From positions 1 through 49,133 of IMG/VR virus record IMGVR_UViG_3300048574_000424: DNA of 49,133 nt, one strand, 5' to 3'. The notes beneath the pieces are model-generated. The model searched no databases. It had not been told where the DNA came from and saw nothing but the letters and a program-made list of their open reading frames with translations. The position numbers and the translations under genes are program-made. This DNA comes from a virus. Its lineage: Duplodnaviria; Caudoviricetes. This document shows positions 1-49,133 of the stretch, in pieces (the stretch's first letter is position 1; each line of letters starts with the position of its first letter).

Positions 1-1329
1 TCAAGGAGATCGCGGCGGCGGGAAGACAGCATCGCTCCAGCCCCCGAGATGCGTGGTGTAGTGCCCTTCGTATCCAACAGACCGGAACACGATGCGAATC
101 ACGAGTTCCCTGATCACCATGGCATGATCCCAGAGATCGGCCTTATCCTCGTCTTCGTCCTCATAGACGCCCGCGTGGACCACGGCGTTCCTAGCCTCTA
201 TCGCCAACTTGATCCTAGCTTGGCCGATGTCGTGATAAGGCACCCCCAGTTTCTCCAGGAGAACGGTCAGCTTGCAAATGAAAGTTCGCCGTTCGAACTC
301 ACCGGAGCGCTTGTACAATTGGTCCCTGGTCTGGGAGAGTGCCTTTCCGCCGAAGGTATCTTTTACCAGTTTTCTGAACACCTTGATGAAGCTCCCGGCC
401 TCCGCTGGTGTCAGCGCCCGCTTTTCCTCATCGGTCAGGCCGACGTCCACAAGATTTTCGAGGGCTGTCATGGCGTGGATCAGGTGCTGAGCCGTGTAGA
501 CAGCGGACAGCAGGAACCAGGACAGGGCCGCGACCAGGTTCTCGCCAACCGGATATGACTGGGCGGCGACCTTGAGGAACTGGCCCTGCTCATGCCAGCG
601 GAATGCCGCCATCTGGGTGCCACGGTCGGGAATTCGACTGAACACCGTCACGGTGATAGTCTTGTCGACCCGGAATTCCCAGACGGGCGCCTCCATGGTC
701 ACGCCCATGGCAAAGGACATGTACCAGCGCACATGGTGCAGGAATGTTTCGGCATTCGGCCGCCATACGTCAGCAGCGGTCTCAGTCGCAGGGGCCTTGA
801 TGGTCAAAATATGGGTCAGGGGGTTCTGGACGGCAGCAGGATCGACCGCACTCATGGCGATTTCACCAAATGCCGAGATGGCTTGCAGCGGCCCATGCCA
901 GTCCGAATGATCGGGCGTACCTCGCAGCCAAAACACCACGGTGGGCCGATCAGCGGGTTGATCGATCTGACGTTCCAAAACCGCCTTGCTGCACCGTCCC
1001 TTGATTGGGAAGCAGTAGCCGTCCTCGCCCCCTTTGTGGCCGATGGTAGTCAGCAGTAGGTGCTCGCTGTGAAATTTCGTTCCGTCTGTCGCCTCCCCTT
1101 CCAATATCAGGTAGGTGACTTTCTCGGTGTGGACGCCCATGAGATTGATGAGGAAGCGGCTCTCTGGGGTCGATGGCACGTCATCAAACCCGATGACGAG
1201 AGTGCCGCTACAGTCCACCCGTGCGGTGAATGCGACGGCCACCGCATTGGCACCGTGGCTGAGAGTGCCTTGAAAGTGCCGCTCCTCCATCAATCCCATG
1301 TCCGCCATTTTCGAGACCACGCCGCTCAT
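1..1329 (-). CDS. HEPN-domain protein, ApeA-like (putative anti-phage RNase)
   Basis: 442 aa; C-terminal helical region with RxxxxH motif (ARNAVVHAG) preceded by 'ALENL'; ATGA overlap with the upstream gene. Confidence 0.6.
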   Translation of the reverse strand: MSGVVSKMADMGLMEERHFQGTLSHGANAVAVAFTARVDCSGTLVIGFDDVPSTPESRFLINLMGVHTEKVTYLILEGEATDGTKFHSEHLLLTTIGHKGGEDGYCFPIKGRCSKAVLERQIDQPADRPTVVFWLRGTPDHSDWHGPLQAISAFGEIAMSAVDPAAVQNPLTHILTIKAPATETAADVWRPNAETFLHHVRWYMSFAMGVTMEAPVWEFRVDKTITVTVFSRIPDRGTQMAAFRWHEQGQFLKVAAQSYPVGENLVAALSWFLLSAVYTAQHLIHAMTALENLVDVGLTDEEKRALTPAEAGSFIKVFRKLVKDTFGGKALSQTRDQLYKRSGEFERRTFICKLTVLLEKLGVPYHDIGQARIKLAIEARNAVVHAGVYEDEDEDKADLWDHAMVIRELVIRIVFRSVGYEGHYTTHLGGWSDAVFPPPRSP

Positions 1330-1916
1330 CGGATTTCAAAGCAGGCGATATCCCACACCCAGCCTCCGGGGTCCTGGACGGAGGGTTGGACGGCCTGATA
1401 GTGGCTGGCACCCGTGCGATCCTTGATCGCCTCGAACCGCCTCTTGATGGTCTCCACCGCCTTCTTGCCCTTGGCGACGGTGTAACCGACCACATAGCCG
1501 GAGTTGATGGGGTTGCTCTTTGCCCCGATCCACTGACGAATCCGCTCGGCGTCACGATTGCAGGAATCCGCGTTCCAAGCCTTCTTGGTCTCGATGATTG
1601 CGCGCGGCAGGCCACCCTTGTACCAGAGCAGCATGTCGAATCGCTCGCGGTCGGACATCTTCACGGTCCTCCGGTCGATTTTCATGTCGACATCGGCCAG
1701 GATCCTCTTGGTCGAAGCTTCCAGGGTCACATAAAGGCGATAGTCCTGATCTTTCAGATCCTTGAAGGCGAGTGCAATGCAGGCCTGGAGAAACGACTCA
1801 GGCGCATTGCCGACCCAATGCCCGCCGCTGAGGTCCTGATATGTTTCAAAGGCGCTCCTGGCGCCGGAGAGGATGGTTTCCATGATGGTGGCGCTGGAGA
1901 TCGCAGACATTGGCAT
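1326..1916 (-). CDS. PD-(D/E)xK nuclease-like protein
   Basis: 196 aa; E (APESFLQ) ... D (RFDMLLW) ... ExK (IIETKK) spacing typical of the restriction-endonuclease fold. Confidence 0.55.
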   Translation of the reverse strand: MPMSAISSATIMETILSGARSAFETYQDLSGGHWVGNAPESFLQACIALAFKDLKDQDYRLYVTLEASTKRILADVDMKIDRRTVKMSDRERFDMLLWYKGGLPRAIIETKKAWNADSCNRDAERIRQWIGAKSNPINSGYVVGYTVAKGKKAVETIKRRFEAIKDRTGASHYQAVQPSVQDPGGWVWDIACFEIR

Positions 1917-2021
1917 CCACTGAAGATGGGCTAACTACCACCGAAGAGTAACCTAGTAGTTGCCAACGGTCACCAGCGCAATGCACGCTTGTCGGCCTCT
2001 GAAGAAGGCCGGAGCAAAACC

Positions 2022-2501
2022 ATGAACGACCTGCCCCCTCCTCCTCTCGATCACGTCGATTGCCACCTGAGCATGGCCTGGCAGGAAGTCGGGCCGCCGA
2101 TCATGGTGGCCGACGACGGTCGCCTAGCCTTCCCCGACATCGGCAAGGCTCCGGGCCTGTACCGTATCACCATCCGGCAGGGAACATCGCGTGAGGTCTA
2201 CATTGGCGAGGCCACCAACCTGAGGCGCCGCTTTCACAACTACCGCAGCCCGGGGCCGACGCAGGAGACCAGCAAGCGGATCAATAAGCTCTTGCTGAAG
2301 GTGTTGGCCGAGGGCGCCGAGATTGGCGTCTCGGTTTCCTTGGCGGCCATGATCGACAGCGGGAACGGTCCAGAACCGGCAAATCTCTCATCCAAAGTGG
2401 TGCGATGTCTCGTGGAGAACGCGGCGATCCTGGTGGCGGCCAGAACGGCCGACCGCATTCACAACCTCGCCCAGATGGTGCCCGACAGTGCGATACCGTG
2501 A
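2022..2501 (+). CDS. GIY-YIG nuclease family protein
   Basis: GLY...YIGEATNLRRRF...E motif; GGAG RBS at 2011-2014 supports ATG 2022. Confidence 0.7.
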   Translation: MNDLPPPPLDHVDCHLSMAWQEVGPPIMVADDGRLAFPDIGKAPGLYRITIRQGTSREVYIGEATNLRRRFHNYRSPGPTQETSKRINKLLLKVLAEGAEIGVSVSLAAMIDSGNGPEPANLSSKVVRCLVENAAILVAARTADRIHNLAQMVPDSAIP

Positions 2502-3360
2502 TACCGATCCCATCAGTCGACTACTCGCTTCGGCGCGCGACTTCCTGGCCTCGCCAAGGGCGATCCGGGAAGCGGCCTCGGCCGTCAAGGGGCCGACCAA
2601 ATGGCGGTTCATCGAAGATCCGGACCTAACGACCTCCTACGAGATTCTCCTCAAGCTCCAGGGCGGCGTCTTGGACCGCTCAGGTGCCGTCGAGGAGGCG
2701 CTGGCCGGGCTGATGACCAAGGGCGCCGAACGTGACGCCCAGGTGGGGTTCCGCGAGATCACGGCCCTGGCGGCTTCCAAGGGCCGATTCATCGGCAACA
2801 TGCCCCGCCTGTGGCCGACGTCGGACTCGATCGGCAAGCTGGAACCGAGCGCCGAGAACATCGCCATGATCCGCCAGCAGGTCTTGGCGGAGTCAGGGTG
2901 TGTGCGAGATGGGCGCTTCAATCTGTACGAAGAAAGCTGGAGCGGCAGGCTGATCGCCCGCAACACCGGCACGGCCAGAAGGATCGCTTGGCTGCACCAC
3001 TATTCCTTCCTGGACCGTGCGCCGATCCCGGCCAGGATCACTCCGCTGGTCCTCGACCAGGCGGCGTTGAAGGTGCTGACCGAGGATCATTGGATCGCCC
3101 TGCTTCCCACGGACGACGGCGCCTGGAAGCTGGCATCGAAGTTGGAAGAGATCGGCGTCCGTGGCGCCGAGAGCGTCGGGGCCGTCTGGTCGCCAGCTTG
3201 CCCCGAAGAACACGATCGAACCCGCTGGTCGATGTTCGCCTGCGACCGGGCCAGCAGACGATACGCTAACGTCCGCTTGGGTTTGATGGACTCCGCCACC
3301 CCCGTCTTCGACTTGTCGCAGTGGCTGACGGGGATCGCGGGCGGCCGGGAAAGGCCGTAA
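2488..3360 (+). CDS. Hypothetical protein
   Basis: 290-aa ORF overlapping the end of the GIY-YIG gene, GC3-rich codons; start uncertain. Confidence 0.6.
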   Translation: MRYRDTDPISRLLASARDFLASPRAIREAASAVKGPTKWRFIEDPDLTTSYEILLKLQGGVLDRSGAVEEALAGLMTKGAERDAQVGFREITALAASKGRFIGNMPRLWPTSDSIGKLEPSAENIAMIRQQVLAESGCVRDGRFNLYEESWSGRLIARNTGTARRIAWLHHYSFLDRAPIPARITPLVLDQAALKVLTEDHWIALLPTDDGAWKLASKLEEIGVRGAESVGAVWSPACPEEHDRTRWSMFACDRASRRYANVRLGLMDSATPVFDLSQWLTGIAGGRERP

Positions 3361-3383
3361 CCGGCCTCTCCCGTTGACATGGA

Positions 3384-4280
3384 TTAAGCCAGTTCCCGCA
3401 CGCCGTCCAGGACCCTGGCGGCGCCTTTGACGTCGATATGCTCGTCCTGTATCAGGATCGGCAGAACTTCCGCCAACCGGGGAAGCGCCGTGATGCCGTA
3501 GGCCGCCAGCATGCGCTCGGCGGCCTCCCTGGCCGGGCCATAGGACCATGGCCCATCCCCTTCCCGGAACCATTGCCGGTCCCGGTAGGCGTGTATTTCT
3601 GCCGTCGGCTTGAGCCGCTCCACCTTGCCACCAACGATGCGCCAGAGGGGGAGATAGTTGCGGGAAAACAACACACGGCTGCCATCCTTCATGTCCATCC
3701 AGCCATATGGCAGCCATAGCAGCAAGGGAACGAAGTCCTTCAGCCGCGTGCGCGGGACGACCGCTTCGTAAGTTGCGCAATCGCCAAGGATCGTCGTGTT
3801 GTCGATGAACGTCACCCCACCGCTGGATTGGCGCCACCAACGACCTTGGGTCCTGGAGAAACCCTTCCTCTTGATGTAGAAAACGGCGCCGGGATGGCGA
3901 CCTCCCTGCCATGGGATTGGGCCAACCCGCCAGCAAGCAGTCCTGATCACCTCGTGGTCGTCGTGGGTGAACCCTCGGTTGCCGGTCAGCCTCATGTCGG
4001 GCAAGGCGGCCTGCACGTCGCCGTCATGGACGTTCAACGCCCCCGCCAGGCCGCGCGACATGGCGATGGCCCGTTCCCGGAAGGCGCCCTCGGGCAGATG
4101 CTCATCCAGCACGGTCGGGTCGGCGCTGCCGTGGCTGACCTCAAGCTCGTTCCAGTCACGGTAACCGCAGGCCATGGCGACGGCCCGCTGGCAGTTGGAC
4201 AGAGAAATGCCTGAGAACACCGAAGCAAGGTGCTTCGCGGCCTTTTTGGGACGGGTAAGATTGGGGAAATGAAAACGCAT
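3384..4280 (-). CDS. Hypothetical protein with N-terminal 'glyoxalase superfamily' (Glyoxalase_8-like) helical domain
   Basis: N-terminal pattern KKAAKHL...LSNCQRAVA..CGYRDWNEL; GGAGG RBS at 4290-4286 before ATG 4280. Confidence 0.65.
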   Translation of the reverse strand: MRFHFPNLTRPKKAAKHLASVFSGISLSNCQRAVAMACGYRDWNELEVSHGSADPTVLDEHLPEGAFRERAIAMSRGLAGALNVHDGDVQAALPDMRLTGNRGFTHDDHEVIRTACWRVGPIPWQGGRHPGAVFYIKRKGFSRTQGRWWRQSSGGVTFIDNTTILGDCATYEAVVPRTRLKDFVPLLLWLPYGWMDMKDGSRVLFSRNYLPLWRIVGGKVERLKPTAEIHAYRDRQWFREGDGPWSYGPAREAAERMLAAYGITALPRLAEVLPILIQDEHIDVKGAARVLDGVRELA

Positions 4281-4415
4281 ACCATCCTCCCTCTCGGCGC
4301 TGAAGAAAGGCGTGTCCACTAAGCCCTGAGCGCCTCGAAAGAGAGTGTCAGGATGGTGATAAGAACCTGCCCCGAAGGCTTCGCCAGTGTGGACGGCACG
4401 GCCGGTTAGCCGATG
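4281..4415 (-). ncRNA. Candidate cis-regulatory structured 5' leader (two mutually exclusive folds)
   Basis: Inverted repeats 4281-4288/4350-4357, 4291-4295/4341-4345, 4296-4301/4329-4334 versus 4314-4319/4389-4394 and 4325-4329/4348-4352; UUCG loops on the minus strand. Confidence 0.55.
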
Positions 4416-4419
4416 CCTA

Positions 4420-4448
4420 ACAATACCAACGGGCGGTCATGGCTGCAA
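4420..4448 (-). promoter_or_regulatory. Sigma70-like promoter TTGCAG-N17-TATTGT
   Basis: -35 at 4448-4443, -10 at 4425-4420, exact 17-nt spacer, ~135 nt upstream of ATG 4280. Confidence 0.55.
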
Positions 4449-4576
4449 TATCGGAGCTCTGGGGTCTGCGGCATAGTAAACGCCGGACAAATCATCACCG
4501 GCGTGGCCACCGGCACGGCGGACGTCCAGGTCTGGCACACCATCGACATGCACAATGTCTCGACCGCGCAAAGGCA

Positions 4577-4954
4577 TCATCCGCCCACATTCAATATCCG
4601 CCGCTGCTCCGCCCACTCCACCGGAAACGGTTCCAGCAGCGCCCGCACGGTTAGCTTCTCTGGCTGCCGCCCAGCGAGAATGGACTCGACGATGTCGGGA
4701 GCCAACAGGGTCAGGCGGAGGATGCGACTGGCGAAGGCCCGGTCGACTCGCTCGGCCTTGGCCAGTTCGTTGATCGAGGCATGACGCCCAGATTCCAGCA
4801 GGCGTCGCCAACGGAAGGCGCGGGCGAGCGACCGGACAATCGGGCTGTCGACGGGAACCCGGGTCTCGGGATTGTAGAGGCTGCCATCGGGCAGGACGAT
4901 GCGCTTGCGTCCGCCGATGCGGCGGAAGGTCATCGGCACGAACACGGTGGTCAT
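4577..4954 (-). CDS. Conserved recombinase-associated HTH-like protein
   Basis: LARAFRWRRLLESG...SRILRLTLLAPDIVESILAGRQP, typical partner of this class of serine recombinases; ATGA overlap with the recombinase. Confidence 0.75.
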   Translation of the reverse strand: MTTVFVPMTFRRIGGRKRIVLPDGSLYNPETRVPVDSPIVRSLARAFRWRRLLESGRHASINELAKAERVDRAFASRILRLTLLAPDIVESILAGRQPEKLTVRALLEPFPVEWAEQRRILNVGG

Positions 4955-6270
4955 GCCGCCGCCCTCCGCCCCTTGGCCGGTTTCAGTTCACCGGCAAGCT
5001 GGGCCAGCCCCTCGGTGCGGAGCGCGATGGCGATGCCGTCGGTGGAGATATCGACGCGCTGGACCAGAAGCTGGACGATGCGGGCCTGTTCAGCGGGGAA
5101 CAGTTCATCCCAAAGCGGGTCAAGCTGGCCCAGAGTGGTGGCGACCTCCTTCTCCGTCATGTCCTCGCCCTCGGCGCGGACGCTCTTCCAGGTGCGGGCC
5201 ACCACCTCGGGGGTGCGCAGCAGCGACCGCAACTGGTCGGTCACCGCATTTTCTACCTGGGCAGCGGGGACGCGGCCAACCGGGCAGGCGTCGGGGCCTT
5301 CCTTGATCACGTTGGTGGTGACGTAATAGCGGTACAGCCGCCCTTTCTTGCGGGTGTGGCTGGGAGTCATGGAGCGGCCGCCGGGGGCGAAAATCAGCCC
5401 CTTCAGCAAAGCTGGCGTCTGCGCCCTGGTGCGGCAGGCCCGCGTACGGGGCGATACCTCCATGACGGATCGGACCTTGTCCCACAGGGTCTGGTCGATG
5501 ATGGCCTCGTGTTCGCCGTCATAGGCGACGCCCTTGTGGACCGCCTTGCCGATATAGAGCGGATTGGCCAGCATCTTGTAGAGGCCGCCCTTGTCCAGCT
5601 TCTTGCCCCGGCGGGTGATGCCTTCCTCGGCCAGTTCCTTGACCAGCAGGGTGGCGGAGCCGAGGCGGATGAACCGCTCGAAGATCATTCGCACGGTGGC
5701 GGCCTCTTCCTCCACCACCAGCAGCTTGCGGTCGGCGCAGCGGTAGCCGAAAGGCAGCGGCCCGCCCATCCAGATTCCCTTGCGCCGCGAGGCGGCCACC
5801 TTGTCGCGCACCCGCTCACCGATCACTTCGCGCTCGAACTGGGCGAAGGACAGCAGGATGTTGAGCGTCAGCCGCCCCATCGATGTGGTGGTGTTGAACG
5901 ACTGGGTGATGCTGACGAAGGTGACGTCGTTGCGGTCGAACACCTCGACCAGCTTGGAGAAATCCATCAGCGATCGCGACAGGCGGTCGATTTTGTAGAC
6001 CACCACCACGTCCACCAACCCGGCTTCGATATCGCCGAGCAGGCGCCGCAGGCCGGGGCGCTCCAGGGTGCCGCCGGAAAAACCGCCATCGTCGTAATGG
6101 GTCGGGACCAGCACCCAGCCTTCGGCCTTCTGGCTGGCGACATAGGCTTCGCAGGATTCCCGCTGGGCATCCAGCGAGTTGAACTCCATCTCGAGGCCTT
6201 CCTCGGTGGACTTGCGGGTATAGACGGCGCAGCGCAGCTTGCGGATCATTTTGGGCGCGGCGGTCTTCAT
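4951..6270 (-). CDS. Large serine recombinase / integrase
   Basis: YTRKS catalytic serine, YDDGGFSGG, KIDRLSR, recombinase domain; start MKTAAPK overlaps the upstream stop. Confidence 0.93.
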   Translation of the reverse strand: MKTAAPKMIRKLRCAVYTRKSTEEGLEMEFNSLDAQRESCEAYVASQKAEGWVLVPTHYDDGGFSGGTLERPGLRRLLGDIEAGLVDVVVVYKIDRLSRSLMDFSKLVEVFDRNDVTFVSITQSFNTTTSMGRLTLNILLSFAQFEREVIGERVRDKVAASRRKGIWMGGPLPFGYRCADRKLLVVEEEAATVRMIFERFIRLGSATLLVKELAEEGITRRGKKLDKGGLYKMLANPLYIGKAVHKGVAYDGEHEAIIDQTLWDKVRSVMEVSPRTRACRTRAQTPALLKGLIFAPGGRSMTPSHTRKKGRLYRYYVTTNVIKEGPDACPVGRVPAAQVENAVTDQLRSLLRTPEVVARTWKSVRAEGEDMTEKEVATTLGQLDPLWDELFPAEQARIVQLLVQRVDISTDGIAIALRTEGLAQLAGELKPAKGRRAAA

Positions 6271-6710
6271 GCCCCCTTCCTCCAGTTCTTCAGGCCGAAG
6301 AAGGCCAAGCCGTTCCAGCGGGTGCCGGTAATGACGCGGGCCACCGCCGACAGGCTCTGGTAGGGGCGGCCCTGGTATTCGAAGCCGTCCTCGCGCACGG
6401 TGACGCAGTGCTCGACACCCTTCCATTCCCGTACCAGCCTTGTGCCGGCGATGGGGCGGTCCAGTTCCTTTTTACGGCGGCCCTTGGTGGTGTCGAAATC
6501 CTCGGCCATGTTTTCGAGGCGGGCGATGGTGGTGACCGCCAGCCCGCCATAGGCCAGTTCCTGGAGGCGGTAGGCCAGGCGGCTTTCCAGGAAGGTTCGG
6601 TTGTAGGGCGGTGCCTCGGCCTCGAACAGATCGCGCCACAGCGCCTTCAGCTCGGGGATCGGTGCGGTCTTCAGGGCGGCCAGGCGGGCCAGCAGCGGTT
6701 CCTCGGTCAT
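6267..6710 (-). CDS. DUF2924-like protein
   Basis: LAYRLQELAYGGL...GTRLVREWKG...SLSAVARVITGTRWNG..FFGL signature; directly upstream of the recombinase. Confidence 0.85.
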   Translation of the reverse strand: MTEEPLLARLAALKTAPIPELKALWRDLFEAEAPPYNRTFLESRLAYRLQELAYGGLAVTTIARLENMAEDFDTTKGRRKKELDRPIAGTRLVREWKGVEHCVTVREDGFEYQGRPYQSLSAVARVITGTRWNGLAFFGLKNWRKGA

Positions 6711-6904
6711 GATTTCCTCCGTCGGTTGACGGGGACATGACCGCTCTGGCGGGCAGTGAAGTCGACGGAACTGTCTCTGGCGTCAGCAGATAAACGACTG
6801 GATTTCCGCGCCTTCAGCCGGATCAGGCCGACAGCCAGGATATTGGCGACCTCGTCGAGGCGCTCAGGCGCGGTCATGCGGTCGGGATGAAGGGCGTTGT
6901 GCAT
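6707..6904 (-). CDS. Small conserved hypothetical protein
   Basis: MT..ERLDEVANILAVGLIRL pattern; ATGA overlap with the DUF2924 gene. Confidence 0.7.
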   Translation of the reverse strand: MHNALHPDRMTAPERLDEVANILAVGLIRLKARKSSRLSADARDSSVDFTARQSGHVPVNRRRKS

Positions 6905-7207
6905 TGCTGTGTCGACGGTCGTGGTGAGAGGCCGACAGGAAAATTAAGCGCGGAACAGTCGCTCCACAAAACAATTCATTCCGCCATCGCATCGGATGGA
7001 AAACAAAGGAAGCGGTGCGCGATCGTGCGAAAATCGCCCTAACCGCAGCGATGTCGACCGAGCCAAAATTCCGCGACGAACCGGATCGTTATCGGATTTC
7101 AAGCGCGTAGCGCCATCCACAATCGATTGATATTCAATAATATTTTCGGATAATTCATTTGTTGAAAATTTTGGTCTGGTCCGGGTAGGGGAATTTTGCC
7201 GAGGATA

Positions 7208-8335
7208 ATGGCATTCACACCGACGGAGGCCATCGTGACGTTCCTTGATGCTATCCTCCCCCGCAAGAAGCCCGCCCCCCGGTATCCAGGTCCGGGGGCG
7301 GCAACGGCCCTGCTCAACGATATCCGGCCCTACGATCTCCAGACGCCGTATCGCTACCACCAGATCACTGCCGGTGCCGTTGCCTTGGCTGCATCTCAGG
7401 GGCATATCGAGGTCGCGGCGCTGGCGGCAGCGGAGGAGTTCCGCGAGGCCCTGTGCAAGAAGACCGGCTGGCACCAGCCTCGAAGCTTTATCGACCTCGC
7501 CATGAAAGTACCCGCACCGGAGCGGACGGATCGGACCATCGACCTCGGCTTTATCTGGCGCCTGTGCATGGTCAAATATTTCGCCCATGTCTGGACCGAG
7601 CCGCCAACCCTGACCAAATTCAGGGACGATGTGGCCACCGTCCAGCAGGCGGCCTTGTATTGCCCGGAGGTGCTGCTGCCCCTGCTGTGCCGGATGTCGG
7701 AGAAGTACGACGAGGGCTTGTGGATGGTCGGCGAGCACTATCAGAGTTGGCGAAGCCTGTTTCCCAGGATGTTCTGGTCCTGGGAAAAACTATTGCCCAA
7801 GGATTGGGACGGCTCGCCGGAATGGCTGCCATCACAGGAGTTCCGGGCGGATGTGGACTTCGACTGCATGCACATTCTCCATGAAATCGAGCTTCACCAG
7901 CAGACCGTTTCAAACCGCGGCAACAAGGGCAATGCCCTCCTGGCCAAGGTCGTCAGCGAGTGTTGGTATCAATGGCGGTGGTGCGGTCGCGGCGACCCCA
8001 CCGCGCGCGGCCAGTTCCGACAATTCCAGAAATTTGTCGAGGATTGCATGGATCTCCTGGCTCCACGGGGCACGCCCAAGGGCTCCCGTAACACCATTCA
8101 TGAGTATGTGAAGAGCCTCGTTGAAGAAGACGAGACCGGCCGGGCTCCCTGGCTTTCGGGCGAAGAGACCATCCCGGGAGGAAAGCGGGCTGATTTGGTG
8201 CGAGGGCATAACAAAAGCTACTTTCCCCGGCGGCGAAAGTACTTCTGGTCGATTCTGCGCATCCGGCTCAAGGCGTATTGGAACCTGATCCGGGGCTATC
8301 CCGCGTCATGGGACAACCACGACCGGATCATGTGA
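7208..8335 (+). CDS. Hypothetical protein (moron-like)
   Basis: 375-aa Trp/Cys-rich ORF, GAGG before ATG 7208, preceded by an AT-rich intergenic region. Confidence 0.7.
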   Translation: MAFTPTEAIVTFLDAILPRKKPAPRYPGPGAATALLNDIRPYDLQTPYRYHQITAGAVALAASQGHIEVAALAAAEEFREALCKKTGWHQPRSFIDLAMKVPAPERTDRTIDLGFIWRLCMVKYFAHVWTEPPTLTKFRDDVATVQQAALYCPEVLLPLLCRMSEKYDEGLWMVGEHYQSWRSLFPRMFWSWEKLLPKDWDGSPEWLPSQEFRADVDFDCMHILHEIELHQQTVSNRGNKGNALLAKVVSECWYQWRWCGRGDPTARGQFRQFQKFVEDCMDLLAPRGTPKGSRNTIHEYVKSLVEEDETGRAPWLSGEETIPGGKRADLVRGHNKSYFPRRRKYFWSILRIRLKAYWNLIRGYPASWDNHDRIM

Positions 8336-8354
8336 CGGAGGCCCCATGCCCAGC

Positions 8355-9023
8355 CTACACCTCGCGTGCAAACCAGCGGATGCGCCCGACGATGTTGATT
8401 TCATCGCAGGTGCAGTCGTAGGGGGAATAAAAGGAATTATCGGAGATGATCCGCACGCGGGGCGGCTCGCTGTTGGCGATGTGCTCCAGGCGCTTGGCCA
8501 CCAATCCCATGCCGTCGTAGAGGACGAAGATTCCCGGCGGGGTCGGCGAGCGTCGGTCGAGATCCACCAGGACAATGTCGCCGCTGCGCAGGGTGGGGAC
8601 CATGCTGTCGCCCTCCACATGCATGATGCGGAGATTGGCCGGCTCGGCGCGAAGGCTGTGCTTGATCCAGGATTTCTGGAAATGGTAGGGCCGTCCGTGG
8701 GGCACCAGATCATCGACCACCGCGCCGCCGCCCATGGCCGGCTTCACCGTGACCGAGGCGATGGCGACGAAGGCGTCGTCGGGATCGTCCAGGATCGGAG
8801 ACTCGCCCTCCACGTCGCCCATGCCGTGGAGCAGCCAATTGCGCTCCACCTTCAGCACCCTGGCGACCAGATCCAGCCGCTCCAGGTTGGGGTTCTCCGA
8901 CCGCCCCCGCATGATGTCGTAGAGGAAGGAGCGGTTGACTTCGGCCAGCTCCGCCACCTGCCCGGCATGGAGACCAAGCTGTCGGATTCTGGCCCGGAGT
9001 CGTTCGGCCAAGGTGCTGCGCAT
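8355..9023 (-). CDS. CI-like repressor (XRE HTH + S24 peptidase)
   Basis: N-terminal HTH; GDSM catalytic Ser and VAKRL Lys of the S24 family. Confidence 0.92.
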   Translation of the reverse strand: MRSTLAERLRARIRQLGLHAGQVAELAEVNRSFLYDIMRGRSENPNLERLDLVARVLKVERNWLLHGMGDVEGESPILDDPDDAFVAIASVTVKPAMGGGAVVDDLVPHGRPYHFQKSWIKHSLRAEPANLRIMHVEGDSMVPTLRSGDIVLVDLDRRSPTPPGIFVLYDGMGLVAKRLEHIANSEPPRVRIISDNSFYSPYDCTCDEINIVGRIRWFAREV

Positions 9024-9043
9024 GCGGCCCGCCTACTGATTCA

Positions 9044-9104
9044 GGATGGGTGGATTAAATAGGATTGATTAGGGATGGTCAAGGGAATAGAACATAACGA
9101 GATC
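9044..9104. promoter_or_regulatory. Immunity region: GGAT direct repeats and a LexA-box-like GAAC-N7-GATC
   Basis: GGAT at 9044, 9052, 9062, 9073; GAAC-ataacga-GATC at 9090-9104, one mismatch to alphaproteobacterial GAAC-N7-GAAC. Confidence 0.4.
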
Positions 9105-9128
9105 ACTGGTAGGCTAGGGTGCCAATCC

Positions 9129-9824
9129 ATGTCCCTTATCGACAAGGAATATTTCACTCTCGAAGAAATTGAAGAACGGTGGCGGATGCCCCACCGGGAC
9201 TTGGCCTATCTTGCCGAGAATGGATTGCTTCGCTTGTCTATTCGCTTGTTTGGCGTGTCTCTCGAATTCGGTTGCTACGAAGAGATGGGAAACGGAGAGA
9301 TGGGCTCGATGGCGCTCGAGCATATCTGCTTCACCGGATTCCGGGATCTGGGCGAGCATGATCTGTTCCGGCTATTCCGCGACGGAATGGTCGAGGTGCT
9401 GCATTTCGCCGCCCCGGCCAACCACTATTGCCGCATGGCCGATCCTGGCGAGCGCGTTTCCGTCCGGCTGGTGGACGTGGTGGTTCGGCGCGAGGAGCGC
9501 GACCGGGTCGAGGCGATGCACGGCCTGGTCCGGGGGCAGCGACGATCCGGCCAGCCGGTGTTTCATCAGACTGGCGACTACACCGAGATCCGGCTTGGCG
9601 ACTTGGCCTTCTCGCTTGGCCCCGTGCAGGCCAGGATCGTGAAAGTGCTGCATCAGGCGGCCCTGGCTGGTGATCACTGGTGCGTCGGCAAGGCGGCGCT
9701 TCGCCAGGCGGGATCGGGTTGCACCCGCCTGTCCGACGCCTTCAAGTCGCAACCGAATTGGCGGCGCCTGATCGAATCCGACGGTAAGGGGCGCTACCGC
9801 CTGCGACTGCCGTCATTTCCCTGA
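9129..9824 (+). CDS. Hypothetical DNA-binding regulator (possible C-terminal winged helix)
   Basis: Divergent from the repressor; C-terminus ...LIESDGKGRYRL resembles a wHTH wing. Confidence 0.7.
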   Translation: MSLIDKEYFTLEEIEERWRMPHRDLAYLAENGLLRLSIRLFGVSLEFGCYEEMGNGEMGSMALEHICFTGFRDLGEHDLFRLFRDGMVEVLHFAAPANHYCRMADPGERVSVRLVDVVVRREERDRVEAMHGLVRGQRRSGQPVFHQTGDYTEIRLGDLAFSLGPVQARIVKVLHQAALAGDHWCVGKAALRQAGSGCTRLSDAFKSQPNWRRLIESDGKGRYRLRLPSFP

Positions 9825-9946
9825 TCCCCCATCTGGCCGCCTTAAGGCTCAACGGGTCGAGTACCCCCAGGGGGATCAGCATCCCCTCGCCATCCCCCTG
9901 ATCATCCCCCAGATTCACGTTTTTTATCCCCCTACAATCCCCCTAC
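9821..9946. repeat. ATCCCC(C) repeat cluster upstream of the early operon
   Basis: Copies at 9824, 9881, 9892, 9904, 9926, 9937 plus inverted GGGGGATCAG at 9870-9879. Confidence 0.7.
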
Positions 9947-10011
9947 GGTCCTGACGACAGGGCTTCCGGTGATCGGTCATCTTTCCCTCCGCCATAGCGA
10001 TGGAGAGAGGG

Positions 10012-10218
10012 ATGAGCATCCGACACCTGAACCAGATCCAACTGGCCCGACGCTGGAATATCAGCCACCGCACCCTGGAACGGTGGCGCTGGCTGGGCCA
10101 TGGGCCGAGCTTCCTCAAGATCGGTGGGCGAGTGGTCTACCGCGAGGAAGACGTCGAAGCCTTCGAGGTGGCGCGGACGCGCGGCGGCACCGTTCCGGCG
10201 GCGGAGATGACGCAATGA
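10012..10218 (+). CDS. AlpA/excisionase-like HTH protein
   Basis: LARRWNISHRTLERWR..G.GPSFLKIGGRVVYR motif; GGAGAG RBS. Confidence 0.85.
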   Translation: MSIRHLNQIQLARRWNISHRTLERWRWLGHGPSFLKIGGRVVYREEDVEAFEVARTRGGTVPAAEMTQ

Positions 10219-10481
10219 TCGTCTCCGACATCACCGTCTGGGTCGAGGGCGCCGCTCCCGGCGAGAGCCTCACCTATCACCAGGGATTATTGGGGATCGA
10301 CCGCGCTCCCGGCTCATCGTCCCTTCCCGATCCCCATCGAACCATTCTCGACCGCATCGCCGGTCATGCCATGGCCCTGGCCGAAAATGGTCGCGTGCTG
10401 CTGGTGCAGCGGCGTCTGGGCGTGGACCGGATCGCCTATCTGGCGGTCAAGGCGAGCGGCGACAAGCCCCGGAGGATCTGA
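10215..10481 (+). CDS. Hypothetical phage protein
   Basis: ATGA overlap with the HTH gene; YHQGLL...LVQRR pattern. Confidence 0.7.
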   Translation: MIVSDITVWVEGAAPGESLTYHQGLLGIDRAPGSSSLPDPHRTILDRIAGHAMALAENGRVLLVQRRLGVDRIAYLAVKASGDKPRRI

Positions 10482-10483
10482 CC

Positions 10484-10963
10484 ATGACCATCCCCAACCG
10501 TCCCAGCCTGGCCGACCTGGCCCGCATGCCCATAGGCGAGGTCGTCTCCCTTTCCGGCGAGACCCTGGCACTGCTGCAGGAGGAAGCCGAGGACGCCCTG
10601 CGCCGCGCCAAGGCCGCCAAGGATTGGCTCGACGGTGCGTTGGAGCGCAAATACGGCGCCCTGGCGGCGGACCACCGCCGGATCGAAGGCAAGGACACCG
10701 GCACGGTGCGGTTCGATGACGGCGCCGTCATCGTGGTGGCCGACTTGCCCAAGAAGGTCGAGTGGGACCAGGACCAACTGGCCTCCATTGTCCAGCGCAT
10801 CCGTGCCGCCGGTGACGACCCCACCGAATACGTTGAAACCGCTATCAAGGTGCCCGAACGCAAATATGGCGCCTGGCCGGTCCACATCCGCACCGCCTTT
10901 GAGCCCGCCCGCACGGTCAAGGTCGGCAAGCCGACCTTCGCGCTCAAACCCACCACCCCCTGA
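10484..10963 (+). CDS. Hypothetical phage protein
   Basis: 159 aa, GGAGG RBS, in operon. Confidence 0.8.
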   Translation: MTIPNRPSLADLARMPIGEVVSLSGETLALLQEEAEDALRRAKAAKDWLDGALERKYGALAADHRRIEGKDTGTVRFDDGAVIVVADLPKKVEWDQDQLASIVQRIRAAGDDPTEYVETAIKVPERKYGAWPVHIRTAFEPARTVKVGKPTFALKPTTP

Positions 10964-11080
10964 GGCAGCGCCCCCCCCCTGAGACACGACGGGGCAGCTC
11001 GTTCCGCAAGGGCGGGCAAGGCTTCCCTTCGGCGCCCGGTCAACGCCCCGTCGTTCCCCCCCTTTGAATTGGAGGACTCC

Positions 11081-11917
11081 ATGACCATCCGCATCATCAC
11101 CGCCGACGAGCGATTGTCCGCCGCCGGCAACAAGACCTCGGTGGCCATCTTCGGTCCGCCCGGCGTCGGGAAGACCTCGCTGCTGAAGACCCTGCCGCCC
11201 GGCCAGACCGTCTGCCTCGATCTCGAGGCCGGCATGAAGTCGGTGCAGGATTGGTCCGGCGCCAGCATCCCGGTGCGCAGCTTCGGCGACTTCCGTGATC
11301 TGGTGGTGCTGATCGGCGGCCCCGATCCGGCGGTCGATCCCAATGCTTTCTACAGTGTCCAGCATTATCAGCATGTGCGCTCGCTCTATGCCGGATCGGG
11401 GGTCGAGGAATTCCTCGCCTCCATGCCGGTGATCTTCGTCGATTCCATCACCGATCTCACCCGCCAGGTCATGGCCTTCGCCAAGCAGCAGCCGGAAGCC
11501 TTTTCGGATCGCACCGGCAAGCCCGACATCCGCGGCGCCTATGGCCTGCTGGGCCGCGAGGTGATCCAGGCGCTGAAGCATCTGCAGCACGCTCCCGGCA
11601 AGACGGTGATCTTCGTCGGCGTGCTGGAGAAGGTCACCGATGAGTTCAACGCCACCAGCTGGCAGCCGCAGATGGAGGGATCGAAGGCGGGGCGCGAACT
11701 GCCCGGCATCGTCGATCAGGTCATCTCCATGCACCTGTTCTCGGCTGATGCCGAGGGCAACTGGCTGCTGGACGAAAAGGCCACCGAGCGCCGACTGGTC
11801 TGCCGCTCCGGCAACCCTTACGGCCTGCCGGCCAAGGATCGCTCCGGCCGCCTGGAGATGACCGAGGCCCCCGATCTCGGCGCCCTGCTCACCAAGATCA
11901 ACCGCATCCCTGCCTGA
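11081..11917 (+). CDS. AAA_24 / Sak4-like ATPase (single-strand annealing)
   Basis: Walker A GPPGVGKT, DLEAG, VDSIT, C-terminal AKDR; GGAGG RBS. Confidence 0.8.
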   Translation: MTIRIITADERLSAAGNKTSVAIFGPPGVGKTSLLKTLPPGQTVCLDLEAGMKSVQDWSGASIPVRSFGDFRDLVVLIGGPDPAVDPNAFYSVQHYQHVRSLYAGSGVEEFLASMPVIFVDSITDLTRQVMAFAKQQPEAFSDRTGKPDIRGAYGLLGREVIQALKHLQHAPGKTVIFVGVLEKVTDEFNATSWQPQMEGSKAGRELPGIVDQVISMHLFSADAEGNWLLDEKATERRLVCRSGNPYGLPAKDRSGRLEMTEAPDLGALLTKINRIPA

Positions 11918-11936
11918 TTGAAAGGAACTCACCCCC

Positions 11937-12674
11937 ATGTCCTACGATCTCAACGATGCCCAGCCGCAGATGATGCCCACCGGCGAGTTGATCCCCGACG
12001 GCACCTTCGCCAAGATCCGCCTGTCCATCCGCCCCGGTGGCGTCAACGGCTCGACGCCCATGGATGCCGGACTGCTGAAGGCCGCCAGCGAGAGCGACGC
12101 CAAGATGCTCGACTGCGAATTCACCGTGGTCGAGGGGCCGTTCGTGCGCCGCAAGTTCTGGCAGAACTTCACGGTGGCCGGCGGCAAGCTCGACGACAAG
12201 GGCCAGAGCAAGGGCTGGAACATCTCCAAGGCGTCGTTCCGCGCCATGGTGGATTCCGCCCTTGGCCTCAATCCCAAGGATATGAGCGAGGCGACCAAGG
12301 CCAAGCGGCTGATCCAGGGCCTGAAGCAGCTGGACGGCATCACCTTCGCCGCCCGCATCATGGTGGAGCCCGCCAGCGATCCCAAGTACCGCGACCAGAA
12401 CCGGCTGGCCAACGTGGTGCTGCCCGACGAGGCCCTGTACGCGGCGGTGATGAAGGGCGAGGCGGTCGATCCCGATCCCATCAACGCCAAGCCGCGCAAG
12501 CCGGCGGCGACCAGCGTGGCGAGCAACGCTCCGGCCTGGGCTACCGATGCCGCTCCCGCCCAGACTCCGCAACAGCAGGCCGGCACGGTCCCCTGGAACC
12601 AGCAGCCCCAGCCCGCCGCCCAGCAACCGGCAGCACAGCCGACGGCCAATGGCCCGGCCTGGCTCAATGGCTGA
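11937..12674 (+). CDS. SSB-like phage protein
   Basis: Follows the Sak4-like ATPase; beta-rich N-terminus and P/Q/A-rich tail ending PAWLNG. Confidence 0.6.
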   Translation: MSYDLNDAQPQMMPTGELIPDGTFAKIRLSIRPGGVNGSTPMDAGLLKAASESDAKMLDCEFTVVEGPFVRRKFWQNFTVAGGKLDDKGQSKGWNISKASFRAMVDSALGLNPKDMSEATKAKRLIQGLKQLDGITFAARIMVEPASDPKYRDQNRLANVVLPDEALYAAVMKGEAVDPDPINAKPRKPAATSVASNAPAWATDAAPAQTPQQQAGTVPWNQQPQPAAQQPAAQPTANGPAWLNG

Positions 12675-12712
12675 GGAAGATGCCGCCCGTCAGCCCGGCG
12701 GGCGGCCCCACT

Positions 12713-12940
12713 ATGACCGATGATGAATGGCAGGCGCATGTGACGCGCCAGGCGGCGAAGGCGATCGGCGAATGGCTCGAAGCCCGCGGAAAACTGCACC
12801 AGCCCATCAGGGTTCTCGCCCTATGGGAACTGGAGGCCATGGCCCAGGCCGCCATCAGCAGCTTCATCGTGCTGGGCTGTTCCCGGATCAAGGACGAGCC
12901 GGGCCAGCACCCGGAGCTGACCCGGTTCTTGCTGGCCTGA
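12713..12940 (+). CDS. Small hypothetical protein
   Basis: MTDDEWQAHV..., fills the operon gap with coding-like codon use. Confidence 0.55.
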   Translation: MTDDEWQAHVTRQAAKAIGEWLEARGKLHQPIRVLALWELEAMAQAAISSFIVLGCSRIKDEPGQHPELTRFLLA

Positions 12941-13308
12941 CGCTGTGCGCCGTCTGCGACCGGGAAACCCGAGGCTTCGGCTATGTCCACCACCTGCGCC
13001 ACGACGACTTTCCCCATTACGGCTTCTGCTCGATGTGCTGCCAGCAGGCCGGCGCCGAGATCGCCCGACGGAGCAATGGCATGATCGACAAGACCGCCCG
13101 CGAAACCCAGGCCATCAAGGACGCCCGTCCGCTCTTCGCCGAGGCGCTGACGGCGCTGGGCCTGATGGAGCCTTTCTTCAACCGTTCCGCCGCCGACATC
13201 GACCTCCTGATCGAGGCAGCCGTCACCGGCTATGTCGAGTCTATGCAGCGGCAGGCCGGTGTCCAGGAGCGTAGCGGCACGCCCTTCGACGATCCCATCC
13301 CGTTTTGA
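12937..13308 (+). CDS. DUF6511-like protein with N-terminal CxxC motifs (start uncertain: CTG 12937 or ATG 13081)
   Basis: CAVC...FCSMCCQ then MIDKT.RE..AI, ending DDPIPF. Confidence 0.6.
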   Translation: MTLCAVCDRETRGFGYVHHLRHDDFPHYGFCSMCCQQAGAEIARRSNGMIDKTARETQAIKDARPLFAEALTALGLMEPFFNRSAADIDLLIEAAVTGYVESMQRQAGVQERSGTPFDDPIPF

Positions 13309-13316
13309 GACCCGCC

Positions 13317-14114
13317 ATGCTCGACCTCAACCATGGTTCCGGCTGCCAGTACCAGGGACCCGCCCGCGATCCCGGCATCACCATGGCGGTGAACGCCGCC
13401 ATCGATGCCGCCCTGGTGGTGCGCAACCGGGCGCAGGTAGCCGGCCAATATGTCAGCACCTCGGGGATCGGTCGGGAATGCCTGCGCCAGATCCAGTACG
13501 ACTATCTCGCCGTGCCCAAGGATGAAGGCCGGGATTTCGAGCCAGCGACCTTGCGGATCTTCGAGGCCGGGCATCGCGGCGAGGACGTGGTGGCGGCCTG
13601 GCTACGGGCCGCTGGGTTTGATCTGCGCACCGAGCGCCGCGACGGGAAGCAGTTCGGCTTCTCGGCGCTGAACGGCCGCTTCAAGGGCCATATCGACGGT
13701 TGCCTCGTCGGCGGCCCGGTGGCAATGGCCTATCCCGCCCTGTGGGAGAACAAGGCGCTGGGCGTGTCGTCGTGGAAGGACGTGGTCAAGCGCGGCGTCG
13801 TGTTGTCCAAGCCAGTCTACGCCGCCCAGCTTGCCCTCTATCAGGCCTACATGGATCTGCCCGCGCCAGCCCTGTTCACCGCGCTCAACCGCGATACCTG
13901 GGAAATTCACTGCGAGCTGGTGCCGTTCGATGCCGCCCTGGCCCAGACCATGAGCGACCGCGCCGTCCAGGTGGTGCGGGCCAGCGATGCCCAGGAGCTC
14001 CTGCCCCGCGCCGTTGCCGAGCGGACCTCGGTGGTGTGTCGTGGCGGCAAAACCTCGGCGGGCTGGCATTCTCCCTGCGCCTGGCAGGACCGCTGCTGGG
14101 GCGGCTGCCGATGA
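13317..14114 (+). CDS. Cas4-like PD-(D/E)xK exonuclease
   Basis: GHIDG...WENKA, Q..LY, one N-terminal Cys (EC) plus three C-terminal Cys (possible Fe-S staple). Confidence 0.75.
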   Translation: MLDLNHGSGCQYQGPARDPGITMAVNAAIDAALVVRNRAQVAGQYVSTSGIGRECLRQIQYDYLAVPKDEGRDFEPATLRIFEAGHRGEDVVAAWLRAAGFDLRTERRDGKQFGFSALNGRFKGHIDGCLVGGPVAMAYPALWENKALGVSSWKDVVKRGVVLSKPVYAAQLALYQAYMDLPAPALFTALNRDTWEIHCELVPFDAALAQTMSDRAVQVVRASDAQELLPRAVAERTSVVCRGGKTSAGWHSPCAWQDRCWGGCR

Positions 14115-15415
14115 GCGATATCACGCCGTCCGACACGCAGGCCCGCGCCATCGCCACCATCCGCCAGTGGTTCGAGACCAGGACGGAGCAGCAGCCGGTA
14201 TTCCGGCTGTTCGGCTTCGCCGGCACCGGCAAATCCACGGTGCTGAAATTCGCTCTCGACGATCTCGGCCTCGTGCCCCATAGCGACGACACGCCCGGCG
14301 TGGTCACCGCCACCTTCACCGGCAAGGCCGCCCTGGTACTGCGACGCAAGGGCACTCCGGCTCGGACCATCCACAGCCTGATCTACAGCGTCATCGAGGC
14401 CACCGAGGAGGAGATCGAGGAGGCGCAGAAACGGATCGTCCAAGCCGAGATTGACGCTCGTGCTTTGGGTGGCTTCGACCGCACCGCCGCCGAAGCCGCC
14501 ATCGAGGCGATGCGCCAAACCTTGCGGGAGATGAAGAAGCCGCGCTTCGCCCTCAATCCCGACAGCCCGGCCGCCAGCGCCAAGCTGATCGTGCTGGATG
14601 AGGTGTCCATGGTGGGCGAGGAGATGGCCCGCGACCTGATGAGCTTCGGCCGCCCCATCCTGGTGCTGGGCGATCCCGGCCAGTTGCCGCCGATCAAGGG
14701 CGAAGGCGCCTTCACCCAACAGGCCCCCGACATCATGCTGACCGAGATCCACCGCCAAGCCGCCGAGAGCGCCATCATCCGCCTCGCCACCATGGCCCGC
14801 GAAGGCCAGTCCATCGGCTTCGGCCAATACGACGACCATGCTTGGAAGATGCGGATGGCCGACGTCACCCCCGATCAGGCCCTGCGCGGCGGTCAGGTCA
14901 TCTGCGGCAGGAACGCCACCCGGTTCCAGCTCAACAACGCCCTGCGCCGGGCCGCTGGCCTCGGGGGTTCGTTCCTGCCCACCGGCCCGAACGAGAAGAT
15001 CATCTGCCTCAAGAATCAGTCGGATCTCGGCCTGATCAACGGCATGTTCCTGTCGTTGGCCGATATCGTCGATGAAGGCAGCCTGTATTTCTCGGCGGTG
15101 GTCGCCGACGAGGACGGCACCCACATCGGACCACCCGCCAGGGACGGCAAGCCGGGGCGTTTGCTGCTCTACAAGGGCCATTTCGAGGACCATGTCGCCC
15201 TCGACCCGAATCGCCATGACCGCGATTGGCGCGACAAGAAGAAGCTGACCGAGGCCACCTTCGGCTGGGCCATCACCTGCCACAAGGCGCAAGGCTCCCA
15301 GTGGGAGAACGTCGTGGTCTGGGACGACGGGCTGGGGCGCACCGAGCAAGACCGCCGCCGCTGGCTCTACACCGCCATCACCCGCGCCGAGCGGGGGCTG
15401 GTGATCCTGGCATGA
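14111..15415 (+). CDS. RecD/Dda-like SF1B helicase
   Basis: GFAGTGKS, DEVSM, GDPGQLPP, HRQA, TCHKAQGSQW, YTAITRA. Confidence 0.9.
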   Translation: MSDITPSDTQARAIATIRQWFETRTEQQPVFRLFGFAGTGKSTVLKFALDDLGLVPHSDDTPGVVTATFTGKAALVLRRKGTPARTIHSLIYSVIEATEEEIEEAQKRIVQAEIDARALGGFDRTAAEAAIEAMRQTLREMKKPRFALNPDSPAASAKLIVLDEVSMVGEEMARDLMSFGRPILVLGDPGQLPPIKGEGAFTQQAPDIMLTEIHRQAAESAIIRLATMAREGQSIGFGQYDDHAWKMRMADVTPDQALRGGQVICGRNATRFQLNNALRRAAGLGGSFLPTGPNEKIICLKNQSDLGLINGMFLSLADIVDEGSLYFSAVVADEDGTHIGPPARDGKPGRLLLYKGHFEDHVALDPNRHDRDWRDKKKLTEATFGWAITCHKAQGSQWENVVVWDDGLGRTEQDRRRWLYTAITRAERGLVILA

Positions 15416-17955
15416 TCGATCTCAATGACGTCTGGCAGGCACCCGCCCGGCATGATCTGGATGAGATCCGCGACCGCCTGGCCGCCACCGCGCAGGATTG
15501 GCTGCCGGGGCTGTTTCCGCAGGCGCGGTGGTCGCAGGACCGCCGGACGTTGCGCTGCGCCGACCTGTCGGGCCGAGCCCCGCGCAAGGAAGGCTCGTGC
15601 ATCCTGCACCTGACCGGGACCCATGCCGGCTGGGGTTTTGACCATGCCACCGGCGAAAGCGCCGGCCCCATCGACCTGATCCACCACGCCACCGGCCTGT
15701 CCGACCGCGACCTGTTCGAGGAAGCGGCGCGGCTGGCACGGCTCGATCTGCCAGCCCCGGTACGTCCGCCAACACCGAAGCCGAGCCACGATCTGGAAGT
15801 GACCCGTATCGTAGGCTCCGCCCAGCCCCTCGCCGGAACCGTCGGGGAGACCTATCTCCGCCACCGTGGTGTCGGCGATCCCGTCTCGCCCGATCTGCGG
15901 TTCCACGATGACCTGACCGATTTCGACAGCCGCCGCGGCTGGCCAGGGCTGGTGGGCATAGTCCGCGACGGTACCGGCAATCCCACCGGCGGCATCCACC
16001 GCACCTTCCTGCTGGAGGATGGTTCGGGCAAGGCTCCGCCGGGCAAGAAGATGCTCGGCCCGGTGGCGGGCGGCAGCGTCCGTTTGGCCCCCATTCCCGC
16101 CGACGGCCATCTCGGTATCGGCGAGGGTATCGAGACCGCGCTGTCGGCCTGGGCGATCTTCGGCATTCCCACCTGGGCGGCGCTGTCGGCGGGCAATCTG
16201 CGCGACTGGCAATGGCCCGAGGGGACCGCCCGAGTCACCATCTTCGCCGATGCCGGAGAGGCTGGCCAGCAGGCCGCCGCCACTCTGGCCGACCGCCTCA
16301 ATCAGGCCAACATCCCATCCACCATCGTCTCGCCCCTGCACGGCGACGACTTCAACGACGACCTCGGCAAGGGAACGGTCGCCGCACATTATAATGAGGA
16401 ATCGGCCAACTCAGCCGAGCCGCTGCCGCCGACCGGTTTCGACGACCTTTACGCCGCCGCCCTGGCGCAGACCTTCCCGCCCGACATGGGCGATCTGGGG
16501 CGGTTGCTCGGCCATCTCGCCCAGGCCCGCCTCGATCCGGTGGCCGAGCGTCAAGTGCTGACGGCCATCAAGGCCACCACCCGCATCCCGGTGTCGGTGA
16601 CGGAAAAGCAGATCAAGAATCTGCGCGGCCGCACCGGCCCCTCCGGTATGCCGTCCCTTCGCCCCACGTGGTTTAACCAGCTTCGCACCAGCCCCGACGG
16701 TACGCCCGAGCGCAATGAGGCCAACGTCATCACCGCCCTGTCGAATGATGAAGCCTTCGCCGGGGCGCTGGTGTTCGACGAGTTCCGCCAGGAGATCATC
16801 GTCAACCGGCCGCTGCCCTGGGACGACCAAGCCCCGGTCCCGCGCCCGTGGTCCGATGCCGACGACGTGCGTTGTGCCGAATGGCTCCAGCGCCGCGAGA
16901 TCAACGTCGCTCCCGCCATCGTTGCCCGTTCCGTCGGCGCCGTCGCCCGCGACGTCCGCGTCCATCCGGTGCGCGAGTATCTGACCGGCCTACAATGGGA
17001 TGGCGTACCCCGGCTGGAAGCCTGGGCGGTCAACCATCTCGGCGCCGCCGATAATCGGCTCAACCGCGCCTTCGGCTCGCTGTGGATGATTTCGGCCATC
17101 GCCCGCATCATGGCCCCCGGCGCCAAGGTCGACCACATGCTGATCCTCGAAGGCCCCCAAGGCGCCAAGAAATCCACCGCCCTGAAAATCCTGGCGGGAG
17201 CCGACTGGTTCACCGACGAACTGGCCGAGATCGGCAGCAAGGACGCCGCTCAGCAGATGCGCGGCGTCTGGATTATCGAGATTGCCGAACTGGACGCCAT
17301 TGGCCGCGCCGAGGTATCGCGCATCAAGTCATTCCTGACCCGCACGGTTGACCGCTACCGCCCGCCCTATGAGCGCTACGTCATCGACGTGCCGCGCCAA
17401 TGCGTATTCGCCGGCAGCGTCAATCCCGACACCTATTTGCGCGACGAGACCGGCAACCGCCGCTTCTGGCCTATCCGCTGCGGCCGGATCGATCTGGAGG
17501 CGCTCCGCCGCGACCGCGACCAGCTCTGGGCCGAGGCCATGGCCCTATACCATCAGGGCGCCATCTGGTGGCTGGACGATCCCGAGCTGATCGCCATGGC
17601 CCGCGCCGAGCAGGAGGAACGCTACCAGTCCGACGCCTGGGACGGCCTGATCGACCGCTGGCTGGTCTACGACAAGGAGCGGGTCAATTACGGCTACGGC
17701 GCCTACGACGACTGGCGCGAGGTGGAGGTGGCCCGGCCCGAACCGCTCTCCGACGTGTCGGTGGCCGAGGTGCTGCGCCACGCCATCGGCATCGAGCCGG
17801 GGCGTTGGACCCGCGCCGACCAGATGCGGGTCACCGCCTATCTGAAGGCAAGAGGGTGGGAGCGATACCGTGCCCGCATTGGCGCCCACAGCGAAAATCT
17901 CCGTGAATGGCGTTACCGTCTGCCGGCACGGTCGACGCCTGCTTCACACCGTTGA
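15412..17955 (+). CDS. Primase-helicase fusion (TOPRIM + VirE/VapE)
   Basis: GEGIET and IFADAG (TOPRIM); GPQGAKKST, DETGNRRFWP (VirE); ATGA overlap. Confidence 0.88.
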   Translation: MIDLNDVWQAPARHDLDEIRDRLAATAQDWLPGLFPQARWSQDRRTLRCADLSGRAPRKEGSCILHLTGTHAGWGFDHATGESAGPIDLIHHATGLSDRDLFEEAARLARLDLPAPVRPPTPKPSHDLEVTRIVGSAQPLAGTVGETYLRHRGVGDPVSPDLRFHDDLTDFDSRRGWPGLVGIVRDGTGNPTGGIHRTFLLEDGSGKAPPGKKMLGPVAGGSVRLAPIPADGHLGIGEGIETALSAWAIFGIPTWAALSAGNLRDWQWPEGTARVTIFADAGEAGQQAAATLADRLNQANIPSTIVSPLHGDDFNDDLGKGTVAAHYNEESANSAEPLPPTGFDDLYAAALAQTFPPDMGDLGRLLGHLAQARLDPVAERQVLTAIKATTRIPVSVTEKQIKNLRGRTGPSGMPSLRPTWFNQLRTSPDGTPERNEANVITALSNDEAFAGALVFDEFRQEIIVNRPLPWDDQAPVPRPWSDADDVRCAEWLQRREINVAPAIVARSVGAVARDVRVHPVREYLTGLQWDGVPRLEAWAVNHLGAADNRLNRAFGSLWMISAIARIMAPGAKVDHMLILEGPQGAKKSTALKILAGADWFTDELAEIGSKDAAQQMRGVWIIEIAELDAIGRAEVSRIKSFLTRTVDRYRPPYERYVIDVPRQCVFAGSVNPDTYLRDETGNRRFWPIRCGRIDLEALRRDRDQLWAEAMALYHQGAIWWLDDPELIAMARAEQEERYQSDAWDGLIDRWLVYDKERVNYGYGAYDDWREVEVARPEPLSDVSVAEVLRHAIGIEPGRWTRADQMRVTAYLKARGWERYRARIGAHSENLREWRYRLPARSTPASHR

Positions 17956-17959
17956 CGAA

Positions 17960-18083
17960 GGGGCAAGAAGCGGGGCAGAATCCTTACGGCTGCGCTGGGA
18001 TGCCCGCTGTATCTATTACAGCACGCTCGAAAGACGCCTGCCCTTAGGTCTGGTTGGCTATCCGCCTTCGAATGACCGGCCCC
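17960..18083. ncRNA. Candidate DUF3800-associated structured RNA (strand uncertain, likely minus)
   Basis: Nested stems 17960-64/18079-83, 17973-78/18038-43, 17980-83/17998-18001, 18006-11/18017-22, 18047-50/18074-77, starting 7 nt after the DUF3800 stop. Confidence 0.55.
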
Positions 18084-18090
18084 AGGCAGC

Positions 18091-18957
18091 TCACCATTTG
18101 TCGTCTGGGTACCCATACGACGAGAAGATTCGTTTTTGGTCTTCCGACAGGTTGGCGCATTTCAGGGGGAACGGGAGAACCTTCACCCCAGCGTCGAACC
18201 ATTGGCCGTTCGGCTTCCATACCCTGGGCTTGAGGCGCTCCGCGAACTCCGGATTGCACCGCATACCGTTGTCGCAATTGACCGCCTGGAAAAAGGCACT
18301 GGCCACGACATCGGCAAACTGCAGGCCAGCCCTGGTCCGATGGTCGAACGACTGGATTTGGTCAAAATCGATCACCGACCACTTGATCTCCTTCTTCGCC
18401 AGATACAGCGATCTGGTGTTGGATTGCATCATGAGCCGGGTAAAGTAACCCCGTAATTCATGGTATTTGAGATCCTGCCGCCGGGAGAACTCGATCCGGA
18501 GCTTGGCGCCGGATGTCCCGTCCTTCTCATTCCGGCGCTCGCAAAATTCCGTGATCCGTTCCATCAGGAGTCGGCACATCCACCAATAGAGCCATGAGCG
18601 GGTGTTGCTGATATGGGCTGCCGACGCATTTTTATACCGTCTCATGTTCTTCTTGTTGGAGATGACCGTGAAGAGCCTGACCTCGCAGTTCGCGACGCCC
18701 TCGCAGACGATTGCCTTCTGCCGATCCGTGAGAGTTCGGAAGTGAAGATCTTGCGATTGGTTGTTCTTGGCCGCGTACCTGATTTCCCGAAGCCACCTGG
18801 GAACCTCGGCCTCATTTTCCGCCCGGATCACCGCGGCGGATAGAACAAGCCATTCGGAAGCGCCCTTGCCATCAATGGGAGCGATTCTTCGCAGGCCGAA
18901 ATCACCCGATTCGTCGATATACGCAATATAGCCTGCGGAAGACATGAGGACACTCAA
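18091..18957 (-). CDS. DUF3800 family (RNase H-like fold) protein; start may be ATG 18945
   Basis: N-terminal YIDESGD and C-terminal GLQFADVVA signature; lower GC3 than its neighbours. Confidence 0.8.
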   Translation of the reverse strand: MSVLMSSAGYIAYIDESGDFGLRRIAPIDGKGASEWLVLSAAVIRAENEAEVPRWLREIRYAAKNNQSQDLHFRTLTDRQKAIVCEGVANCEVRLFTVISNKKNMRRYKNASAAHISNTRSWLYWWMCRLLMERITEFCERRNEKDGTSGAKLRIEFSRRQDLKYHELRGYFTRLMMQSNTRSLYLAKKEIKWSVIDFDQIQSFDHRTRAGLQFADVVASAFFQAVNCDNGMRCNPEFAERLKPRVWKPNGQWFDAGVKVLPFPLKCANLSEDQKRIFSSYGYPDDKW

Positions 18958-19049
18958 GGGCGGTGATGTGCGCGGCTATTCTATGAAAGGTCGATTTTTA
19001 GGGCAAGCTGTGAACCATGAGTGATTTGCTGCGGTGGCATTGTCTCGGA

Positions 19050-19302
19050 AGTATCCGGGTCCAGATGGGTCCACGTCCGGATCGAAATGCGGACCCATAA
19101 AAACGAAGTGATCTCAAAACGATAAGTGCTTTGGGTCCACTGGGGGCCATGGGTCCCAACCTCTTCAACACCTGTGGGATACAAACAAAATTTACAATCC
19201 AACGGTTGTTGGCTGCCTGATGACGATCCGTATTGATGTTGATTTCTATTTTTATTGGGAGACTTGGTGATCCCCGTTGGGACCCATGGCCCCATGGACC
19301 CA
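19050..19302. other. Putative replication origin: GGGTCC repeats and an inverted repeat around an AT-rich spacer
   Basis: Perfect 18-bp IR 19143-19160/19276-19293, extendable to ~27 bp, flanking a 115-bp A/T-rich spacer; further GGGTCCA/GGACCCA copies at 19057-19097. Confidence 0.5.
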
Positions 19303-19443
19303 CCCGAGGTTGGCGTCTTCGCAAGTATTCGCAGGGTTGCGATCTTCTTCGACCGCAACGATTTTCCCTTGAGCCTCGATTCCAGGGCCGATAGCCTCAT
19401 CCCCGACCAAAGCCGGAGGCCCACAGACTCGTGAGCCTTCATC

Positions 19444-19911
19444 ATGACCACCATTCTCGCCCTTGATCTGGGCACCACCACCGGCTGGGCCTTGCGGCTC
19501 GCCGATGGTGCCGTTGTCTCCGGGACCATGGAATTCCGGTCGGGACGATATGAAGGCGGCGGCATGCGCTTCCTTCGCTTCCGCTCCTGGCTCGACCACC
19601 TGCTGGACGGCGCCAAAGGCATCGACCTGATCCATTTTGAGGAAGTCCGCCGTCATGCCGGCACCGACGCCGCCCACCTCTATGGCGGTTTCCTGGCCCA
19701 CCTGTCCGCCTGGTGCGAACTTAAGCACATCCCCTATCAAGGTGTGCCGGTCGGCACCATCAAGCGCCACGCCACCGGCAAGGGCAATGCGGGCAAGGAT
19801 GCCGTCATCGCCGCCATGCGATCCAAAGGCTTCACCCCCGAGGACGACAACGAGGCCGACGCTCTGGCCATCCTGACCTGGGCCATCGACACCCACGGAG
19901 GTGTGCGATGA
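19444..19911 (+). CDS. RuvC-like Holliday junction resolvase
   Basis: ALDLGTTTGWA, FEEV, ATGKGNAGK, DNEADALA. Confidence 0.75.
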   Translation: MTTILALDLGTTTGWALRLADGAVVSGTMEFRSGRYEGGGMRFLRFRSWLDHLLDGAKGIDLIHFEEVRRHAGTDAAHLYGGFLAHLSAWCELKHIPYQGVPVGTIKRHATGKGNAGKDAVIAAMRSKGFTPEDDNEADALAILTWAIDTHGGVR

Positions 19912-20105
19912 GGTATTTCCCCAGGGGCTTCGGCGGCGAGCGCCGCGATGCCGAACGGGTCAAGCGTGACGGTTGGCAGGAACGCGGCGTCCTGGTCATC
20001 GCCGAGGACGACCAGCGCCTGACCTGGCCGGAGCGCGAACTGGTCCGCCAGTTGGGGGCCAAGCTCTACGGCACACGGCCGGATCGGGAGGCGTCCCATG
20101 ACTGA
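19908..20105 (+). CDS. Small hypothetical protein
   Basis: Coupled overlaps on both sides; KRDGW...G.KLYG pattern. Confidence 0.7.
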   Translation: MRYFPRGFGGERRDAERVKRDGWQERGVLVIAEDDQRLTWPERELVRQLGAKLYGTRPDREASHD

Positions 20106-20595
20106 AATCATATGGACACCGTCCCTGGTCGAGGAATGGATCTCCGAGGCCGCCGACACCCTGCATCGTCTCCCCGACGTGAAGGTGCAGGGGCATGCCA
20201 GCACATGGCCTCCCTATGTGCGGGAGTACTGGGAGTCCTATGGTGTCGCCGAGGTGAAGCTGCGCCGTCCGCCGCCCTCGGCTGCCGCCATCACTCGTAT
20301 GGACCAAGCCCTGCCCTGGCTGCGCCATCTCAATCCCGACGACGCCAGGATCGTCTGGCTGCGGGCCATCGGCGAGCCGTGGAAGGTGATCTGCTGGAAG
20401 GTCGGCATGACCCGTTCCGCCGCCCACCGGCATTGGCTGTTCGCGTTGTGCGTCATCGCCTGGACGCTCAATGGCAAGCGGATTCCACGCCACATCTCCA
20501 AGGTCGATCTGATCGCCCGGACCAGGGCAGCGCAGGAGAGCGAAGAGTGTCCCAGGACGCTTCCCAGCGCGACAGCAATGGCCGGTTTGGGGTAA
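20098..20595 (+). CDS. DUF6362-like protein, possible late-gene regulator
   Basis: EAADTL.RLP, WL..L...D..IVWLRA..PWK.IC HTH-like C-terminus; last gene before the late region. Confidence 0.7.
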   Translation: MTEIIWTPSLVEEWISEAADTLHRLPDVKVQGHASTWPPYVREYWESYGVAEVKLRRPPPSAAAITRMDQALPWLRHLNPDDARIVWLRAIGEPWKVICWKVGMTRSAAHRHWLFALCVIAWTLNGKRIPRHISKVDLIARTRAAQESEECPRTLPSATAMAGLG

Positions 20596-20752
20596 ATGTC
20601 ATTCCAGGCTCGCGAGGGGCGGCGGCGATCATCAAATGACCCGCCGCCCGCCTCGGGAGCAAGGAAAGAACAATTCGCGGGTCCTCCCTGGCCAGCAACC
20701 TATGCGGGCGGCATCAGCGCCCGATTTCGCTAGCGTCAGCCCGAAAATCTAG

Positions 20753-20918
20753 GTTTCCACTCCGGTTTCCAGTTTCCAGCCCCAAGGCGCGTTTGTCCAA
20801 CGACAGCGCGCCTTTCGCGTTTCCGGCTGAGTGGAAACCTGGGTGGAAACCGCTGCCAGAAACCTGACCCAAGTTTCCACCGGCAGGTTTCCAGTTTCCA
20901 CCTGATCCAGGTTTCCAC
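20753..20918. repeat. GTTTCCA(C) repeat array (9 copies), candidate packaging or late regulatory site
   Basis: Forward copies at 20753, 20765, 20772, 20873, 20887, 20894, 20911; reverse at 20831, 20843. Confidence 0.7.
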
Positions 20919-20922
20919 CGCC

Positions 20923-22521
20923 ATGCAGTCTGTCCATCCCGAGCCGGGTTTCCCGGCGCTCGGCTTGATGCCGCACGCCCTGGGGCTAGTTTACGGCTCG
21001 GTGTGCAGCGGGGTCGAAGCCGCGACGGCGGCCTGGGAACCCTTGGGCTGGCAACCGGCTTTCGTTGCCGAGATCGAACCGTTTCCCGCCACCGTGCTGG
21101 CCCACCATTACCCCCATGTTCCCAACCTGGGCGACATGACCGCCATCGACGGTCGGGCATGGCGGGGCAAGATCGATATGCTGGTGGGCGGCACGCCCTG
21201 CCAAGCCTTCTCGGTGGCGGGCCTGCGCAAGTCGTTGGACGACGCCCGTGGCAACCTTGCCCTCAAATTCGTGGAACTCGCCGATGCCATCGATCCAGCT
21301 TGGGTTGTTTGGGAAAACGTCCCCGGTGTCCTGTCCACCCGCGACAACGCCTTCGGATGTCTTCTGGGCGGATTGGCCGGAGAAGATGGTCCGCTCGTCC
21401 CGCCAGGGGGCAAATGGTCGGACGCTGGTGTTGTCGTTGGACCCACGCGCACAGTCGCGTGGCGGGTTCTCGACGCCCAATATTTCGGCCTGGCCCAACG
21501 CCGCCGTCGTGTGTTCGTTGTCGCAGGTGCTGGAGACCGGGCCGATCCCGTCCAAGTACTTTTTGAGCGCGAAGGCGTGCGCCGGGATCATCCGCCGCGC
21601 CGAGAAGCGGAACAAGCTGTTGCCCCCACGCTTGATGCTCGCGCTGGCCGAAGCGGCGAGACGTCATTCGCCACTAGCGGCAGGCTGATCGCCGAGGCAT
21701 TCGGCGGCAACAACACCTCCGGCCCCATCGAAATCGCCACGGCACTCAACGCCTGCGCCTCGGCCAGCGGGCGGATGGATTTCGAGACGGAAACCTTCGT
21801 CGCCACCAACGTGTCCTGTGATCTGGCCGAGACCCTGACCACCGGGGCCAACCAGATGACCGGCTTCGTCGGGGATTGCGTCGCCACCACCTTACGGGCG
21901 CGTGACCTGTCCCGTGGCGTGGACAGCGATTGCACCGACACGCTGATCGCCCACACCCTGCGGGCCAAGGCGAACCTCGCCCACCGGCCTGATATCGACA
22001 CCCTGGTCACCCATTCCCTGCGCGGCGAAGGTTTCGACGCTTCGGAAGATGGAACCGGGCGCGGCACGCCTTTGGTGCCGGTGGCCATTCCCATTCAGGA
22101 GGCCGGTGCCCGCACGGGAATCAGTACCACCGATCCCCGTGCCGGAATCGGCATCGGCGGTGACAGCGATCCCATGTTCGCGTTGCAAGCGGGCAAGCAG
22201 CACGCCGTGGCGTTCAACATGCACAAGAGCGGCAATGCCCAATCGTCGCTCGGCATCGCCGTGGATCACACCGATTGCCTGCGGGCCTTTGAGAAATCGC
22301 CCTTTGCCGTCCATTCCCCCGGCATGGCGGTACGCAGATTGACGCCAAGAGAGTGTGAACGGCTCCAGGGCTTCCCCGACGATTACACCCTGATCCCCTG
22401 GCGGCGGAAGGCAGCCGAGGACTGTCCCGATGGCCCCCGCTATCGGGCGCTGGGCAACTCAATGGCCGTCCCGGTGATGGCTTGGCTGGGCCGCCGCATC
22501 CAGGCTCAGGCCACCGGATAA
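20923..22521 (+). CDS. DNA cytosine-5 methyltransferase (start may be ATG 20968)
   Basis: Motifs I (SVCSG), IV (GTPCQ), VI (ENV), VIII (QRRRR), IX (RRLTPRECERLQGFP), X (LGNS). Confidence 0.92.
   Translation: MQSVHPEPGFPALGLMPHALGLVYGSVCSGVEAATAAWEPLGWQPAFVAEIEPFPATVLAHHYPHVPNLGDMTAIDGRAWRGKIDMLVGGTPCQAFSVAGLRKSLDDARGNLALKFVELADAIDPAWVVWENVPGVLSTRDNAFGCLLGGLAGEDGPLVPPGGKWSDAGVVVGPTRTVAWRVLDAQYFGLAQRRRRVFVVAGAGDRADPVQVLFEREGVRRDHPPRREAEQAVAPTLDARAGRSGETSFATSGRLIAEAFGGNNTSGPIEIATALNACASASGRMDFETETFVATNVSCDLAETLTTGANQMTGFVGDCVATTLRARDLSRGVDSDCTDTLIAHTLRAKANLAHRPDIDTLVTHSLRGEGFDASEDGTGRGTPLVPVAIPIQEAGARTGISTTDPRAGIGIGGDSDPMFALQAGKQHAVAFNMHKSGNAQSSLGIAVDHTDCLRAFEKSPFAVHSPGMAVRRLTPRECERLQGFPDDYTLIPWRRKAAEDCPDGPRYRALGNSMAVPVMAWLGRRIQAQATG
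21248..21688 (+). CDS. Nested +1-frame ORF inside the C5 MTase, resembling the M.EcoHK31I beta polypeptide
   Basis: 146-aa open frame with CSLSQVLET...KYFLSAKACAGIIRRA; host-frame third positions lose their GC bias here. Confidence 0.6.
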   Translation: MATLPSNSWNSPMPSIQLGLFGKTSPVSCPPATTPSDVFWADWPEKMVRSSRQGANGRTLVLSLDPRAQSRGGFSTPNISAWPNAAVVCSLSQVLETGPIPSKYFLSAKACAGIIRRAEKRNKLLPPRLMLALAEAARRHSPLAAG

Positions 22522-22526
22522 CCGAC

Positions 22527-23393
22527 ATGCCACGCAATCCCTATCGCATCGACGGCCCCGCTTTGGTGTCGTTCTCGGGCGGACGCACGTCCGGCTACAT
22601 GCTGCGCCAAATCCTGGACGCCCACGGTGGGGAATTGCCCGCCGACGTCCATGTGGTGTTTTTCAACACCGGGCGGGAATTCGAGCAGACGTTGCGCTTT
22701 GTCCACGAATGCTCGGTGCGATGGTCGGTTCCGATCACCTGGCTGGAATATGATCCCGCCGAGCCGTTCGACACCAGCGTGGTGGGTTACAACAGCGCCG
22801 CCCGCGACGGGGAACCCTTCGAGAAGATCATCAAGGCCCGGGGCTTCCTGCCCAATCCGACCATGCGGCTCTGCACCCATTACCTCAAGGTCAAGCGCGG
22901 CATCGCCTATATGCGCGATATGCGGGGCTACCCGGAATGGATCAACGTCGTCGGCCTGCGCCATGACGAACCCCGCCGGGTCGCCCGCCAGAAGGCCATG
23001 AATGAAGCGGGCAAGGAGCGGTTTGAAACCATCCTGCCGCTGGATCAGGCCAAGGTGAGCCGACAGGACGTCTCGGCCTTTTGGAAGCGCCAGCCCTTCG
23101 ATCTCGGCCTGCCCGACAACAACGGCAAGACGCCGCTGGGCAATTGCGACCTCTGCTACATGAAGGGGGCCGCGACCATCAAGGGGATCATGCGCCTGTT
23201 CCCCGAGCGGGCCAAATGGTGGATCGACATGGAGCGCAACGCCCCGGCGCTCGGTACCCTGACCAAGCCGGAGGTGGCGCTGTTTCGCGCCGACCGGCCC
23301 AGCTACCGCGAATTGCTCAATTTCGTCCGCCGCCAGCGGGATTTCGAGGGCGGCCTATCCGATGACTGCCTGCCCTGCGATTGCACGGACTGA
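22527..23393 (+). CDS. PAPS-reductase family (PP-loop) protein
   Basis: SFSGGRTS PP-loop, NTGRE, R.CT..LK, GNCDLC, C-terminal CxxCxC. Confidence 0.8.
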   Translation: MPRNPYRIDGPALVSFSGGRTSGYMLRQILDAHGGELPADVHVVFFNTGREFEQTLRFVHECSVRWSVPITWLEYDPAEPFDTSVVGYNSAARDGEPFEKIIKARGFLPNPTMRLCTHYLKVKRGIAYMRDMRGYPEWINVVGLRHDEPRRVARQKAMNEAGKERFETILPLDQAKVSRQDVSAFWKRQPFDLGLPDNNGKTPLGNCDLCYMKGAATIKGIMRLFPERAKWWIDMERNAPALGTLTKPEVALFRADRPSYRELLNFVRRQRDFEGGLSDDCLPCDCTD

Positions 23394-23395
23394 CC

Positions 23396-24664
23396 ATGAC
23401 CCATCCGTTTCCCGACACGGTCGAGCCTTGGCCCATCGACCGGCTGATCCCCTATGGCCGCAATGCGCGGACCCATTCGGACAGCCAGGTCGCCCAGATC
23501 GCCGCCAGCATGGTCGAGTTCGGCTGGACCAATCCGGTGTTGGCCGACAGCCAGGGTAACGTCATCGCCGGGCATGGCCGTCTCGCCGCCGCCAAATCCC
23601 TGGGGCTGGAGACGGTGCCGGTGGTCATTCTCGACCATCTGACCGAGGCCCAGCGCCGCGCCTACATCCTGGCCGACAATAAACTGGCCCTGAATGCCGG
23701 ATGGGATGACGAGACCCTGGCGGCGGAACTGCACGCGCTGAACGCCGAGGGTTACGACCTCGACCTGATCGGCTTCTCGGAAGAGGAACTGGACGCCCTG
23801 ATGGCTCCCCTTGATGACGAGGGCGAAGGCCAGGGCGATGGCGACGAAGACGAAATCCCCGATCCGCCCGCCGATCCGGTGACCCGGCCCGGCGATCTGT
23901 GGATCTTGGGCCGCCACCGCCTGCTGTGCGGCGACAGCACCAGCGCCACCGACGTGGAACGCCTGCTGGCCGGGGCCGTGCCGCACCTGATGGTGACCGA
24001 TCCACCGTATGGGGTGGAATACGACCCCACCTGGCGGAACGAGGCGGGGGTGTCGTCTTCGGCCCGCACCGGCAAGGTGGCCAACGACGACCGCGCCGAT
24101 TGGCGGGAAGCCTGGGCGCTGTTCCCTGGCGAGGTGGCCTATGTCTGGCACGCGGCGATCTTTGCCAAGACAGTGGCCGACAGCCTGGAAGCCAACGACT
24201 TCAAGATCCGCGCCCAGATCATCTGGTCGAAGAACCGCTTCGTGTTGGGTCGGGGTGATTATCACTGGCAGCACGAACCCTGCTGGTACGCCGTGCGCAA
24301 GAACGGCACCGGCCATTGGCAGGGGGCGCGGGATCAGGCCACAATCTGGGCCATCGGCAATAACGGTGATGAGGATGAAGCCACGGTCCATGGCACCCAA
24401 AAGCCGGTGGAATGTATGCGCCGCCCGATCTTCAACAACAGCACCGAGGGCGACGGGGTGTACGAGCCCTTCGCGGGCAGCGGCACCACGGTGATCGCCG
24501 CCGAAACCACGGGCCGCAGATGCTTTGCGATGGAATTGAACCCGGCCTATGCCGACGTGATCGTCGGCCGCTGGCAGAAGCTGACCGGGAGCAAGGCCGT
24601 GCTGGACGGCGATGGCCGGAGTTTCGAGGAAATCGCCGCCGGGAAGGCGGTCAGCGCCGGGTAA
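23396..24664 (+). CDS. ParB-like domain + N6-adenine/N4-cytosine DNA methyltransferase
   Basis: N-terminal RNARTH...AGHGR...ADNK (ParB); DPPY, HGTQKP, PFAGSGTT. Confidence 0.9.
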   Translation: MTHPFPDTVEPWPIDRLIPYGRNARTHSDSQVAQIAASMVEFGWTNPVLADSQGNVIAGHGRLAAAKSLGLETVPVVILDHLTEAQRRAYILADNKLALNAGWDDETLAAELHALNAEGYDLDLIGFSEEELDALMAPLDDEGEGQGDGDEDEIPDPPADPVTRPGDLWILGRHRLLCGDSTSATDVERLLAGAVPHLMVTDPPYGVEYDPTWRNEAGVSSSARTGKVANDDRADWREAWALFPGEVAYVWHAAIFAKTVADSLEANDFKIRAQIIWSKNRFVLGRGDYHWQHEPCWYAVRKNGTGHWQGARDQATIWAIGNNGDEDEATVHGTQKPVECMRRPIFNNSTEGDGVYEPFAGSGTTVIAAETTGRRCFAMELNPAYADVIVGRWQKLTGSKAVLDGDGRSFEEIAAGKAVSAG

Positions 24665-24860
24665 TCCGGCGAAGCGAGGTCTGGTACTTGGCGTCGGTGG
24701 GCTTCCAGTTCACCGGCTTACAGCCCAGGCGCAGGTCGCGGTTCCAGAACTCCAGCACCTGCTGGTTGGAATAGCCCTTGCCCCGAAAATACTCGAAATC
24801 GGCCTGGGACCACTGCGGATGGGCCTTCAGGGCGGCGGTGGGGCGGACGGTCAGGGCCAT
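24651..24860 (-). CDS. Small hypothetical protein
   Basis: 69 aa, starts 2 nt after the stop of the upstream DUF6900-like gene. Confidence 0.55.
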   Translation of the reverse strand: MALTVRPTAALKAHPQWSQADFEYFRGKGYSNQQVLEFWNRDLRLGCKPVNWKPTDAKYQTSLRRITRR

Positions 24861-24862
24861 GA

Positions 24863-25027
24863 TCACTTCGCCTGCTGACCCGCAGCGTAGGCCGCTTCCA
24901 GGGCCTTCTTGATCTGCCACACCACCAGTTCGCAGAAGTCCAGGCGGTCGCTCTTGCGGGTGTCCAGGGTTTCGAGATCGAGGATCTTGGTGGCGATCTC
25001 GGTCAGGGCTTGGTCTCGGGTCTGCAT
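24863..25027 (-). CDS. DUF6900-like small protein (absent from the ORF track, 54 aa)
   Basis: MQTRDQALTEIATKILDLETLDTRKSDRLDF...ALEAAYAAG; GGAGG RBS. Confidence 0.75.
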   Translation of the reverse strand: MQTRDQALTEIATKILDLETLDTRKSDRLDFCELVVWQIKKALEAAYAAGQQAK

Positions 25028-25106
25028 GGTATTGGCCTCCGCTTTGGTGAGGCCAGTAACGCTTCGTTTCGGCTGTTTATCAAGCAGATTAATCGTGCAA
25101 TTTCAA
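25028..25106 (-). promoter_or_regulatory. Promoter/leader copy 1 (similar to 26989-27066)
   Basis: TGAAATT-N6-TTAATC..TTGAT-N15-AGCG...CCTCAC..AGCGGAGG; RBS inside a hairpin. Confidence 0.55.
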
Positions 25107-25115
25107 GGTGGTATC

Positions 25116-25331
25116 GTGATACGCCAATCCCGCCGCATGTCCCTGGTCGAGGCTGCCGCCAACGTGGTGATCGGCTACGGCATCGCGGTTGCCACCCAGG
25201 TGGTAGTGTTTCCGGTCTTCGGCATTCACATCACCCTGGCCGATGATCTGCGGATTGGTCTGGTCTTCGCCGTGGTCTCGATTCTCCGGTCCTACGCTTT
25301 GCGGCGACTGTTCGAGGTTTGCCGCCGCTGA
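25116..25331 (+). CDS. Small two-TM phage membrane protein (DUF7220-like)
   Basis: QSRRMSLVEA..NV..GY...R.Y.LRRLF; GTG start. Confidence 0.7.
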   Translation: MIRQSRRMSLVEAAANVVIGYGIAVATQVVVFPVFGIHITLADDLRIGLVFAVVSILRSYALRRLFEVCRR

Positions 25332-25401
25332 TCCGGCCGACTTGGAATCGAGACGGTGGGCGGCTACTCTTTCGGCCACATTTTCCGAGGGGAAGAGCAT
25401 C

Positions 25402-25671
25402 ATGAGTAAATCCGCCCTGTCCAAGGCTATCCGCCAAGCCGCCGGTTGCAGCGTCGCCCAGGCCGATGCCGCCGTCGAAGCGGTGCTGGCCACCATCGTC
25501 GAAGGCGTCAAGACCGAGGGTCGCTTCAGCCTTATCGGTTTCGGCTCCTTTTCGAAGTCGGAACGCCCGGCTCGTCAGGGGCGCAATCCGCAGACCGGCA
25601 AGACCATCGACATCGCCGCCTCAACCTCGATCAAGTTCAGCGCCTCGGCGACACTAAAGAAGTCGCTGTAA
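25402..25671 (+). CDS. hup: HU family DNA-binding protein
   Basis: GFGSF, RPARQGRNPQTG signature; 89 aa. Confidence 0.9.
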   Translation: MSKSALSKAIRQAAGCSVAQADAAVEAVLATIVEGVKTEGRFSLIGFGSFSKSERPARQGRNPQTGKTIDIAASTSIKFSASATLKKSL

Positions 25672-25674
25672 GCC

Positions 25675-25872
25675 ATGGCCGTCAATCCCGAGCATGTGGC
25701 CCGCGCCGCGAGTGATCTGATGGATCACTATGGTCAGGCCGCTCTCGATGTGGCCAAGACGCAGGTGGACCGCGCGTCGAGGGCCGGTGACATGCCGGCC
25801 CTCGATCAAGCCCTGATGGTGCTGACCGAAATCGAGCGCCATCAGGAGGTTTCGTCCATACCGGTGACGTAG
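25675..25872 (+). CDS. Small hypothetical protein
   Basis: 65 aa immediately after HU. Confidence 0.5.
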   Translation: MAVNPEHVARAASDLMDHYGQAALDVAKTQVDRASRAGDMPALDQALMVLTEIERHQEVSSIPVT

Positions 25873-26039
25873 GCGTCGCCCTTGTTCCAGGACCCTTCGT
25901 CGAGTTCCCACTCGGTCTCGGCGCTCTCGTGCATTTTCTCGAAGGCCGCCGTCTCGGCTTGCGCGGGCGTTTCGGCCTCGACCTGGACGATTGTACTCTC
26001 GGTGACATCGCGGGTGATGATGACGCTGTAGCGGGGCAT
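25842..26039 (-). CDS. Small acidic hypothetical protein
   Basis: AAGGAG RBS; follows the DUF3489-like gene. Confidence 0.65.
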   Translation of the reverse strand: MPRYSVIITRDVTESTIVQVEAETPAQAETAAFEKMHESAETEWELDEGSWNKGDAYVTGMDETS

Positions 26040-26051
26040 TTGGCGGCTCCT

Positions 26052-26666
26052 TCAGGCTGCCGGGAGTTTGTAAACTCGCCCCCGGCCTTCGACTTTCTCG
26101 CTGGTGACCTCCAGCCCCAGCTTCTTCTTCAACGCCCCGGCAATGGCGCCACGCACCGTGTGGGGCTGCCAGCCGAATTCGGCAGTGATCTCGGCGATGC
26201 TGGCGCCCTCGGGCCGCTTCAGCATGGTGATCAGGGCTTCTTGCTTGCTGCCCTCGCGGGTCTTGCGGGGGCGCGGGGCGTTCTGGGTGCCGGTAGCGGC
26301 CGCCTCTTCGGGCTCACCATCGGCGGTGTCGGCCTCCGTCACCGGGAGTTCCTGCTGGTCGGCCATGTCCGTCGCCGGTTCTTCTTCCGGGGCGGTGTCC
26401 GCGCCCGTGTCGGCTCCCATGCCCAACGCCTCGTAGGCAGCGGGCGTGGCCCGTAGGGTGAGCGGGTTGCAGTCTTCGTCCTCGCGCCACACCGGCTGGC
26501 CGGGTTCGGCGGGGATTTCCTCGGCCAATTCCTTCTTGATCAGGCTGGTCAGCACCATCTTCACCGCGCCCCCCTTCAAGGCGGCGGTAATCGGCAGCAG
26601 GAAGCCGCCTTCACGGGCGCAGGCGGCGGACAAGATGACGGCCTGGATGTCGGAAAGCTGGGTCAT
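26052..26666 (-). CDS. DUF3489-like protein
   Basis: REGSKQ..LI.ML.RPEGA....GWQPHTVRGAIAGALKKKLGL signature. Confidence 0.85.
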   Translation of the reverse strand: MTQLSDIQAVILSAACAREGGFLLPITAALKGGAVKMVLTSLIKKELAEEIPAEPGQPVWREDEDCNPLTLRATPAAYEALGMGADTGADTAPEEEPATDMADQQELPVTEADTADGEPEEAAATGTQNAPRPRKTREGSKQEALITMLKRPEGASIAEITAEFGWQPHTVRGAIAGALKKKLGLEVTSEKVEGRGRVYKLPAA

Positions 26667-26766
26667 GGGTGGTACTCCAAGGATGACGCGGGCCAGTCCC
26701 GCCGCCTGTACCACCCCGAGCCCCGCCAGCCTGGAGCCGGTCGGGGCGGAAGGGGAAAGCCACTGA

Positions 26767-26988
26767 TCAGGCGGCGAATTCACCCTCCTGAAAGGCGCTG
26801 TCGCTGATGGCCTTCAGCATCTCGGCGTAGTGGGCCATGGTCCCGGCGTGGCCCCAGGTGATCTCGTCGGGCACCCAGTTGAAGTGGTCGGCGCTCAAAG
26901 TTTGCAGCCGGGCCAGCATCGCGTCGAATTCGGCTTTCTTGGCGAGAAAGGCGTCGATGGCCTTGGCGGTGTCGCTGCGTTTTCTCAT
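26767..26988 (-). CDS. Small hypothetical phage protein
   Basis: AF...KAE.D.ML.RLQ.LS.DHF..PDEI.WGH pattern; GGAGG RBS. Confidence 0.75.
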   Translation of the reverse strand: MRKRSDTAKAIDAFLAKKAEFDAMLARLQTLSADHFNWVPDEITWGHAGTMAHYAEMLKAISDSAFQEGEFAA

Positions 26989-27066
26989 CGTGTCCTCCGC
27001 TGTTCGTGAGGACATTCATCGCTCTGTCGGCCCGACGCATCAACCGATTAAGCACCGAATTTCATT
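26989..27066 (-). promoter_or_regulatory. Promoter/leader copy 2
   Basis: Same block order as 25028-25106, with compensatory stem changes. Confidence 0.55.
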
Positions 27067-27089
27067 GCTTATTTCAGCGGAAGCCGATC

Positions 27090-27641
27090 ATGGGATTATC
27101 CGTCCGCGAATACGCGCGCAGGCGTGGCGTCAGCCATACCGCCGTGCGCAAGGCGGTGCAGACAGGCCGGATTCCCCAGGAGGCGGACGGCACCATCGAC
27201 CCGGCGAAGGCCGATGCCGCCTGGGATGCCCAAACCGATCCTGGCCGACGGGCTGCTTCTGCGCCGAAGCCGGTGGTCGTAGCCCCCGTTACTTTGGCAT
27301 CTACGCCCCAGCGTGAAACTGCTCCGGCTGTTCCGGCCGCCGCGGCCGCCGGGGCCACCTTCGCCCAGGCCCGCACCGCCCACGAGGTCGCCAAGGCCCA
27401 GAAGGCCCGCATCCAGGTGGATCGCCTCAAGGATGAGGTGGTCGACCGGGCGCGAGCCACCGCCCTGGTGTTCAAGCTGGCGCGGCAGGAACGCGACGCC
27501 TGGATCACCTGGCCCGCCCGAGTGGCCGGGCAGATGGCGGCGGAAATCGGCATCGACCCGCATATGATGCAGACCCTGCTGGAAGCCTATGTCCACGCCC
27601 ATCTCGACGAACTCGCCGCCATCGAGCCGAACTTCCGATGA
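27090..27641 (+). CDS. Terminase small subunit (Nu1-like, N-terminal HTH)
   Basis: MGLSVREYARRRGVSHTAVRKA wHTH; directly upstream of the large subunit. Confidence 0.75.
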   Translation: MGLSVREYARRRGVSHTAVRKAVQTGRIPQEADGTIDPAKADAAWDAQTDPGRRAASAPKPVVVAPVTLASTPQRETAPAVPAAAAAGATFAQARTAHEVAKAQKARIQVDRLKDEVVDRARATALVFKLARQERDAWITWPARVAGQMAAEIGIDPHMMQTLLEAYVHAHLDELAAIEPNFR

Positions 27642-29577
27642 GGCGTTTGGTTTCCGTGGGGCGGACGCTGTGCTGCTGGCTTGGCGGGACGGGATGCGCC
27701 CCGATCCGCGCCTGACCGTCTCCCAATGGGCCGACCAGCATCGTATGCTGTCGAGCCGGGCCTCGGCGGAACCGGGCCGCTACCGCACGGCACGGACGCC
27801 CTATATGCGCGACATCATGGACGCGCTGTCGCCCACCAGTCCGGTGCAGCGGGTGGTGTTCATGAAAGCCGCCCAGGTGGGCGCCACCGAGGCTGGCTGC
27901 TGCTTCATTGGTTTCGTCATCCACCATGCGCCGGGGCCGATGCTCTGTGTCCAGCCCACCGTGGAGATGGCGAAGCGGGCCTCGCGCCAGCGCATCGACC
28001 CGCTGATCGACGAAAGTCCGGCCATCCGCGAACGGGTCAAACCGGCCCGGTCGCGCGACGCCGGCAACACCATGCTGTCGAAGGACTTCCCCGGCGGCAC
28101 CCTGGTGCTGACCGGGGCCAATAGCGCGGTGGGCCTGCGCTCCATGCCCGCCCGCTACCTGTTCCTGGACGAGGTGGACGCCTATCCGGCCTCCGCCGAC
28201 GAGGAAGGCGACCCGGTGGCGCTGGCCGAAGCCCGGTCGCTAACCTTCGCCCATCGCCGCAAGGTGTTTCTGGCTTCGACCCCCACCATCCGGGGCATGT
28301 CGCGCATCGAGCGGGAATTCGAAGCGTCCGACCAACGCCGGTTCTTCGTGCCGTGCCCCCATTGCGGGACCATGCAATGGTTGAAATTCGAGCGGCTGCG
28401 CTGGGACAAGGGCCAGCCAGGCAGTGTCCATTACGTCTGCGAATCCTGCGACCAGGACATCGCCGAGCACCACAAGGGCACCATGCTGGCGACAGGCGAG
28501 TGGCGGGCCACCGCCATTGCCAGCGATCCCGGCACCATCGGCTTTCACATCTCGGCACTGTATTCGCCGCCGGGCTGGCAATCTTGGCGCGACATCGTCC
28601 GCCTGTGGGAAGCCGCCCAGGGCAATGACGATGCTCTGCGGGTATTCAAGAACACCGTGCTGGGGGAAACCTGGGTCGAGACCGGCGAAGCCCCCGACTG
28701 GCAGCGCCTCTACGACCGCCGAGAGACCTGGACCAACGGCATCGTCCCGGCTGGCGGGCTGTTCCTGACCGCCGGGGCCGACGTCCAGAAGGATCGCATC
28801 GAGATCGATGTCTGGGCCTGGGGCCGTGGGCTGGAAAGCTGGCTGATCGACCATGTCGTCATCGAGGGCGGGCCGGAAAAGGCCGAGACCTGGGCCGCCT
28901 TGGAAGAGGTTATGGGCCGCACATGGCCCCATGCCAGCGGCATCAGCCTCAAGATCGCCCGTCTGGCCGTCGATACTGGCTACGAGACCTCGGCGGTTTA
29001 CGCCTGGGGGCGCAAGATGGGCGTCGGTCAGGTCTCGCCGGTCAAGGGTGTCGAGGGTTTCAACCGCGCCAGCCCGGTCTCTGGCCCCACCCTGGTGGAT
29101 GCCACCGAGGGCGGCAAGAAAATCCGCCGGGGAGCCAAGCTATGGACGGTGGCGGTCTCTACCTTCAAGGCGGAAACCTACCGTTTCCTGCGACTGGAGC
29201 GGCCCACCGACGAGGAACTGGCCGAAGGTGTCCGTTTCCCCGCCGGAACGATGCATCTGCCATCGTGGACGGAGTCCGAGTGGTGCAAGCAATTCGTCGC
29301 CGAGCAGTTGGTGACGGTCAAAAACCGCCGCGGCTTCTCGAAACTGGAATGGCAGAAGCTCAGAGAGCGCAACGAGGCGCTGGATTGCCGGGTTTACGCC
29401 CGCGCCGCCGCCTGGATCGCCGGAGCCGACCGTTGGCCCGAGGCCAAATGGCGCGATCTGGAAGCGCAATTGGCCACATCCGACCCAATTCCGCCCGACG
29501 AGGCCCAAGCGGGCCAAATCCGCCGCCCCCAGACCCGCCGATCCCGGCGGGTTTTTCATTCCAGCTATATGGGCTGA
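27589..29577 (+). CDS. Terminase large subunit, lambda GpA family (start uncertain)
   Basis: RTPY, KAAQVGATE Walker A, LDEVD, STPT, CPHC, GADVQ. Confidence 0.92.
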   Translation: MSTPISTNSPPSSRTSDEAFGFRGADAVLLAWRDGMRPDPRLTVSQWADQHRMLSSRASAEPGRYRTARTPYMRDIMDALSPTSPVQRVVFMKAAQVGATEAGCCFIGFVIHHAPGPMLCVQPTVEMAKRASRQRIDPLIDESPAIRERVKPARSRDAGNTMLSKDFPGGTLVLTGANSAVGLRSMPARYLFLDEVDAYPASADEEGDPVALAEARSLTFAHRRKVFLASTPTIRGMSRIEREFEASDQRRFFVPCPHCGTMQWLKFERLRWDKGQPGSVHYVCESCDQDIAEHHKGTMLATGEWRATAIASDPGTIGFHISALYSPPGWQSWRDIVRLWEAAQGNDDALRVFKNTVLGETWVETGEAPDWQRLYDRRETWTNGIVPAGGLFLTAGADVQKDRIEIDVWAWGRGLESWLIDHVVIEGGPEKAETWAALEEVMGRTWPHASGISLKIARLAVDTGYETSAVYAWGRKMGVGQVSPVKGVEGFNRASPVSGPTLVDATEGGKKIRRGAKLWTVAVSTFKAETYRFLRLERPTDEELAEGVRFPAGTMHLPSWTESEWCKQFVAEQLVTVKNRRGFSKLEWQKLRERNEALDCRVYARAAAWIAGADRWPEAKWRDLEAQLATSDPIPPDEAQAGQIRRPQTRRSRRVFHSSYMG

Positions 29578-29585
29578 CCAACATC

Positions 29586-29795
29586 ATGACCCTCGACGAA
29601 CTAAAGGCCGAGCGTGAGCGGGTTTTGGCGCGGCGCAACGCCCTGGTGAGCCGTGTCACCGTTGGCGACCGCTCCGTCCACTACGATCTCGCCCTGGCCG
29701 ACACGGTACTGGCCGATCTCGACCGCCGCATTGCCCAGGCATCGGGATCGGCCCCGCGTCGGCGGGTGCTGACCGTCGCCAGCAAGGGATTGTGA
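29586..29795 (+). CDS. Head-tail joining protein (gpW-like)
   Basis: 69 aa between terminase and portal; GTGA overlap with the portal. Confidence 0.75.
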   Translation: MTLDELKAERERVLARRNALVSRVTVGDRSVHYDLALADTVLADLDRRIAQASGSAPRRRVLTVASKGL

Positions 29796-31258
29796 CAGTG
29801 CTGTCCGGGTTCCGTCGCCGCCTTGGCGCCCTGATCGGCGGCGGGTGGTTCGGGGGAGGCTTCGAGGCGGGAATGGGCAGCCGGCGGCTCAGGAGTTTCC
29901 AGGCCACCCGCGCCCATCTCAACACCCTGATCGCCGCCGCCGGTCCCAACATCACCGCGCGGGCCCGCCATCTGGTGCGCAACAACGGTTATGCCGCCAA
30001 TGCCATCGAAAGCTGGGCGGGAAACGTGGTGGGGGCCGGGATCAAGCCGTCGTCGCTGATCGCTGACGCCGACTTGAAGGCCAAGGTGCAGAAGCTGTGG
30101 CTGACCTGGACCGACGACAGCGACGCGGAAGGCATGACCGACTTCTACGGCCAGCAGCGCCGGGCAGTGCGGGAAGTGTTCATGGCGGGGGAGGTGTTTT
30201 TCCGCCTCCGTCCACGCCGCCCCGAAGATGGACCGGCGGTGCCGTTGCAGCTTCAGATGCTGCCGTCGGAAATGCTGCCACTGAACCGCAACGAGGATCT
30301 GCCGGGCGGCAACGTCATCCGCCAAGGCATCGAGTTCGACGCCATTGGGCGGCGGGTGGCCTATTGGTTCCTGCGCCGCCATCCCGGCGACCTGACCGAC
30401 CCCGGTGTGGCCGGGGAAGTGACGCGGGTTCCGGCTGCCGAAATCATCCATGTGGTCGATCCGGTGGATGCCGGGCAGTTGCGTGGCGTCTCGCGCTTTG
30501 CTCCGGCCATCGTGAAGCTGTTCCTCTTGGACCAGTACGACGATGCGGAACTGGACCGCAAGAAGGTGGCGGCCATGTACGCGCTGTTCGTCACCACGCC
30601 CAGCCCCGGCGAGCCGTTCGACATCGCCGAGGACAGCAGTTCCGGCGACCGCACCATGGACGTGCAGCCCGGCCAGGTGGTGATGCTGGAACCCGGCGAG
30701 CAGATCCAGACCTCGGCCCCCGCCGATGTCGGCGGCTCCTATGAGGCGTTTCAGTACCGGACGCTGCTGCAGATCTCGGCGGCCCTGGGCGTGCCCTACG
30801 CTTACCTGTCCAACGACATGCTGAAGGCCAATTACTCCAATTCCCGGCTGGCCCTGCTGGAATTCCGCCGCCGCATCGAATCCTGGCAGCACGCCGTGCT
30901 GGTGCATCAGATGTGCCGGGCGGTATGGCAGCGGTGGATGGATGTGGCGGTGCTGTCGGGGGCGTTGAGCCTGCCCGGGTACGACAAGGATCGCACCAGC
31001 TTCCAGGCGTGTTCCTGGCTGCCGCCCAAATGGGACTGGGTTGATCCCCTCAAGGACGCCCGCGCCGAGATCGAGCAGATCGACGCCGGTCTCAAAAGCA
31101 GGACGCAGGCCCTGGCCGAACGCGGTTTCGACGCCGAGCAGGTGGATGCCGAAATCGCCGCCGACCATGCCCGCGAAAAGCGACTGGGACTGGTGTTCGG
31201 CGCACCGCCGCCCGAGCCGGTGCCCCAGGACAGCGAACAGTCTGCTCCGCCGAACTGA
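29792..31258 (+). CDS. Portal protein, lambda family
   Basis: AR.L.RNN.YA, GQ.RGV, NYSNSR, WVDPLKD. Confidence 0.92.
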   Translation: MTVLSGFRRRLGALIGGGWFGGGFEAGMGSRRLRSFQATRAHLNTLIAAAGPNITARARHLVRNNGYAANAIESWAGNVVGAGIKPSSLIADADLKAKVQKLWLTWTDDSDAEGMTDFYGQQRRAVREVFMAGEVFFRLRPRRPEDGPAVPLQLQMLPSEMLPLNRNEDLPGGNVIRQGIEFDAIGRRVAYWFLRRHPGDLTDPGVAGEVTRVPAAEIIHVVDPVDAGQLRGVSRFAPAIVKLFLLDQYDDAELDRKKVAAMYALFVTTPSPGEPFDIAEDSSSGDRTMDVQPGQVVMLEPGEQIQTSAPADVGGSYEAFQYRTLLQISAALGVPYAYLSNDMLKANYSNSRLALLEFRRRIESWQHAVLVHQMCRAVWQRWMDVAVLSGALSLPGYDKDRTSFQACSWLPPKWDWVDPLKDARAEIEQIDAGLKSRTQALAERGFDAEQVDAEIAADHAREKRLGLVFGAPPPEPVPQDSEQSAPPN

Positions 31259-31267
31259 GGAAATTTC

Positions 31268-32497
31268 ATGCACGATCTCCCCCATATCGCGGCCCGTCTG
31301 TACGGGACGCCGCTGCTGGTTGCCCGCGCCAAACTGGACGTGATTCTGGGTGTGCTGGAACCCCGCCTGTCGGGCCGCATGGCTCTGCCCATGCCCGATG
31401 ACGACGATGATTCCGGCACCGCCGACGTAGAGGTGACGGCGGACGGTATCGCCGTCGTGCCGGTGATCGGCACCCTGGTGGCGCGGTCCAGTTACCTCGG
31501 CGCGGCCAGCGGCCTGTCGTCCTATGCGGAGATCGGCGAGCAGATCGAGGCGGCGGCCACCGACCCCGGCATCCGTGCCATCCTGCTGGATGTGGATTCC
31601 TCCGGTGGCGAGGTGGGCGGGCTGTTCGATCTGGTCGACCAGATTCAGGCCGTCCGCAGCCAATGTGGCAAGCCGATCTGGGCGGTGGCCGATGAAGCCG
31701 CTTTGTCGGCGGCCTATGCCATCGCCAGTACCGCTGACCGCCTCTACGTCACCCAGACCGGCGAGGTCGGGTCGATTGGCGTGGTGGCGGCCCACCGTGA
31801 CGAATCCGGGGCCGATACCCAGGCTGGACTGGCCTGGACCTTCGTCCATGCCGGAGCCTGCAAGGTGGACGGCAACCCCCATCAGCCGTTGTCCGACACC
31901 GCCCGCGCCAGTCTCCAATCCGATGTCGATGGCCTCTACGGTCGCTTCGTCGATCTGGTGGCCAAGTGCCGCAAGAAATCCCCCGACGCCATCCGCGCCA
32001 CCGAGGCCGCCGTTTATCGCGGCGATCAGGCGGTGGCGGCAGGGCTGGCCGACCGCGTCGGCACACTGCGCCAGGCACTCGCCGATCTCGGCGCCAGCCT
32101 GGCCCGTCCCACCGCCACTGTTCCTGTCGCATCCCGGCCCATCGCATCAGGCAAGGAAAGAATCATGTCCGAACCCCAGGGGGAAGTCCCCGTCACGGCT
32201 GCCGCGCCGCAGTCGCCCGCCGACATCTCCGCCGATCTGGAGCAGCGCCTGCGGGCGGAATACTCCGAGATCAGCGCCATCGCCGCCCAGGCCGCTCGCC
32301 TGGGCGTCACCATCGACCCGGTCGAGGCCATGGCCAAGGGCATCCGTCCCGAGGCGCTGCGCCGCACCGTGCTGGAGCAGCTGGCGGCGCGATCCGATGC
32401 CGCCGACGTGATCGCCGCTGCTCCGGTACCGCCGGTCAAGACCGCCACTGAAAGCCCCATCGTCCGGCGTGCCCGCGAAGCCGCCTCCCGTCCGTAA
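31268..32497 (+). CDS. S49 capsid maturation protease (gpC-like), probably with nested scaffold from ATG 32165
   Basis: DSSGGE, SAAY, GSIGV; internal AAGGA RBS and in-frame ATG 32165. Confidence 0.9.
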   Translation: MHDLPHIAARLYGTPLLVARAKLDVILGVLEPRLSGRMALPMPDDDDDSGTADVEVTADGIAVVPVIGTLVARSSYLGAASGLSSYAEIGEQIEAAATDPGIRAILLDVDSSGGEVGGLFDLVDQIQAVRSQCGKPIWAVADEAALSAAYAIASTADRLYVTQTGEVGSIGVVAAHRDESGADTQAGLAWTFVHAGACKVDGNPHQPLSDTARASLQSDVDGLYGRFVDLVAKCRKKSPDAIRATEAAVYRGDQAVAAGLADRVGTLRQALADLGASLARPTATVPVASRPIASGKERIMSEPQGEVPVTAAAPQSPADISADLEQRLRAEYSEISAIAAQAARLGVTIDPVEAMAKGIRPEALRRTVLEQLAARSDAADVIAAAPVPPVKTATESPIVRRAREAASRP

Positions 32498-32506
32498 GGA
32501 ATCGCC

Positions 32507-32896
32507 ATGTCCGTGCTCACCATGCAGCCCACCCTGGGCGATCTGCTCAAATACGAACTCGACGCCAGCTATTGCCGCGAGGTCGTCACCCTCAAGGGCG
32601 GCGGCCATTACGCCTTGGGTTCCGTGCTGGGACGGATTGGCGCCAGCGGCCATTACCGCCTGTCGCCCACCGCCGTGGTCACCGGCGACGAGGGAGCCGA
32701 AACCGCTGCCGCAATCCTGCTGGAAGCCATCGATGCCACTGCCGGCGACGCGATTGCCGTCGTCGCGGTGCGCGGGCCGATTCTGCTGTCCCAGACCATC
32801 CTGGTGTTCGACCCCTCGGTCGATCAGCCCGCCGAAATCGTCGCCAAGCTGGCCCAGCTTAGCCTGCTCGGCCTCGTTTCCCGTCTCACCGCCTGA
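32507..32896 (+). CDS. Head decoration protein (gpD-like)
   Basis: G.VLG motif; position between protease and major capsid protein. Confidence 0.8.
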   Translation: MSVLTMQPTLGDLLKYELDASYCREVVTLKGGGHYALGSVLGRIGASGHYRLSPTAVVTGDEGAETAAAILLEAIDATAGDAIAVVAVRGPILLSQTILVFDPSVDQPAEIVAKLAQLSLLGLVSRLTA

Positions 32897-32914
32897 TCCC
32901 GGAGATCCATTTCC

Positions 32915-33937
32915 ATGGTCGAAATCATCAATCCCTTCGACGCGGGCGGCTATTCGCTGGCGGAAATGACCGAAGCCATCAACATCCTGCCCAACCTCTA
33001 CACCCGGCTGGGCCAGATGGGGCTGTTCCGCTTCGAGGGCGTCACCCAGCGCTCGGTGATCATCGAGCAGGCCGAGGGTGTCCTCAACCTGCTGCCCACC
33101 GTGCCGCTGGGCGGTCCCGCCACCGTCGCCAACCGTGACAACCGCGCCATGCGCGCCTTCTCGCTGCCGTGGATCCCCCACGACGACACCATCCTGCCCC
33201 AGGATATCCAGGGAGTACGCGGCTTCGGCCTCGCCGATTCCGCCGACCCGCTGGCCACCATCATGGAGCGCAAGCTGACCCGCATGCGCTCCAAGCATGC
33301 CCAGACCCGCGAGTTCATGGAGGTCAACGCGCTCCGGGGCATTGTCCGCGACGGCGCCGGGTCCACCCTCTACGACTACTTCGCCGAATTCAGCCTTGCC
33401 CGTCAGCAGGTGGATTTCGTCCTGGGCACCGCCACCACCAACGTCCAGGCCAAGGTGCGCGAGGTGTTGCGCAAGGTGGAGACCGAGCTCAAGGGCGAGA
33501 CCATGTCGGCGGTCACCGCCCTGGTCAGCTCCGATTTCTTCGACAAGCTGATCGGCCACTCCAAGGTCGAGCAGGCCTACCAGTACTACTCGACCACCGG
33601 AGCCCAGCCGCTGCGGGAAGATGTCCGCCGCCGCTTTCCCTTCGCCGGGTTGGTGTTCGAAGAATACAACGCCACCGTCACCCTTTCCACCGGCGGAACC
33701 GAGACCCTGGTTCCGGCGGGCGAGGGCATCGCCTTTCCGCTCGGCACCATGGACACCTTCGTCACCTATGGCGCCCCCGCCAACCTGATCGAGACGGTCA
33801 ACACCATGGGCCTGCCCATGTATGCCCGCCAGCTTGCGCGTCAGGACGGCAGCGCCATCGACGTCAAAACCGAGGCTTCGATCCTCCCCGTGAACAAGCG
33901 CCCGCGTCTGGCGGTCCGCATTTTCTCCAGCAACTGA
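32915..33937 (+). CDS. Major capsid protein (gpE-like)
   Basis: 340 aa; LT.AIN..P, T.E.M...AL.G; synteny. Confidence 0.88.
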   Translation: MVEIINPFDAGGYSLAEMTEAINILPNLYTRLGQMGLFRFEGVTQRSVIIEQAEGVLNLLPTVPLGGPATVANRDNRAMRAFSLPWIPHDDTILPQDIQGVRGFGLADSADPLATIMERKLTRMRSKHAQTREFMEVNALRGIVRDGAGSTLYDYFAEFSLARQQVDFVLGTATTNVQAKVREVLRKVETELKGETMSAVTALVSSDFFDKLIGHSKVEQAYQYYSTTGAQPLREDVRRRFPFAGLVFEEYNATVTLSTGGTETLVPAGEGIAFPLGTMDTFVTYGAPANLIETVNTMGLPMYARQLARQDGSAIDVKTEASILPVNKRPRLAVRIFSSN

Positions 33938-33939
33938 CC

Positions 33940-34236
33940 ATGTCGGTCTTTTCCGACGCCTTCGACGACCTGTTCGCCGATCCCAACATGGCCGTCACCG
34001 TCATCTACCAGAGCAGTCCCGTGCGGGCCCTGGTGCGGCGGCCCGACCGCGACATCGAATTCTCGGACATCACCGTCCACACAGGGACGGCGGTGTTTGA
34101 GATTCGGCGGCGGGAGATTCCGGCACCCCAGGCGGGGGATGTGATCGTCCATGACAGCGACAGCTTCGTCGTCCAGGGCGAACCCCGCCTGGATGCCGAG
34201 CGTCTGATCTGGACCTTGGACACGAGACCGGCATGA
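33940..34236 (+). CDS. Head-tail joining protein (gpFII-like)
   Basis: 98 aa, P..GD motif, synteny. Confidence 0.7.
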   Translation: MSVFSDAFDDLFADPNMAVTVIYQSSPVRALVRRPDRDIEFSDITVHTGTAVFEIRRREIPAPQAGDVIVHDSDSFVVQGEPRLDAERLIWTLDTRPA

Positions 34237-34871
34237 AACTGGCGGCAGCCCTTTCCGGCGATCTGCGCAAGATCATGGCGGACGAGGTCAAAGCCGCCGA
34301 AGATGCTGTCACCGCTGCCATGCGTCAGGCCGCCGACGGACTGAAGGCCGATCTCCGCCGTCAGGTCACCGAGGCCGGGATGGGCCAGCGCCTCGCCAAC
34401 ACCTGGCGGGCCGAGCTTTATCCCAAGGGCCGCACCAGCATCAAGGCGGCGGGCTTCGTCTTCACCAAGGCCCCGACCATCATCCGCGCTTTTGACCAGG
34501 GCGCGGTGATCAAGTCCAAACATGGCTTCTGGTTGGCGATCCCCACGCCTGCCGCAGGGACCGGCACCCGTGGTAAGCGCATGACGCCCGGCCTGTGGGA
34601 ACAAATGCATGGGAGCCGCCTACGGTTCATCTATCGCCATGGCGCACCGTCGCTGCTGGTGGCCGAGAACATGCGGGCACGAACGGGCAAACGGGGTGGC
34701 TTTGGCCACGGCAGCGCCTCGGCGCTGCGAACCGGGCGCGGAATGACCACTGTGGTGATGTTCATCCTGGTGCCGCAGGTGAGCTTGAAGAAGCGCCTCG
34801 ACGTGGATCGCGCCGCCGAGCGATGGGCTTCGGCACTACCGGAGATGATCGTCAGGAATTGGAGATCATGA
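34233..34871 (+). CDS. DUF6441-like neck/tail completion protein
   Basis: Basic protein, WLAIPT, F.LVPQV.L.KRLD; synteny. Confidence 0.7.
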   Translation: MKLAAALSGDLRKIMADEVKAAEDAVTAAMRQAADGLKADLRRQVTEAGMGQRLANTWRAELYPKGRTSIKAAGFVFTKAPTIIRAFDQGAVIKSKHGFWLAIPTPAAGTGTRGKRMTPGLWEQMHGSRLRFIYRHGAPSLLVAENMRARTGKRGGFGHGSASALRTGRGMTTVVMFILVPQVSLKKRLDVDRAAERWASALPEMIVRNWRS

Positions 34872-35299
34872 TGCCCTCCATCCGCGAACAGATCCTCGCC
34901 GCCCTACTGGTGCGGTTGGAAACGGTACCCGGTGCCACGGCCAAGCGGGAAGCGCCGTTGCCGGAAACCGTGCTTGCAGGGGGGCTGATCATCCTGCGCG
35001 ACGGAGATCCCGGCGATCCCGAGATGATCCTGTCGCCGGTGACTTATCTGTGGGAACACCAGACCGAGATCGAAGTCATCCTTCAGCGCGGCCAGGACGG
35101 CGACAGTGCCACTTTGGATGCCTTGCTGATGGCGGTGGGGATGGCTCTGGCCGCCGACCGTTCCCTCGGCGGCTTAGCCGAATGGCTGGACTGGGGTGCC
35201 CCCAAGACCTCCGGCCTCGCCATCGACGGGGCCGCATCCTTACGCGGTGCCACGGTGCCGGTCACTATCCACTACAGCAGTCCCGATCCGTTGGGGTGA
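34868..35299 (+). CDS. Tail terminator-like protein
   Basis: S.RE.IL.AL, LRDGDPG.P, ADR.LGGL; position before the tail tube. Confidence 0.65.
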   Translation: MMPSIREQILAALLVRLETVPGATAKREAPLPETVLAGGLIILRDGDPGDPEMILSPVTYLWEHQTEIEVILQRGQDGDSATLDALLMAVGMALAADRSLGGLAEWLDWGAPKTSGLAIDGAASLRGATVPVTIHYSSPDPLG

Positions 35300-35301
35300 T
35301 C

Positions 35302-35628
35302 TCAGGCGTCGAACGACTTGGCCACGATATCGGGATTGCGGGCGATAACGTGAAGATAGGCGCGTGCCGTGGTGTCGGGCTGTTTCCGTCCCTGTTCCCA
35401 GTCCCGCAGGGTACCCACGGGAATGCGATAGCGGGCGGCGAACACGCCCTGCGACAAACCGGTGGCGCTGCGGATGGCTTTGACGTCCACCGGCAGAATT
35501 TCCGGTGCAACATCGGCATCGGCGGCGATCTGACGCTCGATGGCGGAATCGGACAGCGCATCCAAGGTGGCCCAATCTACGGCCTCCAGGGCAGCCTTGC
35601 TCATGTCAGGCGTGATTTTTCGGCGCAT
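35302..35628 (-). CDS. XRE/HigA-like HTH antitoxin
   Basis: IR...GLSQ..FA......GTLRDWEQGR..P; downstream of the toxin. Confidence 0.8.
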   Translation of the reverse strand: MRRKITPDMSKAALEAVDWATLDALSDSAIERQIAADADVAPEILPVDVKAIRSATGLSQGVFAARYRIPVGTLRDWEQGRKQPDTTARAYLHVIARNPDIVAKSFDA

Positions 35629-35881
35629 AGGCTTCGACCTCCCGCGAGTTGGCTTTTCGCAGCGAAATGACCCGGCGGATATCGCCACGGTCTGTGAACA
35701 CACATACGAATAATCGGCCTCGGATCAGACCATAGGCCACCTGCCGCCGCTCGCCATACTCCTTGCGGTCATCCTCGGCCAGATGCACCAGCCCCTCGAA
35801 GACGTAGGGGGCGAGGGCCAGGGAAAGGCCGCGCTCCGCGACATTTTTGGCGTCCTTTGCCGGGTCGAATTCGTACTCCAT
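35606..35881 (-). CDS. brnT: BrnT family toxin
   Basis: EFDPAK...N..ERG, D.R..YGE.R, R.ISLRKAN.RE. Confidence 0.85.
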   Translation of the reverse strand: MEYEFDPAKDAKNVAERGLSLALAPYVFEGLVHLAEDDRKEYGERRQVAYGLIRGRLFVCVFTDRGDIRRVISLRKANSREVEAYAPKNHA

Positions 35882-35888
35882 GAGCAAG

Positions 35889-35940
35889 AGTGTACGGCTT
35901 GGCCGTATGAGGCTGCAACAGAATATACGGCTACGCCGTA
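35889..35940 (-). promoter_or_regulatory. TA promoter (TTGCAG-N18-TACACT) with two TACGGC-N3-GCCGTA operators
   Basis: Palindromes at 35893-35907 and 35926-35940; -10 lies 7 nt from the ATG, suggesting a leaderless mRNA. Confidence 0.65.
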
Positions 35941-35981
35941 GGTGGCGTCGTTCCAATCCCCCCTTGTCGAGAGAATCTCCC

Positions 35982-36941
35982 ATGGCGAAAACTCGGGCCT
36001 ATGGCGCCGATTGCATCCTGCTGGCCGCCTTCGAGGCGAGCTACGGCGTGCTTCCGGCCGGCGGTTATGGACGGCTGTCGTTCAAGGAATCCACCCTCGG
36101 CGCCGAGCGCCCCTTGGGCTACGACCCGCTGCTGGGCCAGGGCCGCGACGCCCAGGACCCGTTCTATGAGGCGATCAAGGACGAGGGCGATATCGGCGTG
36201 CCGCTGGATATGCGGGCGCTGGGGTTCTGGCTGAAAGGTCTGTTCGGCACACCCGCCACCGCCGATAACGGTGACGGTACCTTCGACCATGTCTTCACCT
36301 CGGGCGGTACGCTGCCCAGCCTCGCCATCGAGATCGGCCACGCCCAACTGGCGGTCCCGAAGTTCTTCCGCCATGGCGGTGCCAAGCTGGACAAGCTGTC
36401 CTTCGATATGGCCCGCTCCGGCGCGGCCAACGCCACCATCTCGGTGATCGCCCAGGGCGAGACCGAAACCGCCGCCACTGTCGACGCCACCCCAGCGGCC
36501 TTTGCCCTGAAGCGGTTCAGCCAGGGTAGCGGCACCATCCGAGTCGGTGGCGGCCAGCTGGCCAATGTGGTGGGCGGCAAGCTGTCGTTTTCCAACAATC
36601 TGGAGCGGGTCGAGACCATCCGCGCCGACGGGTTGATCGATGGTGTCGACGAGACCGAAGCCACCGCCGAAGGCTCGGTGGACATCCGCTTCGGCACCGA
36701 CACCACCCTGACCTCGGCCATTGCCGCCGAAAGCCCGGTGGCGATGGAATACGGCTTCACCATCCCCGGCTCGGCCTTCGCCCTGACCTTCCATCTGCCC
36801 CGCGTCTTTCTGCCGAAAAAGAAGCAGGAGATCAAAGGCCCCGGCGGCATCCAGGCCAGCTACGACTGGCGGGCCGCCCGCGATCCGGTATCGGGCTATC
36901 TGCTGCGGGTCACCCTGGCCAACGACGTGGCGGGGTACTGA
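35982..36941 (+). CDS. Tail tube protein
   Basis: 319 aa, FE..YG, SNNLE, GPGGIQA; synteny; no sheath gene. Confidence 0.8.
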   Translation: MAKTRAYGADCILLAAFEASYGVLPAGGYGRLSFKESTLGAERPLGYDPLLGQGRDAQDPFYEAIKDEGDIGVPLDMRALGFWLKGLFGTPATADNGDGTFDHVFTSGGTLPSLAIEIGHAQLAVPKFFRHGGAKLDKLSFDMARSGAANATISVIAQGETETAATVDATPAAFALKRFSQGSGTIRVGGGQLANVVGGKLSFSNNLERVETIRADGLIDGVDETEATAEGSVDIRFGTDTTLTSAIAAESPVAMEYGFTIPGSAFALTFHLPRVFLPKKKQEIKGPGGIQASYDWRAARDPVSGYLLRVTLANDVAGY

Positions 36942-36943
36942 TT

Positions 36944-37459
36944 ATGATCAGGCTCACCATCCCCAAGGAACCCTACTGGCTTGATCTGCCCCACGGGGTG
37001 CGGGTGTTCGTGCGCCCGCTGACCACGGCGGTGTACGAGGCCGCCCGTGCCCGAGGCTGGCGCATGGCCCGTGCCATCGCCGCCGAGCATGCCGATCTCA
37101 AAGCCGCCGGAGCCGACATCACCGGCCTGCCGGACCTGTCCGATGAGGACGCCCTGGCCGGGCTGTCGCAGATGCTGTTCGCCCAAGGTCTGGCCCGCTC
37201 GGCCATTACCAAATGGGAGGGCGTGCTGGATGAGGCCGATCAACCGGCGGAGGTTACCGACACTGCCATCGCCGAGTTGATGCAGCTTCCCCGCATGGCC
37301 GAGTCCTTCGTCGTCCAGTACACCGAAACCCATGAAGCGGTCATCGCCGAGGGAAACGTCTCCAGGCCCGCGCCGAATGGCACTTCGGCGGCGGGCCTGA
37401 CTACTGCCGAGGCTGCGGGGGAAACTGCGACTGCCCCTATGACCGCAATGCCCCCCTGA
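36944..37459 (+). CDS. Tail assembly chaperone (gpG-like)
   Basis: Between tube and tape measure; contains slippery G GGA AAC at 37351-37357. Confidence 0.75.
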   Translation: MIRLTIPKEPYWLDLPHGVRVFVRPLTTAVYEAARARGWRMARAIAAEHADLKAAGADITGLPDLSDEDALAGLSQMLFAQGLARSAITKWEGVLDEADQPAEVTDTAIAELMQLPRMAESFVVQYTETHEAVIAEGNVSRPAPNGTSAAGLTTAEAAGETATAPMTAMPP

Positions 37460-37671
37460 CCGAAGCGGGCTGGCAGGCTTGGGAATTGCTGACCGGCAAC
37501 GTCGGCACCATCCGCCTTAGCCCCCGTGGCGGCATCACCGGCCTTGATCTTCCCGCCCTGCTGATCCAGGCCCAGGCGCTGGGCTACGACCAGCCTCTGC
37601 TGGCCCGCCTGCTGCCCTCCGCCGAGCGCGGCATGGTGACGGGGGCCGCGAAGTCGGTGTCAGAGCAATAG
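37354..37671 (+). CDS. gpT-like extension reached by -1 frameshift
   Basis: Open -1 frame KRLQARAEWHFGGGPDYCRGCGGNCDCPY...KSVSEQ*. Confidence 0.7.
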   Translation, partial: KRLQARAEWHFGGGPDYCRGCGGNCDCPYDRNAPLTEAGWQAWELLTGNVGTIRLSPRGGITGLDLPALLIQAQALGYDQPLLARLLPSAERGMVTGAAKSVSEQ

Positions 37672-37781
37672 CGAGGCTGCGCGCCTCGCGCTCCCGCCGG
37701 GAGGTCGCGGACCTCCCGGACCCACCAGAACACTGGATGTCCGAAGGCTGTGCCTTCGGTCGGGCATGGGCGGAAGCCCAT
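37671..37781. repeat. Four-hairpin palindromic element A (REP/MITE-like)
   Basis: Stems 37671-77/37683-89, 37697-706/37710-19, 37741-48/37752-59, 37766-71/37776-81. Confidence 0.6.
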
Positions 37782-37800
37782 TCGCGTCAGCGAGATTTCC

Positions 37801-40776
37801 ATGGCCACCAAATCCGTCTCCATCCGCCTGTCCCTGCAGGACGGCGAAACCGTGCGCCGTGCCCTGCTGCAATTGGGCGAGGACGGGCAGAAGGCCCTCC
37901 TGCGCATCGAGACGGCGGCCCAGCCCGCGTCGAAGTCGCTGCTGGCCATGAATGCCGCCAGCCAGGACATCCAGGGCGGCATGGCGGGGTTCGCCTCACG
38001 GCTTGGCCCCATCGGCTCGGTGATGATGGCGCTGGGACCGGCCGGGCTGGCGGCGGGCGCGGCCATCGGCCTGTTCGGCAAGGCCATGGTGGACTCCACC
38101 ATCAAGGTGGAAAGCCTGGAGGCCCGGCTGAAGGGATTGGTCGGCGCGGCGGCGCTGACCGAAACCACCAGCTATCTCTATGCCCAGGCCCAGAAGACCG
38201 GCACCGCGCTGGAAACGGTGGTCGGGGCCTATTCCCGGCTGGCGGCGTTGCAGAAGGCCGGGATCATCACCACCGGCGAGTCTCGCGCCCTGCTGGAGGG
38301 CTTTCAGTCCACCGCCATCGCATTGGGGGCGTCGTCCGAGCAGTTGGAGCAATCCCTGTTCGGTCTGGCCCAGGGGCTGTCGTCGGGGACGTTGCGGGCC
38401 GAGGAACTCAACCAGATCGTCGAGCCGATGCCGGGGCTGCTGCAGGCCCTGGACCGGGCCGCCGCTCTGCCCTCGGGCGGCTTCCGGCAGATGGTGACCC
38501 AAGGCAAGGTGACGGCGGATTTCTTCCGCGACACCCTGATCAAGGCGCTGAGGGGCTTCGACGAAGCGGCCAAGGAAAGCGCCGACACCGCCGAGCGGTC
38601 CTTCACCCGCATGGCCAATGCCTGGCAAGGATTCACCAACGCCCCCTGGCTACGCAAGGTTCTGTCGGGCGGCGCCAATGCCGGGGCGGCGACGCTGGAA
38701 TCGCTGACGCCGGGGGACTCCACGGTCAAGTCGCGGCTGGCCGATCTGGACCGTCGTATCGCCGCCCTGGGGGGCGAGCAGGCGCTCGACAAGCCGCTGC
38801 CCGCCGGCACCCATTCCGTGGTGGTGATGGCGGTCAGGGAGGAAAACGAGGAACTGCGCCGCCTGCTGGCCGAGCGCCAGGATGTCGCCGCCGATCTCGA
38901 CGAGATCACCCGCAAGCGGGCGGGCATGGAAGCCCATGCCAAGATGGAGCGCGACCGGGTCCGGGCCGAGCAGCGCGAGCCCAGCTATCTCGAAAAGCTG
39001 ACCGACCTCAAATTCGAGGTCGAATGGCAAGAGAAGCTGAACACGGCCCGCGCCGCTGGCAACGCCGAGTTCTCCCGCACCAAAGCCCAATACGAGGCCG
39101 CCAAGGGCTTTCGCCAGATCGAGAAGGAGCTGTTCCAGCAAGGCGGCGTCTATCGCACTCAGCCCAAGGAACAGGAGATCAAGGATCTGCTGGCCCGCGA
39201 GGCCGAAGCCAAGGGCAATGGCGAGATGTCGGCTCAGGCCCAGGCCGAGGTGCTGGGGCTGAACCTCCAGGCCCGTGGCCAGGAGCGTCTGGCCGAAGCC
39301 GCCCGTAGCGGTGGACAGGCCCAGATCGACGCGGCCAGAGCCGCCAAGGTGCTGGAATTTGCCTTCAAGAATAATGGCGCGGCGGTGGCCGACTATGACC
39401 GGGCGCTGCACCGCATCGATGCCGCCAAGCTGCTGGAGCAGAAGAACGGCCTGCTCCGCACCATGGATCAGGAAGCCGCCGCCAATGACCGGCTGGCCGA
39501 GGCCGCCAAAGGCTCGGTGGCCGACACCATTCTGGCGGAGCGCACCAACTGGTTGGCCGAACAGGCCTCCAAGGGGCTGAGTGATGCCAATGGAGAATTG
39601 GCGGCCTCCTACGCCCTGGCGCAGAAATCCCGCGCTAACAGCGAGGCCGCCCGTGCCGTCGCCGATCTGGAGCGCGAGATCGACGCCCAGGTTCGACTGG
39701 CCGAGGCGGTGCGCAGCAGTGATCGCAGCCGGGTTCGCACTGTCACCATCGACAACGACGTGGCCAAATTCGCCCGCAGCCACAAGCTCGCCGAGGACGA
39801 TCCCAAGGTCGGGGAGTACCGGGCGGCGCGGTCCCGCCAATATGCCGAAGCGGTCAAGGATGAGGCCCGCCAGACCACGCTGGCCTATGACGCCACGCAG
39901 CGTTTCGCCGAGGAACTGGCCAAGCTCAACGAGCAGCGGGCCAGCGGCGCCTTGTCGGAGGAAGCCTATACCCGCCGTTATCGGGAACTGGAACAGGACA
40001 AGCTGGCCGCCAGCCGGGAATGGCAGGACGGCGCCATCCGGGCGGTGCGGGCCTATGCCGACGAAGCGGCCAATGCCGCCACCTCGGCAGAGCGGGCCAT
40101 GTCGGGAGCCTTGCGGGCCAGCGAGGATGCCTTCGTCCAATGGGCCATGACCGGCAAACTGGCCGGGGAGGATCTGTTCAACAGCCTGGCCGAGGAGGCG
40201 CTGCGCGCCGCCTGGCGCATGTCGGTGGTAACGCCCATCTTCGGCGGGGCCGGCGGCGGCCTCTTCGGCAGCCTGATCAGCGGCCTCGGCGGCTGGCTCT
40301 CCGGTGGCAATTCCGGCGGCTCCGTGCCGGTCCCCAGCACCGGCAATTTCGCCATCGCCCATTCCGGCGGCCTGGTCGGTCTCGACCGGTTGGAGACCCG
40401 GTCGTTCGATCCGGCGGTGTTCATCGGCGCACCCCGCTTCCATCGGGGCGGTCTGGTTCCCGGCGAGGTGCCGATCATCGCCCAGAAGGGTGAGGAGGTG
40501 CTGACGCGTGCCGATCCCCGCCATCGCTTCAATCTGCGCTCCCGCGACGATGCGCCGGTGACGGTCAGCGTGCCGGTCTCGGTCAATATCCAGACGCCCC
40601 AGGGCACCCAGGCCCGCACCGCGCAGCGTCGCGATTCCGGTGGCGGCCTGACGCTCGACATCATCGTCGAGCAGATCACCGACGCCATGTCCGGCGACAT
40701 CGTCCGCGGCCAGGGCATCGCTCCGGTGCTGGAGCGGCAATACGGCCTCAATCGTGCCAACGGGGCCTACAGATAA
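37801..40776 (+). CDS. Tail tape measure protein
   Basis: 991 aa, Ala-rich helical; SGTLRAEELNQI tape-measure domain; C-terminal FHRGG...EVP.I...GEEVL. Confidence 0.9.
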   Translation: MATKSVSIRLSLQDGETVRRALLQLGEDGQKALLRIETAAQPASKSLLAMNAASQDIQGGMAGFASRLGPIGSVMMALGPAGLAAGAAIGLFGKAMVDSTIKVESLEARLKGLVGAAALTETTSYLYAQAQKTGTALETVVGAYSRLAALQKAGIITTGESRALLEGFQSTAIALGASSEQLEQSLFGLAQGLSSGTLRAEELNQIVEPMPGLLQALDRAAALPSGGFRQMVTQGKVTADFFRDTLIKALRGFDEAAKESADTAERSFTRMANAWQGFTNAPWLRKVLSGGANAGAATLESLTPGDSTVKSRLADLDRRIAALGGEQALDKPLPAGTHSVVVMAVREENEELRRLLAERQDVAADLDEITRKRAGMEAHAKMERDRVRAEQREPSYLEKLTDLKFEVEWQEKLNTARAAGNAEFSRTKAQYEAAKGFRQIEKELFQQGGVYRTQPKEQEIKDLLAREAEAKGNGEMSAQAQAEVLGLNLQARGQERLAEAARSGGQAQIDAARAAKVLEFAFKNNGAAVADYDRALHRIDAAKLLEQKNGLLRTMDQEAAANDRLAEAAKGSVADTILAERTNWLAEQASKGLSDANGELAASYALAQKSRANSEAARAVADLEREIDAQVRLAEAVRSSDRSRVRTVTIDNDVAKFARSHKLAEDDPKVGEYRAARSRQYAEAVKDEARQTTLAYDATQRFAEELAKLNEQRASGALSEEAYTRRYRELEQDKLAASREWQDGAIRAVRAYADEAANAATSAERAMSGALRASEDAFVQWAMTGKLAGEDLFNSLAEEALRAAWRMSVVTPIFGGAGGGLFGSLISGLGGWLSGGNSGGSVPVPSTGNFAIAHSGGLVGLDRLETRSFDPAVFIGAPRFHRGGLVPGEVPIIAQKGEEVLTRADPRHRFNLRSRDDAPVTVSVPVSVNIQTPQGTQARTAQRRDSGGGLTLDIIVEQITDAMSGDIVRGQGIAPVLERQYGLNRANGAYR

Positions 40777-40891
40777 TAGCTGTCCCTCAATCGCCGGGCG
40801 CCGCCTCCGGCGGCTTGGCTACGCTCCGCTGGGCGCCTTTCGCTTCGCTTTAGGCCCGCTCCGCGGGGCCTCAATGGCCCGGGATACTCGT

Positions 40892-41368
40892 ATGATCCGC
40901 TTTCCCGCCACCCTGCCCATGCCGCTGGCCGAGCCCTATGCGGTCAAGCCCGCCGACGGGGTGGTGCGCACCGACATGGAACAGGGCCCGGCCCGTCAGC
41001 GCCGCGAATTCACCCAGGTTCCCACCAAGATCCCGGTGAAATGGCGCTTTACCGATGCCGAGTATGCGGTATTCGACGCCTGGTACCAGTGGAAGGGCAA
41101 GGCCGGGGCCGAATGGTTCATCATCCCGCTGCGCAGCGGCCTGGGGGTGGTCGACCACGTGGCCCGCTTCACCAAGCAGTACGAGGCCCCGCTGCAAAAA
41201 GGTATCTACTGGCTGGTGTCCATGGAACTGGAGACTCGCGACCGGCCGGTCCTGACCGAGGCCGAGCTGGATATCCTGCTGGACACCTCCTGGGCCGACC
41301 TGTCGGCGGCCGTCAGCGGCCTTGACGCCCTCGCCAATGCCACGCTTCACGCCGCCATCGGAGCCTGA
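40892..41368 (+). CDS. Distal/minor tail protein (gpM-like)
   Basis: RTDME.GPARQRR.F, GAEWF; follows the tape measure. Confidence 0.7.
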   Translation: MIRFPATLPMPLAEPYAVKPADGVVRTDMEQGPARQRREFTQVPTKIPVKWRFTDAEYAVFDAWYQWKGKAGAEWFIIPLRSGLGVVDHVARFTKQYEAPLQKGIYWLVSMELETRDRPVLTEAELDILLDTSWADLSAAVSGLDALANATLHAAIGA

Positions 41369-41373
41369 CTCTC

Positions 41374-42744
41374 ATGACCATCAAGGACGACCTTCTGGCT
41401 GCCACCGCCAGGGCCGGGGCGGCGGCGCAGATCCTGCACGACGTGGCCAACGGCCCCGCCTCGGGCCCGGGGTCAATCGTCGTCACCGGGGCGGGCGCGG
41501 TGAAATCCCTGGCCAGGGCGGTGGGCGATCTGGAGGAGGCGGCGACGGGTTCCGCTGCTGCCGCTGCCGTCGCTGCCGCCCAGGTGGCGGTGGACAAGGC
41601 TGTCGTCGCGGCGGACAAGGCCGCCGTCGATGCCTTGGCCGCGACCGCCACGACGCAGGCGGGTATCGCCACTGCCCAAGCCGCCGCCGCATCCGCTTCG
41701 TCCGCCACCGCCGCCGGCCACGACGGCACCGCGGCGGCCAGCGCCGCCGCTGCCCATGCCGATCGGCTGTTATGCGATGCCGATGTCGCGTCGACGGCCG
41801 CCAATGCCGCGGTAGCGTCCGCTTCGGCGGCCATTGCGGCCGGGGACGCCGCTTCGGCTGCCGCGTCCGCCGAAGCGGCCATCGTGGCGAAGATCAATTG
41901 GCGGGGGACTTGGTCGGGCCTGGCGGAGTACGGCGTCGGTGACGCCGTGGCGCTGTCGGGGGCGTCCTACATCGCCATCGCGCCCAACACCAACCAACCG
42001 CCGCCCAACCCCACCTATTGGGACGTGCTGGCCGCCAAGGGGGCCAACGGTTCCGGCACCGGGGATATGCTGGGCGCCAATAACCTTGCCGACGTGGCGG
42101 ACCCGGCGGCGGCGAGGACCAATCTCGGCCTCGGAACCGCCGCGACGACGGCAGCGGCGGCTTACGCGACGGCCGCCCAGGGCGCCAAGGCGGATAGCGC
42201 CGCCCAGAAATCCGCCAATCTTTCGGATCTGACCAATACGGCCATGGCGAGGACCAATCTCGGCATTGCGACCGTGGGCAATACCGGAGCCTATGCCGAC
42301 CTGACGGGTAAGCCCACCCTCGGCACGGCCGCCGCCCTGAATGCCGATGCCGATGCGACGCTGGCGTCCAACAGCGATTCGGCGCTGCCCAGCCAGAAAG
42401 CGGTCAAAACCTACGTGGCGACGATTCCGCAGAACAGCAGGTCGGCGGCGTATACCACCGTCCTGGCCGATGCCGGGAAGCACATCTTTCATCCATCCGC
42501 CGATACCGCGGCGCGGACGATCACCATCGACGGCAACGCCAATGTGGCCTACCCGATCGGCACCGCCATCACCTTCGTCAATCAGCACGGCGCCGGGGTC
42601 GTCACCATCGCCATCGCCGGCGACACCCTGCGGCTGGCCGGTGCGGGCACGACGGGCTCTCGCACCCTGGCGGCCGACGGCATGGCGACGGCGCTCAAGA
42701 TCACCAGCACGGAATGGATCATCTCCGGCACGGGGCTGACCTGA
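41374..42744 (+). CDS. Tail fibre protein
   Basis: Ala-rich stalk, CBM-like WRGTW...Y..GD.V...YW, two NL.D....ARTNLG repeats. Confidence 0.75.
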   Translation: MTIKDDLLAATARAGAAAQILHDVANGPASGPGSIVVTGAGAVKSLARAVGDLEEAATGSAAAAAVAAAQVAVDKAVVAADKAAVDALAATATTQAGIATAQAAAASASSATAAGHDGTAAASAAAAHADRLLCDADVASTAANAAVASASAAIAAGDAASAAASAEAAIVAKINWRGTWSGLAEYGVGDAVALSGASYIAIAPNTNQPPPNPTYWDVLAAKGANGSGTGDMLGANNLADVADPAAARTNLGLGTAATTAAAAYATAAQGAKADSAAQKSANLSDLTNTAMARTNLGIATVGNTGAYADLTGKPTLGTAAALNADADATLASNSDSALPSQKAVKTYVATIPQNSRSAAYTTVLADAGKHIFHPSADTAARTITIDGNANVAYPIGTAITFVNQHGAGVVTIAIAGDTLRLAGAGTTGSRTLAADGMATALKITSTEWIISGTGLT

Positions 42745-43571
42745 TGAGCGCCGTGCATCAAATGCTGGCGGCGGTCGGCGGCAGAATTGCCCCCGTGGTG
42801 ACGGGTGGGACGGTGACGGAGGCGGGTGGTTACCGCATTCATACGTTCACCTCGTCCGGAGTTCTGGACGTCGTAAGTGGGTCCGTAGACGTTGAATATC
42901 TTGTCGTTGGCGGCGGTGGCGGCGCCTACTCATCCGGTAATGGGGAATATTTTGGCTGGGGCGGCGGCGGTGGCGGCGGTGGAGATTTTCGTACGGGCAG
43001 TGGAAATATTTCCCAGGGAACATATGCCGTCGTTATTGGCGCCGGGGGGAGCGGAAGTGCTTCTGGGTATGTCAGCTCGAGCAATGGCTCACAGAGTTCT
43101 TTTAACTCTCTAATATCCATCGGCGGGGGCGGAGTGGACGGGGAGGTCGATGGACGCGGTAAAAGTGGCGCGTCCGGAGGGGGCGGATGCGGCTGGGGAA
43201 CGGGTGACGTGCTTGCCGGTGGCGGGGCAACAGGGGCTAATGGGCACGTGGGTGGAAATGGATCCGGACCTTATTATGCGGGCGGCGGTGGCGGCGGCGC
43301 TGCGGCAGCCGGTGGCAATGGCGGCAGTTCGGGAGGGAATGGAGGTCATGGACTGCCAAATACCTATTCGGGGGTTCTAACTTATTATGCCGGCGGCGGT
43401 GGAGGTGGCGGCGGCTATGGCTCAGGCGCCGGTTCCGGCGGCGGCGGAAATAATGGGGGTAATGGAACCGTAAATAGTGGTGGCGGTGGCGGCAGTCCTG
43501 CGACAAACGGCTCCTATAGTGCCGGCGGACACGGCGGCTCCGGCATCGTCATTGTCCGCTACCAAATCTAG
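42744..43571 (+). CDS. Glycine-rich receptor-binding/adhesin-like protein
   Basis: Many GGGGG runs, HTFTSSG, EYLVVGGGG, terminal GGSGIVIVRY; A/T-rich third positions. Confidence 0.75.
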   Translation: MSAVHQMLAAVGGRIAPVVTGGTVTEAGGYRIHTFTSSGVLDVVSGSVDVEYLVVGGGGGAYSSGNGEYFGWGGGGGGGGDFRTGSGNISQGTYAVVIGAGGSGSASGYVSSSNGSQSSFNSLISIGGGGVDGEVDGRGKSGASGGGGCGWGTGDVLAGGGATGANGHVGGNGSGPYYAGGGGGGAAAAGGNGGSSGGNGGHGLPNTYSGVLTYYAGGGGGGGGYGSGAGSGGGGNNGGNGTVNSGGGGGSPATNGSYSAGGHGGSGIVIVRYQI

Positions 43572-43581
43572 GGAGAGAAGC

Positions 43582-43917
43582 ATGGCGCATTTTGCCGAAA
43601 TCGATGACGGCAGCCGCGTCCTGCGCGTGCTGGTCGTTCCGGACGATCAGCAGCACCGGGGCCAGGACTACCTGGCGCTCGACCTGGGCCTGGGCGGCAC
43701 CTGGCTCCAGACCAGCTACAACGCCAACATCCGTAAGAACTTCGCCGGGCCAGGCTACAGCTATGATCCGGTCCGCGATGCATTCGTCCCACCCGCTCCC
43801 TTCATGTCCTGGGTGCTGGACGAGGCCACATGCCGATGGAGCCCGCCACTCCCGTATCCGTCGGACGGCGAACGATACCGCTGGAAGGAGGAGGATGGCA
43901 GGTGGATACCGGCCTGA
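43582..43917 (+). CDS. Tail fibre-associated protein
   Basis: MAHFAE, QTSYN, RKNFAG.GY.YD..RDAF..P.P..SW; GGAG RBS. Confidence 0.75.
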   Translation: MAHFAEIDDGSRVLRVLVVPDDQQHRGQDYLALDLGLGGTWLQTSYNANIRKNFAGPGYSYDPVRDAFVPPAPFMSWVLDEATCRWSPPLPYPSDGERYRWKEEDGRWIPA

Positions 43918-43960
43918 TCCCGATTTGGGCATAGGCACCATCCTTCATCACGGATCACCC

Positions 43961-43982
43961 GGCCGCCGCGAGCGGTCTTTTT
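43961..43982 (+). terminator. Putative intrinsic terminator
   Basis: GGCCGC-cgcga-GCGGTC followed by TTTTT. Confidence 0.45.
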
Positions 43983-44006
43983 CGTGCCCGAAGGGAGTCT
44001 CGGCCA

Positions 44007-44633
44007 ATGCCCGATCCTGCCCTTGAGGAGGCAATCCGTGAGGCCTATGCCTCGTGCCCGTCCAACGCCATTCCGCTCCATACCATGGAACTGCGCCATC
44101 CTGCCTTCGTCGATGACAACGGCAATCCGACCGCCGTCCGGGTGGTGCGCAATTACGAGGACGAAGTCACCTGGCGTGAACGCGGCGGGGCCGAGGTGGC
44201 GGCGGTACTGGACGCCATGACGGAGGAGGCGCGCCGCCGGGTCGGGCTGGTGGCGCGGCTGGAGGCCGACGCTCCGGTCGATGCCGGCCGGATGGTCGCC
44301 TTCATCGCCCTGGCCTTCGATTTCCAATTGCCCGAGGTCAGTTCGGCGCCGGTGCCGGAACTCACCGTCACCATGGACAATGTGGGACGTGAGCTGATGG
44401 AACCCCTGGAGGCCGCCGCGACCTCCCTGGTCAGGATCGAGGTGACCTACCGGCCCTATCTCGACATCGACCTCGACGGCCCCCAGATGGACCCGCCCCT
44501 GACCATGACCCTGGTCCACGTCAACTGCACCGCCACCCAGATCACCGCCCGTGCCCAGATGTCCCAGGTCGGCAACAAGGCCTTTCCCTGGCGCACCTAC
44601 ACCCAACGCTGCTTTCCGGGGCTGGGCGGCTGA
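44007..44633 (+). CDS. DUF1833-like minor tail protein (gpL position)
   Basis: EAYAS.P, LHT.EL.HP, DNV, YR.YL, terminal FPGL. Confidence 0.75.
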   Translation: MPDPALEEAIREAYASCPSNAIPLHTMELRHPAFVDDNGNPTAVRVVRNYEDEVTWRERGGAEVAAVLDAMTEEARRRVGLVARLEADAPVDAGRMVAFIALAFDFQLPEVSSAPVPELTVTMDNVGRELMEPLEAAATSLVRIEVTYRPYLDIDLDGPQMDPPLTMTLVHVNCTATQITARAQMSQVGNKAFPWRTYTQRCFPGLGG

Positions 44634-44644
44634 AGCTGAATGTT

Positions 44645-44761
44645 TGCGGGCTTTGCCCGCACCTACCAAAGGGCCTCGGCCCTTTGGAATCCCATCCCTT
44701 AATGAATCCCAAGGGTTCCAAGCGCCTCGCGGCCCTTGGCGGGTGCAGGGCGGCGCCCTGC
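44645..44761. repeat. Four-hairpin palindromic element B
   Basis: Stems 44645-51/44655-61, 44666-74/44679-87, 44718-26/44731-39, 44745-51/44755-61. Confidence 0.65.
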
Positions 44762-44778
44762 GGCAACGGAGTCAATCC

Positions 44779-45186
44779 ATGTCCCACTGGGCCACGTCCT
44801 ATATCGGCCAGCCCTGGTCGAAGCACGGCCAGGGACCGGACGTCTGGACCTGCTGGAGCTTCTTCCATCATGTCCAGCAGGTCCATTTCGGGGTCGAGAC
44901 CCCGGCGGTGCCCTATGCCGACGATTTGCTGGTGCTGGCGCGGCTGTTCCGCGATCACGATGAGCGATCTCACTGGCACCCGGTGACCACCTATCGGGAG
45001 GGCGATGGGGTGATGATGCGGACCGCCCGCTATCCCATCCATGTGGGGGTGTGGCTGGAGGTGGATGGCGGCAGGGTGCTGCACTGTGCTCCCCCGTCGG
45101 GGGTGGTGTGCCAGCCCCTACGCGATCTGGCCGCCAATGGCTGGCGGGTCGACGGGGTCTACCGTCACCGGGGAACGGCATCATGA
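44779..45186 (+). CDS. NlpC/P60 tail-associated peptidase (gpK-like)
   Basis: YIG.PW...CW catalytic Cys, HVG, VLH; GGAG RBS. Confidence 0.8.
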   Translation: MSHWATSYIGQPWSKHGQGPDVWTCWSFFHHVQQVHFGVETPAVPYADDLLVLARLFRDHDERSHWHPVTTYREGDGVMMRTARYPIHVGVWLEVDGGRVLHCAPPSGVVCQPLRDLAANGWRVDGVYRHRGTAS

Positions 45187-47543
45187 GGGCGCGCGTCACC
45201 CTGGTGGTGGATGCCTTCAATCCGCTACGCTCCATGCAGGTGGTCGAAGTCTCCGAACCCCTGACCATCCGCGCCTTTTTGGATGGGCGCGGCATCACCG
45301 AATTTCTGGTGCCCACCATCTGCCTGAGGAATGGCCGCCCCCTGCTGCGTCGGTACTGGGCCGGGACTGTCATCGATCACGACGATATCGTCGCCTTCGT
45401 CGCCCAGCCGCTGGGCGGCGGTGGGGGAGGCGGCGGCAAGAACCCGCTGACCACTGTGCTGATGGTGGCGGTGATGGTGGTGGCCATGGTGCTGGGCCAG
45501 TACTATGTCGGCCCCATGCTGGCCTCCTCGCTGGGCGTTACCAGCGCCGCCGGTATCGCCACGGTGGGCGCCGTCTCGACGGCGGTGATTGCCTCGGCCG
45601 GCATGATGGCGGTGGGCGCCCTGGTGTCGGCCCCCAATCCCGCCACCCCCTCGCTCAACTGGGGCGGCGGTGGCGGGGTGTCGCCGTCTCCCACCTACAG
45701 CCTGACCGGATCGAGCAATCAGGCCCGGCTGGGCCAGCCGATCCCCGAGATTTTCGGCCGCCATAAGGTGACGTTCGACCTCGCCGCCACGCCCTACCAG
45801 GACTATGTCGACGGCGAACAGTTTCTCTACCAGCTTCATTGCATTGGCGTCGGGCAATACCGCATCGACGCCCTGATGATCGACGACACTCCGTTCTCCT
45901 CGTTCGAGGAGGTGGAGTACGAGGTGGTTCCGCCCGGTTCCGCCGTCACCCTGATGGACGCCTGGGTGGTCACCGCCGTCGAGGTGGCGGGACAGGAACT
46001 CAAGGGGGCGAACACGCTGATCACCGGCGAGGACGGTTGGGTCGGGCCGTTCGTCGCCACTCCCGCCACCACCACCGCCCATCACATCGGCATCGACGTG
46101 GTGTTCACCAACGGTCTCTATTACGCCAATAATTCCGGCACCCTCGATCCCAAGACGGTAACCTGGGAGGTGTGGGCCCGGCCGATCGGTGACCTCGGTA
46201 CCGCGCTGGGGGGCTTCTCGCTGCTGGCGGCCGAGACCTATACGGCCGCCAGCAACACCCAGATCCGGCTGTCCTACAAATACGCCGTCGCTTCGTCCCG
46301 CTGGGAGGTCAGGCTCCGCCGCACCAACGACCGCGATCAGGACGGCCGCACCGCCCATGAAATCCGCTGGGGCGAAATGCGCTCCTATCTGAACGGTTCG
46401 CCCGATTACGGCGACGTCACCCTGCTGGCGGTCAAGATGCGGGCCACCGATAATCTGTCGCAACGGTCAAGCCGGCTGATCAACGGCATCGTCATCCGCA
46501 AGCTCCCCATCTGGTCGCCCGCCATCGGCTGGTCCGAGCCGGTGCCCACCCAGGCCATCGCCCCGGTGGCCGCCTATATCATGCGCGCCGCCAATGGCGC
46601 GCAACTGGCCGATACCCGCCAGGATCTCGACATGCTGTGGCGGCTGCACGCCGTCTGGGAAGCCCGTGGCGACCGCTTCAGCGGAGTGTTCGACACCACC
46701 ACCACCGCCTGGGAGGCCCTGGTCAAGGTGCTGCGGACGGGACGCGCCGCCCCCTATCAGCAGGGCGGCATCGTCCGCTATATCCGCGACCAGCCCCGCG
46801 CCCTGCCGGCGGCGCTATTCAACGGCCGCAACATCGTCAAAGGCAGCTTCGCCATCGAATACGTCATGCCCGGCGAGGACACCGCCGACGCGGTGACGGT
46901 GGAGTTTTTCGACGAAATCACCTGGAAGATCGCCGAGATCACCGCGAGCCAACGGGATGGCGCCATCCGGGTGCTGACGCCCTCCGAGATGGTCAACGCC
47001 CCGCCGGAAAAGCCGGGCCGGGTGCAGATGTTCGGCATCACCAACCGCGACCACGCCGGACGAGAAGCCTGTTTCCTGGTGGCCTGCAACATCTATCGCC
47101 GCCGGTTACCGACCTGGAAGACCGAGCTGGACGGCATGATTCTGTCTTACGGCGAGTTGGTGGCCGTCTCCCACCCCATGCCCTCCTGGGGCCAGGGCGG
47201 CGAAGTGGTGGAGTGGGACGAGATATCGGCCACGCTCACCCTGTCCGAGCCGGTGCGCTGGAGCGAGGGAGCCGCCCATTTCATGGCGCTGCGCCGCCGT
47301 GATGGCGGCATGGAGGGGCCGGTGGAGATCGAGGCTGCGCCCGGCGGCGACCCGTTCCAGGTCCGCGTCCTCGACTCGTTGCCGTTCGAGCCCGATCTTG
47401 GCGGGGATCGCGAGCGGACCTACTACGCCCTGGGGCCTGGGGACACATGGGCGCAACGGGTGCTAGTGCGCTCGTTACGCCCCCGTTCGCGTCAGGTCGA
47501 GATCTCGGGAATCTGCGAGGACGACCGGGTGCATGTCAATTGA
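45183..47543 (+). CDS. Host specificity / central tail tip protein (TipJ-like, with N-terminal gpI-like part)
   Basis: 786 aa; SPTYS, NQARLGQPIP..FG, ends EDDRVH. Confidence 0.82.
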   Translation: MRARVTLVVDAFNPLRSMQVVEVSEPLTIRAFLDGRGITEFLVPTICLRNGRPLLRRYWAGTVIDHDDIVAFVAQPLGGGGGGGGKNPLTTVLMVAVMVVAMVLGQYYVGPMLASSLGVTSAAGIATVGAVSTAVIASAGMMAVGALVSAPNPATPSLNWGGGGGVSPSPTYSLTGSSNQARLGQPIPEIFGRHKVTFDLAATPYQDYVDGEQFLYQLHCIGVGQYRIDALMIDDTPFSSFEEVEYEVVPPGSAVTLMDAWVVTAVEVAGQELKGANTLITGEDGWVGPFVATPATTTAHHIGIDVVFTNGLYYANNSGTLDPKTVTWEVWARPIGDLGTALGGFSLLAAETYTAASNTQIRLSYKYAVASSRWEVRLRRTNDRDQDGRTAHEIRWGEMRSYLNGSPDYGDVTLLAVKMRATDNLSQRSSRLINGIVIRKLPIWSPAIGWSEPVPTQAIAPVAAYIMRAANGAQLADTRQDLDMLWRLHAVWEARGDRFSGVFDTTTTAWEALVKVLRTGRAAPYQQGGIVRYIRDQPRALPAALFNGRNIVKGSFAIEYVMPGEDTADAVTVEFFDEITWKIAEITASQRDGAIRVLTPSEMVNAPPEKPGRVQMFGITNRDHAGREACFLVACNIYRRRLPTWKTELDGMILSYGELVAVSHPMPSWGQGGEVVEWDEISATLTLSEPVRWSEGAAHFMALRRRDGGMEGPVEIEAAPGGDPFQVRVLDSLPFEPDLGGDRERTYYALGPGDTWAQRVLVRSLRPRSRQVEISGICEDDRVHVN

Positions 47544-47558
47544 TCCCGCTTCGCGGTC

Positions 47559-47665
47559 GGGCTGCCGCCCAAGCCCGCTTGGGGCAAGGCCCCAAACCCC
47601 ATTCCTTTTGAAAATCCAAGGGGGATCGGGGCATCGCCCCGAGCGGGGTCGGGGCGGCAGCCCCG
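47559..47665. repeat. Four-hairpin palindromic element C
   Basis: Stems 47559-62/67-70, 47579-85/89-95, 47626-32/36-42, 47650-55/60-65; perfect 12-bp terminal IR 47559-70/47652-63. Confidence 0.65.
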
Positions 47666-47696
47666 CCAACGTACCCACAACGATAAGGATACCGCC

Positions 47697-48026
47697 ATGG
47701 TCTGGCGCAATCTGCCGCCCGAGATGCAGCACACCCTGGCCGGGCTGGCTTGGGCCTGCTGGTGGGCGCTGATCGGCCGCTCGCTCTACCACGCCAATCT
47801 GGTGCGCCAGGGGCGGCGGCGGTTCTGGTCGCTCACCCTGGCCTGGGAGCTGATGATCGCCATCGGCATGGGCGTGGTGGCCGGTGGTGCGGCCGAATAT
47901 CTCCAACTTACCGGCATGGCCGCCGCCGGCTTCATCGCCGCCATCAGCTACCTCGGGCCAAGATCGATTGAAGCCGTTCAGATTTGGGCAGAACGACGGG
48001 CCGGGATCGGTGATCCCAAGGACTGA
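47697..48026 (+). CDS. Putative holin
   Basis: 109 aa with 2-3 hydrophobic segments; AAGGA RBS; upstream of the endolysin. Confidence 0.7.
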   Translation: MVWRNLPPEMQHTLAGLAWACWWALIGRSLYHANLVRQGRRRFWSLTLAWELMIAIGMGVVAGGAAEYLQLTGMAAAGFIAAISYLGPRSIEAVQIWAERRAGIGDPKD

Positions 48027-48054
48027 GCAAGTCTCGCCATTCCTGTTAATCGCA

Positions 48055-48077
48055 GCCGCCTCCGGGCGGCATTTTTT
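48055..48077 (+). terminator. Terminator-like hairpin between holin and endolysin
   Basis: GCCGCC-tccg-GGCGGC-a-TTTTTT. Confidence 0.45.
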
Positions 48078-48090
48078 ATGGAGGTTCCCC

Positions 48091-48528
48091 ATGACCAAGG
48101 ACGCTGTCGTGCCGCGTGGCATTCGCCTCAACAATCCCGGCAATATCAAGGAAGCGCCCAGCGACAAGACTCAATGGCAAGGCGAGCGGACCACCGACGA
48201 CGATCCGGTGTTCGAGGAATTCGTCAGCCCCGAGGCCGGTATCCGGGCGCTGACCCGCATCCTGGTCGGCTACCAGCGCCGCTACGGCCTGAATACCGTC
48301 GCCGGGATCATCAATCGCTGGGCGCCGGGCTGCGAGAACGACACCGGCTCCTATATCGCCCATGTTGCCGCTCGCCTGGGCGTAAAACCCGATCAGGCCA
48401 TCGACCTGACCAAGGCCGACATCATGGCTGGACTGGTCGAAGCCATCATCCGCCATGAAAACGGCCAGCAGCCCTACGCCAAAGAGGTGATCCTGGCCGG
48501 GGTCGGCATGGGGCTGGGGAGTGCCTGA
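48091..48528 (+). CDS. Endolysin-like protein (lysozyme-like 'NNPGNI' family)
   Basis: RGIR.NNPGNI, RWAP..ENDT..Y, II.HENG; GGAGG RBS. Confidence 0.78.
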   Translation: MTKDAVVPRGIRLNNPGNIKEAPSDKTQWQGERTTDDDPVFEEFVSPEAGIRALTRILVGYQRRYGLNTVAGIINRWAPGCENDTGSYIAHVAARLGVKPDQAIDLTKADIMAGLVEAIIRHENGQQPYAKEVILAGVGMGLGSA

Positions 48529-48530
48529 TC

Positions 48531-49133
48531 ATGACCCTGCTCGATCTCCTCGGCGATGCCGCCGCCATCGCCGCCAATCCCATCGCGGGGCTGGCCAAGG
48601 TGGCACTCGACGTCGCCCCCGATATCGCCGGTCTGTTCGGCGACGATGCCGAAAAGGTCGTCGGCAAGCTGGCCGACACCGTCCGCGCCATCACCGGCAC
48701 CGATGATCCCGCCCAGGCCCGCGAGGTGCTGGCCGATCCCAATCTGGTGTTCCAGCTTCGCAGTCAGGCTCAGGCATTCGCCCACGAGGAGCGGATGCAG
48801 CAGATGACTGGGGCCATCACCACGCTGACCGCTACCCTGGCCGACCGCCAGAATGCCCGAGCCAGGGACAGCGAGTTCATCAAGGCCGGGCGGAGCAACC
48901 TCCGCGCCAACGTCCTGCTGGTCACCGCCGGACTCGGCATCGTCGGCGGTATCGGCTTCATGGTGTTTGGCCATGTGGACGGCAACACCGCCGTCGGCGG
49001 CTGCATCATCTCGGTGGTGACCCTGCTGGCGGGCAAGTTCGCCACGGCGTTCGACTTCGAATTCGGCGGTTCGGCGGATTCGGAACAGGCGCGAACCCTG
49101 CTGGCGCACGCACCGCCGATCAACGAAAGATAG
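48531..49133 (+). CDS. Lysis-module membrane protein (holin-like, two C-terminal TMs)
   Basis: DR..AR.R, two hydrophobic helices, F.FGGS. Confidence 0.6.
   Translation: MTLLDLLGDAAAIAANPIAGLAKVALDVAPDIAGLFGDDAEKVVGKLADTVRAITGTDDPAQAREVLADPNLVFQLRSQAQAFAHEERMQQMTGAITTLTATLADRQNARARDSEFIKAGRSNLRANVLLVTAGLGIVGGIGFMVFGHVDGNTAVGGCIISVVTLLAGKFATAFDFEFGGSADSEQARTLLAHAPPINER

Follow-up and report, generated by a model that had tools for sequence, protein, structure and literature searches.

Within the virus record IMGVR_UViG_3300048574_000424 (Duplodnaviria; Caudoviricetes), the whole 49,133 nt of which were analysed and are referred to here as the window, an uncharacterised gene for a 298-aa protein is preceded by a 135-nt leader, which raises the question of what this RNA controls and to which part of the downstream protein it belongs. 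The initial annotation had described a riboswitch-like or protein-bound translational switch with two incompatible folds, one leaving the ribosome-binding site (RBS) free (ON) and one burying it (OFF), in which a small basic N-terminal domain could bind the RNA and a C-terminal domain could act as a toxin or defence effector. Coordinates of the features discussed below are collected in Table 1.

Table 1. Position, strand and supporting evidence for the leader elements, the gene and the adjoining integration module
Feature	Position	Strand	Content and evidence
Prophage integration module	4577..6710	-	DUF2924, serine recombinase and accessory gene; a short way upstream of leader, same strand
-35 hexamer TTGCAG (predicted)	4443..4448	-	sequence; positional conservation in family; 17 nt to TATTGT
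-10 hexamer TATTGT (predicted)	4420..4425	-	sequence; positional conservation in family
Hairpin P1 (CGGC/GCCG)	4399..4412	-	swap test z -5.5, 39/48; loop carries PK1 5' strand
PK1 5' strand AACC	4404..4407	-	pairs with 4364-4367; z -5.8, 36/48 family A
Hairpin P2 (UGCC/GGCG)	4382..4398	-	9-nt loop, then conserved GAA junction; 97.8% of cells paired, 2/4 pairs compensatory
5' kissing hexamer GUCCAC	4389..4394	-	in P2 loop; 98.7% paired, 5/6 pairs compensatory, 38 mixed leaders
Hairpin P3 (GCC-UUCGG-GGC)	4369..4379	-	pair counts; restricted to families A and B; canonical PF20066 leaders lack it
PK1 3' strand GGUU	4364..4367	-	swap test
Long helix P5 (predicted OFF fold)	4281..4357	-	three segments, 19 bp; z -10.9, 48/48; buries SD up to start codon
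Alternative hairpin P4 (CCUGA/UCAGG; predicted ON helix)	4325..4352	-	z -6.2, 41/48; holds anti-SD and 5' arms of P5/P6
Hairpin P6 (GGGC/GCCU)	4308..4326	-	displays 3' kissing hexamer; z -4.2 family A, 34/48
3' kissing hexamer GUGGAC	4314..4319	-	covariation with GUCCAC
Shine-Dalgarno GGAGG	4286..4290	-	sequence; AUG at 4280
298-aa gene (family A)	3384..4280	-	N-domain, helical domain, two beta-rich domains including LPYG..DG..VLFSRNY.PLW part
N-terminal three-helix domain, residues 1-50	4131..4280	-	helices 9-21, 27-37, 43-49; 7 K/R vs 3 D/E

Genomic setting of the leader and its gene

The window carried prophage genes (terminase, portal, protease, major head, tape measure and primase-helicase), with the leader and its gene at the left end on the minus strand. 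At a related locus, L003, the family-A gene was linked to its two downstream neighbours and the recombinase, with extra DNA between the recombinase and the leader. Since the gene is linked to the recombinase module both here and in L003, it looks like cargo at the integration end of the prophage. Further unannotated cargo was located at 1-3360 and 7196-8335, including minus-strand genes of 442 aa and 196 aa, the latter with a weak restriction-nuclease-like match, a weak GIY-YIG gene and a 290-aa gene that converge on the leader and its gene, and, in the interval from the recombinase module to the S24 repressor, a gene for 379 aa. An out-of-frame 83-codon ORF (4034-4285, minus strand) began 5 nt ahead of the true AUG, leaving no gap to the Shine-Dalgarno (SD) sequence; it was also present in four close homologues (L178, L184, L362 and L363) and is probably a by-product of conservation.

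Neighbouring genes differed between family-A loci (87 of 117 picked neighbour ORFs scanned, 21 loci). Defence-like or mobile genes (methylase, HEPN, a pair of AAA and UvrD, AbiE, SMODS-SAVED, Mrr, integrase and resolvase) were found near approximately 10 of the 21 loci, a hint that the family-A genes take part in conflict but no demonstration of toxicity or of a fixed partner. At one locus (L039:1614-4604) a SMODS nucleotidyltransferase and a SAVED-domain gene, a CBASS-like arrangement, adjoined the family-A gene.

Identification and conservation of the leader

The motifs named in the initial annotation were all present on the minus strand where it had placed them: GUCCAC (4394) and GUGGAC (4319), CCUGA (4352) and UCAGG (4329), and the segments ACCAUCCU (4357) with AGGAUGGU (4288), CUCUC (4345) with GAGAG (4295) and GGCGCU (4334) with AGCGCC (4301), which total 19 bp. 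Taken alone the leader was only modestly stable (z -1.8; 12 of 200 shuffles were equally good), and it was the family comparison that put the structured leader beyond chance and confirmed it as real. A protein search returned 38 matches including the query, and a genome scan returned 55 loci at 28-85% identity, mostly from Alphaproteobacteria. A covariance-model match occurred at the gene start in 48 of these 55 loci (29 of the 48 being sequences of the training alignment), and of the remaining seven loci one lay at the end of a contig, while in six the match to the protein was confined to its C-terminal part. Among five close homologues the leader was 96-99% identical, against 77-88% over the first 300 coding nucleotides, and identity fell to 23-33% upstream of the leader (all ungapped). 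By this comparison the 135-nt leader is a conserved RNA sequence in front of an uncharacterised gene.

In 43 of 48 family-A leaders the -10 element of the best sigma70-like match ended 21-24 nt before P2; in all 32 canonical leaders, that is, those of genes of the Pfam family Glyoxalase_8 (PF20066), the distance was 18-23 nt. From this spacing, transcription would start near 4414-4413, at the base of P1. A consensus promoter scanner reported 0 sites for the TTGCAG/TATTGT promoter. No terminator-like site was found on the minus strand between 4415 and 4280, and each locus had one strong RNA match, without repeats of the RNA. A conserved in-frame GUG start was considered and rejected, as the GUG of the hexamer was distributed over the three frames (19/13/16); at this locus the upstream GUG is in frame, and its frame was not conserved across family A.

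A search of Rfam, which the initial annotation had proposed as a check, placed the leader in no family: the Rfam 15 covariance models gave 0 matches at the gathering threshold in the window and in 18 related loci, and the best sub-threshold match (E 0.54) was on the opposite strand. No relative was found in annotated phages, and one plasmid gave a 36-nt match. A look-up of sequencing runs listed no holder of RNA, which counts neither for nor against the leader. The literature searched, which excluded most subscription journals, contained no description of Glyoxalase_8, PF20066 or IPR045517, nor of such an RNA; the main texts of a 50-genome and a 224-motif survey made no mention of glyoxalase, ankyrin or ClpX, and their supplements may hold the motif. 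The leader RNA is uncatalogued with respect to Rfam 15 and the literature searched.

Core fold of the leader

Covariation was evaluated in 58 leaders kept from 124 at <80% identity (48 of family A, nine of family B and one other), one leader (L053) having been left out because of a misassigned start. In the swap test each leader's 5' strand was scored with its own and with swapped 3' strands, relatedness being ignored. As delineated by these comparisons, the core consists of P1, P2, P3, the pseudoknot PK1, which the initial annotation had overlooked, and a kiss between GUCCAC and GUGGAC, and the leader is predicted to fold into two pseudoknots (PK1 and the kiss). PK1 was also recovered in canonical leaders (z -11.6, 29/30), as was P6 (z -8.5, where P6 alone was compared, without the long P4), and P2 was paired in 98.2% of cells across subfamilies. 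The kissing hexamers changed in step across subfamilies, with nine hexamer pairs in 33 loci, and the GAA after P2 and the A before the 3' hexamer were conserved junction bases.

Several of the annotated pairings were revised. The outer GGCA/UGCC pairs of the proposed 5' hairpin are not the conserved ones; UGCC pairs with GGCG in P2, with compensatory changes in 9 of 58 leaders, and the outer helix was rejected. The proposed cUUCGg hairpin is present here as P3, and its UUCG loop sequence varies in the family. GUCCAC/GUGGAC had been assigned to a stem of the ON fold, whereas the pairing is a loop-loop kiss that joins the loop of P2 to the one closed by P6. In 50 of the 58 leaders the OFF fold places GUGGAC in a 7-12 nt hairpin loop, so the kiss is compatible with that fold and can coexist with a buried SD.

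Five control pairings in family A gave z values of -0.6, +1.7, -2.2, +1.4 and -3.8, the worst being the PK1 5' strand against the SD. As the last of these shows that relatedness alone gives z near -4, P6 (-4.2) and the anti-SD/SD pairing (-4.0) are not clearly above control in family A. With 19 leaders chosen by protein only, PK1 (-5.7) and P5 (-5.9) stood, and P4 (-3.1), P1 (-2.5) and P6 (-2.6) came close to the most extreme control (-2.6). In the model alignment, where 11 of the 72 rows were weak chance matches, 78.5% of cells were paired, versus 71.1% for shuffled rows and 33.8-48.8% for slid helices. Covariation among homologous leaders, on which the annotated switch hinged, was present for P1, PK1, P2, the kiss, P4, P5 and P6, with P6 near control in family A.

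Three divergent leaders (L291, L306 and L338) had longer or shifted kissing segments and escaped the strict motif, with P1, PK1 and P2 discernible by eye. An HDV-like ribozyme topology was rejected because its helix order differs from the order here.

Rival folds over the ribosome-binding site

P4 conflicted with the OFF fold (P5/P6) in 46 of 48 family-A leaders. The annotated idea of rival folds over the RBS was thus supported, but the true alternatives are P4 and P5/P6, and GUCCAC/GUGGAC is not excluded by the OFF fold. Predicted energies at this locus were -33.1 kcal/mol for the OFF fold and -10.1 kcal/mol for P4, a lead for the OFF fold without protein of approximately 23 kcal/mol here (median 15). 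P4 was the minimum-energy fold until approximately 14 nt before the start codon (median of 46 leaders; 16 here), after which P5/P6 won, and the findpath barrier from P4 to P5/P6 was 4.5 kcal/mol here with a family median of 7.7. For a transcript ending before the SD, the minimum-energy fold had GUCCAC/GUGGAC together with P4. The SD was buried in 48 of 48 leaders versus 380 of 480 shuffles, and SD burial alone is weak evidence. In the nine family-B leaders covariation supported neither the long P5 (z -0.7) nor P4 (z +0.5), and a short local hairpin hid the SD in six of them.

Association of the RNA with the N-terminal domain

An RNA-only pattern identified 114 metagenome loci, 79 of which scored at least 19 bits with the model; invariance of the core in this set was partly built in by the search pattern. 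Seventy-five of the 79 copies preceded a gene for the N-domain, at approximately 25-36 nt before its start, two preceded a frameshifted one, one was cut by an insertion at the start codon and one had none. Two further true cases scored <19 bits. The genes behind the metagenome RNAs were of family A (52), family B (24) and, in one case, encoded a 425-aa protein. An RNA-first search of 151 genomes gave 19 matches, of which all 16 at E<=1.5e-4 preceded a domain gene (eight not in training) and the three weakest were without the 3' half. A search of genomes at the family level also gave 12 weak matches (E>1e-5) that were left out of account, and the four inspected had neither a domain gene nor the 3' half. 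Starting from the domain, the strict RNA motif was present in 33 of 41 loci, compared with 1 of 820 shuffles and 0 of 41 coding controls, and six of the misses (L291, L306, L309, L312, L336 and L338) had a related fold by eye. A short viral pattern gave three true cases among 34 matches and a relaxed pattern five among 84, the rest being taken as chance.

The part of the protein behind the N-domain was exchangeable. Among the best 150 domain matches, 45 of 101 long proteins were without the family-A C-terminal domain, and domain genes behind canonical leaders had the same RNA architecture with other kissing hexamers. Fused parts included AAA and Sel1 domains by Pfam and others that we presume, from inspection by eye, to be VOC-, Lon-substrate-binding-, ClpX-zinc-finger- and ankyrin-like. 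Different C-terminal parts also followed the domain in L294, L141 and the zinc-finger-like family B, whose 209-aa proteins combine the N-domain with a CxxC...H...H motif and an unrelated C-terminus. Members of family B (L091, L098, L100, L117 and others) shared a conserved WFDRS...GYW.KHP.F segment, and the family had no Pfam or NCBIfam match. At L294 in genome G039 a family-A-type RNA and N-domain were combined with another C-terminal domain through a recent swap; in that genome a VOC-like fusion (L351) was preceded by a canonical RNA whose kissing hexamer differed.

Two domain genes were without an adjacent leader because both sit behind a transporter gene, and in each case the RNA was found before the transporter. 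In L309 (1529-3487) and L310 (minus strand) the order was RNA, transporter gene and a Glyoxalase_8 domain gene overlapping its stop codon, the first gene being a MATE transporter by Pfam in L309 and of similar size in L310. This operon layout had been predicted from the model before the upstream sequence was examined. The transporter may itself be under the control of the switch.

Several loci had altered arrangements. Approximately 130 extra bases, with a short ORF first, separated RNA and domain gene at L311:806-1081, perhaps a remnant of a lost first gene. In L365 and L377 (two contig ends of G224) an insertion interrupted the leader within P4; it had short inverted ends that matched imperfectly and seemed to have duplicated 3 bases of its target, and the gene start behind it looked intact. 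At L140:1916-1968 a complete leader was followed by insertion-sequence-like DNA at the start codon.

The tight link of leader and N-terminal domain that had been guessed at the outset was borne out by 77 of 79 metagenome copies (two frameshifted) and 16 of 16 strong genome matches. In these sequence sets the RNA follows the N-terminal three-helix domain, whatever comes after it, and not the C-terminal part.

Features of the encoded protein

The AlphaFold2 model (52 sequences; pLDDT 94.8, pTM 0.90) had three short helices (9-49) followed by a further helical domain, a pair of beta-rich domains and a tail that is helical. The N-domain was homologous to the N-terminal part of Glyoxalase_8 (hhalign 94.7%, E 6.2e-8, residues 4-59), so that the Glyoxalase_8-like label of the initial annotation held by profile-profile comparison, but the Pfam score was below the cut-off (12.3 versus 23.7 bits, E 0.18) and 2 of 25 members had any weak match. 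The highest score with the N-domain profile was obtained by a 1279-aa protein (P0040) through 15 short repeated stretches.

The proposed role of the C-terminal domain as a toxin or defence effector found no such footing. At normal thresholds, Pfam, PHROGs, NCBIfam and PADLOC gave no match to the 298-aa protein, including this domain; toxin and defence families gave nothing across 52 members beyond two weak single matches; and this RNA also precedes VOC-like, Lon-like, ClpX-zinc-finger-like and ankyrin-like fusions as well as MATE operons. Foldseek comparison with the PDB and BFVD returned no match at E<=0.001 for either model, a VIA structural search gave best Z values of 5.8 and 4.5 with no clear structural relative, and the ESM Atlas gave weak leads only. 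Residues 190-249 matched Sm/Lsm barrels weakly (best Z 4.5, rmsd 3.5, 56 residues). Among short proteins no stand-alone C-terminal domain was found beyond one fragment.

Proposed mechanism and alternative explanations

Sequence comparison establishes the conserved helices, the two rival folds in family A and the RNA-domain link. The RNA follows one domain across unrelated fusions and heads operons that contain it, and the simplest reading is that the domain binds the RNA; the N-domain is thus the predicted RNA-binding partner of the leader. On balance we regard it as probable that leader and domain form a portable autoregulatory module, in which the N-domain binds the kissed double-pseudoknot fold, keeps the RBS buried and shuts down translation. 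P4 is predicted to form first during transcription and to leave the SD free. Once the SD has been made, P5/P6 would be far more stable than P4, across the barrier calculated for this locus, and P6 would display GUGGAC to kiss the P2 loop. The basic N-domain may then recognise the kissed core and speed or lock the predicted change from P4 to P5/P6. Repression is the direction of control that we infer, as negative autoregulation by kinetic competition, where P4 would open a short translation window and the N-domain-bound core would close it. A cell newly given the element would translate the gene briefly, and the accumulated protein would then shut the window. Since the OFF fold is predicted to win without protein, a repressor would be needed only if control is kinetic; an activator would fit the predicted energies at least as well, and the co-occurrence of RNA and domain could come from common ancestry of a leader linked to the gene instead of from binding.

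Positive control, a model near to the annotated ON fold and to plasmid repZ, with the long-range GUCCAC/GUGGAC pairing formed together with P4 and the domain or another factor stabilising the open state against a default SD-burying helix, is unlikely in our estimate. A factor that holds the ON state would be useful with OFF as the predicted equilibrium by a wide margin, the predicted fold of a transcript ending before the SD has just this combination, and pseudoknot-dependent translation is described for repZ (PMC8383071). Covariation of P6 in canonical leaders, which in the OFF fold holds the hexamer in a hairpin loop, speaks against it, and positive feedback on the gene's own first translation would need a trigger, none of which is evident. 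Somewhat less probable again is a small-molecule or ion riboswitch, with the double-pseudoknot core as the aptamer and the link to the domain reflecting a common signal. Its compact core, conserved junction bases and expression platform, together with downstream genes that resemble detoxification or export functions (VOC-like, MATE), are set against the observations that, one metagenome case excepted, no confident copy of the RNA preceded a gene or operon without the domain, that the downstream cargo shared no common chemistry, and that no Rfam riboswitch matched. Exclusive folds of the riboswitch kind were supported in family A and not in family B.

An RNA antitoxin or RNA-gated effector of the type III toxin-antitoxin or AbiF style, in which the RNA would hold a toxic C-terminal domain inactive, ranks lower still and we consider it improbable. 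Family-A genes are solitary cargo with defence-like or mobile genes beside approximately half of the scanned loci, and the AbiF upstream RNA is described as repressing expression and neutralising the toxin by direct binding (10.1101/2025.04.15.648962). Against this reading count the scarcity of toxin or defence matches noted above, the lack of a terminator between RNA and gene and of RNA repeats, the many partner fusions that look non-toxic, and two loci (L004 and L034) where an insertion or deletion has damaged the leader while the gene start seems intact, though these genes may simply be silent. It is very improbable that there is no RNA switch at all and that the conserved bases serve as DNA operators for a three-helix domain that binds DNA, or make up a static fold whose only effect is to lower translation. 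Three-helix domains often bind DNA and the single-sequence stability was modest; compensatory changes in two pseudoknots whose sequence is free to vary fit RNA pairing and not DNA sites, and two exclusive helices were both kept in family A.

Extending the autoregulatory reading, the double-pseudoknot leader and its 50-residue reader domain might constitute a widespread and so far undescribed plug-in device bolted onto unrelated proteins and operons, with the fused cargo (protease-adaptor-like, ankyrin, VOC or zinc finger, and here an Sm-like barrel) acting as a sensor that releases or tightens the RNA, a form of one-component RNA signalling in which subfamily kissing codes would separate paralogues in one genome. 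This extension is speculative and we hold it only tentatively.

If the autoregulatory reading is true, a function would be provided for a Pfam family of misleading name, Glyoxalase_8, which was above cut-off in 28 of 301 sampled genomes of the phylum, the broader N-domain profile having matches in 807 clusters at 50% identity. A complex new RNA fold would also join the short list of protein-sensing leaders outside ribosomal operons. The naturally varied pair of a 50-residue domain and a 135-nt cognate switch could serve as a compact translational feedback part. This locus adds a subfamily with P3, covariation in support of both rival folds, and the operons headed by the RNA.

Comparison with known systems

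The genes of PF20066 have a homologous N-terminal 55 residues and carry a homologous leader. Here, unlike PF20066, the C-terminal half of the Pfam model was unmatched, and this subfamily's RNA differs in having P3 and in missing a hairpin that is inserted into the P2 loop. As with AbiF (10.1101/2025.04.15.648962), a conserved RNA lies upstream of a mobile-element gene and is proposed to bind that gene's product; unlike AbiF and type III toxin-antitoxin systems, there is no HEPN or Abi domain, repeat or terminator here, and the cargo domains vary.

For repZ of the IncI plasmid ColIb-P9, translation is pseudoknot-dependent (PMC8383071), and the likeness is that pairing between a hairpin loop and a site shortly before the RBS bears on translation, in both cases on a mobile element. 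In the leader described here no conserved leader peptide was seen, unlike repZ, and the 3' partner is predicted to lie in a hairpin loop of the closed fold. A consensus promoter scan found no opposite-strand promoter for an antisense RNA, the scanner having also returned 0 sites for the leader's own promoter. Rop (Rom) of ColE1 stabilises a kissing complex and so offers a precedent for a small protein that stabilises a loop-loop helix (PMC3127992). Rop differs in acting on an intermolecular complex in replication control, and the sequence and fold searches described above gave no likeness to Rop.

Ribosomal-protein leaders share with this system a structured 5' UTR, control at the level of the RBS and a presumed ligand gene that need not be first in the operon, the ligand often not being encoded by the first gene (PMC7247131). 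A class of 'protein binding candidate' leaders is defined in PMC11109978. The partner here differs in being a small domain on unrelated cargo, with binding predicted, and the RNA has two pseudoknots and no Rfam family. In keeping with autogenous leaders, a conserved covarying structure was found in the 5' UTR over the RBS, upstream of the gene or operon of one common domain (77/79, 16/16 and two operons). By testable features the leader/domain pair is a member of none of the ribosomal-protein, repZ, Rop and AbiF systems; by analogy it would work most like the ribosomal-protein leaders, as a variant of autogenous leader control.
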